From a virus, in the IMG/VR virus record IMGVR_UViG_3300047312_000028, positions 112,326 to 176,325 of that record: a stretch of DNA of 64,000 bases; one strand, 5' to 3'. The position numbers and the translations under genes were made by a program. The stretch's first letter is position 1. The number at the start of each line of letters is the position of its first letter. This document shows, in pieces, positions 1 through 64,000 of the stretch. The notes under the pieces are model-generated. The model was not told the DNA's origin. It saw only the letters and a list, made by a program, of their open reading frames with translations, and made no database searches.

Positions 1-480
1 TTCATCCGCAATCTTGTCTTGTCACTCAAGGGGAATACGCTGATTCTGTTTCAGCTAGTGCGGAAGCACGGCGGACCGATGTACGACGATATTGTGGCAC
101 ACACCAAAGACCGTAACATCTTTTTCGTGCATGGTGGCGTTGATACGATGGACCGTGAAGACGTTCGACGAATCACTGAAGAAAGCACTGATGCTGTGAT
201 TGTGGCATCATATGGAACATTCAGCACAGGCACGAATATCAAGAACATCGACAATGTAATTCTTGGTGCTCCATCGAAAGCGAGAATCAGAAACCTGCAA
301 TCAATCGGGCGAGGATTGAGAAAAACAGATACCAAAAATTCAGTCATGTTGTTTGATATCGTCGATGATCTACGAGTTGGTAAACATGTCAACTTCTTAT
401 TGAAGCATTTTGTCGAACGTGCCAACATCTATAACGAAGAAAAGTTTCCATTCAAGCAATACATGATAGACCTCAAATGA
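1..480 (+). CDS. uvsW: UvsW SF2 DNA helicase, C-terminal part (5' truncated by window edge)
   Basis: SF2 motifs VASYGTFSTGTNI and QSIGRGLR; lies upstream of gp55 as in many T4-like phages. Confidence 0.93.
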   Translation, partial: FIRNLVLSLKGNTLILFQLVRKHGGPMYDDIVAHTKDRNIFFVHGGVDTMDREDVRRITEESTDAVIVASYGTFSTGTNIKNIDNVILGAPSKARIRNLQSIGRGLRKTDTKNSVMLFDIVDDLRVGKHVNFLLKHFVERANIYNEEKFPFKQYMIDLK

Positions 481-857
481 AAATGACCAAAGAAGAGGTG
501 GCGTCTTACCATGCCAACTATTACCGCAACAACAAAGATAAATGGAAGCCCAACACAAGAACCAGTGCAGTAAGAAGAGCGGACGGTCAAAAACTAAAAA
601 ATCTAGTGTTCAGTCATTATGGAACAGTTTGTCAATGTTGTGGAGAATCTAGATTGGTGTTCTTAGCTTTGGACCACATTCATAACAATGGAAAAGAAGA
701 CAGAAAAATTACTGGGCTGGGACAAAATCTCTATCGATGGCTGAAACTTAATAATTACCCAGACGGGTATCAAGTGTTATGTCATAATTGTAATTGGGCA
801 AAAAGAGATGGAATATGTCCCCACAAGATAGAGAATGTCATTGATCTAAAAGGATAG
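477..857 (+). CDS. HNH-family endonuclease (free-standing homing-type)
   Basis: CQCC...LDHIHNNG...VLCHNCN zinc/HNH motifs. Confidence 0.75.
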   Translation: MKMTKEEVASYHANYYRNNKDKWKPNTRTSAVRRADGQKLKNLVFSHYGTVCQCCGESRLVFLALDHIHNNGKEDRKITGLGQNLYRWLKLNNYPDGYQVLCHNCNWAKRDGICPHKIENVIDLKG

Positions 858-869
858 TTGTGCTATAAT
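841..869 (+). promoter_or_regulatory. sigma70-type promoter
   Basis: TTGATC-N17-TATAAT. Confidence 0.6.
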
Positions 870-877
870 TACTTTCA

Positions 878-1429
878 GTGAAACCTCTCACAAGAAAGAT
901 GGACATGGTTGAATCCAAAGCTGATAACGACATAGCAATGGTGATGCTTGAGAACAGAGATGTAATTCTAACTGAGGTACAATCAGAAGATACGACAGGA
1001 CCGATAGGACAAACACGCATTCATATATTCATCACACCAGCTTTAGTCATTGCGCAGCGCGGCCTGCATGGAAGTTTGGGACTACAACTTACCCCGTGGC
1101 TCCCATATGAAATCATGTCTGGCTCACACATTGAATACAGAAAAGATAAGATTATCGGCATATTACAACCCAATCCCCATCTTGTGACATATTACAAATC
1201 GTGGGCGAAGATCGAACGAGACAAACAGGTAGAGTTTGGTAAAGACTTTGCCAGTCAGATCGGAGAACTTCAAGAGTACCACGATCAGAAATATGCACGA
1301 ACAAAACAAATGCACCAAGAGGAGAATGCTGCATCGCCTGTACCAAATCAGCACTCCGCACTGACACCGATTATCTATCAAATGTTCGACGAGGACAAGG
1401 ATTGGGGAGACTCAGGCACGACCCATTAA
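878..1429 (+). CDS. conserved T4-like hypothetical protein (gp55-upstream, Sm-like fold possible)
   Basis: ORF with L.PW..Y and P...L..YY pattern; position directly before gp55. Confidence 0.55.
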   Translation: MKPLTRKMDMVESKADNDIAMVMLENRDVILTEVQSEDTTGPIGQTRIHIFITPALVIAQRGLHGSLGLQLTPWLPYEIMSGSHIEYRKDKIIGILQPNPHLVTYYKSWAKIERDKQVEFGKDFASQIGELQEYHDQKYARTKQMHQEENAASPVPNQHSALTPIIYQMFDEDKDWGDSGTTH

Positions 1430-1437
1430 GGAGATTC

Positions 1438-1992
1438 ATGGCCCAGGCTCATTATGTCAATAATCAAGATTTATTGAAAGCACTCATTGAACACAGACAA
1501 GCACTGAAAGAAGCAAAAAAGACCAAGCAAACTCCACCTGAATTGAGTGAGTATCTTGGTACCTGTTTTCTCAAGATCGCCGAGCATCTTTCGCGCAAAC
1601 CGAACTTCATGTCCTACACGTTTCGTGAGGATATGATTTCCGACGCGGTAGAGAACTGTATTCAGTATGTCAACAACTTCAATCCAGCGAAGTCCAAGAA
1701 CCCCTTCGCCTACTTCACCCAAATCATCTACTTCGCTTTTCTGAGACGAATCAGCAAAGAGAAGAAACAACTTTACGTTAAATACAAAGCGACTGAACAG
1801 CTTGGTATCTTACAGAACACTGAAATGCACGACCTCGATGGGATAGGTCAAGGAGGCGGTAAAGCGTTCCAAGTATATGAAAACATTACAGAATTCATTC
1901 AAACGTTCGAGCAGGGGCGTAAAAACAAGAAACGTACCAAGAAGTCAACGAAGACAGCAACGCGCGGAACACTTAAATTTATAGGTGACTAA
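1438..1992 (+). CDS. gp55: late-transcription sigma factor gp55
   Basis: HYVNN, YTFREDMISDAVENC, NPFAYFTQIIYFAFLRRI.KEKKQ; AGGAG SD before ATG 1438. Confidence 0.97.
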   Translation: MAQAHYVNNQDLLKALIEHRQALKEAKKTKQTPPELSEYLGTCFLKIAEHLSRKPNFMSYTFREDMISDAVENCIQYVNNFNPAKSKNPFAYFTQIIYFAFLRRISKEKKQLYVKYKATEQLGILQNTEMHDLDGIGQGGGKAFQVYENITEFIQTFEQGRKNKKRTKKSTKTATRGTLKFIGD

Positions 1993-2234
1993 TGTCCAAA
2001 GGTAAATTTCAACCGCAACCACAACGTTCTCAGATCGATCAACTCGAACAGAGAATGGAAAAGCTTGAGAAACGAATCGAAGCATTAGAACGACAGCAAC
2101 AAAGCGACCACGGCAGACTCGGTCCAGCAGTCATGGGATCGGGCAAAGATAGTCCGTTCTTGGAAATGCAAGACCGCATTAAAGAACTCGAAGATCAGAA
2201 TATCTTTGGTCTCAACCAACGAATAGGTTTTTAA
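1992..2234 (+). CDS. hypothetical coiled-coil protein
   Basis: ORF coupled by TAATG overlaps on both sides. Confidence 0.6.
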   Translation: MSKGKFQPQPQRSQIDQLEQRMEKLEKRIEALERQQQSDHGRLGPAVMGSGKDSPFLEMQDRIKELEDQNIFGLNQRIGF

Positions 2235-3316
2235 TGAAGCTGGCACTAATCAACGACACGCACGCCGGAGCGCGTAGTGATAACCCACAGGTGAATGAAT
2301 ATTTCTTTCGTTTCTGGAACGATATCTTCTTTCCTTCGCTCACCAAATATAATATCGACAAAATCATCCACTTGGGTGATGTAGTCGACCGTCGCAAGTT
2401 CATTAACTTCGCAATTTGGTATAAGTGGAAGAAGGATTTCTTTGATCGTATTCAGAACGAATTCAATCTTCCTATAGACATGCTCTGTGGTAACCACGAC
2501 GTATACTATAGAAATACCAATGATGTGAATGCGTTAGATGAATTGCTGGGTAACTATCCCAACATTCGTATCTTCAAAGAAGCGCAAGACATGCAATATG
2601 GTAGCTTGAACGTCGCCTTAATCCCGTGGATTAACTCAGGCAACCTTGAGCGCAGCATGACCTATATTAACGAGACCAAGGCGCCTGTGATCTTCGGTCA
2701 CTTAGAAATCTCAGGCTTTGAGATGGACAACGGCAACGTGTGCCTTACCGGTTTGACCAAAGATGTATTTGATCGATTCGACATGGTTCTGTCAGGTCAC
2801 TTTCATCACCGATCAAGCGACGGATCAATCTTCTATCTCGGTAACCAATATGAAATGACATGGGCCGACTACAAGGACCCGCGCGGCTTCCATATCTTCG
2901 ATACCGAAACAAGAGACTTGACTTATATCGAAAATCCATATAGACTGTTCCATAAGATTACTTACGATGATAGTCTCCAGAGCTTTGAATTCTGGAAGAA
3001 TCATGCGTTCAAAAAGTACACAAGTTCGTATGTGAAAGTCGTAGTCGTTCGCAAGCAGAATCCTTATCTATTCGACACGTTCATGGACATGCTGTACAAG
3101 GCATCCCCTCTCGACGTGACTACAGTAGAAGATTACACAGAGACCGCACTAGATGCCGCACAAGGTGTAGTCAATCAGGCAGAAGATACCGTGACCATCA
3201 TTCGCAAGTGCGTCGATGGCATGAAGATGCCTGGTGGTGTGGATCCAGAAAAGCTCAAAGGTATTCTGCAAGAGATTTATGTTGAAGCGGTAAATACGGA
3301 AACGGACGCGCAATAA
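2234..3316 (+). CDS. gp47: recombination endonuclease subunit gp47 (Mre11/SbcD-like)
   Basis: DTH, GDVVDRR, GNHD, GHLE, SGHFH metallophosphoesterase motifs. Confidence 0.96.
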   Translation: MKLALINDTHAGARSDNPQVNEYFFRFWNDIFFPSLTKYNIDKIIHLGDVVDRRKFINFAIWYKWKKDFFDRIQNEFNLPIDMLCGNHDVYYRNTNDVNALDELLGNYPNIRIFKEAQDMQYGSLNVALIPWINSGNLERSMTYINETKAPVIFGHLEISGFEMDNGNVCLTGLTKDVFDRFDMVLSGHFHHRSSDGSIFYLGNQYEMTWADYKDPRGFHIFDTETRDLTYIENPYRLFHKITYDDSLQSFEFWKNHAFKKYTSSYVKVVVVRKQNPYLFDTFMDMLYKASPLDVTTVEDYTETALDAAQGVVNQAEDTVTIIRKCVDGMKMPGGVDPEKLKGILQEIYVEAVNTETDAQ

Positions 3317-5025
3317 TGCTGCATTTCAAAAAGTTGAAGTGGAAGAACTTTCTTAGCACTGGGAACTACTGGTCAGAAATCGTATTCGACCGCAGCCAGA
3401 ACACACTGGTTGTAGGAGAGAACGGTTCTGGTAAGAGCACAATGCTGGATGCTCTCTGCTTTGCTCTCTATAATACACCGTTTCGTAACGTCAACAAGGG
3501 AACTCTAGTCAACTCTATCAACCAACGCGATTGTTCGGTTGAAGCTGAATTCACTACCGATAACCATGAGTATCGAGTCGTTCGTGGAATCAAGCCTGAT
3601 GTGTTTGAAATCTACAAGGACGGAGTCCTCGAGGACCAGACTCCTTCTGTGGACTATCAAGATCATCTAGAGAAGTTCATTCTTAAGCTGAACTATAAAA
3701 GCTTCACCCAGATCGTGATTCTTGGATCGGCTTCGTTCACTCCGTTCATGCAATTGAAAGCCAGTGATCGACGCGCCATCATTGAAGACTTGCTAGACAT
3801 ACAGATTTTCTCGTTGATGAACAAGATAGTCAAGACTAAGCTTTCAGAACTCTTGAACGGTAAGCTTTCAAATAAGCTCCTGATTGATGCCTGTGCAGAT
3901 AAGATTACCATACAAGAACGATATATTGCTGAAGCGCAGCAGGATGTCCAGGCACGTATCTCAGAGCACAATGAAGAGCTACGAAAGAACATTGAAGAGA
4001 TTACAAAACTCAATATGAATATCGCAGTCTCTAAACGTTCGCTCTCTGACATGAGCTCCAAGATTGCCGACAAAGCGAAAATTGAAGCGTCCTTAAGAAA
4101 AGTGACTCAATTGGAAGCTCAGATCGAAAACAACACAAGTAAACATAAAAAGAATATCAAGTTCTTTGAGACAGAAGATCAATGCCCAACCTGTACACAG
4201 GTGATCGATTCGACATTCAAGACAGCGCAAATCACAGGATTGACTGCTAAAGTATCTGAGTGTCAGACGGGTCTAACCCAACTTGAACAGAAAGCAATCA
4301 CCTATCAAAAGCAGTTGAGTGATATCGCCGTTATTGAACAGGAGATGAATCTACATGAAGTGGGTATCTCTGGCTATGAAAATTCGATTGCGCAGATCGA
4401 ACGATTCAACCAGGTCTTGACAAATAAACTGAACGAATTACAGAACAACCACCACTCGACAGTGCGTGAACAAGATCGACTCAAAGAACACCAAGACGAA
4501 CTCGCCAAGCTCATTGCTGAGAAACAGGTGCTGATTAGCACCGAAGCGTATTATGAAGCGTCTAGCACTCTTCTAAAGGACACCGGGATCAAGACAAAGA
4601 TCATTCGACAGTATTTGCCAATTATCAATACATTCTCGAATAAATACCTTGCCAGTATGGACTTCTTCGTGAACTTCAACCTGGACGAGACATTCAAGGA
4701 AACAATCAAGTCTCGATTCCGTGATGAATTCACATATCATTCGTTCTCAGAAGGACAGAAGCAACGCATTGACATGGCCCTGATGTTGACCTGGAGAGGA
4801 GTCGCTAAACTCAAGAACTCAGCAGACACCAATCTGTTAATCCTTGATGAAATATTCGATTCCAGTCTTGACAATGCGGGCGCCGAAGAACTGATGAAGA
4901 TTCTGTATTCCCTTGAAGGCACAAATGTCTTCGTCATTAGCCACAGAGGAGACATTTTACAAGACAAATTCAGAACCGTCATTAAGTTCGAGACTCACCA
5001 AAACTTTTCACGTATTGCATCATAA
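3316..5025 (+). CDS. gp46: recombination ATPase subunit gp46 (Rad50/SbcC-like)
   Basis: GENGSGKS Walker A, CPTC zinc hook, FSEGQ signature, LILDE. Confidence 0.97.
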   Translation: MLHFKKLKWKNFLSTGNYWSEIVFDRSQNTLVVGENGSGKSTMLDALCFALYNTPFRNVNKGTLVNSINQRDCSVEAEFTTDNHEYRVVRGIKPDVFEIYKDGVLEDQTPSVDYQDHLEKFILKLNYKSFTQIVILGSASFTPFMQLKASDRRAIIEDLLDIQIFSLMNKIVKTKLSELLNGKLSNKLLIDACADKITIQERYIAEAQQDVQARISEHNEELRKNIEEITKLNMNIAVSKRSLSDMSSKIADKAKIEASLRKVTQLEAQIENNTSKHKKNIKFFETEDQCPTCTQVIDSTFKTAQITGLTAKVSECQTGLTQLEQKAITYQKQLSDIAVIEQEMNLHEVGISGYENSIAQIERFNQVLTNKLNELQNNHHSTVREQDRLKEHQDELAKLIAEKQVLISTEAYYEASSTLLKDTGIKTKIIRQYLPIINTFSNKYLASMDFFVNFNLDETFKETIKSRFRDEFTYHSFSEGQKQRIDMALMLTWRGVAKLKNSADTNLLILDEIFDSSLDNAGAEELMKILYSLEGTNVFVISHRGDILQDKFRTVIKFETHQNFSRIAS

Positions 5026-5036
5026 AGGAGATTGCT

Positions 5037-5732
5037 ATGAATGATCTGACCGTCAATCAGCCAACCGCACCGAAGAGCTTTTCATATAATACAGAAGCCC
5101 CTCCTACGATTGCACCTAAGCAGCCACCTAAGTTGCTTCCGTTGTATAATGAAAATAATCCCATGTTGGCACTCAAGCAGCCAGAGTTTGATGTAAAGAA
5201 CCCACCAGTCAATATTATAGACTTTGCTAATCAGCTTCTCTACACCATGAGTCATTACGGTGGAGTAGGTCTTGCGGCACCACAATGCGGATTCCCTTTC
5301 CGTATGTTTGTCATGACGGGCGGGATCGTCTGTATCAACCCAGTGATCGTAGAACGATCAAAAGAAACAATATACACAAAGGAAGGGTGTCTCAGCTTCC
5401 CAGGTCTCTATTTGCCTGTGACCCGTCCCGAAACAGTCTTGATTCGCTACACCAACGAGTATGGAAAAGAAGTTGAAGTGCGATGGACAGGCGCCACGGC
5501 TCGATGTGCGCAACATGAGTACGATCATTTGGAAGGGAAAGTCTACACTTCACTAGTTGGTAACCTGACTCTTCAGATGGCGAAGAAGAAGCGACAGAAG
5601 CTTTTCAAGAAGATCCAACGCGCTGTAGAAATCAAGCAACGCAACCTTCGTATCGCTGGAAAAGATAAAGCATATGTCGCCAAGACAGTTGAAAATAGAC
5701 CGGTAGAGATTGAAACACATAGGCAGGGATAA
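5037..5732 (+). CDS. def: peptide deformylase
   Basis: GVGLAAPQ, EGCLS, HEYDH motifs. Confidence 0.93.
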   Translation: MNDLTVNQPTAPKSFSYNTEAPPTIAPKQPPKLLPLYNENNPMLALKQPEFDVKNPPVNIIDFANQLLYTMSHYGGVGLAAPQCGFPFRMFVMTGGIVCINPVIVERSKETIYTKEGCLSFPGLYLPVTRPETVLIRYTNEYGKEVEVRWTGATARCAQHEYDHLEGKVYTSLVGNLTLQMAKKKRQKLFKKIQRAVEIKQRNLRIAGKDKAYVAKTVENRPVEIETHRQG

Positions 5733-6871
5733 TGAAAGACTGGCAACACGGTATTGAAATCGACTATCTCAAGGCGCAAGAACGATTCTATGAACCGTTC
5801 AACAAACATGCTTTGTCGGTCTTTGGTAAGTTCAAGAAAAACGACATTGCTGCCAAATTGTATGCTGGTGTGTGGAAGAGAATGCGCGACTGTGCTTATG
5901 TCGTAGAAGAAGCGAAGGTAGCTACCAAGATCAGTATGCACGGCAGCACGATCATCGGTCAGAAAGAAAAAGGAGATTTGACATTTTCTAAGCTTGTAGG
6001 TGATCTGATAGAGTTGACTTTTGCATTTCACGCATTACACTATAAAGAACGAAACTGTTTCATCGTCGCGTATGCTGGTCAAGAAGATATCTGTGCATTT
6101 GCCGAATACCAGGGATTCAGAAAGCTTGGTTATAAAGTTACTTCGTTTGCAGAGATTCTAGCAGTCTACTATCGTGATTCAGATTTAAGTCTCGCTCCAC
6201 GCGATCATCCTAGAGCGTCTACTGCCGATCTTGTCGGCATGGCACAAGTCGGAATAGCGAATCATAAACTCCTATTAGCCATTCTAGGAAAACTTCAATC
6301 ACTTGACCCTAAGTTCACGAACCACTATAGCAACTACAATGCGAAGAATGCGTGGTCCGCTCTTTCACTTCGTGGCTACTCAGCAGATCCGGGCTTCATT
6401 ATCAAGCCCGCTGAGATGAATGATAAGTGGTTAGCTGAACACAAAACTGAGAACTACTTTCTACAAGATACACCTTTATATACCCAATTCCCCGAGGTCC
6501 GACAATTATTGTCGTTCTTAGATGGGGAAGTGCACCGGGTACGATTTATGCAATTAGCTCCTGGCGGGGGAGAGTTACAAAGACATACAGACCAGGTCGA
6601 TCCTGATGCTGGCAACTCGTTAGGCGCCGTGGCTCGCTTGCACTTCCCTTTAGTCACAAATGAACGAGTGATCTTCAGTACATGGAATGAGTTTGACAAA
6701 GAAGAAAACTATCATTATGGATTCGGTGAAGTGTGGGTGATCGATACACGCAAACCACACAAAGCAGTCAACGGTGGCAAAGACAATCGTATACATCTTG
6801 TGGTTGATGTAGTTGTCACACCTAAGATTGAAAGGATAATTTGTGAAGGTACCTCAAGACGTATTGAATAA
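5732..6871 (+). CDS. fusion: N-terminal GNAT-like domain + C-terminal Asp/Asn beta-hydroxylase-type 2OG-Fe(II) dioxygenase
   Basis: C-term RVRFMQLAPGG..HTD...RLHFPL...H.AVN...RIHLVVD; N-term ends in GF.KLG.K, a GNAT-like motif (weaker). Confidence 0.7.
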   Translation: MKDWQHGIEIDYLKAQERFYEPFNKHALSVFGKFKKNDIAAKLYAGVWKRMRDCAYVVEEAKVATKISMHGSTIIGQKEKGDLTFSKLVGDLIELTFAFHALHYKERNCFIVAYAGQEDICAFAEYQGFRKLGYKVTSFAEILAVYYRDSDLSLAPRDHPRASTADLVGMAQVGIANHKLLLAILGKLQSLDPKFTNHYSNYNAKNAWSALSLRGYSADPGFIIKPAEMNDKWLAEHKTENYFLQDTPLYTQFPEVRQLLSFLDGEVHRVRFMQLAPGGGELQRHTDQVDPDAGNSLGAVARLHFPLVTNERVIFSTWNEFDKEENYHYGFGEVWVIDTRKPHKAVNGGKDNRIHLVVDVVVTPKIERIICEGTSRRIE

Positions 6872-7286
6872 GATGTTTGAGACGGCAGACCTCTCAAAGG
6901 ATGAACTCTATGATGCTTTGAGAAAGATGGGTGCCAAAGCGATCAAGCCCAAGTTCCGATTTGGTTGGTCTGAAGAAGTGCCTACGTGGTGCACTTGCTA
7001 CTTTGTCTCTGAGTTTGCCTACTTCTATCTTGCACCGAAGGGAACGAAACCCTATTCAGTAAAAGTGCCTGGTGATCCTGGGACGCATAGATTCTTGATG
7101 TGGCCAGATTCCATCATTGTTGATTTAACAGCAGAACAATTCCCAGATTATGGACTGGTGAGAACAGCCTACTCAAAAGCTAGAGTTACAATGTTCATGC
7201 AAACAGGATGTGTCGGTCCATCACAGAGAGCGAAGGAGCTAGCCGGGATCCTTGGCTTTAATGAATCAGCCTGGTCAAAACCTTAA
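6843..7286 (+). CDS. hypothetical protein (Cys...His...Asp, possible papain/transglutaminase-like triad)
   Basis: CYFVSE...THRFL...VDLTAEQF pattern. Confidence 0.45.
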   Translation: MKVPQDVLNKMFETADLSKDELYDALRKMGAKAIKPKFRFGWSEEVPTWCTCYFVSEFAYFYLAPKGTKPYSVKVPGDPGTHRFLMWPDSIIVDLTAEQFPDYGLVRTAYSKARVTMFMQTGCVGPSQRAKELAGILGFNESAWSKP

Positions 7287-7296
7287 AGGAGAAGCT

Positions 7297-7914
7297 ATGA
7301 AGCAGAATTACACACATATGATTTTGGTGCTCGACGAATCAGGTTCCATGGCATACACCGCGGCCGCGACACGAGAAGGCGTCAATGGATTGCTCGATAC
7401 GCAGCAAGCGGTGCCTGGCGATCTCACGACAGCGTTGTATAAGTTCTCAAACTCAGTATCGGAAGTAGCGACCCTCTTGGCGCTCACGACAGACAACTAT
7501 CGTCCAAGTGGTGGTACAGCATTGAATGATGCCGTATGCCAAGCGATTGACAAAGAAGGTGCGCGCCTTTCTGCATTGCCAGAAGAACAACGACCGGATA
7601 AGGTTGTGGTAGCGATTGTGACTGACGGATTTGAAAATGCGTCAATCAAATTCAAGAAAGCAGATGTGAAGGATCGTATCACCCGCCAAGAAGCACAGTA
7701 CCAGTGGCAATTTGTATTCTTGGGTGCCAACATGGATGCGTTCGCTGAAGCAGAATCCTACGGCATCTTGAAAACGTCAGGTTATGCGTTCAATATGACA
7801 GCAGACAGCATTAAGACCTCTTATGATGTTACCTCGAAAGCGTTTGCTGATTACAGAGTGGGAACGAAAAAGACAGTCAACATGGCAGACGCCGCAAAGG
7901 ACCTGGGTAAATAA
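7297..7914 (+). CDS. vWA domain protein
   Basis: MIDAS DESGS, GGTALNDA, IVTDG.EN, FLGAN. Confidence 0.9.
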   Translation: MKQNYTHMILVLDESGSMAYTAAATREGVNGLLDTQQAVPGDLTTALYKFSNSVSEVATLLALTTDNYRPSGGTALNDAVCQAIDKEGARLSALPEEQRPDKVVVAIVTDGFENASIKFKKADVKDRITRQEAQYQWQFVFLGANMDAFAEAESYGILKTSGYAFNMTADSIKTSYDVTSKAFADYRVGTKKTVNMADAAKDLGK

Positions 7915-7915
7915 T

Positions 7916-8743
7916 ATGTTTTACAAACCCCTCTCAGTTATGCCTGGTATGTTTGATTTTCTGCATGAATCGATTGCAGAGATAGAACATTCTGGATGGC
8001 AAGACCCAAACCCACCAATTCAAGTCATGGATCATGAGGGCTTCCTCGTGGTCCGTGATGACCTCCTCGGATACGGATCGAAAGCTCGATTCATCGATTA
8101 TATGATTAAGACAGCACCACAACAGCAATTCGTATTCGGTGCCTGTCCTGCGACTGGTTACGCACAGATCAGTTTACCCGCCGTCGCTACTCGGTATAAT
8201 AAGCAGGTGCATTTGTTCATGGCACAACGAAACATGAACAAACTTCACGACTATCAGAAGCTAGGAGCGGACTTAGGATCGATCTATCACTGGGTGCCTT
8301 CTGGTATGCTGAACGTAACCAAAGCCAGAGCAATGGAGTATGCCGCAGAAGATCCAATCAATCGCGTCTTATTACCTATCGGTCTTGAGAATCCCACAGT
8401 CATTGCCAGCATCGTCAAAGTGGCAAGAGACCAAATAGGATTCACACCAGATCATGTATGGACGGTTGGTTCTAGCGGTACGCTGAACAGAGGTCTGCAA
8501 CTTGCCTGGCCGACTGCCGAAGTACATGTAGTCTCTGTGGGTCATAAAATGAGTGAACGAGAAATAGGCAGAGCAATCATACATACCGTTCCGTATAAGT
8601 TCGACAAGAAGCTGAAGCCAATCGATGCACCACCGTTCCCAAGTGCGCCGACATACGATGCAAAGGGATGGCGTCCGATGGTTGATTGGTATAAGACACA
8701 TGAACGACCTGAGAAGGTTCTCTTCTGGAACGTCGCCGCATAA
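7916..8743 (+). CDS. PLP-dependent enzyme, fold type II (ACC deaminase/D-Cys desulfhydrase-like)
   Basis: VVRDDLL..GSKAR (Schiff-base Lys), VGSSGT phosphate loop, YDAK. Confidence 0.8.
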   Translation: MFYKPLSVMPGMFDFLHESIAEIEHSGWQDPNPPIQVMDHEGFLVVRDDLLGYGSKARFIDYMIKTAPQQQFVFGACPATGYAQISLPAVATRYNKQVHLFMAQRNMNKLHDYQKLGADLGSIYHWVPSGMLNVTKARAMEYAAEDPINRVLLPIGLENPTVIASIVKVARDQIGFTPDHVWTVGSSGTLNRGLQLAWPTAEVHVVSVGHKMSEREIGRAIIHTVPYKFDKKLKPIDAPPFPSAPTYDAKGWRPMVDWYKTHERPEKVLFWNVAA

Positions 8744-8747
8744 TTCC

Positions 8748-8776
8748 TTGACATTTCAATTCACTTGTGGTATAAT
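8748..8776 (+). promoter_or_regulatory. consensus sigma70 promoter
   Basis: TTGACA-N17-TATAAT. Confidence 0.85.
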
Positions 8777-8784
8777 TCTCACTT

Positions 8785-9174
8785 ATGCGTCTACTTGTCT
8801 GCGGCGACCGTGAATGGTCAGACTACATTATGATCGAACGTGAAATCAAAAATCTCAAGCCCGCCATCGTGATTGAAGGTGAAGCTAGAGGCGCAGACAG
8901 TCTTGCCCGCAAAGCTGCCGAAACTCTCGGCATTCCAGTTCTCCCCTTCCCCGCTGATTGGGACCAGTATGGTCGATCAGCGGGGCCCATTCGCAATCGC
9001 TTGATGTTAAGTAAAGGTATGCCTACACTTGTACTTGCGTTCCATGATAATCTAGCGAAGTCAAAAGGCACTCTTGATATGGTGAATGCTGCACGAAAGT
9101 ACGGCGTAGAAGTGAGAGTGATTGGACATGGCTCAACCGTAACCTACCCCGCAACAGGAAGACTTGATCTATGA
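8785..9174 (+). CDS. SLOG-superfamily YspA-like (DUF2493) protein
   Basis: VCGDR, IEGEARGAD, ADW..YGRSAGPIRN..M, SKGT.DM. Confidence 0.85.
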   Translation: MRLLVCGDREWSDYIMIEREIKNLKPAIVIEGEARGADSLARKAAETLGIPVLPFPADWDQYGRSAGPIRNRLMLSKGMPTLVLAFHDNLAKSKGTLDMVNAARKYGVEVRVIGHGSTVTYPATGRLDL

Positions 9175-10847
9175 ATTGGTTTTATGAAAAGAACAACGAA
9201 CTCTTAGAGTCACCCGTCAACAAGACGTTTGAAGAACTCTTGTGGATGACGAAAGATGAATTCAGACAATGGGTGATTGATCTCCGCAAGACGGTGGTAT
9301 ACCTATGGGATGAGAAAGGCCAGCCACCTCGTGTTGGATATAACGAGAATGAAATTATCGAACAGTTCAACGATCTTGAGCCATTCATGGTCGATAGCTT
9401 CTTGAAACTTGATGAATACACAGGCGACAAGAATATCATTCGCAACACATCCAATCTTGGTAACGCGGTCAATCAGTTCTTCCCTACTATGATGAAGACT
9501 CGTATCAACTACACAAAAGACCCAAGTGCAGGTAAGTCCATCTATGACTTCTTCGCAAAGCCAGAGCTACTTGATACATTCATCACGTATGCTTCGCGGC
9601 ACTTTAAGCGCGACAGCTTCTATCATTACTCTGTACCAATCAAGACGTTTGATCGAACGCGCATGGGATTGCTGCCAGTGACACAGACTGGTATTGAGTG
9701 GATCAAAGAGTTTGAAGCTGGTGTATTCAGAAAGAAGAACTGGGACTACTGGCTGGCGCCACGAGAAATTGAATCAGAATACACAGGTTACAACGAAGAC
9801 CTGAAAGGCCAGTCCTACCTTCGTGTAACCAAACAAGAACTCGACACACTCACTGTACCCGACAAATGCAAGACTAATGTTCGAGAACTCAAAGACAATG
9901 AATCATTCTTGATCCGTGTGTTTGAGAAGGGACAGAAAGTATTCCCTATCGGTCTCAAAGCGTTTCGTGTCTCGTTCTGTCAATACGCTGTGAACTTCCC
10001 ACCGTTGACTGCAAAGTTCATTTATGAGAAGTATACCCAAGAGTGGAAAGATGAATCGATGATCTATGTCTGGGACCCATCGTCTGGTTGGGGTGGTCGT
10101 TTGCTCGGTGCATTGTCTGTTGCCGATACTTTGCGACTCACCTACCTAGGCAACGATCCTAATACCGATCATAACATCGGTCACGGGAAGACGAAGTATC
10201 ACGCTATTGCCGACTTCTATCATGAACATGTGCAGAAGGGCGGCGGGACCATGATGAAGTATGCAGAAAGTCCACGACCGCATAACAAGTTCGTCTTCTG
10301 GCAGAAGGGTTCTGAGGAGATGCAGTATGAACTTGAGTTTCTGAAGTATAAAGGAAAGTTGAGTCTGGTATTCACAAGTCCTCCGTACTTTGCCAAAGAA
10401 GCGTATTCAGAAGACAAAGAGCAATCTTATAAGAAGTTTTCACAGTATGATCTGTGGCGCGATGGTTTTTTACAAGAAACACTCAAGACCGCAGTTGAAT
10501 GGTTGCGCCCAGGCGGATATCTCGCGTGGAACATTGCCGATGCAGACTTTGGTGGGCAGACACTTCCACTAGAAGGAGATTCGCGTAAGTTCCTTGAAGA
10601 TGCCGGTATGATCTACGTTGAGACTATGAAAATGTCACTCGCACAGATGCCTGGCGGTAATCGACTTGACACTGTTACCGGTTTGCCGAAAGCTAAGAAC
10701 TTCTGCAAAGTCGATGGATTGTGGCTGAAGTACGAACCCATCTTTATCTATCGCAAACCCGGCACATCCGGCGCACAACGGCGCAAAGAGACAACACCCG
10801 ACAGACAGATCATAGTCAGACCTCCGGCAGGGAAGCTAGACTTTTGA
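9171..10847 (+). CDS. SAM-dependent DNA amino-methyltransferase-like protein
   Basis: motif I WDPSSGWGGRL, motif IV FTSPPYF, LRPGG, YEPIFI. Confidence 0.8.
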   Translation: MNWFYEKNNELLESPVNKTFEELLWMTKDEFRQWVIDLRKTVVYLWDEKGQPPRVGYNENEIIEQFNDLEPFMVDSFLKLDEYTGDKNIIRNTSNLGNAVNQFFPTMMKTRINYTKDPSAGKSIYDFFAKPELLDTFITYASRHFKRDSFYHYSVPIKTFDRTRMGLLPVTQTGIEWIKEFEAGVFRKKNWDYWLAPREIESEYTGYNEDLKGQSYLRVTKQELDTLTVPDKCKTNVRELKDNESFLIRVFEKGQKVFPIGLKAFRVSFCQYAVNFPPLTAKFIYEKYTQEWKDESMIYVWDPSSGWGGRLLGALSVADTLRLTYLGNDPNTDHNIGHGKTKYHAIADFYHEHVQKGGGTMMKYAESPRPHNKFVFWQKGSEEMQYELEFLKYKGKLSLVFTSPPYFAKEAYSEDKEQSYKKFSQYDLWRDGFLQETLKTAVEWLRPGGYLAWNIADADFGGQTLPLEGDSRKFLEDAGMIYVETMKMSLAQMPGGNRLDTVTGLPKAKNFCKVDGLWLKYEPIFIYRKPGTSGAQRRKETTPDRQIIVRPPAGKLDF

Positions 10848-10903
10848 GCAATATCAATGACTTACCCTCCAACATTATAATCCTCTAATCTTCACACAAT
10901 TTC

Positions 10904-10932
10904 TTGACTAACCCCCTATGCTCTGATATTCT
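10904..10932 (+). promoter_or_regulatory. sigma70-type promoter (IHF-consensus site at 10852-10864 upstream)
   Basis: TTGACT-N17-TATTCT; TATCAATGACTTA fits WATCAANNNNTTR. Confidence 0.55.
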
Positions 10933-10971
10933 CTAACCATAATGAGCAACAAAATAGGGGAGACAAAAAGC

Positions 10972-13449
10972 ATGTTCACAGTCGAAACAAAAAGCATGTT
11001 GGCAAAGTTGATGGCGACTGAGAATATCAAGGTCGAACATCGAAACTGCAAGACAGCGGGATTCAATCTGAAGACCCGCACCTTGATTTGCCCAATCTGG
11101 AAAGACATGTCAGGTGATCTGTATGACATGTTGATGGGTCATGAAATCTCACATGCTCTTCGTACCCCTGTTGATGGTTGGCACGATTCAGTTGTCTACG
11201 CTGGCGGCGACAAGAAAGCGAGCCCGGAAGCTCAACGCGCATTCAAGCATTTCCTGAACGTTGCTGAAGATGCACGAATTGAAAAGCTTGTGAAGCGCCA
11301 GTATCCCGGCATTCGTCGACCCATGGTCAATGCGTACAAAGAACTGCTAGCAAAAGACTTCTTCGGTCTTTCTGCCATCACAAATTTCAATGAACTCTAT
11401 TTGATCGATAAGCTGAATCTTGCCGCGAAGTGTGGAACTCTTGTAAACATTCGCTTCTACGGCAAAGAAAAAGCACTCTATGATGAAATGATGGGCACAG
11501 AGACATGGGATGAAGTGGTCGCGTTCACGCGCAAAGTGTACGAATATAGCAAAGAAGAACAGCAACAAGGCGAACAGAAGCGCAAAGAGCTTGCCGATCA
11601 TTTGAAAGAAATGTATGAGCAGGAGCAAGCTGAAGAGGACGAACAATGCGACGATGACGAAGATTCTTATTCTTTTGAGGGTGAAGGCGACGATGAAGAC
11701 GGCGAAGAAGGTGAGGATGGCGACAGCGACGGAGAGAGTGATGAAGATGAAGACGGCGAAGATGGCGACGGAAAAGGTGAAGATGGGGAAGACGGAGAAG
11801 AAGGCGATGGTAAGAAAAGTAAGTCAAAGGGTGAAAATGCCAAAGATGACAAAGAAAAGAAAGCTGATGACAAAGCAGTAGACAAAAAGAAAGATGACGG
11901 CAAGGGAAATCGAAGCAAGAAGTCTGATTCGACAAAACCGGCTCAGGTTGGCGAAGATAAGGGTCAAGAGAACTCGAACGAGAAAGGCGACTTTGTTCCT
12001 AAAGCAAAGACAGATGAAGCGTTCCGTGCTCGTGAGGAACGATTGATCGAAAAGACCAAGACTGAATCATATTATGTAAATATTCCTCTAGTCACGTTGA
12101 AGGATGTTGTAGCTCCTGCGGAGATCGTGAATCGTGGGCTCACGTACTACTACGCGGCGCGAAAAGAAGAAGGATACAAGCTCTTCAACGAATTCAAGAA
12201 GAAGAATGAGGACTATATCTCATTGCTGGCAAAAGAATTTGAAATGAAGAAAGCTGCACGATCATATGCGAAAGCGAAGATTTCAGATTCGGGCGATATC
12301 AATATCAACAAGCTGGCAAACTATCGCATGGAAGATAACATCTTCAAGAAGATGATTCAGGTTCATAAAGGTAAGTCTCACGGTCTAGTCTTGATTCTCG
12401 ACAAATCTGGTTCGATGCACCAGCACATTGAAGGGGCAATGGAACAGATTCTTGTCATGGCGCTCTTCTGTCGTAAGGTCAATATCCCGTTCGTTGCGTA
12501 TAGCTTCACAAGCAGTGGGTGTGGTTCGATGGAACATGACTTTCCAGGACGTGGACATGGATCAAAGAATCCTTTAAGACCATTCAGCAAGCGCCCCCTC
12601 GACATGATAATGGGCAATCTTGAACTTCGTGAAATGTTCAACTCAAAGATGCCCGCTAGCGAGTTTACACAATCAATTATGAACCACTTGATGGTAGCGA
12701 AAGCGTTATCAAGTCGCCAAGGGTATTCAGCACCCAATCATGAACGCATGGGCGGCACCCCGCTGAACGAAGCGTTGGTAGCCTTGCGTGATCTGATTCG
12801 CCAGTTCAAAGGTCAACATCGATTAGATATCGTGAATGCTGTAGTCGTGCATGACGGCGATTCTGATGGTAACAGCAGAGCCTTTGCTGAGAATAGCAAT
12901 ACCAAGGGCAACGAGGGCGACCATTCGTATTCATACAACACAATCCATTTTCATCCAGAAATCAATCGTCTGACTCTTGTGGACACGAAAGAGAAGATCC
13001 AGATTGATGTGCCGAAAGAAAGCCGGGGCCTCACGATTGCATTGATGAAGTGGATTCAGATGACCGCCGATTGTGGAGTCTTCGGATTCTACATCACAGG
13101 CGCTACAGCATCGACGGCACGTGGTGGGATCATGAATCTCTTTCAGAATGAGCAGGGAATTAAATTAGAGCATGTGCGCAAGCATAATACAAATGAAGCG
13201 GGGATGTTGATTGACAAGCTCTGCCGCGAAGTGATCGAAAAGAAGTTCCTTGAATCATGGACTTCAGGCTACACGCGGTTCTATTTCATTCCCGGTTCAG
13301 TTGAGTTGAAGACCGAGAATCTTCAGATGGTTGAGAACGGCAAGGGTTGGACCCCTTCGCGTCTTCTGACGGCGTTTAAGCGGGTCAATCGACGTAAACA
13401 AGTGTCTCGCGTTCTCGTGAACAAGTTTATTGAGCTAATCGCCGTCTAA
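10972..13449 (+). CDS. CobT-like protein: N-terminal HExxH domain, acidic linker, C-terminal vWA
   Basis: GHEISHAL, NVAEDARIE, D/E/G-rich linker, LDKSGSM MIDAS, GGTPLNE; GGGGAG SD before ATG 10972. Confidence 0.85.
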   Translation: MFTVETKSMLAKLMATENIKVEHRNCKTAGFNLKTRTLICPIWKDMSGDLYDMLMGHEISHALRTPVDGWHDSVVYAGGDKKASPEAQRAFKHFLNVAEDARIEKLVKRQYPGIRRPMVNAYKELLAKDFFGLSAITNFNELYLIDKLNLAAKCGTLVNIRFYGKEKALYDEMMGTETWDEVVAFTRKVYEYSKEEQQQGEQKRKELADHLKEMYEQEQAEEDEQCDDDEDSYSFEGEGDDEDGEEGEDGDSDGESDEDEDGEDGDGKGEDGEDGEEGDGKKSKSKGENAKDDKEKKADDKAVDKKKDDGKGNRSKKSDSTKPAQVGEDKGQENSNEKGDFVPKAKTDEAFRAREERLIEKTKTESYYVNIPLVTLKDVVAPAEIVNRGLTYYYAARKEEGYKLFNEFKKKNEDYISLLAKEFEMKKAARSYAKAKISDSGDININKLANYRMEDNIFKKMIQVHKGKSHGLVLILDKSGSMHQHIEGAMEQILVMALFCRKVNIPFVAYSFTSSGCGSMEHDFPGRGHGSKNPLRPFSKRPLDMIMGNLELREMFNSKMPASEFTQSIMNHLMVAKALSSRQGYSAPNHERMGGTPLNEALVALRDLIRQFKGQHRLDIVNAVVVHDGDSDGNSRAFAENSNTKGNEGDHSYSYNTIHFHPEINRLTLVDTKEKIQIDVPKESRGLTIALMKWIQMTADCGVFGFYITGATASTARGGIMNLFQNEQGIKLEHVRKHNTNEAGMLIDKLCREVIEKKFLESWTSGYTRFYFIPGSVELKTENLQMVENGKGWTPSRLLTAFKRVNRRKQVSRVLVNKFIELIAV
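11620..11900 (+). repeat. low-complexity acidic (D/E/G) then Lys/Asp-rich coding tract
   Basis: repeated GAAGA(C/T)GGCGA units encoding EDGE/DGD. Confidence 0.7.
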
Positions 13450-13487
13450 GTGTACAAAAATGTACAGAAAATACGTGGTATTTGAGC

Positions 13488-13516
13488 TTGACTTTGTGGT
13501 GTGTCTTTGTTAGACT
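13488..13516 (+). promoter_or_regulatory. sigma70-type promoter
   Basis: TTGACT-N17-TAGACT. Confidence 0.65.
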
Positions 13517-13555
13517 TCTACCAGATTGACACACATATCAACAAAAGGAGCGAAT

Positions 13556-14791
13556 ATGACAGAGCGAATTGAATCCCGTGACAAGTTTCTGGCTCTCTTA
13601 GTCTCGACTGGCAAGAGTGTCATTACGAAACAAGAGATACGGGACTTGTGTGAAGCGAATGATATGAAGGTCCCTCAGTGGTTCACGAAAGACGATGTGA
13701 ACCGCGCGGGTCGCGGGATGTTCAGAGTGCCAGGTGTCCCAGTGTCAATCACAGCAGATAATCACGTATCAACTCAAGAAGAGAAAGAGGAGGAGATTGT
13801 GGAACAAGTTGCTATGCAGCCGTTGGCATTGGCGCCTGTGACAAAGAAACTCAAGATTGCGACGATTGCAACCGATCTTGAAGAGCAGGGGATTATCCCG
13901 CTCAAGTATAAGAACTATGTTCCCTTCGGCAACTTTGATGATCTGAAGGCGATCATTCTTTCTCGACAGTTCTACCCCGTGTTCATCACAGGCCCGTCTG
14001 GTAACGGCAAGAGCTTGTCAGTTGAGCAGGTCTGTGCAATGCTCGGGCGTGAATATGTGTGTGTTAGTATGACGCCTGAGACTGATGAAGGTGACTTGCT
14101 CGGCAACTACATCTTGCTTGACAATCAGATGATTTGGCGAGACGGTGCAGTGACTACAGCGGCTCGACGTGGCGCGGTTCTTTGTATCGATGAAATTGAC
14201 TACGGCGCACAGAATCTTTCGTGTCTGCAACGAGTGCTTGAAGGAAAGCCGTTCTTGCTTAAGAAGAAAGGCGAACTTGTGACCCCGGCTCCTGGGTTCC
14301 AGATCATTGCGACTGCGAACACAAAGGGGAAGGGATCTGAAGACGGACGCTACATGTTCACGAACGTCTTGAATGAATCGTTCCTTGAGCGATTCCCTAT
14401 CACGTTCGAGCAAGAATGGGCGCCGAACAATGTTGAGCGACGTATTATCAAGAAAGAACTCGAAACGTCTGGTCGTGAGGATGATGACTTTGCGATGAAC
14501 TTGGTCACCTGGGCTAGCACGATTCGCAAGGCCTACGAAGAAGAAGGTGCTTCAAGTGAAGTAGTCTCGACTCGTAGACTGGTGCACATTGCCCGTGCGT
14601 ATCCGATATTCAACGGAGATCGTATCAAGGCCATCACGTATTGTTTGAACCGATTCGATGAAGAAACCAAGAAGTCATTCATCGATTTGTACACGAAGGT
14701 GGATGCCAGCGTGACTGTGAACAATACAGTGAACTCTACCGATCCGAGTGCGATACCAGACCCTGATGCGGCGACTATAGTGGTAACATAA
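13556..14791 (+). CDS. cobS: CobS/MoxR-like AAA+ ATPase
   Basis: GPSGNGKS, LCIDEID, ATANTKGKG..DGRY, FLERF, STRRLVHI. Confidence 0.9.
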   Translation: MTERIESRDKFLALLVSTGKSVITKQEIRDLCEANDMKVPQWFTKDDVNRAGRGMFRVPGVPVSITADNHVSTQEEKEEEIVEQVAMQPLALAPVTKKLKIATIATDLEEQGIIPLKYKNYVPFGNFDDLKAIILSRQFYPVFITGPSGNGKSLSVEQVCAMLGREYVCVSMTPETDEGDLLGNYILLDNQMIWRDGAVTTAARRGAVLCIDEIDYGAQNLSCLQRVLEGKPFLLKKKGELVTPAPGFQIIATANTKGKGSEDGRYMFTNVLNESFLERFPITFEQEWAPNNVERRIIKKELETSGREDDDFAMNLVTWASTIRKAYEEEGASSEVVSTRRLVHIARAYPIFNGDRIKAITYCLNRFDEETKKSFIDLYTKVDASVTVNNTVNSTDPSAIPDPDAATIVVT

Positions 14792-14798
14792 AAAGTTC

Positions 14799-14827
14799 TT
14801 GACAGTTCGTCCGAGTTGTGTTATCAT
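14799..14827 (+). promoter_or_regulatory. sigma70 promoter
   Basis: TTGACA-N17-TATCAT. Confidence 0.8.
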
Positions 14828-14843
14828 GCGTCATTGAATGTAC

Positions 14844-14924
14844 ATGCTGCCGCCTGAAAGAGTGCAGCATTAAACAAATTGAGGGTGGATCGACCTCCTT
14901 TTCGATCCGTTAAACAATGAGGTG
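14844..14924 (+). promoter_or_regulatory. structured 5' leader: two hairpins, anti-SD loop, repeated TTAAACAA
   Basis: ATGCTGC/GCAGCAT and GGATCGA/TCGATCC stems; loop CCTCCTTT complementary to the downstream SD GAGG. Confidence 0.6.
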
Positions 14925-14929
14925 TTTTG

Positions 14930-15214
14930 ATGGCGAAGGTAGCAAAGGTTTCTGGCAAGTCACGCATTTTGGCATTCTTGCAGAAGACTGAGGGTTACAA
15001 CACTCTCAGCGTCCGTCAGGCTCAAGCCCGCTTTAGAGTTGCAAACGTGTCAGCAACGATTGCGAAGCTCAGAGCAGAAGGATATTCCATCTACACAAAC
15101 ACGCGCAAGCGTGGCGATGGAAGTGCAGTGGCAGTGTATCGCTTGGGTCGTCCGTCTGCGTCCTTTATTGCGCAGTGTGAATTGCGGAACGTCACCCCGA
15201 AGGGCACGAACTAA
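14930..15214 (+). CDS. small winged-HTH DNA-binding protein
   Basis: LS..QAQARF.V.NVSA.I..LR.EGY.IYTN...YRLG pattern; has its own promoter and terminator. Confidence 0.7.
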   Translation: MAKVAKVSGKSRILAFLQKTEGYNTLSVRQAQARFRVANVSATIAKLRAEGYSIYTNTRKRGDGSAVAVYRLGRPSASFIAQCELRNVTPKGTN

Positions 15215-15245
15215 TCCAAGTTCGTTTCTGTCCTTCTAGTAGTCG

Positions 15246-15280
15246 GCGGAGGTCTCCAATCGGGGGCCTCCGCTTTGTTT
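15246..15280 (+). terminator. Rho-independent terminator
   Basis: GCGGAGGTCTCC-AATC-GGGGGCCTCCGC followed by TTTGTTT. Confidence 0.8.
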
Positions 15281-15300
15281 CGTCTTCTGGAGAACCCACC

Positions 15301-15762
15301 ATGACTCAATCATTTAGAAAATGGGACCTGCGTTTCATCGAACTCGCCAAACATATTTCCACATGGTCAAAAGATCCCAGCACTCAGCTAGGTTCAGTGA
15401 TCGTTGACAAGCGCAATCGAGTTATCTCTATGGGGTACAACGGTTTCCCTCGTGGCGTGAAAGACACACCTGAACGACTGAATACCAGAGAAGTCAAATA
15501 TAAGATGATCGTTCATGGTGAAATGAATGCCCTAGTGTTCGCAACGCAACCCCTCAAGGGAACCACCATGTACATCTGGCCGTTTATTTCATGCTCTACA
15601 TGCACAGCGGTTATTATCAATGCGGGTATACAACGAGTCGTAGCACCTGTGAATGACAACCCACGATGGAAAGAATCGTTCGATCTAAGTAAGCAACTCT
15701 ACCATGAAGCTGGCGTACAAGTTGTCCTTCTTGATGGATTATTGGGGGAGGAGTTATGCTGA
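15301..15762 (+). CDS. cd: dCMP deaminase
   Basis: SKDPSTQ.G, GYNG.PRG, HGEMNA, CSTC. Confidence 0.92.
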   Translation: MTQSFRKWDLRFIELAKHISTWSKDPSTQLGSVIVDKRNRVISMGYNGFPRGVKDTPERLNTREVKYKMIVHGEMNALVFATQPLKGTTMYIWPFISCSTCTAVIINAGIQRVVAPVNDNPRWKESFDLSKQLYHEAGVQVVLLDGLLGEELC

Positions 15763-15836
15763 TTTTTATTACTATAATTGCAGTACTGCTTTTCTTGATC
15801 TTCGTTCATGAAATTACAACCCCAAAAGGACAATAG
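15756..15836 (+). CDS. 26-aa hydrophobic microprotein
   Basis: strong GGAGGAG SD; MLIFITIIAVLLFLIFVHEITTPKGQ. Confidence 0.5.
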   Translation: MLIFITIIAVLLFLIFVHEITTPKGQ

Positions 15837-15837
15837 G

Positions 15838-16152
15838 ATGATACCAGAATATATAAAACAAGAAGCAGGTAAAATACTTTACTCATACGCGGGGGAGGTA
15901 AATGATGAAGTCACAAGGTCGCGTATTACCCTTCAGCTTGCTGGATTATTTCGTTCGCTCAAAGAGGCTGATATGATAGAACGATTCTCTGTGTACTGCA
16001 ATAAAGAGAACAACACACCGGATGTGATCGACGAACATGCCGTTGTGGTTGATATCAGAATACAGTTTCCTGAATCCCCAGATCATATAGATTTCCAAGC
16101 TAAATTTGAAGTGAAAGGAGTAGATTTCTCTGAGTTAACCTCCGGAGAATGA
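15838..16152 (+). CDS. stand-alone tail-sheath (gp18) C-terminal-domain-like protein
   Basis: E.ND..TR...F.V.C..ENNTPDVID.....DI......GVDFSE matches the gp18 C-terminus pattern. Confidence 0.7.
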   Translation: MIPEYIKQEAGKILYSYAGEVNDEVTRSRITLQLAGLFRSLKEADMIERFSVYCNKENNTPDVIDEHAVVVDIRIQFPESPDHIDFQAKFEVKGVDFSELTSGE

Positions 16153-16198
16153 CGCATATATAGTATGATGATATTTATTTCTCCCACGGAGGTGAACT

Positions 16199-16993
16199 TT
16201 GGAAATCAAGATTGACCTAGATAAACTGCGCCAACATCGAATCTTCATTGCCACTCCAATGTACGGCGGTATGTGTTGTGGTATGTACATGAAGAGTTGC
16301 TTGGATCTGCAAACGATCTTTCAACAATATGGCATTCCTTCTCGCTTCAGTTTCATCTTCAACGAATCACTAATCACCAGGGCCCGTAACTACTTGGTGG
16401 ATGAATTCTTGCGTACCGATTTCACACACTTACTCTTCCTCGATGCCGACATTCATTTCAACCCGCAAGATATCGTGGCCATGTTGGCATTAGACAAAGA
16501 CGTGATCGGTGCACCTTATCCTAAGAAAGCATTGAACTGGGGAAACATTGCTGATGCCGCGCGTAAACACCCAGAGCTTGATCCTAAAGAACTCGAAAAC
16601 GTAGTCGGTGATTATGTGTTCAACGTGGTCAAGGGTACTGAACGTTTCCAAGTGTCTGAACCCCTTGAAGTCATGGAGATCGGCACAGGCTACATGCTCA
16701 TTAAGCGTGATGTGTTTATGAAGTGGGCAGAAGCGTATCCACATAAGAAGTATCGTCCTGACCATGTCGGTCAAAAGAACTTCGACGGTTCGCGCTATAT
16801 TCATGCGTACTTTGACACCGAGATCGATCCAGACTCAGAGCGTTACTTATCAGAAGACTATGCGTTCTGCCAGTGGTATCGTAAGATTGGTGGTCATATC
16901 TGGCTCTGTCCTTGGGTGCAGACTCAACACGTTGGTACCTATGCGTTCACAGGCAACATGGCGAAGATTGCAGACTTGACGGGGAAACTCTAA
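16199..16993 (+). CDS. GT-A fold glycosyltransferase-like protein
   Basis: IATPMYGG, ESLITRARN, LFLDADI (DxD), GTGYMLIKR, SEDY.FC; TTG start after GGAGGTG. Confidence 0.8.
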   Translation: MEIKIDLDKLRQHRIFIATPMYGGMCCGMYMKSCLDLQTIFQQYGIPSRFSFIFNESLITRARNYLVDEFLRTDFTHLLFLDADIHFNPQDIVAMLALDKDVIGAPYPKKALNWGNIADAARKHPELDPKELENVVGDYVFNVVKGTERFQVSEPLEVMEIGTGYMLIKRDVFMKWAEAYPHKKYRPDHVGQKNFDGSRYIHAYFDTEIDPDSERYLSEDYAFCQWYRKIGGHIWLCPWVQTQHVGTYAFTGNMAKIADLTGKL

Positions 16994-17142
16994 TGGAAGA
17001 ACTTCTTTGGAAAATCTCTGTGGAAGGTGTAGAGCACAAAAAACTCTACACTACCAAAGAGCGTGATGAAATGTTCGGCAGATTGACAATGATACAATTT
17101 GCCACAGTAACGGCCATTCAAGTAGGAGTGAATTATACATGA
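16993..17142 (+). CDS. hypothetical 49-aa protein
   Basis: TAATG and ATGA overlaps with its neighbours. Confidence 0.5.
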   Translation: MEELLWKISVEGVEHKKLYTTKERDEMFGRLTMIQFATVTAIQVGVNYT

Positions 17143-17777
17143 TTATTGGACTTGTGGGATTCATCGGCTCTGGGAAAGGCACTGTTGGCGACCTACTACA
17201 CACTCAATATGGTTATGCGACTGATTCATTTGCTCGACCATTGAAAGATGCTGTAGCTGCGATCTTTGGTTGGGACCGTGACATGCTAGAAGGCAACACG
17301 GTACAATCACGCGCCTGGCGCGAAGTGCCAGATGCTTTCTGGTCTGAGAAGTTTGGATATCCTTTCACTCCTCGACAAGCTCTCCAATTGATGGGTACCG
17401 AAGCGGGCCGAAACGTATTTCACAAACAAGTCTGGGTGATTTCTCTCCTACAGCGAAACCAGGGTCGTGATGTGGTGGTCACTGATGTTCGATTCAAGAA
17501 CGAAGTGCAGGCCCTTCATGATGCAGGTGGTATTATCGTGCGAGTGCGACGTGGTCCAGAACCAGAATGGTACGAGACCGCATTGAATGCCAATCAAGGT
17601 GATCCGGTCGCGTTAGCGAGTATGATGTTTTCATCCCCACTTATTCATTCTTCAGAATGGGACTGGATCGGTTCCAATATCAATCACACAATCTATAATG
17701 ATGGTAGACTTGCCGACCTTCAAGATAATGTTCGGCATTTAGTTGAAAATCGAAATGTGTTCTTGACTTCGTTGTAA
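17139..17777 (+). CDS. gp1: deoxynucleoside monophosphate kinase
   Basis: G..GSGKGT, SFA.PLK, PRQALQ.MGTE, TDVRF.NE, H.SE. Confidence 0.92.
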   Translation: MIIGLVGFIGSGKGTVGDLLHTQYGYATDSFARPLKDAVAAIFGWDRDMLEGNTVQSRAWREVPDAFWSEKFGYPFTPRQALQLMGTEAGRNVFHKQVWVISLLQRNQGRDVVVTDVRFKNEVQALHDAGGIIVRVRRGPEPEWYETALNANQGDPVALASMMFSSPLIHSSEWDWIGSNINHTIYNDGRLADLQDNVRHLVENRNVFLTSL

Positions 17778-17791
17778 GTTCCGAGTATAAT
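17763..17791 (+). promoter_or_regulatory. sigma70 promoter
   Basis: TTGACT-N17-TATAAT. Confidence 0.8.
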
Positions 17792-17819
17792 TCATTTATT
17801 ATTAACCTGTGAGGTCCCT

Positions 17820-18488
17820 ATGAAACTATCAGAGAACACCCTATCCGTCATTAAGAACTTCGCCGCAATCAACGATTCTTTGTTTTTCAAAACAGGAAAC
17901 GTTCAACGCACAGTCTCTACACACAAGACGATTCTTGTGGAAGCTGTACTCGACGAAGTGTTCCCGGTTGACTTCGGTATTCACCAGTTGAACCAACTTC
18001 TATCAATCATGTCTCTCTCAAAAGATGGTGTTGAATTAGAAGTAAACGGACCGAATGCAATGTTGACTACACAAGTAGGTCGCAGTAAATTCACCTACCG
18101 TTGCTGTGATGAAACGATGATTAAGAATCCACCACCAAAGAACGTCGCGCTGCCTTCTCAAGATTGTTCGTTCCTGTTAACGGAATCGGACATGGAGTAC
18201 ATTCTCAAGGCCGCTAGTGTATTGAGCAGTCCAAACATTGCTGTGGTGAGAGAAGCTGATAAGCTTTTCATTAAGACCATGGACGCGCAAGACGATGCAG
18301 CACATATCCAAACGCTTGACATGGGTCCTGCAATTGGTCCTGCACAGACCTTCCTCTTTAAGACTGAGAACTGGAAAATGATGCCAGGTGATTATACCGT
18401 CACACTCTCAAGTAAAGGTGTGTCTCATTTCCAGAATAACGCCCGCAAAATCCAGTACTGGGTCGCTCTTGAACAGCGTTCCAGCTAA
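17820..18488 (+). CDS. gp45: sliding clamp gp45
   Basis: MKLSENTL..KNFA.IN, GDY.V.LS, YWVALE. Confidence 0.95.
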   Translation: MKLSENTLSVIKNFAAINDSLFFKTGNVQRTVSTHKTILVEAVLDEVFPVDFGIHQLNQLLSIMSLSKDGVELEVNGPNAMLTTQVGRSKFTYRCCDETMIKNPPPKNVALPSQDCSFLLTESDMEYILKAASVLSSPNIAVVREADKLFIKTMDAQDDAAHIQTLDMGPAIGPAQTFLFKTENWKMMPGDYTVTLSSKGVSHFQNNARKIQYWVALEQRSS

Positions 18489-18519
18489 CTGACAGTAGAT
18501 ATTCTAACAATACCGATTT

Positions 18520-18630
18520 GCACCCCGCTCTAGTAGCGGGGATTGCCAGGCGATTTCCCTGTTTCCCGGCGGTTCCACCCATTCCCGACACAAGATACAG
18601 TTTTTGATTGGAACCGCCGTTCTCCCGCCG
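18520..18630. other. GC-rich triple-hairpin intergenic element
   Basis: CCCCGCT/AGCGGGG, CAGG/CCTG and 11-bp CGGCGGTTCCA/TGGAACCGCCG stems. Confidence 0.55.
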
Positions 18631-18657
18631 TTTTATCGTCTTTATTATGAGGTCATT

Positions 18658-19593
18658 ATGTTGCAGCATATGCTATGGACAGAGAAGTATCGTCCGCACA
18701 AAGTTGAAGATTGTATCCTTCCAGATCGACTCAAACAACCATTCGCCGAATACGTCAAACTGAAGATGATTCCCAATCTTCTGTTGTCTGGTGGTGCAGG
18801 CACCGGAAAGACCACTATCGCCAAAGCGATGTGTCAAGAGATCGGGTGCGACTATTTGGTCATTAACGGATCAGATGAATCTGGCATCGACACGTTCAGA
18901 ACCAAGATCAAGAATTATGCCTCCTCTATGAGTCTGTCAGGTGGTCGTAAAGTCATTATCATCGACGAAGCAGATTACCTGAATCCAAACTCTACTCAGC
19001 CCGCCTTGCGTAATGCGATGGAAGAGTATGCAGGTAATTGTTCGTTCGTCTTCACCTGTAACTTTAAGAGTCGAATCATCGAACCATTACATTCACGATG
19101 CGCCGGGGTGGACTTCACCCTCAAAGCAAGTGAGAAGAAGCAGATGGCCGGGACGTTCTTTAAGCGAATCTGCGGCATCTTGAGAACTGAGAACGTTGAA
19201 TATGATGAAAAAGTAGTGGCCGAACTGCTTAAGAAATACTTCCCAGACTTTCGACGTGTGGTGAACGAACTTCAGCGATACTCGAAGTTCGGAAAGATCG
19301 ATGTAGGCCTTCTGGCGCACATTGGTGATATTGAAATCACCGAAGTGGTGAAGTATCTCAAAGAGAAAGATTTCAACTCACTGCGTAAGTGGGTCGCCTC
19401 ACGCGATGTGGAGCCTGCGGTGTTGTATCGCAAGCTGTATGACAACCTCTACGAAGTCCTGAAGAAGGAATCAATCCCACAGGTTGTATTATTGTTGGCA
19501 GACTACCAATACAAAGGTGCGTTCTGCGCGGACCAAGAGATCAACACCATGGCCTGTTTGACAGAGATCATGGTCAGTTGTGAATTTCTATAA
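18658..19593 (+). CDS. gp44: clamp loader large subunit gp44
   Basis: WTEKYRP, GGAGTGKTT, IIDEAD, SRC, PDFRR. Confidence 0.97.
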   Translation: MLQHMLWTEKYRPHKVEDCILPDRLKQPFAEYVKLKMIPNLLLSGGAGTGKTTIAKAMCQEIGCDYLVINGSDESGIDTFRTKIKNYASSMSLSGGRKVIIIDEADYLNPNSTQPALRNAMEEYAGNCSFVFTCNFKSRIIEPLHSRCAGVDFTLKASEKKQMAGTFFKRICGILRTENVEYDEKVVAELLKKYFPDFRRVVNELQRYSKFGKIDVGLLAHIGDIEITEVVKYLKEKDFNSLRKWVASRDVEPAVLYRKLYDNLYEVLKKESIPQVVLLLADYQYKGAFCADQEINTMACLTEIMVSCEFL

Positions 19594-19602
19594 GGAGTGT
19601 TC

Positions 19603-20298
19603 ATGGTATATGATAAGATGTTAGAAGCTTTGCAGTCGTGTTATAACCAACATGTGATGCCCACACACCCTGATTTCAAAACTGACCATGAAGAGGGGGT
19701 ATTGGAACGATTCACCCGAGTTGGGTTCTCGATTGTCACACGAGAAAAATATCCACCTAAATTTCAAGACTACGAAGAGTGGTTATATGCAGGCAGTCGA
19801 TTTATGCCTAATATGACAATCATGAGGCATCCTTTCGGTAAGAACCGTCCAACGGATCTTATTGTGGTAGAGCATGATAGGAGTTTTCTAATCGAGTGTA
19901 AGGGAACAAAGGAACGCTCCATACAGAGTGTACAATTTAACAGTTCGCTGCCTCATGAGGCCATCATTTATATCATGTCAACGATGGATCAAACTATGAT
20001 TATGAGAGGCGATCATATCATCACTCCGGCACAACGAGCACCTTGGTTAGAATATGAGAAAAAAGTGTTTGCGGTGGAGCCACCCAACCATGATATATTA
20101 GGCGGCCGACCGCGCCTGTTTTATTTTATCAAGCCAAATGAAGAATTTCTTGCCGAAGCTGCAAGCGCAGGATCAAAGAAAGTGTTTGACGAACTTCGTG
20201 GCATCACAGAACAAGCGCCTGCAACAATGTGCTATTATCAACCTCCATTCTCAATTGTAGATTTTTGCATGAGCTCCCAAGAACCAGATGATAACTGA
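19603..20298 (+). CDS. PD-(D/E)XK nuclease, restriction-endonuclease-like
   Basis: HEE...P.G..RPTDLIV...LIECK...FNSSLP. Confidence 0.6.
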   Translation: MVYDKMLEALQSCYNQHVMPTHPDFKTDHEEGVLERFTRVGFSIVTREKYPPKFQDYEEWLYAGSRFMPNMTIMRHPFGKNRPTDLIVVEHDRSFLIECKGTKERSIQSVQFNSSLPHEAIIYIMSTMDQTMIMRGDHIITPAQRAPWLEYEKKVFAVEPPNHDILGGRPRLFYFIKPNEEFLAEAASAGSKKVFDELRGITEQAPATMCYYQPPFSIVDFCMSSQEPDDN

Positions 20299-20785
20299 TG
20301 CCGTCATAGATCAAACGAGAAAGTACCGATACAGACTCTCCAGAGAGTGGGGAGTGATACGGGATTGGCAAGACGAAGCACATCCACATACAATTACATG
20401 GATCATGCTGAATCCGTCGACCGCTGATGCCGATAAAGATGACCCCACTATTCGACGTTGTATTACGTTCTCAGAGCGTTGGGGATACTCGAAACTCATT
20501 GTCGTGAATCTCTATGCTATGAGAGCGACGAATCCCCAACACTTACTCAAAGATCATGATCCTATTGGTCGTGAGAATAGAGGATATATACAAGAAGCAA
20601 TTCAATATAGTAGCACGGTTATGGCGGCCTGGGGTGCATTCAAGATGGGTGTGCCACAAGAACTCGTCCGGCTTTTACAAGACTGCAACCTGTGGTGTTT
20701 AGGAACAACCAAGAACGGGTCTCCAAAACATCCCCTCTATGTAAGTTCGATCACCGACCGCGAACGCTTTCAATTAACATTATGA
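20288..20785 (+). CDS. DUF1643-family protein
   Basis: YRY.L.R.W, IMLNPSTAD..DDPTIRRC, NLYA.RAT.P, AAWG, P.HPLY. Confidence 0.85.
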   Translation: MITDAVIDQTRKYRYRLSREWGVIRDWQDEAHPHTITWIMLNPSTADADKDDPTIRRCITFSERWGYSKLIVVNLYAMRATNPQHLLKDHDPIGRENRGYIQEAIQYSSTVMAAWGAFKMGVPQELVRLLQDCNLWCLGTTKNGSPKHPLYVSSITDRERFQLTL

Positions 20786-21399
20786 AACCAAAAAGAAGTT
20801 CTATTTCAGTGACAAAGGATGAAATCATCATTCATTGGGGTGAATTTCTAATGAATCACAAAGGGAGAAGGGATGATTTGTTTGGTAGATGTTTCGCTTG
20901 TGATTTCAAAACAGAACATCTAGATAGAGCGCACATCATGCCAGTTATGGAAGGCGGTAGTAACAAGGTCGATAATCTTCACTGTTTGTGTAAAATATGT
21001 CATCTTGAAAGTGAATTACTATACGGGGATCAGTATTTTAGATGGTTCAAATCCATGAGTCCGGAGAAACGAAGAGCTATAGAGTTTTTGAAATATGGAG
21101 ATGACTCTATCAATAGTAAGTTTATTTCAATGATTAAAAAACCACATCATATAGATGTGGCAGAAGCTTCTCACCAAAGATCCTTAAGTAGAAAATTAAA
21201 CATCACAAAAAATATGCAATCTTCTGACAATATGGGAAGGCCTTCCCGAGATTTTACTCCAGAAGAAATACAAACCATATTAACTGAAAGAAAGAATGGT
21301 ATTGGGATAAAGGTTCTAGCAAAGAAATATAGCATAGGAATAGGTACCATATATAGAATTTTAACCCAACCAATTCAATCAACACATGAACCCCTTTGA
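20782..21399 (+). CDS. HNH endonuclease with C-terminal HTH
   Basis: CFAC...RAHI.P..GGSN..DNLHCLC..CH; GRP...GIKVLAKKYSIGIGTIYRIL; AT-rich. Confidence 0.75.
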   Translation: MKPKRSSISVTKDEIIIHWGEFLMNHKGRRDDLFGRCFACDFKTEHLDRAHIMPVMEGGSNKVDNLHCLCKICHLESELLYGDQYFRWFKSMSPEKRRAIEFLKYGDDSINSKFISMIKKPHHIDVAEASHQRSLSRKLNITKNMQSSDNMGRPSRDFTPEEIQTILTERKNGIGIKVLAKKYSIGIGTIYRILTQPIQSTHEPL

Positions 21400-21769
21400 T
21401 TACGTCAAAAACATCCAACACACCAAAGAAAATCTCATGGCTGACCCTCAGTCAGAGAAAGAGTATCAGCCGTTCCTTATCAACAAGACACTCTCCTATG
21501 AGATGGATTGTTTGATGCAGGCGAACGAGATGAACCAGCGGCATCACCTCGACAAAAAGCTTCAATACCACTATCTTATAAATATCATTCGCGCACGTAA
21601 GCGACCTTTTCATAAGTGGATTAAGCCTGAGACCAGTGAAGTGATAGACGCAATCAAGCTCTTTTTTGATTGCTCGGACCAAAAAGCGCAGGAAGCTCTC
21701 AGAATACTTTCCACCGAAGAGATCGAACTCATTCAACAGAAGACGATTAAAGGTGGTATTGTAAAATGA
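21386..21769 (+). CDS. gp62: clamp loader small subunit gp62
   Basis: PFDY, Y.PFLINK.LS, ANEMN, LQY.YL. Confidence 0.93.
   Translation: MNPFDYVKNIQHTKENLMADPQSEKEYQPFLINKTLSYEMDCLMQANEMNQRHHLDKKLQYHYLINIIRARKRPFHKWIKPETSEVIDAIKLFFDCSDQKAQEALRILSTEEIELIQQKTIKGGIVK
21577..21584 (+). promoter_or_regulatory. T4-type late promoter inside gp62, upstream of regA
   Basis: TATAAATA. Confidence 0.45.
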
Positions 21770-22176
21770 TTGATCTATCTACATTCGCTGAGGTATCCCT
21801 CAAATCACCAGATGACTTCTTGAAAGTACGCGAAACGCTTAGCCGCATTGGTGTAGCGTCACGCAAAGACAAGATTCTCTACCAGTCTTGTCATATTCTA
21901 CACAAGCGCGGCAAGTATTATATTTGCCACTTCAAAGAACTCTTCGCCCTCGATGGAAAACTCACCGATATCTCTTCAAACGACTATGCACGCCGAAATG
22001 CGATTGCACGATTGTTGGAAGAATGGGGCCTGGTGACCATTATCAATCCAAGTGTACTTGGTGAAGTTGCACCATTACACCAAATCAAAATCATTACCCA
22101 TAAAGAAAAACACGAATGGCAATTGATTACTAAATACACAATTGGAAAGAAAAGAATCGAAGAACAAAAACAGTAA
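21766..22176 (+). CDS. regA: translational repressor RegA
   Basis: PDDFLKVRETLSRIG, LYQSCHILHK.GKYYI.HFKELF.LDG. Confidence 0.97.
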   Translation: MIDLSTFAEVSLKSPDDFLKVRETLSRIGVASRKDKILYQSCHILHKRGKYYICHFKELFALDGKLTDISSNDYARRNAIARLLEEWGLVTIINPSVLGEVAPLHQIKIITHKEKHEWQLITKYTIGKKRIEEQKQ

Positions 22177-22197
22177 CGAATTGGTAATGAAAAATAA

Positions 22198-22332
22198 ATT
22201 TCCTAAAAGGTTCAGATTTGGGAAAATGATGACATATATACTCTTATCCGGACCTCTTAAGAATCCTAAATCATTCCTAATGAGTCTTACGACGAACGAG
22301 CAGAGCGAGTGAGGAGTAAACGCCGAAGGCGT
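22198..22332 (+). other. candidate replication origin / ssDNA hairpin element
   Basis: AT-rich tract with 3x TCCTAA; 33-nt hairpin with three tandem GA/AG pairs (22287-22319); CGAAG mini-hairpin (22320-22332). Confidence 0.45.
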
Positions 22333-22346
22333 CAATAAGGAACCTA

Positions 22347-22622
22347 TTGCCTCTTCATCATATCATTCCAAAACACGAGTGGATGGAACGATTTGGAACT
22401 CTTCAGGGAGTAAATGCACCTGACAATACCGTTATTCTCACTCTCCACCAACACGCTGAAGTGCATTTGTTATTGTATGAATTGAATCATAATGAAAACG
22501 ATTTCATTGCTCATAAAGCAATTGTCGGAATGCTCTTGAAAAGATATCGAGCACAAAAGCGTCACAAACCTCGACCCAAGAAACGCAAACCCCGCAATCG
22601 ATATAGAAGATGGTCACTATGA
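22347..22622 (+). CDS. short HNH-endonuclease-like protein (possibly truncated)
   Basis: HHIIPKH...N.V.LT..QHA.VH; TTG start. Confidence 0.65.
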   Translation: MPLHHIIPKHEWMERFGTLQGVNAPDNTVILTLHQHAEVHLLLYELNHNENDFIAHKAIVGMLLKRYRAQKRHKPRPKKRKPRNRYRRWSL

Positions 22623-22921
22623 ACAATCATATTCACACCTCAGGTTACATGAGAATTATTTGTGGCACCTGTGGCGAACCTATGAACTACACCATTGGTT
22701 ATATTAACGGCATGGGTGTATGTCTGTATTGTTACGATCTTCATAGGATTAGCAAAAACACCATGGAGCTTCCTATCAAAAATCTTCGCAGTCGTAAACT
22801 ACCAGAGAAGCCACAACCAATCAAATGTGAATTGAGCACAGGCGTTATAGGATTAACTAACCCAAATGCGAACACTTTTACGGTTCCTACCTTACATTCA
22901 CAATGGCTGGGTAAACCCTAG
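22610..22921 (+). CDS. hypothetical Zn-finger protein
   Basis: CGTC...CLYC. Confidence 0.45.
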   Translation: MVTMNNHIHTSGYMRIICGTCGEPMNYTIGYINGMGVCLYCYDLHRISKNTMELPIKNLRSRKLPEKPQPIKCELSTGVIGLTNPNANTFTVPTLHSQWLGKP

Positions 22922-23456
22922 TCACCTCGTTATCATTAAGCATCCTGAATATGGATTCGGACGCTATCATGATGCCGATACCACCATGCTGTTCGCTATG
23001 TTTCAGATATTGGTAGACTTCGTGGAGATTGAGTGTGGTTCGATCTGTGGTCCATATCGATTTGAAACTCGTCTGCAAAAGATTCACCGAGTCATTACCA
23101 ATCTACCATTGCTGCATTGGTTGCTTCCTCCGGTGAGAAATAAGCGCCGTGGATTGCATCATTTGCGTTGGGCGATGAAGTTGCAAGACTCACCGAGCCA
23201 AGCCGCGCACGCCAAGGATGTGTTCGCGTTATATAGATTCTGGACGAAGCAACGACCGAATCGTAAGGGTCCTTGGGATTGGGCAGAGACATTTGAAGAG
23301 ATCAAGCGCATACCAAATACTGAAGGCCTTCTTAGTTTCTCACCTGAGTATAGTGCTCGACTTGATGAAGCAAATGAACTAGAAGAACTCTACCACCAAG
23401 AAGACGAAGCGGCGCTTCTGCTTCTAGTTAAGATAAGGAGAGGATTATGGACCTAA
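22866..23456 (+). CDS. hypothetical phage protein
   Basis: long ORF; D.D..ML.A.FQILVDFVE.E ... L.KIR.GLWT pattern. Confidence 0.6.
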   Translation: MRTLLRFLPYIHNGWVNPSHLVIIKHPEYGFGRYHDADTTMLFAMFQILVDFVEIECGSICGPYRFETRLQKIHRVITNLPLLHWLLPPVRNKRRGLHHLRWAMKLQDSPSQAAHAKDVFALYRFWTKQRPNRKGPWDWAETFEEIKRIPNTEGLLSFSPEYSARLDEANELEELYHQEDEAALLLLVKIRRGLWT

Positions 23457-23938
23457 ATCAACAGCTTACACCTCATTTCACACTACGAGAACTCACACGT
23501 TCCGATACAGCGGTTCGATTGGGAATTGACAACACTCCTAACGAAGTGTATTTGAAGAATTTGATTATCGTATGTGAGAACGTCTTAGAACCAGTTCGAG
23601 CACACTTCGGTCCTGTTCGAGTGAATTCTGGATTTAGGGCCCTTGCAGTCAATATGGCAGTCAATCCTATGACGGCGACTGTCACGACGGTAAGTAAACA
23701 TTGCACAGGTCAAGCGGCAGACTTTGAAGTAATTGGTGTGTCAAATGTTACACTCGCTGAGTGGTGCCGAGATAACCTACCAGACTACGATCAGATCATT
23801 CTTGAATTCTATACACCAGGCGATCCAAACTCTGGTTGGGTACATGTTAGTTTTGTTGCAGGTGTCAATCGAAAACAATTACTTACGGCCGTGACAGAGA
23901 ACAAGAAGACGGTCTACAAGCAAGGATTGATAGCATGA
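23447..23938 (+). CDS. peptidase M15 (Zn D-Ala-D-Ala peptidase fold), probable endolysin
   Basis: SGFR, SKH..GQAADF, WVHVS. Confidence 0.87.
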   Translation: MDLNQQLTPHFTLRELTRSDTAVRLGIDNTPNEVYLKNLIIVCENVLEPVRAHFGPVRVNSGFRALAVNMAVNPMTATVTTVSKHCTGQAADFEVIGVSNVTLAEWCRDNLPDYDQIILEFYTPGDPNSGWVHVSFVAGVNRKQLLTAVTENKKTVYKQGLIA

Positions 23939-24312
23939 ATCGTGAACAAGCGATGGTACAGGGATTTCATGAAACATTCGACATTGCCCGTGGTGTACGG
24001 CCCGACCACGTTAATGACGAAACGAAGACGCTTCGCATTCGATTGATTCAAGAAGAGTTTGATGAAGTTAAAGAAGCGATGGGTCTTGAAAGTCTTGCTG
24101 ATATCGCTAAAGAGATGGCAGATTTGTTGTATGTGATTTATGGTACGGCTATCTCCTATGGCATCGATATGGAGCCTGTGTTTCTTGAAGTGCACCGCTC
24201 GAATATGAGCAAAGTGGGTGGTCATAAACGTGAAGATGGAAAGTGGGTGAAACCGGCGACCTACTCTCCGGCAAACATTACGCCGATCATTGTGAGTCAA
24301 CAGTCCATATAG
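23935..24312 (+). CDS. MazG/PRA-PH-like nucleoside triphosphate pyrophosphohydrolase
   Basis: LIQEEFDE, KEMADLLYV, EVHRSNMSK, REDGK..KP. Confidence 0.88.
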   Translation: MNREQAMVQGFHETFDIARGVRPDHVNDETKTLRIRLIQEEFDEVKEAMGLESLADIAKEMADLLYVIYGTAISYGIDMEPVFLEVHRSNMSKVGGHKREDGKWVKPATYSPANITPIIVSQQSI

Positions 24313-24323
24313 GAGGTTTTATT

Positions 24324-24653
24324 ATGTCAGATGTTCGTTTAGTGGTTTTGAACAACGGGTTACAGTTAGTCGGTGTGTTTGAAGGAAAGGACGAGGAGAG
24401 TCATTCGATTAAGTTGAGCAGTCCGGTACAGCTTATCATCATCCCTCAGGGACAGGATGCAGCAGGAAAAGGTAACCAAGTTGGTATGGCATTCGCTCCG
24501 TTTTTGCAATACACTGAAGAATGGAAATCTGGTTTGAAGTTTGTGGTCAGTGATGTACTCACAGTCGCTACTCCGGTACGCGATCTTGTGAACTCCTATC
24601 AGCAATCGTTCGGTACAGGTCTCGTGTTGCCACCTGGCGTTGGGTCGTTATAA
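24324..24653 (+). CDS. Sm-like fold hypothetical protein
   Basis: AGGAGG SD; L.NG..LVG ... PF ... L.N.Y...FGTGLVLP. Confidence 0.6.
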   Translation: MSDVRLVVLNNGLQLVGVFEGKDEESHSIKLSSPVQLIIIPQGQDAAGKGNQVGMAFAPFLQYTEEWKSGLKFVVSDVLTVATPVRDLVNSYQQSFGTGLVLPPGVGSL

Positions 24654-24656
24654 TCC

Positions 24657-24685
24657 TTTACTTTTGTGATGTGAACTGATATAAT
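24657..24685 (+). promoter_or_regulatory. sigma70-type promoter for gp43
   Basis: TTTACT-N17-TATAAT. Confidence 0.7.
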
Positions 24686-24690
24686 ACACA

Positions 24691-27315
24691 ATGAGATTTT
24701 ACACCAACGTTGCCTGCCAAGGTAACTATATTTACTATCGTGGTATCGATGAAGGACGGAGAGTACGCCTGAAGATGGAGTACTCTCCGACTTTGTTTAT
24801 GCCTTCAAACGCTCCAACTATTAAGGGTCGTGAATACTGGAAAAACTTACAAGGTGAGATTGTTGATGCAAAAGAATTCAACAGTATCACTGAGGCGCGT
24901 GAGTTTATCAAGTCGTATGAAGATGTTGAAGGGTTTACGATCTACGGTAACTCAAAGTTTGAATACTCATTCATAGCTGACCAGCATCCAGAAGAATTGA
25001 TGGAGTGGCAAGCGGAACAAATTGTGACCGCATTCATCGATATCGAAGTCGGCACAGAACATGGCATGCCCGATATCAACCTCTGCAACAATCCCATCAC
25101 GGCTATTACTGTCAAGCTCTCCAACGATCCAAAGTATTATGCGTTTGGGTGTAAAGATTACACACCCCACCGCCCAGATATACATTGGAACAGAGCGATC
25201 AACGAAGTGGATCTATTGAACTCTTTCTTGAGTTTCTGGAATGACAAAGCGCCTGATGTGGTCACAGGATGGAACGTCAAGACGTTCGATATTCCATACC
25301 TTGTGGGACGTATGGTAGGCCTACCTGAGTTTGGTGAAGATAAAGCACGATGGTTGTCACCGTGGGGACGAGTCAATCGACGTGAAGAGACCTTCTATAA
25401 CAAGCCACAATCAGTCTACCAGTTGCTTGGTATCTCTATTCTCGACTACATGCAGTTATTCAGAAAGTATGCTCCGAATGCCGCACAGGAAAGCTATAAG
25501 CTCGACCATATCGCTCACGTTGAACTGAAAGAGCGCAAGACCGACTACTCTGAATATGAGACACTCCACAACCTCTATCGTGATAACTACCAGAAGTTTA
25601 TTGAGTACAACATTCATGACGTAGAACTGGTACAGAAGTTAGATGATAAGGGTAAGTTGATTTCTATGGCGTTCACACTCGCCTATGACAACAAGACAAA
25701 CTATGAAGATTGTTTCTCTCAGGTGCGCATGTGGGACGCGATCTGCTACAATCATTTGAGACGTAAGGGTATCGTTATACCTCCCAAGAAGCATACCAGT
25801 AAAGATCAAGCGTATGAAGGCGCGTATGTGAAAGACCCGCAGCTTGGGTTGCATGAATACATTTGTTCACTCGACTTGAACAGTTTGTATCCTCACCTCA
25901 TGATGCAATACAACATGTCACCCGAGACGATCATTGATCCGAAGCATTACACAGATGCGCATAGAAAGATTCTTCAAGATGGCGTCAACGTCAACAATCT
26001 CTTGTATAAAAAGATCGACCTGAGTTTTCTTGGCGATTCGACTATCACACCTAATGGACAGTTCTTCACCAAGATGCAATATGGTTTCTTACCAGAGATC
26101 ATGCAGAAGATGTACAACGACCGAGTGGTCTACAAGAAGAAGCAGATTGCAGCACAAAAAGAAAAAGAGCAATGCACCGATCCTGTGCGCAAGAAAGAGC
26201 TTGAAGCGATTATCTCACGATATAAAAATCTTCAGCTTGCAAAGAAGGTCGGTCTGAACTCTGCATATGGTGCCATGGGGAATGAGTACTTCAGGTTCTT
26301 TGATGTTCGAGTCGCAGAAGGTATCACGCTTGCCGGTCAATTGAGTATTCGTTGGATTGAAAACAAACTCAACGAATTTATGAATAAGCTGTTGTCAAGC
26401 ACCAACGTTGATTATGTGCTGGCAAGCGATACCGACTCGGTCTATCTGAATCTAGGACCTCTGGTCAAGAAGGTGTACAAAGATACCAGCAACACGGCAA
26501 AGATCATCGAATTCATGGATAAGGTATGCCAACAGAAGTTGCAACCATTCATTGATACGAGTTACCAAGAACTCGCTGATTACACAAATGCCTATGAACA
26601 GAAGATGCAGATGAAGCGAGAATCTTTGGTGGATAAAGCGATCTGGACAGCCAAGAAACGCTATATACTGAATGTCTGGGATCTTGAAGGTGTGAGATAC
26701 AAAGAACCTGAATTGAAGATCCAGGGGTTGGAAGCAATCAAGTCTTCAACACCGAGCGCCTGCCGAGATAAGATCAAAGAGGCGATCAAAATTATCATCA
26801 CAGGCACTGAAGATCAGTTGATAGCATACATCGGTAAGTTCAGAGAAGAATTCAAAGCATTACCGATTTCTGATATCGCATTCCCACGAGGGATGAACGG
26901 GCTAGGCAAATATACAAACAAAGATGGCAAGCAGAAGTGGGAGACCTCTACGTTTATGTCGTTCGATGCCGGTGCGCCGAAACTCAGCAGTGCCATCTAT
27001 ATTAGCGGCACTCCCATTCATGTGAAGGGTGCATTGGTATACAATCACTTCTTGAAAGAGATGAAGCTTGATAAGAATTATGAGACGATTCGAGAGGGTG
27101 AAAAAATCAAGTTCGTACATCTGAAACCCCATAACCAGTTTGGTGAATCGGTCATGTCCTTCATTGGACGTATACCGAAAGAATTTAAGCTCGAAACGTG
27201 TGTGGATTATGATATGCAGTTTGAAAAGAGCTTTGTTGAGCCGCTAAATATCATATTATCTTGCATAGGATGGCACTCAGAAAAAACATCTACATTGGAG
27301 GATTTCTTCGGATGA
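24691..27315 (+). CDS. gp43: family B DNA polymerase gp43
   Basis: DIE exonuclease motif, DLNSLYP, K..LNSAYG, SDTDS, KKRY, C-terminal PIP-like LEDFFG. Confidence 0.98.
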   Translation: MRFYTNVACQGNYIYYRGIDEGRRVRLKMEYSPTLFMPSNAPTIKGREYWKNLQGEIVDAKEFNSITEAREFIKSYEDVEGFTIYGNSKFEYSFIADQHPEELMEWQAEQIVTAFIDIEVGTEHGMPDINLCNNPITAITVKLSNDPKYYAFGCKDYTPHRPDIHWNRAINEVDLLNSFLSFWNDKAPDVVTGWNVKTFDIPYLVGRMVGLPEFGEDKARWLSPWGRVNRREETFYNKPQSVYQLLGISILDYMQLFRKYAPNAAQESYKLDHIAHVELKERKTDYSEYETLHNLYRDNYQKFIEYNIHDVELVQKLDDKGKLISMAFTLAYDNKTNYEDCFSQVRMWDAICYNHLRRKGIVIPPKKHTSKDQAYEGAYVKDPQLGLHEYICSLDLNSLYPHLMMQYNMSPETIIDPKHYTDAHRKILQDGVNVNNLLYKKIDLSFLGDSTITPNGQFFTKMQYGFLPEIMQKMYNDRVVYKKKQIAAQKEKEQCTDPVRKKELEAIISRYKNLQLAKKVGLNSAYGAMGNEYFRFFDVRVAEGITLAGQLSIRWIENKLNEFMNKLLSSTNVDYVLASDTDSVYLNLGPLVKKVYKDTSNTAKIIEFMDKVCQQKLQPFIDTSYQELADYTNAYEQKMQMKRESLVDKAIWTAKKRYILNVWDLEGVRYKEPELKIQGLEAIKSSTPSACRDKIKEAIKIIITGTEDQLIAYIGKFREEFKALPISDIAFPRGMNGLGKYTNKDGKQKWETSTFMSFDAGAPKLSSAIYISGTPIHVKGALVYNHFLKEMKLDKNYETIREGEKIKFVHLKPHNQFGESVMSFIGRIPKEFKLETCVDYDMQFEKSFVEPLNIILSCIGWHSEKTSTLEDFFG

Positions 27316-27608
27316 CACGCAATGAAGCATTATTAACACAACTCGCTGAAGAAGCTTCCGAAGTCGCACAGGCGGCAAGTAAGTGCAATCGTTTCGGTGT
27401 TGAACATACATGGCACACACATGTCGGTACCGCTGAACGTAGACTCTTCCAAGAGTATGTTGAGGTTGTTGCCGTAATGGAAATGTGCATCGATGCTGGA
27501 TTAGTCACACCATACTCAACCGAAGAATACTTTGCTGCCATTAAAGCTAAGAGAGAAAAAGTAGAGAAGTATTTGAAAGTCTCTATGGAACTAGGGTGTG
27601 TACAATGA
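27312..27608 (+). CDS. MazG-like all-alpha protein
   Basis: LAEEASEVAQAASK..RFG. Confidence 0.6.
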   Translation: MTRNEALLTQLAEEASEVAQAASKCNRFGVEHTWHTHVGTAERRLFQEYVEVVAVMEMCIDAGLVTPYSTEEYFAAIKAKREKVEKYLKVSMELGCVQ

Positions 27609-27820
27609 AGCCAGGCTTTCGTGTTGTAGATATGCCTAAACTCAACCACAAAGATAGAGTGGTATGTAAACGATGCAACACAGAGTATCATGCCGATGAA
27701 CTCTTGTATGCCTGTCCGCTCAAAGGTCCCAATAACACTCACCTAAGCTGGTATTGTCCTACCCATAATTGTCTCGGTCGCTTAAACTACGGAGTCTACT
27801 ACCTCCAAGTATCATGTTGA
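27605..27820 (+). CDS. hypothetical Cys-rich protein
   Basis: CKRC, CP..NC. Confidence 0.45.
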   Translation: MKPGFRVVDMPKLNHKDRVVCKRCNTEYHADELLYACPLKGPNNTHLSWYCPTHNCLGRLNYGVYYLQVSC

Positions 27821-27845
27821 TTCATACGTAAAATTCTGCTATAAT
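27817..27845 (+). promoter_or_regulatory. sigma70-type promoter
   Basis: TTGATT-N17-TATAAT. Confidence 0.7.
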
Positions 27846-27860
27846 GAAAGGATTAGAATA

Positions 27861-28220
27861 ATGTCAAAAATGTTGCTCACTCACGAACAAATTGCCGAAA
27901 TGGCGCACGAAAATAACAGAGCGTATTGTCATGCGTTAGGAGATTACTCACAAGCACCTTGGAGACTTCTTTCGGATGAACTAAAGACTTCTGCTATTCA
28001 TGGTGTGGGATTTCATATTGCCAATCCTGATGCAACACCAGAACAGTCGCATGAGAGTTGGATGAAAGAGAAGACAGAGAACGGCTGGAAATTTGGTCCA
28101 GTGAAAGATTTAGTCAAGAAGGAACATCCGTGTTTTGTTCCGTACGGTCAGTTGCCGCTCGAACAACGAGTTAAAGATTATCTCTTTACCGCAATAGTAG
28201 ATACTCTTAAAACTTTCTAA
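27861..28220 (+). CDS. RyR-domain protein
   Basis: HESWM..K..NGWKFG..KD..KKEHPC.VPY..LP..Q..KD. Confidence 0.85.
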   Translation: MSKMLLTHEQIAEMAHENNRAYCHALGDYSQAPWRLLSDELKTSAIHGVGFHIANPDATPEQSHESWMKEKTENGWKFGPVKDLVKKEHPCFVPYGQLPLEQRVKDYLFTAIVDTLKTF

Positions 28221-28247
28221 GATATCCTCCAGAAAGGTATAATCATA

Positions 28248-29288
28248 ATGAGTCTCATGGATCGAATGAAGAAGAACAGCAGCATTAGTATTGCTAGTGT
28301 TTTGGACGAGTCAGAAGTCTTCGGTGAACGACAAACAATCCCTACCGAAGTGCCGATTATCAATATTGCATTATCAGGCTCACTGAAGGGCGGATTGACT
28401 TCTGGTGTCACGCAAATTGCAGGTCCCTCAAAACATTTCAAGACTGGTATCGCCCTCTTGCTTATGAGATCGTTCTTGAATCTCTATCCTAAAGAAGGTG
28501 TGATTCTATTCTATGATGCCGAATTCGGAACTCCTCAGTCGTACTTTAAGACGTTTGGCATCGATATGAGCAAAGTGTTCCACACCCCTATTACAGATGT
28601 GGAGCAACTTAAGCACGATATCATGAAGCAACTTGCTGAATTTAAGCGCGGCGAACGAGTCATGATCGTGCTCGATTCGGTAGGACAGCTTGCATCATTG
28701 AAAGAAGTCGAAGATGCGCTTGAAGGGAAACAAGTCGCAGACATGACCCGCGCCAAGGCGCTGAAGTCATTGTTTCGCATGATTACTCCTCATTTGCGTA
28801 TCAAGGATATCCCTTTCGTGGTCGTGAATCATACATACAAAGAAATCGGGATGTTCCCAAAAGACATTCCTGGTGGTGGTACAGGTAGCTACTTCGCTGC
28901 CGATAACATCTGGATCGTTGGTCGCCAGCAAGAGAAAGTTGAAGGGGCGATCACAGGCTTCCACTTTGTCATAAACATCGAAAAGTCACGTTATGTGAGA
29001 GAGAAATCTAAGCTTTCGTTGTCCGTCATGTTTGGAGAAGGAATTGAACAGTACTCAGGTTTGCTCGAACTGGGATTGGAGAGTGGATTTGTTGAGAAGC
29101 CCGCACCAGGATGGTATCTCAAGAAGGGTGAAAAGACACGAGTCCGAGAAGCAGACACTAAGACCGCAGCGTTTTGGAATGATATTCTAAAGGATGAGGC
29201 CTTCAATGAATTTGTTAAGAAGAAGTTTGAAGTGGCTTACGGAGAGATTCTGGAAGACTCCAACGAGACCACTACAAAAACTAAATGA
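28248..29288 (+). CDS. uvsX: RecA-like recombinase UvsX
   Basis: AGPSKHFKT, FYDAEFG, DSVG.LAS.KE, ADMTRAK, KSRYV.EK. Confidence 0.96.
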   Translation: MSLMDRMKKNSSISIASVLDESEVFGERQTIPTEVPIINIALSGSLKGGLTSGVTQIAGPSKHFKTGIALLLMRSFLNLYPKEGVILFYDAEFGTPQSYFKTFGIDMSKVFHTPITDVEQLKHDIMKQLAEFKRGERVMIVLDSVGQLASLKEVEDALEGKQVADMTRAKALKSLFRMITPHLRIKDIPFVVVNHTYKEIGMFPKDIPGGGTGSYFAADNIWIVGRQQEKVEGAITGFHFVINIEKSRYVREKSKLSLSVMFGEGIEQYSGLLELGLESGFVEKPAPGWYLKKGEKTRVREADTKTAAFWNDILKDEAFNEFVKKKFEVAYGEILEDSNETTTKTK

Positions 29289-29598
29289 GGATTATGAGTT
29301 TTACGATATCACGGTAGAAGAAGAGTTGGTGAGTGCTGTACGATTATTGACAGAACCATACTCTAAAGTAATTTACTACTATGGATATGTAAAGGTAGTC
29401 CCAGAAGGTAATCTCAACAAACTCGCCTATCAATATACGCTGTGGGACACAGCCTGTTTCACAAAAGGTCAACTCACAGGTTCAGCAGCATTTAATACCC
29501 GTATTGGTGATGTGTTGGTATCGATCATTGCGGATGAGCACGGGAAGGGGGAATATGTATCGCCTAGAGTCAACGATCCTGAAGAACTTAGTCTATAA
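29194..29598 (+). CDS. gp40-like head-vertex assembly chaperone (start uncertain)
   Basis: between uvsX and gp41; Y..VIYYYG.V....L.YQY...F...IGD.L. Confidence 0.65.
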   Translation: MRPSMNLLRRSLKWLTERFWKTPTRPLQKLNEDYEFYDITVEEELVSAVRLLTEPYSKVIYYYGYVKVVPEGNLNKLAYQYTLWDTACFTKGQLTGSAAFNTRIGDVLVSIIADEHGKGEYVSPRVNDPEELSL

Positions 29599-30952
29599 CG
29601 AAACGTACATGAGGAAGGTGATTCCCTTCCTGAAATCAGAATACTTCAAAGAACGCACCGAACGAACGGTGTTCGACCAGATTGCCTCTTTCATTGATAA
29701 GTATAAAAACCTCCCAACACATGAAGCGTTAGTTATCAACATCACAGAATCGATAGAGTTGAAAGAAGAGCAGGTAAAAGACGCCATCGATCTACTCAAG
29801 CAGATTCATGTGGACCGCAGTGAAGCGACGGACCTAAAGTGGTTGACTGAAGCGACAGAGAAGTTCTGTCAAGAGTCGGCATTGTATAATGCAGTGCTTG
29901 AAGCGGTACAGATCATGGACGACAAAGGCGACAAGAAGAAGCCCAAAGAGTCGATCCCTGATATTCTCACAAGGGCCCTTGCAGTCACATTTGATCCACA
30001 TGTCGGGCATGATTACATGCAAGACTCAGAAGCACGATTTGCGTTCTATCACAGTAAAGAAAGAAAGATTCCATTTGATCTTGAGATGTTCAACAAGATC
30101 ACCGGTGGTGGGTTCTCAGTTAAAACATTGAACATCTTCTTGGCAGGCACCGGCGTCGGTAAGACGTTGTTGATGTGTCACTTAGCCGCGGCAGCCCTCA
30201 CAATGGGGTTCAACGTCCTCTACATTACGCTTGAGATGGCGGAAGAGCGAATAGCTGAACGTATCGATGCAAACCTCTTAAATGTTGATATTAACACGCT
30301 TGAGCAGATCCCAAAAGCGGAATACGATAAGCGATTTGCAGGCTTTCGTAGTAAGACACAAGGCAAGCTGATTATCAAGGAGTATGCGACAGCTTCAGCC
30401 TCGACGTTACACTTCAAAGCGTTGTTGAATGAATTGTTGCTGAAGAAGACCTTCAAGCCTGATATCATTTTTATTGACTATATAAACATCTGTGCTAGTT
30501 CGCGCATTCGCCAAGGCGGCAATGTCAACAGCTACACATACATAAAAGCTATTGCTGAAGAGCTTCGTGGGTTGGGTGTTGAATTTGTAGTGCCTGTAGT
30601 GTCGGCGACACAGACGACCAGATCGGGGATGGATTCAAGCGATCTTGAAATGACTGACACCTCAGAGTCAATTGGATTGCCAGCCACAGCAGACTTCATG
30701 GCAGCGATTATCAATAACGAAGAGTTAGAGCAATTGAATCAGTTGATGATAAAACAGTTAAAGAGTCGCTATCAAGACAAATCTACACGAAAGAAGTTTG
30801 TGGTTGGTATCGATAAGAAGAAGATGCGATTATATGATGTGGCGCCGAGTGCGCAAGTGAATATCAGCGATGCAGGGCCTAAAGAAGAAATGATGCAGAA
30901 GCCATTTGAAAAGTCGCGCACCACCAGAGACTTCACTAAGTTTAAGGTATAA
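29555..30952 (+). CDS. gp41: replicative DnaB-like helicase gp41
   Basis: AGTGVGKT, ITLEMAEE, IDYINIC, SATQTTR, SESIGLPATAD. Confidence 0.97.
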   Translation: MYRLESTILKNLVYNETYMRKVIPFLKSEYFKERTERTVFDQIASFIDKYKNLPTHEALVINITESIELKEEQVKDAIDLLKQIHVDRSEATDLKWLTEATEKFCQESALYNAVLEAVQIMDDKGDKKKPKESIPDILTRALAVTFDPHVGHDYMQDSEARFAFYHSKERKIPFDLEMFNKITGGGFSVKTLNIFLAGTGVGKTLLMCHLAAAALTMGFNVLYITLEMAEERIAERIDANLLNVDINTLEQIPKAEYDKRFAGFRSKTQGKLIIKEYATASASTLHFKALLNELLLKKTFKPDIIFIDYINICASSRIRQGGNVNSYTYIKAIAEELRGLGVEFVVPVVSATQTTRSGMDSSDLEMTDTSESIGLPATADFMAAIINNEELEQLNQLMIKQLKSRYQDKSTRKKFVVGIDKKKMRLYDVAPSAQVNISDAGPKEEMMQKPFEKSRTTRDFTKFKV

Positions 30953-30953
30953 C

Positions 30954-31550
30954 ATGCAAATCAGTGAATTACAATTACCAGAACAACCATTCTTCCCCTA
31001 CGTGACCGTGTTTGATGGTGCGTTGCCACGAGCATTTTGCGAACGAATGATTGGTAAGTTTGAAGCCAACGAAGGGGACGTTCAGCGTCAAACATATCTA
31101 CGAGGGGTGAGAAACTTCACAGAAATCAATGTGTCTGAGAACTGGCACGATGAACATGAAATCATGGTGCGTTGTATTCAATCAGCAACAGCGGCGTATG
31201 TGGCCTACCATGGTATCATATACGATGCACAAATTCCTAGACAGTTTGGGTATGAACAGTTCAGAATGAAGCGATATCTCCCCAATGGCATCGATGTATT
31301 CAACCAGCACGCCGATGTGGGTAACTATGGTTCAGCACGACGCTTTGTGGCATTTCAATGGTATTTGAATACTGTAAAAGAAGGTGGAGAGACGGGGTTT
31401 GGTAGAAAGGCTGATGAAGCAGTCTTAAAGATTCCAGCAGTAGAAGGACGTTTGCTTGTGTTTCCTCCATTATGGACCCATTTACATTGGGGATCAAAAG
31501 TAGTCAGCGGACCTAAGTACATTCTAACTGGATATTTACATTACATCTAA
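30954..31550 (+). CDS. 2OG-Fe(II) oxygenase (prolyl-4-hydroxylase-like)
   Basis: HAD...YLN.V.EGGET...FPP.WTH.H...KY. Confidence 0.88.
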   Translation: MQISELQLPEQPFFPYVTVFDGALPRAFCERMIGKFEANEGDVQRQTYLRGVRNFTEINVSENWHDEHEIMVRCIQSATAAYVAYHGIIYDAQIPRQFGYEQFRMKRYLPNGIDVFNQHADVGNYGSARRFVAFQWYLNTVKEGGETGFGRKADEAVLKIPAVEGRLLVFPPLWTHLHWGSKVVSGPKYILTGYLHYI

Positions 31551-32182
31551 TGAAACTACAACACATTCATGACTTGGTTGTGAAGGTGCCAGAGGGTAGT
31601 CTCACTCCCAAGCAGATCATTCAGCCATTGAGAAAAGCGTTCAAACCCTATCCTTGGATACGGTTTGAGAAAAGAATTATGTCTATTTCAAACGCAAAGG
31701 GTCTTGCTGATGGAATGCTTATCACTGGAAAGTTTGAGCATGATTGGGTTGATCGGCCAGTCTGCTTTGTGACACTGTGGTTTCACTCTGGCAAAGAAGA
31801 TAAGAGTATATGGTTCTCTGGTAAACTAAGAGATCGTATCTTGTTTGATATCTTTGCCACGATTGCTCATGAGCGCGTTCATATGTTGCAGGCGAAGAAA
31901 GCCAAAGCCTGCCCTCGAAACTTTCATGTGAATATAACGCATGATTGGATGTTGAAGCGCGATATTCAATATTACGGATCGAAGATTGAGATTGATGCGT
32001 TCGGTCTTACTTCCGTGCTTGAAGATCGATTCGGTATGTCCGGTGAAATCATAGAACGTTATAGAAAGCTATTCACACCTTATAGTCTTCTCTATAAGCG
32101 ATTCTTAAAGAAAAAGTATGAGTACAACTTGAAAACTCCTCACATAAATAGTTCATTATGCAACCATTCAAAACTCACATAA
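31550..32182 (+). CDS. zincin-like HExxH protein
   Basis: AHERVH..Q...YY...EIDAF. Confidence 0.6.
   Translation: MKLQHIHDLVVKVPEGSLTPKQIIQPLRKAFKPYPWIRFEKRIMSISNAKGLADGMLITGKFEHDWVDRPVCFVTLWFHSGKEDKSIWFSGKLRDRILFDIFATIAHERVHMLQAKKAKACPRNFHVNITHDWMLKRDIQYYGSKIEIDAFGLTSVLEDRFGMSGEIIERYRKLFTPYSLLYKRFLKKKYEYNLKTPHINSSLCNHSKLT
32143..32150 (+). promoter_or_regulatory. late-type promoter
   Basis: CATAAATA 7 nt before ATG 32158. Confidence 0.55.
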
Positions 32183-33375
32183 CAACAGAGAAGAATATAC
32201 ACCTAGAGCACATTGAAGACCAGGTGCTCAATCGTGGCGCCTATGGTGCGACAGAATCACTCAACTTCCTATTTGCGTTGCGTGATATGCTTGCCGGCCA
32301 TGCGACTGCACCAATCAATCTTACCACTAAGTGGGACGGAGCACCGGCAGTTGTATGCGGAGTCAATCCAGAAAACGATCAGTTCTTTGTTGGAACAAAA
32401 TCAGTGCTCAACAAAACACCAAAGTTGAACTATACTGAGAGAGATATTAACGTCAATCACCCTAACGATGAACTTAATCAGAAGTTGAAGGCCTGTCTTC
32501 GATATCTTCCTAAGCTCGGTATCAAAGGTATCTTGCAAGGGGATCTGATGTTCACGAAAGGTGATGTGAAGGATCAAACCATCGACGGCCGAGAGTATGT
32601 GACGTTCACACCCAACACACTCACCTATGCGTTTCAGAAGGGTACTACACTTGCTGAGAGGATCAAAGAGGCACAACTCGGTATCGTGTTTCATACATCA
32701 TATCACGGCACGAAGATGGATAACCTAATCGCGTCTTACAACGTCGATATCGGGTACTTGAATCACCCCAAAGAAGTCTGGTATCGTGATGCTAGTTATG
32801 TGGATGAAACAGGCACGGTCACATTCACGCAAGAAGAACTGACATACTTGAATACACTCTTGAATAGTGCAGTCAAGTCATTTTCGGCGATCAATGACAA
32901 GGTACTCAACCAGATTGCGCTGAACGGTATCTATCGTGACAACATAAAGATTTTCAACAACACAAAGGTCCGCGCTGGCGAATCAATCTTAGATACGACA
33001 CTATATACCAATCAGTTGATCCACTGGCTTGAAACTCGTATGACAGCAGCTATCGGTGAAGCGAAGTTACCAGAGACAAAACGCAAGCGTACACAAGAGC
33101 GAACCAACGTCCTAGGGTTCTTAAGAGCCCATGCTCCTGAACTCAGATCGATTTTTGACTTGCAGAATCAACTTGTCTATGCTAAAATGTTTATCTTAAA
33201 TAAGCTTCACCAAGTCAGCAACACACATACATTCCTACGAACAGAGACGGGATACAAAGCGACGAACCCAGAGGGGTTTGTGGCCGTCGATCATTTTGGC
33301 AATGCTGTTAAGCTTGTCGATAGACTCAGCTTTTCCCATGCGAACTTCACCGCCGCAAAGGATTGGTCAAAGTAA
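32158..33375 (+). CDS. DUF6267-like protein, RNA/DNA-ligase-type nucleotidyltransferase fold
   Basis: HLEH.ED, motif I KWDGAP, QGDLMF, EGFV, VKLVDR. Confidence 0.75.
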   Translation: MQPFKTHITTEKNIHLEHIEDQVLNRGAYGATESLNFLFALRDMLAGHATAPINLTTKWDGAPAVVCGVNPENDQFFVGTKSVLNKTPKLNYTERDINVNHPNDELNQKLKACLRYLPKLGIKGILQGDLMFTKGDVKDQTIDGREYVTFTPNTLTYAFQKGTTLAERIKEAQLGIVFHTSYHGTKMDNLIASYNVDIGYLNHPKEVWYRDASYVDETGTVTFTQEELTYLNTLLNSAVKSFSAINDKVLNQIALNGIYRDNIKIFNNTKVRAGESILDTTLYTNQLIHWLETRMTAAIGEAKLPETKRKRTQERTNVLGFLRAHAPELRSIFDLQNQLVYAKMFILNKLHQVSNTHTFLRTETGYKATNPEGFVAVDHFGNAVKLVDRLSFSHANFTAAKDWSK

Positions 33376-33391
33376 TAAAAATGGAGTGATT

Positions 33392-34273
33392 ATGAGCAAG
33401 CGTGATTTGGTAATCGGTGCAGTAACAGGCTACAAGTTCAATCAACTTCTCCCTTGGGTCAATAGTCTAGATCGATCAGGCTTTGAAGGTATCAAGGCCT
33501 TGATTATGTACAACACAGACTTTGACACTGTGCGCGAACTCAACAACCGCGGATACGCGACGATTCTTCTTGGTAAAGATGATACAAAAGGAAACTTCGT
33601 TTATCATAAACAAGACTTTGCCATTGTAGTCGAACGGTTCCTCCATTACTATCTCTTCCTTGGTAACAACGACAATGCTAACATCGTCCGAAATGTCATT
33701 GCAACCGATGTGAAGGATGTAATCTTCCAACATAACCCATCTACTTACCTCGATACACTAGAAGCCCGTAAGAAGAAGCTGGTAGCTTCCTCTGAAGCGA
33801 TTGCTTATGAACATGAGCCGTGGGGCGCCAACAATCTATTACAGTCATTTGGTATCGAGATGTACGAACGACACAAGTCCAATATCGTTGTAAACTGCGG
33901 AGTCATTGCAGGTGAATTTTCAACGTTCATGGGATTGTGTAAGACGATCTATTTGGCATGTGCTGGCACGGTGCAACATGTGCCTGGAGGTGGCGGTCCC
34001 GATCAAGCAGCATTGAACTTGATGATGGAGACTCCCGCCTATCAAGATATCACCGACTTTGCGACACATGAGTATCCTTGGGCTGCACAATTGGGTACGA
34101 CAATGGATCCCAATAAGATCAATGCGTATCTTCCCAACATTCACGAAGCATTGCCGGTCTTCAACCCAACTACAAATATGGTGGAAACGCCATCTGGTAT
34201 GCCGTATGCGATTGTACACCAGTGGGATCGTGTCCCTGAAGTCAAGCAAGCTGTGGAGAAACTTTATCTATGA
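33392..34273 (+). CDS. glycosyltransferase-like protein (GT-A)
   Basis: TDVKDVIFQ.NP, NCGVIAG, DQAALN, VHQWDR. Confidence 0.75.
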   Translation: MSKRDLVIGAVTGYKFNQLLPWVNSLDRSGFEGIKALIMYNTDFDTVRELNNRGYATILLGKDDTKGNFVYHKQDFAIVVERFLHYYLFLGNNDNANIVRNVIATDVKDVIFQHNPSTYLDTLEARKKKLVASSEAIAYEHEPWGANNLLQSFGIEMYERHKSNIVVNCGVIAGEFSTFMGLCKTIYLACAGTVQHVPGGGGPDQAALNLMMETPAYQDITDFATHEYPWAAQLGTTMDPNKINAYLPNIHEALPVFNPTTNMVETPSGMPYAIVHQWDRVPEVKQAVEKLYL

Positions 34274-35292
34274 GCACTGTAGAAGAATCCCCTGAGAATC
34301 GGAAAGTACCAGTCGTTCAAGAACCAGAACGACTGAGACGTATATGTTATGTGGTACATCGTTATGCGCCATATCCGGGTGGCTCTGAGAACTATGTACG
34401 CGACATGGCAGAAGAAACTGCTATGAGAGGTCACCATGTGGCGGTGTTCGCAGGTGAGCACATGGGTAATCAACGAGGCATTCGTGTGACTTCAGACCCA
34501 GCGATTCTGATGGAACGTTGGGATTTGATTGTCGTACATGGTGGTGATGTAGCGGTACAGAACTTCGTCTTGAACAATGCACACCGACTTGGTGGTCCTG
34601 TGCTCTATATGCTCATTATGCCCTCCCACTCTGTTGAATGCGTAGGAGCACTCCATAAAGCTGCATACATAGGATGCTCGACATATGCAGACTGGCGACA
34701 TGTAACATCATATAATGCTCAAAATCGTTCGGTCAGAATTCGTCATGGAATCAACCTTGACTCTTCTGTGGGCACTCCAGGCTTCCGTAAGAAGTACAAT
34801 ATTAAAACTAGGTACATGTTCTTATCATCTGGAGGATATTGGGCCAACAAAGCATTTAATGAATTGGTTGAGACCTTCAATAAGGTCAATCGCCATGATG
34901 TTACGTTAGTTCTAACTGGCTATGACAATCGATCAAACTTGATGCCCAAAGCGAGTGAATTTGTGAAACCGTTCTTGTTAGATGATCGTGGGGAGATGTT
35001 ATCGGCCCTTATGGATTCCGATCTATATATCCTCAATAGTCACAGTGAGGGGTTTGGATTGGTGTTGCTTGAATCGATGTTGAATCTAACCCCGTGGGTG
35101 GGGCGACACATTGCAGGCGCAGAACTCATGAGAGAATTTGGGAAGACATATACCACGCAAAATGAACTAGCTCGATATCTGAATGACTTTGTGGGGCAGA
35201 CTGCGGCGCATTTACTCGAATCACAGAAGTATGTTATGTCCACGCACCTTATTAGACATACGGTCTCTGATATCTTAAGGGTATTTAAGTGA
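34270..35292 (+). CDS. GT-B (GT4-like) glycosyltransferase
   Basis: P..GGSE, HGI, K...LV, S.SEGFGLVLLESM. Confidence 0.88.
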   Translation: MSTVEESPENRKVPVVQEPERLRRICYVVHRYAPYPGGSENYVRDMAEETAMRGHHVAVFAGEHMGNQRGIRVTSDPAILMERWDLIVVHGGDVAVQNFVLNNAHRLGGPVLYMLIMPSHSVECVGALHKAAYIGCSTYADWRHVTSYNAQNRSVRIRHGINLDSSVGTPGFRKKYNIKTRYMFLSSGGYWANKAFNELVETFNKVNRHDVTLVLTGYDNRSNLMPKASEFVKPFLLDDRGEMLSALMDSDLYILNSHSEGFGLVLLESMLNLTPWVGRHIAGAELMREFGKTYTTQNELARYLNDFVGQTAAHLLESQKYVMSTHLIRHTVSDILRVFK

Positions 35293-35915
35293 ACCTAACG
35301 TTTGGTGTCTTGACAGCATACGAAGATCACACACGGCTGAACGCGGTGATTCAGTCGATCAAAGATTTGAATGTACCAAACTCTGAGGTGATTGTTGCGG
35401 GGTCTTATAGTCCAAATAAGCTTCCTACAACAGGCGCCTTTGAAGGAGTTGGACATATTCTCACTGACGGTTGGATCACTCGTAAGAAGAACTTAATTGC
35501 CAATCTAGCCCTCGGTGAAGTGTTAGTGCTTGTTCATGACTATTATCTCTTTGATAAAGGGTGGTATCGATCATATGAGAAGTTTGGGTATGATTGGGAT
35601 ATTTGCAGCAATCCGCAGTTTCTACAGAATGGGCGGAGACATTTTACTGATTGGGTGGTGTGGGATTCCCCGACCTATCCAAGGTATCATTCGTTGTGTT
35701 ATGACGATTTGAGTCAAACTAAATATCAGTATATTTCAGGTGGTTATTTTCTTGTGAAGAGAGATTTCTTACAAGCGTACCCCCTTAACGAAGAGATGCA
35801 ACCTGGGTCACCAGAAGACGTTGAGTGGAGTCTACGAGTCAGAGACGTAGCAACAATCAAATGCAACCCGTGGGCAATCGTTCGCCACAATAAGAGGCAC
35901 CGTGACTGCAAATAA
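35289..35915 (+). CDS. GT2-like glycosyltransferase
   Basis: WITRKKN, HDY, EDVEWS.R; GTG start. Confidence 0.75.
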   Translation: MNLTFGVLTAYEDHTRLNAVIQSIKDLNVPNSEVIVAGSYSPNKLPTTGAFEGVGHILTDGWITRKKNLIANLALGEVLVLVHDYYLFDKGWYRSYEKFGYDWDICSNPQFLQNGRRHFTDWVVWDSPTYPRYHSLCYDDLSQTKYQYISGGYFLVKRDFLQAYPLNEEMQPGSPEDVEWSLRVRDVATIKCNPWAIVRHNKRHRDCK

Positions 35916-37275
35916 ACTTGTGATATTTGATTTAGATGGTGTATTAGTTAAGAGTCGAGAGATTCACTTTGAGGCGCTGAATAAGGCCTTAGCTGAAGTG
36001 CATCCTAATTGGGAGATCGGTTGGGAGGAACACCTCGCTAAGTATGATGGTCTCCCTACAACAAAGAAACTTCAATTACTCACGGAAGAGAAAGCATTTC
36101 CAGAACACTACTACGATCAAATTTGGAAAGCCAAACAAAAATATACAGTCGAACTCTATCAACAGATACAACCTAGTATCAAGCTGCAAGGACTATTAAA
36201 ACATTTAAAGGATTGTAATATCAGAATCGCCGTAGCATCTAATAGCATACGTGAGACCATGGAAACGGCGTTGATTCGTTTGGGTATAAGAAGTATGGTA
36301 GGATGCACAGTGTCTAATGAAGATGTGCAGTATCCTAAGCCGTATCCGGAAATGTACTGGAACTGTATGTCGTTCTTTAAGGCGCTACCAGAGAACACTG
36401 TGATTATCGAAGACTCTCATATCGGTAGGGAGGCTGCACTTGCAAGTAGAGCACATTTAGTTCCTGTGAGTGACCCTGAAGACCTCACATGGAAGACGAT
36501 CAGCCATACCATCGACATATTAAATGGTGTAGGCAAGACCAACGTGCCATGGCGCAATAAGAAGATGAATGTGGTCATTCCTATGGCAGGTCATGGTTCA
36601 CGCTTTGCACAAGCAGGCTACACATTCCCAAAGCCACTCATTGAAGTGAACGGCAAGCCGATGATTCAGCTTGTCGTAGAGAACCTAAACATCGACGCTC
36701 ACTACATTTTCATTGTGCAGAAAGAGCATCATGATAAGTACCAACTCAAGTATATGCTCAATCTGATTGCACCTGGTTGTGATATCGTACAAGTAGAAGG
36801 AGTAACAGAAGGCGCGGCATGCACCACGCTTCTTGCTTCGCACCTTTATGGTAATGGAGATCCTCTCTTGATTGCCAACTCCGATCAATTTATTAAATGG
36901 AACTCCAATGAATGTTTGTATGCGTTCACCGCAGACGGCATTGATGCTGGGTTGTTAACCTTTAAGTCGATACATCCTAAGTGGTCATTTGCTCGATTAG
37001 GACCTGATGGATTTGTTGCTGAAGTGGCAGAGAAGCGTCCTATCTCAGACTTAGCATCTGTGGGTATATACTACTGGAAGCAGGGGCTTGATTATGTGCT
37101 GTACGCAGATAGAATGCTCCGAAAAAACATTCGCGTCAACAATGAATTCTATGTGTGTCCTGTGCTCAACGAAGCAATCGCCGATGGGAAGAAAGTTCGC
37201 GTCAAGAGTGTGGAAGAGATGTGGGGTCTGGGTACACCTGAAGATTTGAAAACATATTTGGAGCATCATCCATGA
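35902..37275 (+). CDS. HAD phosphatase fused to BcbE-like sugar nucleotidyltransferase
   Basis: FDLDGVL, KPYPEMY, IEDS; IPMAGHGSRF..AGY..PKPLI, ANSDQ, EK, NNEFYV.P, GLGTPEDL. Confidence 0.88.
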   Translation: MTANKLVIFDLDGVLVKSREIHFEALNKALAEVHPNWEIGWEEHLAKYDGLPTTKKLQLLTEEKAFPEHYYDQIWKAKQKYTVELYQQIQPSIKLQGLLKHLKDCNIRIAVASNSIRETMETALIRLGIRSMVGCTVSNEDVQYPKPYPEMYWNCMSFFKALPENTVIIEDSHIGREAALASRAHLVPVSDPEDLTWKTISHTIDILNGVGKTNVPWRNKKMNVVIPMAGHGSRFAQAGYTFPKPLIEVNGKPMIQLVVENLNIDAHYIFIVQKEHHDKYQLKYMLNLIAPGCDIVQVEGVTEGAACTTLLASHLYGNGDPLLIANSDQFIKWNSNECLYAFTADGIDAGLLTFKSIHPKWSFARLGPDGFVAEVAEKRPISDLASVGIYYWKQGLDYVLYADRMLRKNIRVNNEFYVCPVLNEAIADGKKVRVKSVEEMWGLGTPEDLKTYLEHHP

Positions 37276-37802
37276 GTGTTATAGTAGAAGTAGGCGCCCA
37301 TTTAGGTGCTGAGACATTTAATTTTCTAGGCGATGCTGAGGCACTGGTCTATGCGTTTGAGCCAGAACAACGAAGCTTTGCAGAACTCTATCGTAAAGCA
37401 CAATCCTACCCACGACTCACGGTCCTTCCATTCGCTGTTGATATCGGGGACAATCAAGAACCATTGTTTCATAGAGAATCGGGATTCAGCACACTTGATC
37501 CTCCAGCATTCGGTTCGCAGAGTGCTCAATTTACGATGACATGGACCATTCGTCTAGACACGTTCATGACGCTCTATAACATCGAAAAGATTGATTATCT
37601 ACGAATCGACGCTCCACTACGGGAAGAGATGTGCTTGGAGAGTATCGACACCCGTATAAAAGACGTACAGAGAGGACGCATTCGACGCTACGGCCCTCGA
37701 TCCGTGGTTCCTGCATGGTTACTTGACCACGGCTTCCATCTTGAACTAGACACAACTTCTGATAATGTGACAGATCCTGATATTCGATTCTGGAGGACAT
37801 AA
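37272..37802 (+). CDS. FkbM-like methyltransferase
   Basis: EVGAH.G, YAFEP, IRLDTF, IDYLRID. Confidence 0.78.
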   Translation: MSVIVEVGAHLGAETFNFLGDAEALVYAFEPEQRSFAELYRKAQSYPRLTVLPFAVDIGDNQEPLFHRESGFSTLDPPAFGSQSAQFTMTWTIRLDTFMTLYNIEKIDYLRIDAPLREEMCLESIDTRIKDVQRGRIRRYGPRSVVPAWLLDHGFHLELDTTSDNVTDPDIRFWRT

Positions 37803-38581
37803 TGAATACGTGGATTTTGACATTTAACAGGCCAGCAGCACTTAATAGACAAATTTCTTCATTCAAAACATGGACAGGTGTGAATATTTTCACCAACCAC
37901 CCCTATGTGCAACTCAATCAGGAACACCATGATTCTCACTCCGCAGGGAATTTGCCAGTACTTTATAATTCACTCTCAGACCAAGAAGCAACTTCCTATT
38001 GTGCTAGAAGTTGGAACAACATATTCTTAAAGGGGTTTAAGTATGTCGATGAAATGATCTGTGTTCAAGATGATACCTTTATCACTGACCCAGAACGATT
38101 CAAGGACCTGATTCTCAGCAACAAAGACAAGTATGATTTGATATGGGGACCTGCTGGTGACCAGTTCTTCTACCTCAAAAAGAAAGTCCTACAGACGGTA
38201 GGATGGTTCGATGAACGCTACCTTGGTTGCTACTGTGGAGATGCTGATTGGCTCAAACGTGTGTGGAATAACTACGACCGTAACCGTTTGTCAATCTCCG
38301 AATCCCACGACTGGGGATTCAAACACAACAACATTGGGTTGGAGAATATCATCCCTACCCATATCAATTCTAAGCGAATTGACGCCACATATATAAATCA
38401 GCATGAGGAGATAGAACAGGCTGTAGGCGCCAAAACGAATCGTGTTCTTGAGCACTCTCAGTTATTCTATGAGGAGAAGTGGGGGCACCCACTCAATGGC
38501 AATCCATTGAATTCACGAGTGGAACCTCTTATCGAAGAGATTGATTGGTATCCGTGGTTCACAGAGAAGTATCTAAAGTAA
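37802..38581 (+). CDS. GT2-like glycosyltransferase
   Basis: TFNRP, ARSWN, QDD, VGWFDERY...D.DW. Confidence 0.75.
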   Translation: MNTWILTFNRPAALNRQISSFKTWTGVNIFTNHPYVQLNQEHHDSHSAGNLPVLYNSLSDQEATSYCARSWNNIFLKGFKYVDEMICVQDDTFITDPERFKDLILSNKDKYDLIWGPAGDQFFYLKKKVLQTVGWFDERYLGCYCGDADWLKRVWNNYDRNRLSISESHDWGFKHNNIGLENIIPTHINSKRIDATYINQHEEIEQAVGAKTNRVLEHSQLFYEEKWGHPLNGNPLNSRVEPLIEEIDWYPWFTEKYLK

Positions 38582-38603
38582 TTTATTTTAACTAGGAGGT
38601 ATC

Positions 38604-39059
38604 ATGAAAAAGTTACTAAGTTTTATTGTGTTGGCATTTATGTTGGTGTTTGGATCAACATCCTATGCTGATACCACAACAAGTGCACCTATCAATATTG
38701 ACGGAAACGCATTCTATAATGCCACTTTCACACCGGCCGGTGGAACTTGTGTACTCTCTAACCAGATTCATATTGACGGTCTCAACCACGTCATGATCTA
38801 CTCTAAGGTTGATAATAACGCATTCGCTGAGGCTGGTGGTTATATGATCGTTGAATTCAGCCCAAATGGAGTGGTCTGGTATGATCTACAAGGAACGGGT
38901 TGGTCTTTTGCGTCAGGTTGGTTGGTGCCATTCCCACCTGCCAATGGGGTATATAATTACACATTTTCCTATCCTACAGGTTCTGTTGTGGCTACAGATA
39001 TTAGATTTAAGGTGTGTTTCGCTGTTGTTAATTTGACAGTCTCGGTATTTGGGAGGTAA
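38604..39059 (+). CDS. secreted beta-rich protein with signal peptide
   Basis: MKK-hydrophobic-SYA/D signal; AGGAGG SD. Confidence 0.65.
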   Translation: MKKLLSFIVLAFMLVFGSTSYADTTTSAPINIDGNAFYNATFTPAGGTCVLSNQIHIDGLNHVMIYSKVDNNAFAEAGGYMIVEFSPNGVVWYDLQGTGWSFASGWLVPFPPANGVYNYTFSYPTGSVVATDIRFKVCFAVVNLTVSVFGR

Positions 39060-39060
39060 T

Positions 39061-39741
39061 ATGTCAGAACATTTGAAGCCTTTTTGGAACGAAGAAGCCT
39101 CCCGATGGTCCTTGACAAACAAGAACCCTCTTGTCGGTTGGTATGATGAACACATGAATGACACTCAAGAGGGGGAGATATTATTCCGAGGCATTCCAAC
39201 GAAGGTAGGCTCGCTGGCCTTAGAGTTTGGGTGTGGGCCGGGACGTAACTTCATTAAGTTCCGTGATTGGTTCAGCCGTATTGATGGAGTAGATATCTCT
39301 GATGAAATATTAAGAAAACTTCCTCTCAACTTAGCAGAGTCGAATACGCCAGTCCCAAATACATGGTTGATCGATGGTCACTCTCTACCCGAGGTGCCAT
39401 CCAACACCTATGATGTGGTATTCTCTATTATCTGTATGCAGCATATCTCTTGCCGATCCTGGCGCTTGGAGTTGTACAGAGAATTTATGAGAGTACTCAA
39501 GCCAGGTGGCTTCTTCACATTTCAGATGGGATTCGGCCCAGGCCATCCTATCTCACGGGATTACTTCCATGAATACGGGCCCGAAGACTTGATACATCGT
39601 GATACGAGGGTAGAAGATCCTGATGCACTTAAGAAGGATCTGATGGACCAAGGATTTGAGGGATTTGATTACAAACTTACTGTACCTTGTCATGACCAGC
39701 ATCCATCGTGGATTTGGGCGCGAGTGCAGAAGCCTTTATAA
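39061..39741 (+). CDS. class I SAM-dependent methyltransferase (paralog 1)
   Basis: LEFGCGPGR, GVDIS, YDVVFS, RVLKPGG. Confidence 0.88.
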   Translation: MSEHLKPFWNEEASRWSLTNKNPLVGWYDEHMNDTQEGEILFRGIPTKVGSLALEFGCGPGRNFIKFRDWFSRIDGVDISDEILRKLPLNLAESNTPVPNTWLIDGHSLPEVPSNTYDVVFSIICMQHISCRSWRLELYREFMRVLKPGGFFTFQMGFGPGHPISRDYFHEYGPEDLIHRDTRVEDPDALKKDLMDQGFEGFDYKLTVPCHDQHPSWIWARVQKPL

Positions 39742-39757
39742 TATTTAAGAGGTTATT

Positions 39758-40504
39758 ATGAGCGTTGGAGAAAGCAGCTTTCTACAGAGACAACAGAGAT
39801 TTTGGGGCGACATTGCGAAGACCTGGAGTCTTCAGAATAAGAATCCTATCGTCGGTTGGTACAATGAGCACCAGAACTTTCCAGAGTACGATACGGTCCT
39901 GTTCAGAGATATTGCTATCACAGGGCAAGAGGTCGTACTTGAGTATGGTTGTGGGCCTGCACGAAACATCATTCGATGGTATGGAAAGTTCAAGCGTATT
40001 GATGGTGTAGACATTGCGCCTGAGTGCATCGAAAAAGCCAAGATCAACCTTGCCGCTTCGCGTCTTCCAGAACCCAATCTCTGGTCGAACGATGGTCGCT
40101 CACTTAATATGATCGACTCAGCAGGAAAAGATCCTAATAACCCAGGCCCAAGTGAGTGGCAGGGTTATGATATTGTGTTCATGGTGATTAGTCACCAGCA
40201 TATCACGTCCCGCGCTGTGCGTTTGCATTTGTATAGAGAATTCTTACGTGTCTTGAAGCCGGGCGGACACTTATGTTTCCAAACAGGCTTCGGTCCTGGA
40301 CATCCACGTTCTGTTGATTACTTTGCCGAAGACTTTAACACTGAAGCAGACTTCGTGGATAAAGACGTGCGAGTAGAGAACGTAGAGATTATCAAGGCCG
40401 ACTTGGTCAACCAGGGATTCACTTGGCTCGATCATGCAATCACGAGGACCTGTAAGGATGAACACCCAGCTTGGTTGTGGGTGCGTTGTCAAAAACCATT
40501 ATGA
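39758..40504 (+). CDS. class I SAM-dependent methyltransferase (paralog 2)
   Basis: LEYGCGPAR, GVDIA, RVLKPGG; collinear with paralog 1. Confidence 0.88.
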   Translation: MSVGESSFLQRQQRFWGDIAKTWSLQNKNPIVGWYNEHQNFPEYDTVLFRDIAITGQEVVLEYGCGPARNIIRWYGKFKRIDGVDIAPECIEKAKINLAASRLPEPNLWSNDGRSLNMIDSAGKDPNNPGPSEWQGYDIVFMVISHQHITSRAVRLHLYREFLRVLKPGGHLCFQTGFGPGHPRSVDYFAEDFNTEADFVDKDVRVENVEIIKADLVNQGFTWLDHAITRTCKDEHPAWLWVRCQKPL

Positions 40505-40974
40505 TCTATATTGCGCACAGAGGTAATATCAAAGGTTCGGATCCTCAACGAGAAAATGCGCCTGGATACATCGACGAGGCTTTGAACCTGGGGTATAAAG
40601 CTGAGGTTGATCTGTGGGCAGAGGGTGACCAATTGTGGCTCGGCCACGATGCTCCCCTTTACCCAATCTACATTGATTTCATTCGATGTAGACAACGAGA
40701 ACTCTTTGTTCACTGCAAGAATACAGATGCACTAGATGCCGTAAGATCAGGTAAAGTTGATGCCCATTACTTCTTTCACCAACATGATGACTACACATTG
40801 ACCAGTGAAGGCCTTGTATGGGTCTATCCTGGTCGCATGATGTGTGATAAGTCAATCCTCGTCCTTCCTGAGTCGTGGCTTAACAACGATCAGTATGTTG
40901 ATTACATAGAGCGATGGCAAGGTAAGATCGTTGGTGTGTGTTCAGATTTTGTTGACACACTCAAGACTTTATAA
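40501..40974 (+). CDS. glycerophosphodiester phosphodiesterase-like (PLC-like) small protein
   Basis: IAHRGN, EN, EVD, LGHD, HCKN, GVCSD. Confidence 0.8.
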   Translation: MIYIAHRGNIKGSDPQRENAPGYIDEALNLGYKAEVDLWAEGDQLWLGHDAPLYPIYIDFIRCRQRELFVHCKNTDALDAVRSGKVDAHYFFHQHDDYTLTSEGLVWVYPGRMMCDKSILVLPESWLNNDQYVDYIERWQGKIVGVCSDFVDTLKTL

Positions 40975-40977
40975 ATA
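40970..40977 (+). promoter_or_regulatory. T4-type late promoter
   Basis: TATAAATA upstream of the 41014 ORF. Confidence 0.8.
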
Positions 40978-41013
40978 CACCACAATCTAATATTCCTGTA
41001 GAGGGGATAGTCC

Positions 41014-43440
41014 TTGTATCTACCAAAAGACGGCCTTAATATCTCCAGAGAACTTCTCCCCCAGGTCGCCAACGCGGACCTCCCCGATTACTTCAATTGG
41101 CTTAAAACTAACAAGCAAATCTCCTGCATTACTACCGAATTGCCTGTTTCTTCGCTTCATCCATCACAAGGTGACTTCAATGAAGAGAAGATTGCCGAAT
41201 TGATGACGCATAGACTGGAAGAACTCAAAAAGCCAATCATTGTGTCTTCTGACTTCTTCGTGCTCGATGGTCACCATCGTTGGCTAGCGTTGCTCAATAT
41301 GGACCAGAACGACACTATACCGGTAGTCATGACGAATGTGAAGATCATGGATCTGCTTGCAGCCACGAAAGAGTATCCTAAGTCATTCACTAGAACTGTG
41401 GTCGAATCATTCAAGAGTATGATCGGTAGCAAACATGCGGTTATGTCTTATGCCCGCATGAATCCTCCAACGAAGGGTCATGAGAAGCTGATTCATACGG
41501 TGCATCATGTAGCGAATGAGTTTGCCGCTCACCATGAGATCGTATTAAGTCATAAACACGACAACACAAAGAACCCATTGAGCCAGGAGACCAAGCACAG
41601 CTACCTGAAGCAGATGTTTCCAGATACAAATTTTGTGAACGCAACAGATGAACATCCAAGTATATTTCACCACGCGACACGTTTGAATCGCGCAGGATAC
41701 AAGCATTTACATGTGGTCGCTGGTGATGATCGTGCCAAAGAGTTTGAGGAGAAATTACATAAATACAACGGGCACTATGATGACGCAGGCAACGGCTATA
41801 AATTCGACTCGATAACTCTTCACTCCGCTGGTTCGAGAAACCCAGAAGGAAAAGGACTTGAGGGGTTATCGGGTACGAAATTGCGTGATTATGCAGCAAA
41901 TGGGAACTATCCAGAATTTGCAAAAGGTGTGCCAGGATCAACAGAAGTCGCCAAAAGACTCTACAACGATGTGCGACAAGGATTAAAACCGATGAACGAG
42001 AGTGCAGAACTTCTAGAAGAAGGCGTCCATGACGCTGCTATTTTCAAGGCCGTGTTTCTTGCTGGTGCACCAGGCTCCGGTAAAGACTATGTTCTTAAGC
42101 ATGCCTTAGATGGCCACGGTCTTACAGAGATCAGTTCAGATCCGATGTTGACCCATTTGATCGATAAGAACCAAATGGATCGAAAGATGCCAGAGCATGA
42201 GCAAGAGAAGCGTGGCCTGTTGAGAAAGAAAGCTCAATCACTCACCGACCTGCGCCAGAAGCTTGCATTACATGGTCGCAACGGTATCATAGTCAACGGT
42301 TCAGGTGCTAGTTTTGACCAGGTTAAGAAAATCAAAGGTATGCTTGATGAACTAGGCTATGCCTGCAAGATGATCTTTGTAGATACCAGCGACAATGTAA
42401 GCCGCAATCGCAATATCGAACGTGGTCAGAAGGGCGGTCGCACTGTTCCTGAGAAAGCACGAGCAGAGAAGTGGAGAGCCGCGCAGGATTCTCGTGTCAA
42501 TTTCTCTAAACTCTTTGGTTCTGAGAACTATCACGAATTCAACAACGACGAAGACCTCCGCAATAACACTGACGGTGAAGTACATAAGCAGAAGACGAAA
42601 GAACTTGAAGACCTCTTCAAGACAGTCAAGAAGTTTACGCAGCAACCACCGGAGCATCCATCTGCACAAGAATGGGTTCATAAGAATCTTGGTAAGCTTG
42701 CAAAGCAACCACTTGGCAACAAGACTCAGCAAAAGAAGCAAATCCCGGCTTCACCCGATGCACAAGCGACAGAAGACGCCCGCAAACTTGGGCTTCAGTA
42801 CTATGGGTATGGTCGCTATGGTAAAGCAGGACGTGTCACGCATTTCTCATTGAACGGCAAACTGGTAGAGAAGAAGAAAGCATTGACTCCACCTAAGTCG
42901 TTAGAACCAGCAAAAACAACAAAGAAGCTTGATGAAGCTTTTGAAGAACTATTTACGGAGGATAATGATGAACGTATACGATTGGAAAATCACATGGCTT
43001 CTTCTTTTGTGGTGGGAGGATTGGAAGTGGTTCCTTTACATGTACAATACCTCTCCGACACCATGCGAGGACACAGAGAAAGAGTTGATAAAAACAGTCA
43101 AGACAGATTCAGTAACCTCCGTGAATACGTTTGTGAAACCAGCAGGAGTGAAGTTCGAGTGGGAACCGACAAAAGTGACACCAAAGCGCAAGGTAACCAA
43201 GAAGAGAAACCCCAAGAAACAACTTCTTCTTTCCGAGGGCTCATGGAACGATTGGGGTCTAGAAGAACAGAAGTCAAAAAAGAAATCCTCAAAGAAGGCG
43301 AGCCGACGCAAGACGTAGGAGGTGACGGTGGTCCTATTCTTGGTACTGGAACCGCCGAGACTGTTGATAGTACAAACGGTGGCATTGCCACGAACGGTCC
43401 AAAGAAGACATTGAAGAAGTTCAAGGGAGATATCAAGTAA
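41014..43440 (+). CDS. polyvalent virion-type protein: ParB/Srx-like + HIGH-family cytidylyl/adenylyltransferase + zeta-toxin/Pnk-like P-loop kinase
   Basis: L.PSQ..LDGHHRW; RMNPPTKGH..VAGDDR..SGTKLR; FLAGAPGSGK..RN..R; TTG start after GAGGGG. Confidence 0.8.
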   Translation: MYLPKDGLNISRELLPQVANADLPDYFNWLKTNKQISCITTELPVSSLHPSQGDFNEEKIAELMTHRLEELKKPIIVSSDFFVLDGHHRWLALLNMDQNDTIPVVMTNVKIMDLLAATKEYPKSFTRTVVESFKSMIGSKHAVMSYARMNPPTKGHEKLIHTVHHVANEFAAHHEIVLSHKHDNTKNPLSQETKHSYLKQMFPDTNFVNATDEHPSIFHHATRLNRAGYKHLHVVAGDDRAKEFEEKLHKYNGHYDDAGNGYKFDSITLHSAGSRNPEGKGLEGLSGTKLRDYAANGNYPEFAKGVPGSTEVAKRLYNDVRQGLKPMNESAELLEEGVHDAAIFKAVFLAGAPGSGKDYVLKHALDGHGLTEISSDPMLTHLIDKNQMDRKMPEHEQEKRGLLRKKAQSLTDLRQKLALHGRNGIIVNGSGASFDQVKKIKGMLDELGYACKMIFVDTSDNVSRNRNIERGQKGGRTVPEKARAEKWRAAQDSRVNFSKLFGSENYHEFNNDEDLRNNTDGEVHKQKTKELEDLFKTVKKFTQQPPEHPSAQEWVHKNLGKLAKQPLGNKTQQKKQIPASPDAQATEDARKLGLQYYGYGRYGKAGRVTHFSLNGKLVEKKKALTPPKSLEPAKTTKKLDEAFEELFTEDNDERIRLENHMASSFVVGGLEVVPLHVQYLSDTMRGHRERVDKNSQDRFSNLREYVCETSRSEVRVGTDKSDTKAQGNQEEKPQETTSSFRGLMERLGSRRTEVKKEILKEGEPTQDVGGDGGPILGTGTAETVDSTNGGIATNGPKKTLKKFKGDIK
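42965..43318 (+). CDS. nested out-of-frame ORF (Trp-rich N-terminus, Lys-rich C-terminus)
   Basis: GGAGG (42957-42961) before ATGATG; 117 codons open in another frame inside the 41014 ORF. Confidence 0.45.
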   Translation: MMNVYDWKITWLLLLWWEDWKWFLYMYNTSPTPCEDTEKELIKTVKTDSVTSVNTFVKPAGVKFEWEPTKVTPKRKVTKKRNPKKQLLLSEGSWNDWGLEEQKSKKKSSKKASRRKT

Positions 43441-45281
43441 TGGATACCTCAACGAAGTGGACGCCAGCCGTAAAGACTGCCCATCATTATCAGGGGCAGA
43501 TCAACGGTAAGACATATGTGGTACCTCATGCGTCTTTGAATATCTATCACAAAGGTGGATATGCAGAGCCGATGCGTCATTCGATTGTCACTTCGTTGCA
43601 TCATGTGCAGCATAACAATCCAGACTTGACGCCTGAAGAACATACACGAGTGCATGAACATATCAAGGCAATTCATGGGGGACAAGCGCCTGCCAAGCTG
43701 AAGGAAGAAATCAAAATCACCACGACGCCTGCAACACGAAAAGAGTTGAAGGCGGCACGACCAATGCGTAAAGGAGCCGCGGAGAGATTTATGAAAAGAT
43801 TTGCTGCCAAAACAGAACTAGAAAAAAAAGAACAACTCAGTGAATCAAAACAAAAGCTCTACAATCCCGATGGGTCGTTTCGAGCCGGCGTCAAAGTGAC
43901 CGTCGATGGAAAGCACGGAGAGATCAGTCATGTTCATCACAGTCAAGAACACCCAACCTATCCACACTCCTATAAAGTCACTGACTTGGGCGCGAATGAT
44001 CCCTACAAACAAACTCGTTTACGCGGCAACACATTCATTTCACATAGAGACATAAAGCCATTAGAAGAACGAGCATTAACTGCCGCCGAGACGGACAAGA
44101 AAGAGGATATGGTGCATTCCATGAAGAAGAACCTTCAGAGCTTCAAAGATCGATACGGCGCGGACGCCAAGAGTGTGATGTACGCGACGGCGACGAAGAA
44201 AGCAAAAGAGTTGGCAGAACGAAGTGAGAACTTCATGTTTACCCATCACCCTGGCGACCCAGAGAGCGAAGATAAGTTGAAACGCGCTAAACAAATGCTA
44301 CAGGGTACCGGTAAGAAGCTGCACGTTCGCGCCCGTTTAGGAAAAGACAATCCTAACGCCCATGAATATAAGAACAACACGCGCCATGGGCATCCTGCTT
44401 CAAATAGATATCAGACGATCTTGAAGCAAGACGCCAAGCATTTTGACGTATACAAGCGTCCAAGCATTCATGAAGAATCGCATGGTAGTAACTTCCTTGA
44501 TAAGGACCGTACAGACGCCAAGATCAATCGACGTAAAAGTTTTGCGGCTCATGCGAAAGAGAAGAGAGAGAATGAAGCCCATAAGGATAATCATCATGAG
44601 GGTCCTTTGAATGAAAGTCTCTCTGCCTTTATGAAGACCTATAAGAAAAACGAAGCACGAAACGAACACCAAGCTAATATGGTGCATCTTGCAAAACACT
44701 TCGGTAATGAAGCCGATCAAAAAGAAGCACAGTTTTACTATGATGAACAGAAGAAGCACGGAGAGAATAGACACTCCGAAGCTCAATCTAAGTTACACAG
44801 AAAGTTATGGCCGAGAGCAGTAGCCAAACACACCTATAGCAATTACAACGAAGAGGTAGACGCCATGAGTCAACTTAACGAAACATTACATGCGTACCAG
44901 GTACATCACAACGGCAAGCATATCGACACTGTATTCTATGGTAGTCACGAAGACCCAGCCGATGTGAAGAAGTCGTTGGTCAACCATGATGGTTATGACC
45001 CAGGCATCACAATCAAGAAAGAAAAGTTCCATCACCTTCCAGTGAGAAAGAACCTGAAGGAAGAAACACCATCCAAGCTTCCATTGATTCGATCTGTGTT
45101 GAAAGAAATGTCCACCCGTAAACACTTTCAACAAGTGGCCGATTTGATTAAGGCGAACCCAGATGCGAAGAAGCGCCAGGAGTTTGCGAATCATCATGCT
45201 ACAGTGTTTGCGGCGCAGAACCCACGTTTCAACCATGAGTTATTTCATAAGGCCGCGGGCACCACATATACGAAATCATAA
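43440..45281 (+). CDS. putative internal-head polyprotein of small His/Lys-rich modules
   Basis: about 10 modules separated by LKEE, LSES, LEER, LAER, IHEE, LNES, LNET, LKEE, LKEM. Confidence 0.65.
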   Translation: MDTSTKWTPAVKTAHHYQGQINGKTYVVPHASLNIYHKGGYAEPMRHSIVTSLHHVQHNNPDLTPEEHTRVHEHIKAIHGGQAPAKLKEEIKITTTPATRKELKAARPMRKGAAERFMKRFAAKTELEKKEQLSESKQKLYNPDGSFRAGVKVTVDGKHGEISHVHHSQEHPTYPHSYKVTDLGANDPYKQTRLRGNTFISHRDIKPLEERALTAAETDKKEDMVHSMKKNLQSFKDRYGADAKSVMYATATKKAKELAERSENFMFTHHPGDPESEDKLKRAKQMLQGTGKKLHVRARLGKDNPNAHEYKNNTRHGHPASNRYQTILKQDAKHFDVYKRPSIHEESHGSNFLDKDRTDAKINRRKSFAAHAKEKRENEAHKDNHHEGPLNESLSAFMKTYKKNEARNEHQANMVHLAKHFGNEADQKEAQFYYDEQKKHGENRHSEAQSKLHRKLWPRAVAKHTYSNYNEEVDAMSQLNETLHAYQVHHNGKHIDTVFYGSHEDPADVKKSLVNHDGYDPGITIKKEKFHHLPVRKNLKEETPSKLPLIRSVLKEMSTRKHFQQVADLIKANPDAKKRQEFANHHATVFAAQNPRFNHELFHKAAGTTYTKS

Positions 45282-45289
45282 GGACTGAT

Positions 45290-46585
45290 ATGAAGAAGTT
45301 CACTGAGTTAAAAGAAAACACACCGACAGTGCATACCTACAGAGGGTACTCTATCAAGGAGTATGAGGGAAAGTTCCATGTGCAGAAGACGCCTGGGACT
45401 ACTCTATCCCATCATGCCAGCAAGAAGGATGCCAAGAGTCGTATCGATTACTACCACAGGCTCCCAGATAAGAGCATGTCGCATGGTGATATGGTCTCGT
45501 TGGTCAATGAAACAAAGTGGCATGTTAAAGAAGAGAAAGAAGTACCGAAGAGCACACTACCTAGCGACGAACCAAAGAAGAATGAGGAGTCTATCAAGAA
45601 CATATCTGCGCATGATAAAAGGACTCTATCACTCATGAAGTCAATGTTTGGTCGCCGCCCTATGAAGGAAGAGACAGAGCGAGAACGTAAGTCTCATGCT
45701 GTGCGTATGGCACCTGCACCTACTAATGACCAATTAGAAAAGCGGGATGAGTCAGATGATCTTATCAAGAAGAATTTTGAGACTGCACAAAAGAAAACGG
45801 CTGATGCACTTGCCTCTAAGGAAATCACGAAAGTCATGAAAGAGTCAGTCGGTAGTGTACCGGGTGGCGGTGTGCTCGACGAAAGCGGACCTGATACATA
45901 CAAAGTCGGAGATCATGTCATTGCAAAGATCGGTCCTCACGCTGGTCAGGTGCATAGAGTCATTCATGTGCATCCTACAGGGCATCTGAATATTACACCA
46001 ATCGGGCACAGCAACCGATATAAGTTAGGGGCAGCGAAAGCGAACCCAGAAGATGTGACGCGACAGCTTGAAGAAGCGAAGAAGAAACCTAAAAAGAAGT
46101 TCGTACCAGATCCAAAGATTTGGAAAAAACTGCCCGTACTATCAAAGCTCCTAGGTGTCAAATTAGAAGAATCGATCATATCACGCACGACAGTCCAAGA
46201 GGTCTTTCAGGCAGCGAAAGCGAAGAAGAAAGAAGCGGGTAAAGACAAGAAAGAGATCAAGACTGACCCAAAGAAAGATCCAAAGAAAGAGAAAGTGTCA
46301 GCACAAGACTTTGACAAACCGAAGGAGTTTCAGGACCCTGGGCAAGCTGAACCAGATCAGACCGAAGTCCAGGCAAAACCCCCTCAGTTCGGCGGCAAAG
46401 ACGGTGACGATGCAAAGCCCAAGGAGAAGAAGAACAACACTCCAGAGCCAGAAAAGAAGGGCACAAAGCTTGTAGTCAAGGGCCCTGGTGCTGATGACAA
46501 GTTCCAGACCGATCCTATCGTAACCCCTGTGACAACGTTGCCGGACACGGCATCCGCACGAACCGGTAGCCAAGGGGTCAGGTAA
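45290..46585 (+). CDS. putative internal-head polyprotein with capsid-targeting-like N-terminus and KOW module
   Basis: MKKFTELKE; VNET, VKEE, MKEE, MKES, LDES, LEEA, LEES; KVGDHV..KIGPHAG. Confidence 0.65.
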   Translation: MKKFTELKENTPTVHTYRGYSIKEYEGKFHVQKTPGTTLSHHASKKDAKSRIDYYHRLPDKSMSHGDMVSLVNETKWHVKEEKEVPKSTLPSDEPKKNEESIKNISAHDKRTLSLMKSMFGRRPMKEETERERKSHAVRMAPAPTNDQLEKRDESDDLIKKNFETAQKKTADALASKEITKVMKESVGSVPGGGVLDESGPDTYKVGDHVIAKIGPHAGQVHRVIHVHPTGHLNITPIGHSNRYKLGAAKANPEDVTRQLEEAKKKPKKKFVPDPKIWKKLPVLSKLLGVKLEESIISRTTVQEVFQAAKAKKKEAGKDKKEIKTDPKKDPKKEKVSAQDFDKPKEFQDPGQAEPDQTEVQAKPPQFGGKDGDDAKPKEKKNNTPEPEKKGTKLVVKGPGADDKFQTDPIVTPVTTLPDTASARTGSQGVR

Positions 46586-46587
46586 CA

Positions 46588-46595
46588 TATAAATA
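46588..46595 (+). promoter_or_regulatory. T4-type late promoter
   Basis: TATAAATA. Confidence 0.8.
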
Positions 46596-46608
46596 GAGTG
46601 ACAATATT

Positions 46609-47121
46609 ATGAGAGATCCAAATATGATTATTTACTGCGATAGTGACGGTGTTATCTGTGACTTCTACGGTGGTGCCGAGAAGCTCCTGGGGCATCCTTG
46701 GGGTGAACGGCACGGGGTAAGACAAAAAGCACTCGAACAAGGTTTACTACTCAACAAGCACGAAACTTTCTGGTCGACACTCCCAGAGATACCAGATTGG
46801 AAAGTTTTGTGGAGCTTTATTGAAAAGTACGATCCTCATATTCTGACAGCAGTTCCGGCTTGGGATCATGATTTTGCTGTAGTTGAAGAAGGTAAGTGGG
46901 AGTGGTATCAGAAACACATTCCTTTGCTTCCGAGAGACCGCTTTCATGTTGTGTATCGTGACGAAAAGGCACAATTCGCACGAAATGGTGACGTGCCTAA
47001 CATTCTGATTGATGACCATCCAGGTAACATAAAAGACTTTGAAGCGGCCGGCGGTATTGGAATCTATCATGTCAGTGCGAAAGTTACGATTTTGAAACTT
47101 AAGGAACTCGGGTATCACTAA
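46609..47121 (+). CDS. HAD-family 5'(3')-deoxyribonucleotidase
   Basis: DSDGVICDF, ILT, K, LIDD...NI..F..AGG.GI. Confidence 0.85.
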   Translation: MRDPNMIIYCDSDGVICDFYGGAEKLLGHPWGERHGVRQKALEQGLLLNKHETFWSTLPEIPDWKVLWSFIEKYDPHILTAVPAWDHDFAVVEEGKWEWYQKHIPLLPRDRFHVVYRDEKAQFARNGDVPNILIDDHPGNIKDFEAAGGIGIYHVSAKVTILKLKELGYH

Positions 47122-47138
47122 CAAAAGGGAGAAGTAAC

Positions 47139-47711
47139 ATGAGTCTATGGACAATGACCGATTTAGCTAACGGGGCACCAAAATTCGCTGTGGCAGGAGG
47201 CCTCGGTGTTGCGGCGAATGGCAGTGTCCTATTCGACAACGTGCAAGTTGGCGCTTTTGTCACAAATTCCGCAATTGGAATCTTTGGCGTCGATGCGAAT
47301 GAAACATCCAATCTGTTAGGGACCGCGGTTGAGTCCAACAGAGGGTATCACGCAGGATGGGTCAATCGTAAGGTTGGTACGGGCCCGGTTACAGGAATCA
47401 CTCTTGTAACAGGTGGTCTTGGATACTCAAACGGCTTCATCGATTTCACAGGTGCAGGTGGCCAGGGGGCTGGTGCCAATGCAGCATTCACAGTGAACGC
47501 AAATGGAGCAGTGGTATCTGTTACGTTAGCGAGTGGTGGTGGAGATTATATTTCTGCACCAACTGCAACAGCGAACGGGGCCAATAACTCTGCCGCTGTA
47601 TTCACTACAACGGTAGGTGGTCGTGCAAATCGTATTCAATATGAAACTATCGTAGCCGCTGGATCAATATCAACAGACGGCGGAGCAGACGATACTGAAT
47701 TCGGCGTATAA
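47139..47711 (+). CDS. virion structural/decoration protein
   Basis: MSLW start, HAGWV, Gly/Ala/Thr-rich GG.GY repeats, R..YET.VA; late operon. Confidence 0.65.
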   Translation: MSLWTMTDLANGAPKFAVAGGLGVAANGSVLFDNVQVGAFVTNSAIGIFGVDANETSNLLGTAVESNRGYHAGWVNRKVGTGPVTGITLVTGGLGYSNGFIDFTGAGGQGAGANAAFTVNANGAVVSVTLASGGGDYISAPTATANGANNSAAVFTTTVGGRANRIQYETIVAAGSISTDGGADDTEFGV

Positions 47712-47713
47712 TC

Positions 47714-48148
47714 ATGAAAGCATTCGATTTGTTTTTGAAAGAACATGCGATGGGGGAGGAGCCTCTTCTCCCCTCTACGCAAGGCGAACTGGGTGCTCTA
47801 GATTTACATGATGAACAAGTCAGAGATGGCTTGAACATGGAGCTTCTAGATATCACAGATAGTCCTGAACGTATGCTTCCTGTGATTACTTTCGATAGAG
47901 TGCGCGAGGTACTTGGAGCCGCTGGCTACTGGATCCCTTCCGCCACTATGAACTCTGCACTCTTTGATGAAGAGATAGGGGATGAAGTATTCGTATTGTC
48001 TCCACCTACGAAGGATGCCGATCAACCAGTGAAAGCAGATTGTTATTTGTATTTTGCATTTGCAGAGACCGAAACAGGTGATTGGGATGTATTGGCTGAA
48101 GTAGTCAACTCCTTGGAGCTAGAAGATATTCTTTCAGATCAACAGTAA
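47714..48148 (+). CDS. acidic protein with capsid-targeting-like N-terminus
   Basis: MKAFDLFLKE; late operon. Confidence 0.55.
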   Translation: MKAFDLFLKEHAMGEEPLLPSTQGELGALDLHDEQVRDGLNMELLDITDSPERMLPVITFDRVREVLGAAGYWIPSATMNSALFDEEIGDEVFVLSPPTKDADQPVKADCYLYFAFAETETGDWDVLAEVVNSLELEDILSDQQ

Positions 48149-48162
48149 GGGTGCACTAGATT

Positions 48163-48561
48163 ATGGATGATATGATTGATCTGACACCTGATACTGTTAT
48201 GATCTACGCGGTGAAGTCATATGATAAACCCACGTATATCAAAAGTGAGCTTCAAGAAGACCTCAAGCATTTAAGTTATGTGAGGAGATTGTTTAGACGA
48301 TATCACCAGTACGGTGAATTGCGAGAGCGGCTGATTCTGAACCATATTGTGATTCTCTACAATATCTTCGGTGTCCCCGCTGCCACCAAACTTCTCTTCT
48401 ATCACACACGACCTGAAGACTTTGCAATTCTTAAGACGTTTCTTGTGTTCTTGAACTATATGCCTGATAGAGTCTATGGAATCAATAGCAAGACGATCTA
48501 TTCATCGGATTTACAAGTTGACCCTATCATCGTAGACGCGCTGAGAAAGATTAAAGGGTAA
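48163..48561 (+). CDS. conserved T4-like hypothetical protein
   Basis: YA.K.YD.P, EDLK...Y..RL..RY, ERLILNH...LYN.FG, LKTFL.FL. Confidence 0.75.
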   Translation: MDDMIDLTPDTVMIYAVKSYDKPTYIKSELQEDLKHLSYVRRLFRRYHQYGELRERLILNHIVILYNIFGVPAATKLLFYHTRPEDFAILKTFLVFLNYMPDRVYGINSKTIYSSDLQVDPIIVDALRKIKG

Positions 48562-48563
48562 TT

Positions 48564-49181
48564 ATGCAGTTTCTTGTCGAACAGATCGAACGCTTTGATT
48601 CAGCGGGTCAAGAAGATCAAATAAACGACTTCTATCATTTTTGCTGTGTTGGTCTTGAAATCTTCGATAACCCCACCATCTTCTTCATTACAGAAACAGG
48701 CGGAACATCATTCGGTTCTTACAGCCCATCACAACAATTGGTGATGGTAGCTACTAACGGTCGTCATATCTCTGACATTCTACGCACATTCGCCCATGAA
48801 CTCGTCCATCACAAACAGATGGAAGTCAATCCGAATGCACCTATTGAAGAACTTGAGTATGAAGCGAATGCGATTGCTGGTATGATAATGCGCGACTATA
48901 ATAAGCTACATCCAGAGATGTTCAATTTAACAACTGAGATAGAAGATGCCGCTCCTTCAGATTCATTAGGTGACTCACAAGGTGCGGTAGCAGATGATAC
49001 GACCAGGCCTTCACAGCCCGTCGAAATGTCTGAAGATGCAGGCGCTGTCACAGCAGGGAGTGGTGATATCGCTGGTATTGGTGTTGGACCACAAGGGGAG
49101 CCTGGATTCACGAAGAAGAATCGTCCTAACATGTTTAAGCGCAAGACACTCAAACAATTGAAAGAAGAATTGAAGGGGTAA
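48564..49181 (+). CDS. zincin-like HExxH protein with head-protein-like tail
   Basis: DILRTFAHELVHHKQ, E.EANA.AG; MSED..AGSGDIAG. Confidence 0.7.
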   Translation: MQFLVEQIERFDSAGQEDQINDFYHFCCVGLEIFDNPTIFFITETGGTSFGSYSPSQQLVMVATNGRHISDILRTFAHELVHHKQMEVNPNAPIEELEYEANAIAGMIMRDYNKLHPEMFNLTTEIEDAAPSDSLGDSQGAVADDTTRPSQPVEMSEDAGAVTAGSGDIAGIGVGPQGEPGFTKKNRPNMFKRKTLKQLKEELKG

Positions 49182-49183
49182 TC

Positions 49184-49729
49184 ATGGCAGACTTTTTGAA
49201 ATCAGCAGGCGGCATTCTTGCAACACTCGCACCAACCGTAGCTAGCGTCTTAGGTGGACCACTCGCAGGCATGGCGACTACGGCTATTATCAGTGCGTTC
49301 GGTTTAGCACCTGATGCCAGTCAAGATGATATCATGAAAGCTGTATCAGCCGCTACACCTGACCAGATGATAAAGCTAAAAGAGATTGAATCGAAACTCA
49401 TTATTGATTTGAAAGCTCTCGACGTTGACCTCGAAAGAATCAATGCTGGCGATAGAGACTCAGCACGTAAGAGAGAAATTGCTACGAACGATTGGACACC
49501 ACGAATCCTTGCAAGTCTTATCATTGGTCTCTATATCGGCGTACAATATTTTATTTTCGGTGGTCATGTACTCGATCCAGGAATGCGTGACATTGCGATG
49601 CGATCACTTGGTACATTAGATGCCGCAGTGGGATTAGTCCTAGCATATTACTTTGGATCATCTAATTCTTCAAAGCAAAAGACAGATCATCTTGCATCGT
49701 TGGCCATAGCAAATAAGGATTCAAAGTAA
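49184..49729 (+). CDS. holin-like membrane protein (3TM family)
   Basis: APT.A..LGGP, D..SAR.RE, two TM helices, YYFGSS. Confidence 0.7.
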   Translation: MADFLKSAGGILATLAPTVASVLGGPLAGMATTAIISAFGLAPDASQDDIMKAVSAATPDQMIKLKEIESKLIIDLKALDVDLERINAGDRDSARKREIATNDWTPRILASLIIGLYIGVQYFIFGGHVLDPGMRDIAMRSLGTLDAAVGLVLAYYFGSSNSSKQKTDHLASLAIANKDSK

Positions 49730-49730
49730 G

Positions 49731-50144
49731 ATGGCTGAACCAGAAATCAGTTCTGAATGCCAGGAAGATTTTACCGACCTACGACTTGCCGTTGGCATCA
49801 TTCAGCATGACTTGGTCTCCCAGAGTAAGATCACCGATAAGCTTGCTGAGGCAGTAGAGAAGATTGAAGAGATGAATGCCAATCTAGTAAAGATGATTGC
49901 CCTTCATGAACTGAAGCATGAGAATGCTACTGATGATCTAAAAGAACTCGAACACCGATTTGATAACTTTCGTCAAGGTAGTGTGACGACCACAACCACC
50001 ACATCTACTGTTGAGGATGAAGCGCGACAGACACTCGAACAATTGAATAAGTGGAAATATATGATTATTGGTGGCGCTCTAGTTGTTGGTGCGTTACTCT
50101 CACATGTAAAATGGTCAGTGTTACTTTCCATCTTCGGCGGATAA
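49731..50144 (+). CDS. coiled-coil protein with C-terminal TM helix
   Basis: heptad region then KWKYMIIGGALVVG. Confidence 0.6.
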   Translation: MAEPEISSECQEDFTDLRLAVGIIQHDLVSQSKITDKLAEAVEKIEEMNANLVKMIALHELKHENATDDLKELEHRFDNFRQGSVTTTTTTSTVEDEARQTLEQLNKWKYMIIGGALVVGALLSHVKWSVLLSIFGG

Positions 50145-50148
50145 TCTC

Positions 50149-50177
50149 TTGCAATTCCGCTATGTTTGATATATAAT
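50149..50177 (+). promoter_or_regulatory. sigma70-type promoter
   Basis: TTGCAA-N17-TATAAT. Confidence 0.75.
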
Positions 50178-50185
50178 GATTCGCT

Positions 50186-51232
50186 ATGGCACTCCACATT
50201 GATTTGAAATACGCCAATCTACTTTCTTCACACTTTGACAGATTCGTCCGTAAGGATGATTATCTGTTTAATGTGCGTTGTCCTATCTGTGGCGACTCTC
50301 AAGCGAAGAAAACCAAGATGCGCGGGTACATCTACCAGTCGAAACAACGACTGGCCTATAAGTGTCATAACTGTAATGCGAGCCTGTGGTTAGGCGCATT
50401 GATTAAGCACATGAACCCAGGCTTATATAAAGAGTATGTGCTTGAGACGTTCAAAGACTCTCCCCGACCATCGAAAGCTACCACACCACAGAACTCTTGC
50501 ACGACAAAGATCCGATTTGGTACCGTTGACCAACCTATCTATCAACATGCTGAAAAGATTAAGGATTTACCACAACAACATTACGCGAAGAAATACGTCA
50601 AAGATCGACTCATACCAGAGAAGTTCTGGCACAAGCTCTACTTCACTGAACGCTATAAAGATTTCTGTGATGAAGTCGCACCTGGTCATGATAAAGAACT
50701 TCGCAACGATGCCCGCTTAGTGATTCCTTTCTATGACGCGCATGGAGATGTGATAGCAGTAAGTGGTAGAGCGTTCGACGATGATGGCATTCGGTACATT
50801 ACGATTCGCACGACGAAAGATACCAATAAGATCGTCTATGGCCTGGATAGGGTGGATCAATCGAAACCAGTCTTCATTGTAGAAGGCCCGCTTGATTCGT
50901 TGTTCTTGAGCAATGCGGTAGCTTCAGGTGACTCAAATTTGATCTTGACTGCCAAACAGCTATCAGCCGCTCAGGTGGTTCTTGTGTTTGACAATGAGCC
51001 ACGGAACAAAGAAAACATACGACTCATTGAAAAAGCAGTAGAGGAAGGATACTCAGTAGTGATTTGGCCAGAATGGCTACATGAGAAGGATATTAACGCT
51101 ATGGTATTGGCGAAATACGATCCTTCTGCAATCGAAACTATTATACATACATCTATACACAGTGGGCTAACTGCACTAACCCACCTCTCTTTCTGGAAGA
51201 AAACCCCAACACGTAAAGGAGTTTTGGTATGA
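50186..51232 (+). CDS. gp61: DNA primase gp61
   Basis: RCPICGDS..K.RG, CHNC, VEGPLDS, DNEPRN, KDIN. Confidence 0.96.
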   Translation: MALHIDLKYANLLSSHFDRFVRKDDYLFNVRCPICGDSQAKKTKMRGYIYQSKQRLAYKCHNCNASLWLGALIKHMNPGLYKEYVLETFKDSPRPSKATTPQNSCTTKIRFGTVDQPIYQHAEKIKDLPQQHYAKKYVKDRLIPEKFWHKLYFTERYKDFCDEVAPGHDKELRNDARLVIPFYDAHGDVIAVSGRAFDDDGIRYITIRTTKDTNKIVYGLDRVDQSKPVFIVEGPLDSLFLSNAVASGDSNLILTAKQLSAAQVVLVFDNEPRNKENIRLIEKAVEEGYSVVIWPEWLHEKDINAMVLAKYDPSAIETIIHTSIHSGLTALTHLSFWKKTPTRKGVLV

Positions 51233-51909
51233 GTGAAGTGAAGGTATTAGACCATGGTCATGTGAGATTGGTAGATCATATGGGATCTGACTTGTCTATC
51301 GTGCGATCAGCACGAGTGAGTTACAATGCCGTCTGGCGCACGGGCGAAGATGAAGGCAAAGATGCTAAACTGATTCAGTACCTAGTGAAGAATAAACACA
51401 CGACCCCTCTTGAATCTGTGACGTTTACCTTTGATGTGAAGTCTCCCATCTTCGTGTTTCGTCAATGGCATAGGCATCGTACATGGGCCTACAATGAAGT
51501 AAGCGCCCGCTATACAGAGTTGCCAGAAGAGTATTACATTCCCGCAGTCGATGTGATTACGCACCAGTCTACATCGAATAAACAAATGAGAACTGATGAA
51601 GTGCATCCTGAAGCAGAGAAGATGCGCCAAATGATGATAGAGTCAAACAAGCGGTCCTTTGGTGTGTATAAAGAACTACTTGCTATGGGGTGTGCGCGAG
51701 AACTGGCACGAACAGTGCTTCCTCTTGCTACCTACTCACAAATGTTCGGTACAGTGAACTTACACAACCTCTTTCATTACCTTGGACTCAGAACGCATTC
51801 ACATGCGCAGCATGAGATCCGAGTATATGCCGTTGCAATGCTAGAACTTATTCGCCCAATCTGCCCCATTACAGTGGCCGCCTGGGAAGAACTCAATCTA
51901 AAAAAGTAA
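51229..51909 (+). CDS. thyX: flavin-dependent thymidylate synthase
   Basis: RQW.RHR...NEVSARY, RELARTVLP, HAQ.EIR. Confidence 0.95.
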   Translation: MSEVKVLDHGHVRLVDHMGSDLSIVRSARVSYNAVWRTGEDEGKDAKLIQYLVKNKHTTPLESVTFTFDVKSPIFVFRQWHRHRTWAYNEVSARYTELPEEYYIPAVDVITHQSTSNKQMRTDEVHPEAEKMRQMMIESNKRSFGVYKELLAMGCARELARTVLPLATYSQMFGTVNLHNLFHYLGLRTHSHAQHEIRVYAVAMLELIRPICPITVAAWEELNLKK

Positions 51910-51964
51910 ACAGTCGAGAACATTGGCGTAGTATTTGCCTGTTCTCTAGGAAAGGTATTTTCAA

Positions 51965-53746
51965 ATGGACGCACCCGAGTATTCTCCAGAAGGCTTCTCC
52001 CTTAAGATTTTTCGAGATCGTTACGCATTCACAGCAGAAGAGACATGGCAAGAAGCGTGTACTCGTGTCGCACACCAGATGGCCATAGCTGAAGCGCCAG
52101 ACAAACAAAAAATCTACGTAGATCGTTTCTACAAGATTCTCGCCTCTAATGTTTTTGTGCCTGGTGGTCGTATTTGGTACAATTCAGGACGCACGAACCC
52201 ACAGTTACTCAACTGCTTTGTGCTCGATCCCAATAAGGATAGCAAAGAAGGTTGGGGTAAGTCAGCTTACGATATGATTGTCACGAGCATGACCGGCGGT
52301 GGATGTGGCGATGACTTCAGTGATGTACGGCCGCGTGGCGCGTCAATAGCGGGGCAAAGGGGCGCCGCACCTGGCGCTGTTGAACTCATGCGATTGATCG
52401 ATGCCTGTGCGCAGCCAGTACGCAACGGTGGGCAACGACGTGTCGCGTTGATGTTCTCGTTGGATCTATCACACCCAGACATTGAAGAGTTTCTAAGTGC
52501 AAAGCTTACCAAAGGTGAACTCACTCATGCGAATGTGTCTGTGCGATCACGACACACAAAAGCTTTCATTAAGGCGGTGAAGGATGATGGTGAGATTGAG
52601 TTACATTGGAAGGGTAAGTATAAGCGTCATATTAAGGCGCGCACCTTATGGGATACGATTGTTAAGAACGCATACAACTCAGCAGAACCAGGCTTCTTGA
52701 ATTGGGAACTCGTAGAGCATGAGAGTAACATCTATTACATTGAAGACTTAGTGACCACGAACCCGTGCGGCGAGTTAGCATTAGCCACGATGGAACCCTG
52801 TTGCCTGGGGCATATCGTACTCAGTCGCTTTGTAAATGATGGTGATATTGACTACCCATGCCTAGGCAATACGATTCGATTGGCGGTACGCTTCCTTGAT
52901 AATGCGCTTAGTGTGAATCACTTCCCATTAGAAGAGATGAAGATTAAGTCCAGCAATCTTAGACGCATTGGTCTTGGTACGACTGCATTAGCTGATACGC
53001 TGGCGCTATTGGGTCACCGTTATGGTTCTGAAGAGGGGAACAAGTTCGTCGATAAGCTCTATCGATTCATTAGCAAAGCTGCATATGAGGCAAGTGTGAT
53101 GCTTGCGATTGAGAAGGGTGCCTTTCCTATGTGCAACCCTATCAAGCATGTTGAATCAGGCTTCATGAGACGCATGACCGCCAAGACACAGGCATTGGTA
53201 CTTGAGAACGGCATACGCAATTGTGCAATTCTCACACAGGCACCAACAGGCACAGTCAGCATACTCTCAGAGAATTGTTCGAGTGGTATTGAACCGATGT
53301 TTGCCCCTGCCTATGAACGTCGCTATTGGGAGAATGAGGTACGCAAGATGGAGTTAGTGTTTCACCCCTTGTTTGAAAAATTCATGCAAGAAGGTAAGTC
53401 GGTTGAGCATTTTGTGGGATCACATGACCTCAGTGTGCGCGATCACCTTGAAGTGCAAAAGGTGATTCAGAAGCATGTAGACAATGCCGTGAGCAAGACG
53501 ATTAACATACCACATGACTTCCCTATCGAAGAGATGGAGAAGGCCTGGCTTGAGTATCTACCATACTTGAAAGGCACGACGTTCTATCGTGAGACAACCC
53601 GAGGCTATGTGAATAAGTTAGGGGAAGTAGAAGAGCCACCGTTGACTGCTATTCCATTGAAGGATGCCAAGAAGCGATTCAAAGAGAAGCATAAGGTTGA
53701 AGCAGCGCAGGTCAGCGATTGCCCATCTGGGATCTGTACTATATAG
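51965..53746 (+). CDS. nrdJ: class II (adenosylcobalamin-dependent) ribonucleotide reductase
   Basis: NCF, TNPCGE, PTGT, SSGIEP, SKTIN, C-terminal CPSGIC; no nrdB nearby. Confidence 0.85.
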   Translation: MDAPEYSPEGFSLKIFRDRYAFTAEETWQEACTRVAHQMAIAEAPDKQKIYVDRFYKILASNVFVPGGRIWYNSGRTNPQLLNCFVLDPNKDSKEGWGKSAYDMIVTSMTGGGCGDDFSDVRPRGASIAGQRGAAPGAVELMRLIDACAQPVRNGGQRRVALMFSLDLSHPDIEEFLSAKLTKGELTHANVSVRSRHTKAFIKAVKDDGEIELHWKGKYKRHIKARTLWDTIVKNAYNSAEPGFLNWELVEHESNIYYIEDLVTTNPCGELALATMEPCCLGHIVLSRFVNDGDIDYPCLGNTIRLAVRFLDNALSVNHFPLEEMKIKSSNLRRIGLGTTALADTLALLGHRYGSEEGNKFVDKLYRFISKAAYEASVMLAIEKGAFPMCNPIKHVESGFMRRMTAKTQALVLENGIRNCAILTQAPTGTVSILSENCSSGIEPMFAPAYERRYWENEVRKMELVFHPLFEKFMQEGKSVEHFVGSHDLSVRDHLEVQKVIQKHVDNAVSKTINIPHDFPIEEMEKAWLEYLPYLKGTTFYRETTRGYVNKLGEVEEPPLTAIPLKDAKKRFKEKHKVEAAQVSDCPSGICTI

Positions 53747-53755
53747 GAGACGATC

Positions 53756-54115
53756 ATGAACTACGGTCTTGTGTTCGCTGTGTTGTTATTATCTGGGTGC
53801 TCAGTATTATTCATCCCTCAATGGGATGCTACAGAGTATAATGATTTTGTTGACATTGCTAGTGAATCAGCACAAGGTACCTGTTCAGTTGAACAACGTG
53901 ACCGACTGGCGAAACTCTCTACCCATGCTCGATATTATTCAGAGTTTCTACCCCATAACGAGTTGATTGCAGAAGGCGCACTCAAAATGGATGAGACGGT
54001 GCAAGAACTTAATCAGAATGACACACCTTCCGCCGTGTATTGTAAGATAAAGCTACGCGCTATTAACATGATGGCAAGAACGTTAGCTAAGTCCGTAGGA
54101 GGGAAGCCGAAATGA
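53756..54115 (+). CDS. lipoprotein
   Basis: lipobox LLSGC. Confidence 0.7.
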   Translation: MNYGLVFAVLLLSGCSVLFIPQWDATEYNDFVDIASESAQGTCSVEQRDRLAKLSTHARYYSEFLPHNELIAEGALKMDETVQELNQNDTPSAVYCKIKLRAINMMARTLAKSVGGKPK

Positions 54116-54381
54116 TTCTCGAACAAATACTTGAACTCAATCTAGAACAACTTTTACAATATGGTGACCCACAGGTCACAGAGTTTGCACAGTTACTTAA
54201 AGATATCAAGTCCGCATTAGACGAAAAGAAGCTCACACAACAAGAGTATGTCAGCCTTATGGTCGATGCTGAACGACTCAAAGATATCATTGCACTCATG
54301 GAACGCCAGGCCCTTAACGTCAAGATCAACGATGCAATCAAGATCATTGTCGAGATTGCCAAAGCCGCTAACATACTCTAA
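54112..54381 (+). CDS. hypothetical helical protein
   Basis: ATGA overlap with the lipoprotein gene. Confidence 0.55.
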   Translation: MILEQILELNLEQLLQYGDPQVTEFAQLLKDIKSALDEKKLTQQEYVSLMVDAERLKDIIALMERQALNVKINDAIKIIVEIAKAANIL

Positions 54382-54389
54382 AGGTGTCT

Positions 54390-54791
54390 ATGTTCACCAG
54401 ACTCTTACTATTATTCACATTCTTATTGATGACATTCACAGCCACGACTACTGAAGCCCACCTTTCAAAGAAGGTACTTCAATGCCCGCAGTTCAAAGTA
54501 ATTGCGCCCAAGGGAGATCCGAAGCTGTTGAAGAGTGAAGCAATCGAGATGGGATTGTTTGTAGAGTTGTATGATGTGAATAGAGACGGCAACCCTGACG
54601 TGGCCACATACTCAGCACAGATTGATCCGCGATTACATGTGAAGCAACCCATCTTCTATGAAATTGATTTAGATGGAGATATGGTGCCTGATGTGCTCTA
54701 CATAGATGTAATTGGTGAACTCAAGTGCTCAGACCTATTACAATACTCACACGAAGCAAGAGGCGGGCTCGCTTCGTGGTATGCTAATTAA
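54390..54791 (+). CDS. secreted protein with DxDxDG Ca-binding-like loops
   Basis: signal peptide; DVNRDGNPD, DLDGDMVPD. Confidence 0.65.
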   Translation: MFTRLLLLFTFLLMTFTATTTEAHLSKKVLQCPQFKVIAPKGDPKLLKSEAIEMGLFVELYDVNRDGNPDVATYSAQIDPRLHVKQPIFYEIDLDGDMVPDVLYIDVIGELKCSDLLQYSHEARGGLASWYAN

Positions 54792-55233
54792 CTAAATGTG
54801 CCTTGAGTTGCCAACCGATCTTAGCATGTTTGTCGATACGCTCTTCAATGAAGTTGACCAGACCATCATGCTCTTCTTCTTTGGCCGCACTGTGCGCGTC
54901 ATAGAGAGAAGCCAAGACAGCGTGATTGTACTCTAGTAGTTCTTGAATCATTTCATTTGGTGTGCCAGGTGTGGCTGTTGTATTGCTTGTGAGAGGGGTT
55001 GTGGCGTGTTGTACGAGATCGTTGAGGGTAGCAGGTGCAAGTGGGCCCAATGCTCGAATCTCTTCAGCAATAGGATCAACGGCTTGCCATAGCTCATTGT
55101 AGAGATTATCAAAGTACTGGTGCATGGAGTGAAACAAAATGCCTGTGACGTTCCAATGAAACGCATGGGCGCGAATGTACATCATGAATGTATTCGCCAA
55201 GACTACTTCCAATGCAATCGCTGAATTTTCCAT
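54784..55233 (-). CDS. dps: Dps-family mini-ferritin
   Basis: H..HWNVTG..F..MH..F...Y....D.IAEEIRALG; K..WQL. Confidence 0.93.
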   Translation of the reverse strand: MENSAIALEVVLANTFMMYIRAHAFHWNVTGILFHSMHQYFDNLYNELWQAVDPIAEEIRALGPLAPATLNDLVQHATTPLTSNTTATPGTPNEMIQELLEYNHAVLASLYDAHSAAKEEEHDGLVNFIEERIDKHAKIGWQLKAHLVN

Positions 55234-55255
55234 AGTTCACCTCCGTTGATAGGAG

Positions 55256-55263
55256 TATTTATA
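55256..55263 (-). promoter_or_regulatory. T4-type late promoter driving dps
   Basis: TATTTATA on + (TATAAATA on -), followed by GGAGGTGA SD. Confidence 0.7.
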
Positions 55264-55454
55264 TGAGATGTTCTCGCACATGTGAAGACTGTAACCGTAA
55301 ATACACGATTGAGTATGATGAAAGCGACGGAACCCCGGAATTCTGTCCTTTGTGCGGCAGTGAGAGCGATAGCACCACCTGGGGAGAAGAAGACATACTA
55401 GAGGTTGACGTTGATATTCAGGATCACTTAGATGGAGAGATTGAAGATTTCTGA
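55263..55454 (+). CDS. small acidic zinc-ribbon protein
   Basis: CEDC...CPLCG; AGGAG SD. Confidence 0.65.
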   Translation: MRCSRTCEDCNRKYTIEYDESDGTPEFCPLCGSESDSTTWGEEDILEVDVDIQDHLDGEIEDF

Positions 55455-55849
55455 AGCGTTGACTTATGAAGCTTCAATGATACCCATTTGTTATAATACT
55501 TATCAGAGAGCAATGCGCCCCGTGTCAGTATCTCATATGCTTCCCAATAGTTCGTTTCGCCGCGTCCCTTACAAAGTCGTAGAATCTCACGGCTGAACTT
55601 CTCTTTCCCTAGAGTCTTGATATCGTCGAGTAGTTCTTGAGATGAACCATAGTAGTTCTCCCAGTCGCTTGCGACTCTGAGTTTCTTCTTACGAGTTGTT
55701 TTTGTCTTAGCTTTTATCTTCGCTTTTGTGAAGAGCTTACGCCCGATATATTGTCTACCGGTGTCTAAGTTCGTGATAATATAGACAAATCCGAAGTAAT
55801 TGGTGGGATCTTCAGTGAATGGATATCCGTCGCCATAAGTCCATGACAT
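55424..55849 (-). CDS. GIY-YIG endonuclease (EndoII/DenA-like)
   Basis: GFVYIITN...YIGRK, SDW..YYGSS, F.REIL, YYN. Confidence 0.85.
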   Translation of the reverse strand: MSWTYGDGYPFTEDPTNYFGFVYIITNLDTGRQYIGRKLFTKAKIKAKTKTTRKKKLRVASDWENYYGSSQELLDDIKTLGKEKFSREILRLCKGRGETNYWEAYEILTRGALLSDKYYNKWVSLKLHKSTLQKSSISPSK

Positions 55850-55876
55850 AATGAGTCTCCTTTGTGTATATTTAGC

Positions 55877-55906
55877 TTGACAAGCAAGGGGATCGTATGT
55901 TATCGT
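55877..55906 (+). promoter_or_regulatory. sigma70-type promoter
   Basis: TTGACA-N18-TATCGT. Confidence 0.55.
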
Positions 55907-55930
55907 GTTACATAAAGGAGGAGAACTATC

Positions 55931-56197
55931 ATGCTTGAAACACTATTGTTGGTGATGTTGTGGGCTGTCGGTATCATTGCAGCGGTTGCACTCTCGCCAT
56001 TTTTACTGATACTTGCTGTGATATTATTGATGGTGGCGTTTATGGGTATCATGGCAGTACTATTCATTGCGTTCTTTGTTGTGGCGATTGTTGTGAAAAT
56101 CATCATGCTTCCATTTGAAAAGCTTGCTGATTACGTTCGAGAACGAAGACGTTCAAAGATTGAAACAATCAAGCGAATGAATAGAATCAACCGATGA
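55931..56197 (+). CDS. membrane protein
   Basis: long hydrophobic N-terminus, basic tail; AGGAGG SD. Confidence 0.65.
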   Translation: MLETLLLVMLWAVGIIAAVALSPFLLILAVILLMVAFMGIMAVLFIAFFVVAIVVKIIMLPFEKLADYVRERRRSKIETIKRMNRINR

Positions 56198-56652
56198 ATT
56201 TCAAAGCAGCACAACAGAACTCAGTATCAGCAGAACAAAAACCTGAGAAATGGGATGGGTTCGGGTTCTTCAAAGACTATGAGACAGGGGAAATAAAATT
56301 CTATTTCTTTGATGACGTGTCAGAAATGTTTGGCGAACAAGAACGCGAGCCTGGCATCCCTGATGACCGCGACCCCTATCATGTCTTGCTTACTTCGACC
56401 CACAAAGGTGTCATATGGGTCGATCATCCATTTGTGTCGAACTTCATTGATCCTATCATCTATGCAGCACGAATTGCCGGTATGGGCTTCTCAGGTACGA
56501 TGTTACGCAAGACGAAGGTCTCTGACACATTGATGCACGAGGTACTCAAATATACCTTGATGCTACATAGTAAGGGTCGTAACTTTGTCTATGTTGATGA
56601 ATCGGGCGCACAACTTACACTGAAAGGGAAGCTTGGCGATGCTACCGTATGA
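56194..56652 (+). CDS. hypothetical protein
   Basis: ORF with overlapping start/stop. Confidence 0.55.
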   Translation: MNFKAAQQNSVSAEQKPEKWDGFGFFKDYETGEIKFYFFDDVSEMFGEQEREPGIPDDRDPYHVLLTSTHKGVIWVDHPFVSNFIDPIIYAARIAGMGFSGTMLRKTKVSDTLMHEVLKYTLMLHSKGRNFVYVDESGAQLTLKGKLGDATV

Positions 56653-56920
56653 GTGTCATATCACAATCGAACCAGTGATACCCATGACTCTTGAGGGTAT
56701 CAAGATCAGGGTAGAAGAAGTGAAGTGGTTCTTTTCATGTATTCATGCCGACCCTATGCTTGGCCAGAAAACATTGTGCTATGCCACGAATCATTTTAGT
56801 AATGAATCGAGTGCCATATTGATGACACAAAGAGTGTCTGAGGTACTCAATGAATTGGGGTGTTATGTCGTTCGAGCAAAGGTTGAGCATGTGATATTCG
56901 ACACAAGGAGCAAAGCATGA
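56639..56920 (+). CDS. hypothetical protein
   Basis: YECHITI...R.KVE..IFD. Confidence 0.55.
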   Translation: MLPYECHITIEPVIPMTLEGIKIRVEEVKWFFSCIHADPMLGQKTLCYATNHFSNESSAILMTQRVSEVLNELGCYVVRAKVEHVIFDTRSKA

Positions 56921-57216
56921 TACTTGATGCAGATAAGCTTGAAATGGGAATTGACATGCTCAGTGACTATCTCTCACGAGATGTGATGGTGGTATCATTC
57001 ACGAAGAAAGACGGCACAGAACGAGTCATGCGATGCACTCAGAATATGGACTTGATTCCTGTTGAGTTTCATCCCACCCCCAAGTTGCCCACCGATTTAC
57101 AAGAAGATTCAGACCCCCAGTTATTTAAGGTCTTTGATCTTGATAAGAAGGGATGGAGATCGTTCCGGTACACAACAATCAAGTCGTTAATAGCGTTTAC
57201 AAACCAGAAGAAATAA
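56917..57216 (+). CDS. WYL-like SH3-fold protein (DUF2693 type)
   Basis: V.FTKKDG..R.M.CT...VFDL.K.GWRSFR. Confidence 0.82.
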   Translation: MILDADKLEMGIDMLSDYLSRDVMVVSFTKKDGTERVMRCTQNMDLIPVEFHPTPKLPTDLQEDSDPQLFKVFDLDKKGWRSFRYTTIKSLIAFTNQKK

Positions 57217-57220
57217 AGTC

Positions 57221-57249
57221 TTGACAAATGCCAGAGTGTGTGTTAGAGT
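57221..57249 (+). promoter_or_regulatory. sigma70 promoter
   Basis: TTGACA-N17-TAGAGT. Confidence 0.75.
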
Positions 57250-57301
57250 AGCGATATAATTTGAATGGGGATTCTCCCATCACAAAAACAGGAGGTTTGT
57301 T

Positions 57302-58027
57302 ATGTTTATGAAGTCATTGCGGCATTCGATGCTTGCAGTATCGATGCTGTTTGTGTTTGCACTCATGACGGCATGTAGTTCAGTGTCGTTCTTGCCTATC
57401 ACTGCCGTCGGTCCAGACAGGATGTTGGGGCAACGCACAGTCAACGAAATGAATGCGCTGGCGCCTTCAGTTCAGCGTTCATGGACAGAAGTTTGTAACG
57501 TTCTTATCGTGCAGCACACTGCTCCTTGGGACTGGTCAGAAACATTGTATGAGCCCCCATGTGATCCAGTCGTTATTCCTGGTGCAAACTATGCGAACTC
57601 TCCTGGATACATTGCAGGACTCGCTGCTCCTTTGATTCAAGCAGGAGCAATCGTTGGTGGCGCGTATTTGATTGGGGACGGAATCAAGCATTCTGGCTCT
57701 AAGACTACGAACAACAACGGCGCTTCATCTAATGTCAGCGGTAACACGAACGGCAACAGCAACAATGCTAATGCTCACGGTGGAAACGCGAATGCCCATG
57801 GCGGGAACGCTCAGGGTGGACAGGGTGGAGTTGGTAACGGTGGTCAAGGCGGCGTAGGTAACGGTGGTGAGGGTGGAGTTGGGCAAGGCGGTCAGGGTGG
57901 TGGCGGTGGAATAGGTAACGGCGGCGAGGGCGGCGTCGGAGGCCAGGGTGGCAACGGTGGTCAGGGTGGAGTTGGCGGACAGGGTGGAGCAGGTGGAAAA
58001 GCCTGTGGACAGAACCCAAACTGCTAA
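57302..58027 (+). CDS. lipoprotein with C-terminal glycine-rich repeat
   Basis: lipobox LMTAC; (GG[QE]GGVG[NQ])n; AGGAGG SD. Confidence 0.8.
   Translation: MFMKSLRHSMLAVSMLFVFALMTACSSVSFLPITAVGPDRMLGQRTVNEMNALAPSVQRSWTEVCNVLIVQHTAPWDWSETLYEPPCDPVVIPGANYANSPGYIAGLAAPLIQAGAIVGGAYLIGDGIKHSGSKTTNNNGASSNVSGNTNGNSNNANAHGGNANAHGGNAQGGQGGVGNGGQGGVGNGGEGGVGQGGQGGGGGIGNGGEGGVGGQGGNGGQGGVGGQGGAGGKACGQNPNC
57760..57997 (+). repeat. coding tandem repeats NANAHGG x2 and GG(Q/E)GGVG(N/Q)
   Basis: imperfect ~24-nt repeats. Confidence 0.8.
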
Positions 58028-58052
58028 TCTCTCTTAGTAGTCACTCAGAGAA

Positions 58053-58083
58053 GCTCCGGGGTGTAATGCCCCGGAGCATTTTG
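58053..58083 (+). terminator. Rho-independent terminator
   Basis: GCTCCGGGG-TGTAATG-CCCCGGAGC then ATTTTG. Confidence 0.75.
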
Positions 58084-58301
58084 TTGAAGACTGGAGCTAT
58101 CGATGAATCGTTTAACTCTCTTATGTGCTGTGATTGTTGTTCTCGCGGCAGTCATTGTGTTCATGCAATGATGCTCCTCGTGGCAATACAAGTTTTTTCT
58201 GTCTCAGTCACACTGATAATCATACTTGTCGGTCTCAGTGTCTTAGATAGATTCGGAATGTGGTGTCTTCGTCTTATTGATCGAATAGGGAGTACTTTGA
58301 A

Positions 58302-58481
58302 ATGAACCCAGCGAACTTCCCAGACAACAAAAGACGCAAACAAAAAGAAGCATTGGATCGTAACAATGAATGGAAGCTCATGGCCCCAGGTGCCCAGTTG
58401 AAAGCTCTTGATCGTCGGCCTGGCGCCTGCAAGAAGCAACGAGAAAAGATTCTTGAGAGATTGAAACCAGCAGTGAAGTAG
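58302..58481 (+). CDS. basic 59-aa hypothetical protein
   Basis: GGGAG SD; MNPANFPDNKRRKQKEAL... Confidence 0.5.
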   Translation: MNPANFPDNKRRKQKEALDRNNEWKLMAPGAQLKALDRRPGACKKQREKILERLKPAVK

Positions 58482-58488
58482 AACATAA

Positions 58489-58774
58489 GGGAGAGGTGTG
58501 GCAGAAGTCTCCTTCTTGCGAGGAGAATGCTGAGTACGTTCACCTCGGAAAGAACAAGTAGTTGGCTATTGGGTAGTGCCAGTAGATATGAGGACTCTGG
58601 TGTGGGTCTCATGGTCGCTGAATCACATGTATACATAAAAACCAGCAAGCATGTGACGGAGGGTAAAATCCCCCTAGTTCGTAGAAGCGTTGTTGCAACA
58701 GCGTGGAGAACTATCGCATAGTAACCTGTAGTTGATGAACGTTGTAGGGGTTGGCATCCCTATCACCTCTCCCA
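58489..58774 (+). ncRNA. putative large structured non-coding RNA with tRNA-like topology
   Basis: terminal GGGAGAGGTG/CACCTCTCCC helix ending in CCA, long-range ACGTTCA/TGAACGT helix, at least 6 internal hairpins. Confidence 0.7.
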
Positions 58775-58792
58775 TTTTATTATTGAGGTATC

Positions 58793-59086
58793 ATGAATAA
58801 AACTTTAACCGACGATCAAAAGACAATTAAAGACCTCAGAAGGCAAATCTCTCAACTCAAAGAACAAGGCAACAGGTTCTTCGATCAAATCATATGCCGT
58901 GAGACTTACGGTATGTTCCTTTACCCAAAAGACAAACTCAACATATCGTGGACACTTTCTGATGTGTACGAGCGCGCCCATGCTGCACAGACGCTTGGGT
59001 ATAACGTACTGATTCGTGTGGATGATAAAGGGTTGCACGTCGATTACGCGAAGAAGCTCCCAAACTCACGACCATGGGCATTCTAA
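58793..59086 (+). CDS. hypothetical protein
   Basis: GAGGT SD, 97-aa ORF. Confidence 0.6.
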   Translation: MNKTLTDDQKTIKDLRRQISQLKEQGNRFFDQIICRETYGMFLYPKDKLNISWTLSDVYERAHAAQTLGYNVLIRVDDKGLHVDYAKKLPNSRPWAF

Positions 59087-59105
59087 ATCTAAAAGGAGTG
59101 CAATC

Positions 59106-59537
59106 ATGAAACTGGCATTGAAATACTGGTTAGTCATGGCGGCAATTGTTGCTGCTATCGCATTGTTCGGTGCACTCGCCCAGGCATCTGATAAGATACA
59201 ATCATGTGTACAAGCAGATGGCACAATGATCTACACGAACAAAGATATCAAAGGGTGCACAACTCTAAAGGCACATGAACTTTCCGTGGTTCCCTCTTAC
59301 GATCAGATTAAGCACGAAGATATTGCTCAGTCATTGATCGTGCCAACCCCGCCAGTCGTTCTTACCCCCGAAATCTCAAGCGTCTTGAGCGATACCTGCC
59401 AACTCTATCATGAATGGGTCAAACTAAATTCAACAGACCAAGGTGGGCTGAGAAACAACACAATAGAACGTCAACAGCGACGTGTGGCACTCACGATGAT
59501 TTTCGGATCAGGCTTCTCACCTTCAAACTGCAAATAA
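59106..59537 (+). CDS. secreted DUF4124-like protein
   Basis: signal peptide; C...DG...YTNK...GC. Confidence 0.6.
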   Translation: MKLALKYWLVMAAIVAAIALFGALAQASDKIQSCVQADGTMIYTNKDIKGCTTLKAHELSVVPSYDQIKHEDIAQSLIVPTPPVVLTPEISSVLSDTCQLYHEWVKLNSTDQGGLRNNTIERQQRRVALTMIFGSGFSPSNCK

Positions 59538-59950
59538 TGGGCAAACAAGATTTCAAAACTCGATTGATTGTAACCGCGCTCACACGAGATCACGGAATAC
59601 AACAAATTGAGGTAGACACAGATTTATCTGGGTTCATGCCTGAGTATGCTTCTGTACGCATACTCCACAAAGGGCAGGAACCATCGAGTTTTGACCCACG
59701 GAAACAATGGGACAGATGGACACATTCAACAGAAGATCCTAGAGACATAATGATTTGTGTTCAGTATTTTTGTGCTGGGTTCTATATTCAAAAAGATTTA
59801 CCGTTCATGATTGAAACGACAGAATACAGACAGCATTTGAGAGCAAATAGATCAAGAATAAACGAAACGGCGAGATGGGTAGGTATGGATTTACTGAACA
59901 ATCCAATGAGAAAGAATCTTCATTGGGGTATAGGTAATATAGTATGTTGA
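59537..59950 (+). CDS. hypothetical protein
   Basis: TAATG coupling. Confidence 0.5.
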   Translation: MGKQDFKTRLIVTALTRDHGIQQIEVDTDLSGFMPEYASVRILHKGQEPSSFDPRKQWDRWTHSTEDPRDIMICVQYFCAGFYIQKDLPFMIETTEYRQHLRANRSRINETARWVGMDLLNNPMRKNLHWGIGNIVC

Positions 59951-60165
59951 GTGAGATCAACATGACGCAACAACTCTCACCGCGCGATTACTCAGTGGTT
60001 CTTGGTAGACTCACAGATCATGGAGTGATTGAAGAAACTGAAAAGAATCAATGGCTTATGAACGCTATACAAATGTCAGACTGTGACTACCATGCACGAT
60101 ATCTTGAATGCCTCAAAGAACTTCATACCCGCCACATAACTCTTGACAATCACTTTCACCTATGA
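59944..60165 (+). CDS. hypothetical protein
   Basis: ORF in the operon. Confidence 0.45.
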   Translation: MLSEINMTQQLSPRDYSVVLGRLTDHGVIEETEKNQWLMNAIQMSDCDYHARYLECLKELHTRHITLDNHFHL

Positions 60166-60171
60166 TAGAGT
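60143..60171 (+). promoter_or_regulatory. sigma70 promoter for the NAD module
   Basis: TTGACA-N17-TAGAGT. Confidence 0.75.
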
Positions 60172-60179
60172 GAGACATT

Positions 60180-60974
60180 ATGATTATCTCAAACATACCG
60201 CACAAGATGTTTAAGTTCCCTGTGGGCGAAATGCAGGTGAATGTAGAGTATGAACGCCCCTATGATAGTGCTGTTCATGCTGTCAATGTGACGTTTACAT
60301 TCACAAAGAACGAAGACATTATCGAACTCATGTTGTTTGTTGATGCGTGTAAGCGCCAGGGAATGGTCTTAGGTACGCTCACGATGCCGTATGTGCCGTT
60401 TAGTCGCCAGGATCGTAAGAATGCTATTGGAGAATCATTCAGTCTTGCTGTCTTCTGCAATCTCATTAACTCACTCAACTTCTTTCAAGTTGTTGTGCAT
60501 GATCCGCATTCTGATGTGACACCCGCCCTCTTGAATAACTGCTTCGTGCGCGAACAACATACGATGTTGAAGCCTATCCTTGATAAGAACTTAGGCGCTC
60601 AACCATTCTATCTTGTCAGCCCTGATGCTGGCGCACTCAAAAAGATATACAAACTGGCAAAGATGTTTGATAACAACAGGATGATTGGTGTGATTGAGTG
60701 CGGAAAGAAGCGCGATACATCGACGGGTGATATCACAGGCACAGTCATATACAGAACACAACCACTCGTGCCTCAAGTGCCATGTGTGATGATCGATGAT
60801 ATTTGTGATGGTGGGCGAACATTCGTTGAACTTGGTAAAGCACTCAAAGCAAAAGGCGCAGAGAGAGTCCACCTCTATGTGACACACGGATTCTTCACGA
60901 AGGGTCTTGATGTGTTCAATGGAATTGTTGATGTAGTCGATGCAGCACACTTTTATCCGAGCTTCAAATCATGA
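60180..60974 (+). CDS. prs: ribose-phosphate pyrophosphokinase-like protein (Prs; Adps-like)
   Basis: FP.GE, MPY.PFSRQDR, DPHS, SPDAGA, IDDICDGGRTF, VTHG.F. Confidence 0.9.
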   Translation: MIISNIPHKMFKFPVGEMQVNVEYERPYDSAVHAVNVTFTFTKNEDIIELMLFVDACKRQGMVLGTLTMPYVPFSRQDRKNAIGESFSLAVFCNLINSLNFFQVVVHDPHSDVTPALLNNCFVREQHTMLKPILDKNLGAQPFYLVSPDAGALKKIYKLAKMFDNNRMIGVIECGKKRDTSTGDITGTVIYRTQPLVPQVPCVMIDDICDGGRTFVELGKALKAKGAERVHLYVTHGFFTKGLDVFNGIVDVVDAAHFYPSFKS

Positions 60975-61444
60975 CTATCACCTTTGTTGAATTTGTCACA
61001 TATAAAACAAAACTAGATGAACGTCTAGCCATTGCAAGTGAACGATGGCGTGAATTGCTGAACAGAAATAACAGAAGGAGCATTCATCCTTCAGTTGTTT
61101 TCACTGACATTTACTATAATCTAGAGCCCGTAACCCAATTACTCAAAGAACTTGGAGTGACAGGCGCCACGGCATACATGAGTGGTATAGATAGATGGGG
61201 CGATGGAGAAAGTATAGAGGTGCCCCTTGATCTTGTGCTGCCGTTATTTGAATTCACAGATGAGGATCCCTATAGCACTGTGAAACTTCTACACTATCGA
61301 TCAATGCTTGATGAACTCGACCAACGGCTACTTACAGAAAAGAAAATACAAGAAGAAAAAGATGAAGTAGCTAGAAAAGAGAGTGATTTGAGAGTATTTG
61401 AATCATTGTTAAAGAAATATCCAGAACTCAGGAATAACATATGA
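60971..61444 (+). CDS. hypothetical protein
   Basis: ATGA coupling. Confidence 0.55.
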   Translation: MTITFVEFVTYKTKLDERLAIASERWRELLNRNNRRSIHPSVVFTDIYYNLEPVTQLLKELGVTGATAYMSGIDRWGDGESIEVPLDLVLPLFEFTDEDPYSTVKLLHYRSMLDELDQRLLTEKKIQEEKDEVARKESDLRVFESLLKKYPELRNNI

Positions 61445-61749
61445 GAGAAATCTTAATTGCCATAGCAATGGGTGTTCTATTGTATATGTCAGGATGCTCA
61501 AGTGTTCCCTCATTATACAGTGAGCTTGAAGCATGGAAAGGTCAATCGATTGGGTTAGTCATTGAGCATTATGGCAAACCGAGTCAGATTTCTTACAAGG
61601 CAAAGAGCACAGAATATCGATGGCTCAATCATGTTCATGATATGAAGAGTGGTCGAGATTTCTATTGTGCCATCATCGTGACAACAGGCGCAGATGATAA
61701 GGTTGTTGGTTGGGAATACGCTGGTGATAGACAAGCAGGTTGTATCTAA
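61441..61749 (+). CDS. lipoprotein
   Basis: lipobox MSGC; W.G.....LI..YG.P. Confidence 0.65.
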   Translation: MREILIAIAMGVLLYMSGCSSVPSLYSELEAWKGQSIGLVIEHYGKPSQISYKAKSTEYRWLNHVHDMKSGRDFYCAIIVTTGADDKVVGWEYAGDRQAGCI

Positions 61750-61763
61750 CATAGGAGATTGAC

Positions 61764-63221
61764 ATGAGCACATCCCCAATACATTTTTCAGATTTCTACA
61801 AAACAGATCACGCACGTCAAGCGCCTGATGGTACGACAGGTATTTATGCGAACATGACGCCGCGCGGATCACGTATTGAGGGGATTGATAAGGTGGTTGT
61901 GTTCGGCTTTCAATATTTCGTGCTTGAGTATCTAATCAAGCGATTCAATCGAGACTTTTTCGAGCAGCCTAAGGACCTTGCCGTTCGGAGATATAAGCGC
62001 AGACTTGACAATGCCCTAGGCAAAGATGCTGTAGAGGTCTCACGATGGGAGAAGCTGCATGATCTTGGCTATCTACCATTGCATATCAAGGCGCTGAACG
62101 AAGGATTGTTGTGTCCTATGCGTGTGCCTGCACTCACAATTCGTGAGACACATCCAGATTTCTATTGGCTACCTACATGGATGGAAACGCTGTTATCAAC
62201 AGTCACATGGCATCCGATGACTAGCGCGACGATTGCACACCAATATCGTGTACTGATTGATGCGTATGCTGTAGAGACTTCAGACATTCCAAACTTTGCA
62301 GATTGGCAGGGGCATGACTTCAGTATGCGTGGTCATACAAGTGTTGAATCATCCTGTGTGAGCGGCATGGCGCACTTGTTAAGCTTCACAGGTACAGATA
62401 CGATTCCAGCAATTGATTTCCTCGAGGAATACTATTTTGCCAACTCTGATGAAGAGTTAGTGGGTGGTAGTGTGCCTGCGACTGAACACTCGGTCATGTG
62501 TTTGGGTAGTAAAGAGACTGAATTTGAAACATATAAACGCCTTATCTCTAAAGTGTATCCAAAGGGATTCATTAGCATTGTGTCAGACACATGGGACTAC
62601 TGGAAGATTCTCACAGAGGTGCTCCCTGCCTTGAAAGCAGAGATCATGGCACGAGATGGTCGCGTGGTCATACGACCTGACTCAGGCGATCCTGTGAAAA
62701 TCATTTGTGGCGACCCTGATGCACCCAAAGGGAGCCCAGCACACAAAGGCACTATCGAATTGCTCTACGAAGCATTCGGTGGTGAGAAGAACTCGAAAGG
62801 GTACATACAGCTTGATACCCATATCGGTGCTATCTATGGTGATTCGATCACTCTGCAACGTGCCAAAGAGATACTTGAGGGATTGAAGAGTAAAGGATTT
62901 GCATCCACCAACATAGTATTCGGCATCGGTTCATTCACATATCAATATGTGACACGAGACACATTTGGATTCGCAGTGAAAGCAACCTCAGGTATTATCA
63001 ATGGGGAACGAGTAGCGATCTTCAAAGATCCAAAGACTGATTCAGGTCTTAAGCGATCTGCAAAGGGATTACTCAGAGTCAATGCAGACTTCAGCTTATC
63101 GGAAGATGTGACTGAAGATGAAGAGAAAGAGGGATTACTTGAAACCATATTCGACAATGGGGTAGCATACAACCTTCAAACACTTACGGAGATTCGTAAG
63201 AGATTGGCAGAGCAGCTATGA
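61764..63221 (+). CDS. nadV: nicotinamide phosphoribosyltransferase-like protein (NAMPT; Namat-like)
   Basis: DFYK..H, HDFS.RG, GTDT, SVPATEHS, SIVSDTWD, RPDSGDP, IYGDSIT, K.SAKG. Confidence 0.93.
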   Translation: MSTSPIHFSDFYKTDHARQAPDGTTGIYANMTPRGSRIEGIDKVVVFGFQYFVLEYLIKRFNRDFFEQPKDLAVRRYKRRLDNALGKDAVEVSRWEKLHDLGYLPLHIKALNEGLLCPMRVPALTIRETHPDFYWLPTWMETLLSTVTWHPMTSATIAHQYRVLIDAYAVETSDIPNFADWQGHDFSMRGHTSVESSCVSGMAHLLSFTGTDTIPAIDFLEEYYFANSDEELVGGSVPATEHSVMCLGSKETEFETYKRLISKVYPKGFISIVSDTWDYWKILTEVLPALKAEIMARDGRVVIRPDSGDPVKIICGDPDAPKGSPAHKGTIELLYEAFGGEKNSKGYIQLDTHIGAIYGDSITLQRAKEILEGLKSKGFASTNIVFGIGSFTYQYVTRDTFGFAVKATSGIINGERVAIFKDPKTDSGLKRSAKGLLRVNADFSLSEDVTEDEEKEGLLETIFDNGVAYNLQTLTEIRKRLAEQL

Positions 63222-63370
63222 GGCCTTTAACAGATACACAGGCAGAGATATTAAGAATTCAAATCCAACAACTTAAATTTGCTGCTAAGTTTAAGTTTGA
63301 TGTGGATGATGTGTTGTATTTTGTCGATAAGATCAGACGAAATGTTAGCCGTTGGTCACACAAATCATGA
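63218..63370 (+). CDS. hypothetical 50-aa protein
   Basis: ATGA overlap with the nadV stop. Confidence 0.45.
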   Translation: MRPLTDTQAEILRIQIQQLKFAAKFKFDVDDVLYFVDKIRRNVSRWSHKS

Positions 63371-63391
63371 TTGAGATAGTTGGGGACTAGG

Positions 63392-63586
63392 ATGGGACTA
63401 AAGTATCAGATATACACACCAGGATCCAAGAAGCGTCTACTCTTTATCATTCGTGATATTGAGAATTTGCTTGAATGTGATGCCGACCGTGAACATATTA
63501 TGTTTAAGATAGCAGAATTGATGCCTTTAGCGGTCAATCAATTCGCCTGTTGTCCATCACCAATAGTCAAGAAGAAAGATTCATGA
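63392..63586 (+). CDS. hypothetical protein
   Basis: short ORF. Confidence 0.4.
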   Translation: MGLKYQIYTPGSKKRLLFIIRDIENLLECDADREHIMFKIAELMPLAVNQFACCPSPIVKKKDS

Positions 63587-63993
63587 ACCCAGAATATGAG
63601 GCATGGCTCGATGGTTATAGGGGACCCGCTCTCTTTCAATTTGGTGTCTTTACCCTTCATTCCGGTAAGCAATCAACATTCAAACTTGAATGCGATGCCG
63701 TCCGTAAATCTGAATGGCATTCACTTGCACGAATTGCGCTACCGATTCTGCCAGCATTTGGTGCTGTGCAAGCTGTCCCGAATGGTGGTTACAACTGGGC
63801 AGATATCTTCGAGCATTATATCCAACCGGGTGTCCACAGAACTTTAGTCGTGGATGATGTGTGGTCAACAGGTGATAGTATGATGCAGCACGTCCCTAAA
63901 GATACTCCCTGGCATGGTCTCGTGCTCTTTGCCCGTGGGCCTGTACCTAAGAATGTCACAGCATTGTTTATGTTGCATGAGGATCTACAATAA
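63583..63993 (+). CDS. type I phosphoribosyltransferase (orotate PRTase-like)
   Basis: G.FTLHSG..S..K.ECD, VP.GG, VVDDVWSTG. Confidence 0.78.
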   Translation: MNPEYEAWLDGYRGPALFQFGVFTLHSGKQSTFKLECDAVRKSEWHSLARIALPILPAFGAVQAVPNGGYNWADIFEHYIQPGVHRTLVVDDVWSTGDSMMQHVPKDTPWHGLVLFARGPVPKNVTALFMLHEDLQ

Positions 63994-64000
63994 TGGCCAA

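Follow-up and report, generated by a model that had tools for sequence, protein, structure and literature searches.

Few large RNAs combine multi-way junctions with covarying tertiary contacts, and historically such molecules have proved to be ribozymes, riboswitches or the cores of RNA-protein machines. The lysine riboswitch (L-box, RF00168) and the cobalamin aptamers are known from published crystal structures to possess a closing helix P1, a five-way junction, loop-loop kissing and a loop-E-like motif, and the lysine riboswitch lies directly upstream of an ORF. The tmRNA (RF00023) joins its ends in a terminal helix, carries a stacked 3' hairpin and leads via a long helix to a pseudoknot-rich domain; it is also carried by phages. 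Phage T4 provides two further points of reference, namely gene 38, which has a discontinuous ribosome-binding site around a hairpin insert of ~20 nt, and rnaC/rnaD (species 1 and 2), stable non-tRNA RNAs of ~120-140 nt that lie in the tRNA cluster and are processed from a longer transcript. Bacteria and phages also possess orphan 'ornate' RNAs (raiA, ROOL, GOLLD and OLE), for which cryo-EM has been published (PMC12286853); these are large, with intricate folds backed by covariation, and ROOL as well as GOLLD occur in phage or prophage DNA. The RNA described here, of ~285 nt, folds autonomously and represents a new non-coding RNA family, found only in an uncultured group of T4-like phages.

The window (the whole stretch of DNA analysed) comprises the final 64 kb of a 176,325-bp IMG/VR phage record. 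The replication genes are of the T4 type (gp43 polymerase, clamp loader, gp41-like helicase and primase) and the polymerase is ~48% identical to that of the closest cultured phages, the T4-like cyanophages; the source phage is a member of an uncultured T4-like phage clade. Genes on the + strand are tightly packed around the RNA, which occupies the sole large gap nearby, a gene-free interval of 310 nt (58482-58792) between a 59-aa ORF upstream (58302-58481) and a 97-aa ORF downstream (58793-59086). An earlier note on this DNA had proposed a novel structured phage RNA with a topology resembling that of tRNA and tmRNA. Every part listed there is present in the window at the positions given, and the segment folds better than dinucleotide shuffles (z of -3.4 for the + strand, -5.3 for the - strand). 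The proposal of a novel structured RNA holds on the grounds of covariation, the lack of any Rfam match and the lack of a conserved ORF, while the likeness to tRNA and tmRNA is confined to the order of helices around a four-way junction, the defining features of both molecules having failed.

The homologue and covariation analysis which that note had recommended yielded seven further distinct homologues from metagenomic phage contigs, giving eight sequences in all with 65-87% pairwise identity. An nhmmer profile finds the RNA at E values of 1e-80 to 1e-93 in eight distinct lineages, with one copy per genome. The first homologue (L008, a 1-kb metagenome contig) was reached via the 97-aa neighbour protein, a relative of which (53% identical) is encoded there, preceded by an evident copy of the RNA. 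Block patterns common to the window and L008 copies led to L010 and to the L011/L012/L014 lineage (IMG/VR and JGI contigs). Further, a profile of the 143-aa protein encoded two genes downstream retrieved ~28 phage-type relatives, and their contigs added L025/L026, L029, L032/L033 and L034. The environments from which L025, L010 and L011 derive are groundwater, soil and freshwater. Searches of IMG/VR for close relatives with the 97-aa gene and a Prs-like gene gave nothing useful, and a degenerate pattern of the invariant blocks disclosed no new member either in IMG/VR or in 185,579 prokaryote species (one genome each). Several candidates from the pattern scans were discarded: L002/L003, from a closing-helix pattern scan of IMG/VR, are reverse complements of one unrelated sequence and a chance match, and L009, L013, L015, L018 and L019, from the block-pattern scans, are coding regions without further similarity.

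With regard to novelty, Rfam 15 places no family in the window at gathering thresholds and nothing meaningful there at E<=10, and searches with four homologues were likewise without a family at either level. The weak matches to CRISPR-DR60, c4-a1b1, DUF3800-XI, rli48, sR7 and SNORD39 are noise, each occurring in one homologue only, at differing places and far below threshold. Furthermore, 50,697 GenBank phages contain no match to the RNA and no description of it was found in the literature. The novelty asserted earlier thus stands after the Rfam comparison, and the family, being absent from Rfam, is a candidate for a new entry.

The fold is supported by compensatory change. RNAalifold, applied to the eight sequences, predicts 86 pairs, 43 of them with compensatory double changes. 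When 93 pairs, including two pseudoknots, were tested in the eight-sequence alignment, standard pairs occupied 96.5% of 735 cells and double compensatory changes were present at 46 of the 93 pairs, against 6-13 when the 3' partners were slid by 1-3 columns; none of 500 shuffles matched the observed pairing measures. The alignment contains 91 G·U cells, which would be C·A mismatches on the opposite strand, and the RNA is therefore made from the + strand. A brute-force hunt for additional covarying columns was too noisy at eight sequences. The secondary and partial tertiary structure is well determined from only these eight.

The structured RNA is real and non-coding. Substitutions track base pairing instead of codon position, and an open reading frame common to all homologues was not found; a coding reading, based on a 64-aa ORF (58527-58721) and a 21-codon GUG frame, was rejected as neither frame is open across the homologues. 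Purifying selection is stronger on the RNA than on the neighbouring protein genes, with a mean identity of 74.5% for the RNA versus 57.6% for the adjacent 143-aa gene at the DNA level. The features of the RNA are collected in Table 1.

Table 1. Features of the structured RNA and its 3' flank (positions in the window)
Feature	Positions	Strand	Basis or remark
Whole structured RNA, core bounded by closing helix P1	58489..58773	+	nhmmer profile and covariation
P1, 5' strand GGAGAGGUG	58490..58498	+	Pairs with 58764-58772; two positions covary (G-C/G·U/A-U and C-G/A-U/G-C)
P1, 3' strand CACCUCUCC	58764..58772	+	Includes the CC of the 'CCA' of the earlier note
P2	58500..58531	+	GGCA/UGCU helix (58500-03 with 58528-31), asymmetric GAAG/A internal loop, stem of 5-7 bp (58510-14 with 58520-24), CUUGC loop
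Junction segment: AGUA, 2-bp hairpin with loop U(G/U)CACCU, then GAAAG	58533..58552	+	2-bp stem (58537-38 with 58546-47) covaries: C-G, G-C, A-U, U·G
P3, AAC/GUU	58553..58555 with 58741-58743	+	RNAalifold prediction
P4, variable long arm, 13 bp	58561..58574 with 58723-58736	+	10/13 pairs with compensatory double changes
Inner domain: P5 (GUGC/GCAU) closing a five-way junction with P6, P7, P8 and P9/P9a	58576..58719	+	Covariation; P5 pairs 58576-79 with 58716-19
P6	58580-58620	+	3-6 covarying pairs
P7	58624-58655	+	3-6 covarying pairs
P8	58658-58674	+	Nearly invariant
P9/P9a	58675-58713	+	3-6 covarying pairs each
P10, 8-bp hairpin with invariant UGGC tetraloop	58744..58763	+	Pairs 58744-51 with 58756-63; three covarying stem pairs
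PK1, P6-loop UGGU with P7-loop ACCA	58598..58601 with 58641-58644	+	Compatible 8/8
PK2, P2-loop CUUGC with P7-loop GCAAG	58515..58519 with 58645-58649	+	Perfect complementarity 8/8
A/U-rich 3' flank and Shine-Dalgarno sequence (GAGG) of the next gene (ATG at 58793)	58774..58792	+	Sequence

The fold consists of ten helices. Inside the closing helix lies an outer junction of four helices, from which a long variable arm leads to an inner junction of five. The closing helix, given earlier as 10 bp, does have that length in the window and does covary, but its conserved, G+C-rich core is limited to 9 bp. Next to it, the segment formerly likened to a D-arm with an inserted hairpin persists in the homologues as the GGCA/UGCU helix of P2, where alignment A5 shows C-G, U·G, A-U and U-A at columns 20/45 and C-G and U-A at columns 27/41. 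In the junction segment, AGUA is invariant and GAA is present in seven of the eight sequences (AAA in L008); the pattern is consistent with a possible S-turn (loop E) module presenting the ACCU loop. A long-range helix ACGTTCA/TGAACGT (58536-42 with 58736-42) had been placed in the anticodon-stem position. It is restricted to the window copy, and in its place the conserved pairings are P3, which is nearly invariant so that covariation is uninformative there, and the 13-bp variable arm P4. The inner hairpins (58586-58614, 58624-58655, 58658-58674 and 58675-58713) are all upheld by the seven homologues, as is the 3' hairpin P10 (58744-58763), which abuts both P3 and the closing helix with zero spacer. 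In L034, U-A replaces G·U as the pair that closes the P10 loop. As a separate observation, the loop of the P9a hairpin (58687-58704) is self-complementary, with UGCA within UGUUGCAACA in seven sequences and, in L034, a different stem and a loop with GAUC. Such a loop could permit loop-loop homodimerisation, as read from the sequence pattern, but may also have arisen by chance.

Two loop-loop pseudoknots lock this fold compactly. PK2, which was absent from the earlier note, links the loop of P2 with that of P7 (3' half) and covaries perfectly in all eight sequences, in three haplotypes (CUUGC/GCAAG in four sequences, CUCAC/GUGAG in three and CCCAC/GUGGG in one). PK1 corresponds to a kissing pair that had been suggested as CUGGU/ACCAG. 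It is compatible with all eight sequences, but the only change seen is one-sided, ACUA replacing ACCA in three homologues (G-C to G·U), and double compensatory changes number zero.

As to the comparison with tRNA and tmRNA, the 3' CCA to which attention had been drawn is present in six of the eight sequences and missing in L034 and L008; both C residues lie paired inside P1, with the 5' GG as partner in every full-length homologue. A tRNA acceptor has a 7-bp helix followed by a single-stranded discriminator and CCA, and P1 has 9 bp and neither of these. In place of the 5-bp stem and 7-nt UUCRANY loop of a T-arm, P10 offers 8 bp and a UGGC tetraloop closed by a covarying pair, in agreement with the earlier observation that a T-loop is lacking. 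The G3·U70 pair is likewise lacking, as reported before, the third pair of P1 being A-U in all seven sequences that possess it. The RNA shares with tmRNA a similar size along with the architecture outlined above. It has neither sequence nor model similarity to tmRNA, and a free ACCA, an analogue of the D-loop and a reading frame for a tag are all lacking. No frame is open in every homologue, and RF00023 gives no match at E<=10 in four homologues. The recommended ARAGORN search found no tRNA or tmRNA gene in the window or in the seven homologues. Similarly, the Rfam tRNA model (RF00005) has no match at the RNA, yet recognises 22 tRNAs elsewhere in the genome, and no RNase P model matches the RNA.

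Moreover, genuine representatives of these classes are encoded by the same phage. A tmRNA scoring 83.6 bits in Rfam is located at 28445-28796 of the genome (L037:8445-8796), inside the tRNA cluster, and ends in ...CUCCACCA; this tmRNA and all 28 phage tRNAs encode a free NCCA. A class A RNase P RNA of 176.6 bits (threshold 100) is present in the same cluster at genome positions 31495-31797 (L037:11495-11797). The phage thus carries the real molecules elsewhere, and the RNA is not a tRNA, a tmRNA or an RNase P RNA. Group I and II introns are also without an Rfam match at this locus, and the RNA sits between complete ORFs. A Y-RNA reading was rejected because the genome has no TROVE/Rsr gene and hence no partner.

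The remaining described systems share architecture or setting with the RNA, and differ in other respects. The RNA resembles the lysine riboswitch and cobalamin aptamers in the closing P1, five-way junction, kissing loops and loop-E-like motif, and the lysine riboswitch in lying directly upstream of an ORF. In contrast to the lysine riboswitch, it is ~100 nt longer, has an extra outer four-way junction and a long, stable P1, lacks a model match and an expression platform, and is followed by genes that vary and are not metabolic. Compared with the ornate RNAs raiA, ROOL, GOLLD and OLE, it is similarly large and intricate, and the self-complementary P9a loop could, as judged from the sequence, allow the self-association known for them. 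Unlike them, it has no match to their models at E<=10 and does not lie beside tRNA genes, and ROOL and GOLLD greatly exceed it in size. Like rnaC/rnaD of T4, it is a non-tRNA RNA of a T4-type phage for which stability and processing from a longer transcript are proposed here, but it is twice as long as these, pseudoknotted and ~137 kb away from the cluster of tRNAs, tmRNA and RNase P RNA. As in T4 gene 38, a folded insert could join a Shine-Dalgarno-like motif and an AUG; here, however, the insert would be a conserved element of 285 nt and only three lineages are without a local Shine-Dalgarno sequence.

The distribution of the RNA among related phages indicates how loosely it is tied to its neighbours. 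It is present in eight lineages, and about half of the related phages are without it, ~8 of them at the same junction (L020, L024, L027, L028, L030/31, L042/43 and L044). At these RNA-less junctions, an AGGAG site and then the 143-aa gene with its ATG come straight after the upstream stop codon; the junctions are not clean deletions and exhibit no exon continuity. Where the RNA is present, the gene after it belongs to one of three unrelated kinds, namely the 97-aa family (window, L011, L029, L025 and L008), an unrelated 92-aa family (L032) or the 143-aa gene itself (L010 and L034). The 97-aa gene is also found without the RNA in L006/L007, the upstream gene differs between RNA-bearing lineages as well, and among the few neighbourhoods available none of the proteins strictly accompanies the RNA. 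Owing to this optional presence and the variable following gene, the RNA can be regarded as a self-contained, dispensable module.

The module resides in an island with a recognisable gene order. In relatives this runs through DUF6915, a 95-aa gene, a gene of ~135 aa with an EEYxHD end, the optional RNA and an optional small gene to the 143-aa secreted protein, a Prs-like gene and then a NAMPT-like gene. In the window, the Prs-like (phrog_619; 60180-60974) and NAMPT-like (phrog_448; 61764-63221) genes lie on the + strand, 1.4-3 kb downstream of the RNA, and the pair looks like the NARP1 NAD+-reconstitution pathway of counter-defence. The same island in relatives contains Acb5-like and WYL_2 genes, with an Acb5-like gene between the Prs-like and NAMPT-like genes in L024 and L029, and endonuclease VII is also nearby. 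The 143-aa protein (59106-59537) has a signal peptide and four conserved cysteines and is kept across the phage clade; it matches no Pfam or PHROG family. Its relatives of ~190 aa (28-30% identity) are annotated in Nitrospira/Nitrospiraceae metagenome bins, which may hint at the host.

As for transcription, a consensus scan gave neither a promoter nor a terminator belonging to the RNA itself, with no sigma-70-type promoter in 57900-59300, and the stop codons of the upstream genes lie 12-17 nt before P1. For these reasons the RNA is inferred to be co-transcribed with the upstream gene. A strong hairpin resembling an intrinsic terminator (58053-58077; 11 bp with eight G-C pairs, then a T-rich tract) is located just 3' of a 241-aa ORF (57302-58027) and overlaps the start of the ORF at 58066-58305. 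The RNA-bearing transcript probably starts downstream of this hairpin.

The reading preferred here, held tentatively, is that of a stable accessory RNA which is trimmed from a polycistronic early transcript and acts in trans. Transcribed together with the upstream gene as part of an accessory early operon, the RNA would lose its unstructured flanks (purine-rich on the 5' side, A/U-rich on the 3' side) by trimming, and a nuclease-resistant core closed by P1 would be left. Invariant exposed elements would then bind a host or phage factor in trans, candidates being the P10 UGGC tetraloop, the ACCU loop on the S-turn-like stem, a GGAG bulge and the junction nucleotides. A stable stand-alone molecule is suggested because P1 is long, G+C-rich and stacked on P10 and the fold is compactly locked, and also because the RNA is independent of any single neighbour and its exposed loops are strongly conserved. 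A stable terminal helix of the P1 type is typical of stand-alone stable RNAs, and not of switching aptamers. Judged from the genomic neighbourhood, the role would probably be host takeover or counter-defence, the link to anti-defence being suggested by the adjoining genes. Against action in trans, the RNA is always found just upstream of a same-strand start codon, which in three lineages lacks a Shine-Dalgarno sequence, and it is not among the RNAs of the tRNA cluster that are processed elsewhere in the genome. The clade already carries tRNAs, tmRNA, RNase P RNA and an NAD+-reconstitution pair. Since the RNA is small enough for SHAPE, crystallography or cryo-EM, its structure is amenable to direct study, and knowing its partner or activity could reveal a new RNA-based control of phage expression or manipulation of the host.

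The same position before a start codon gives weight to the main rival explanation, in which the RNA would work in cis as a leader or intercistronic control element (similar to a riboswitch, or an operator for a protein or another RNA) and set the translation of the next cistron and of the operon behind it; this is a serious possibility, though an unlikely one. In all eight lineages the RNA directly precedes the next ORF and shares its strand, ending 8-36 nt before the start codon, and the operon continues to the Prs-like and NAMPT-like genes. The RNA has the conserved, aptamer-like fold, closed by P1 and placed upstream of a gene, that generally marks a riboswitch, and the multi-way junctions with invariant linkers and the kissing loops add to this resemblance. 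In one variant, folding of P1 (perhaps stabilised by a ligand) would occlude a start site 8-11 nt downstream; in another, P1 would bring the Shine-Dalgarno-like GAAAGGA, 4-5 nt upstream of P1, beside the AUG.

The flanks bear upon the second variant in particular. The T-run that had been noted after the closing helix is specific to the window, the other homologues having AUUAUAUUA, and the 3' flank reads AUUAU(A/U)UUA in six of eight. In L029 (2190-2200), L025 (2702-2712) and L032/L033 (2215-2228), an AUG without its own Shine-Dalgarno sequence lies 8-11 nt past P1 within AUUAU(A/U)UUAUG, and L011 (5666-5705) retains AUUAUAUUAUG, which opens a 3-codon mini-ORF before the real start with its Shine-Dalgarno sequence. 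Further, six of the seven homologues with a known 5' flank share a conserved GAAAGGAAAAC immediately ahead of P1. Because this motif stands 5' of P1 and an AUG without a Shine-Dalgarno sequence stands 3' of it, P1 could juxtapose the parts of a split ribosome-binding site; the two motifs may represent such a site or a processing signal. However, the following gene comes from three unrelated families, an ordinary downstream Shine-Dalgarno sequence is present in five lineages, and P1 stands anywhere from 8 to 36 nt ahead of the AUG. A conserved alternative helix, terminator or partner sequestering the Shine-Dalgarno sequence, as expected of an expression platform, was not found among the homologues, and P1 is unlikely to switch because it is long and G+C-rich. 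In addition, the window copy lacks the GAAAGGA flank, and phages without the RNA express the same operon via a simple AGGAG site.

A ribozyme, which would cleave or process itself between cistrons or act upon another substrate, is improbable. The size and complexity of the RNA fall within the range of large ribozymes, its junction and loop nucleotides are invariant, the double pseudoknot locks the fold, and the intercistronic position comes with conserved single-stranded flanks. Nonetheless, the Rfam ribozymes (group I/II introns, RNase P, HDV-like, glmS, twister, hatchet and hammerhead) show no similarity to it, and the homologues contain neither a conserved candidate cleavage site nor exon-like continuity across the RNA.

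Elements of these alternatives can be combined into a more specific and highly improbable proposal, in which a new ligand-sensing or catalytic RNA class would gate the counter-defence operon via a discontinuous ribosome-binding site assembled by P1. A NAD+-related or immune-signalling nucleotide would trigger folding of the pseudoknotted core and thereby close P1, and the closed P1 would activate the translation of genes that lead up to the Prs-like/NAMPT-like pair.

The idea that the RNA imitates tRNA or tmRNA (as a decoy that would draw anticodon nucleases, or as a degenerate tmRNA that RNase P would process and that might be aminoacylated) is largely refuted by the membership tests and extremely improbable: a four-way junction of terminal helix, 5' arm, pseudoknotted long arm and 3' hairpin (spacers of 1, ~21, 0 and 0 nt), the phage's own RNase P RNA and its heavy investment in tRNA biology speak for it, and the silence of ARAGORN and of the Rfam tRNA and tmRNA models, the 9-bp terminal helix with its paired CC, the tetraloop of P10 and the want of an anticodon-like loop speak against. 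Apart from this, the genuine molecules of the tRNA cluster have peculiarities of their own. The T-loop of the genome's tmRNA is the non-canonical UUGCAAU, and this tmRNA was overlooked by ARAGORN; several of the 28 phage tRNAs also have unusual T-loops (for example, GGUGCAA and GAGCGAA). RNase P RNA is uncommon on phages, and the one encoded here is compact, with a length of 303 nt.
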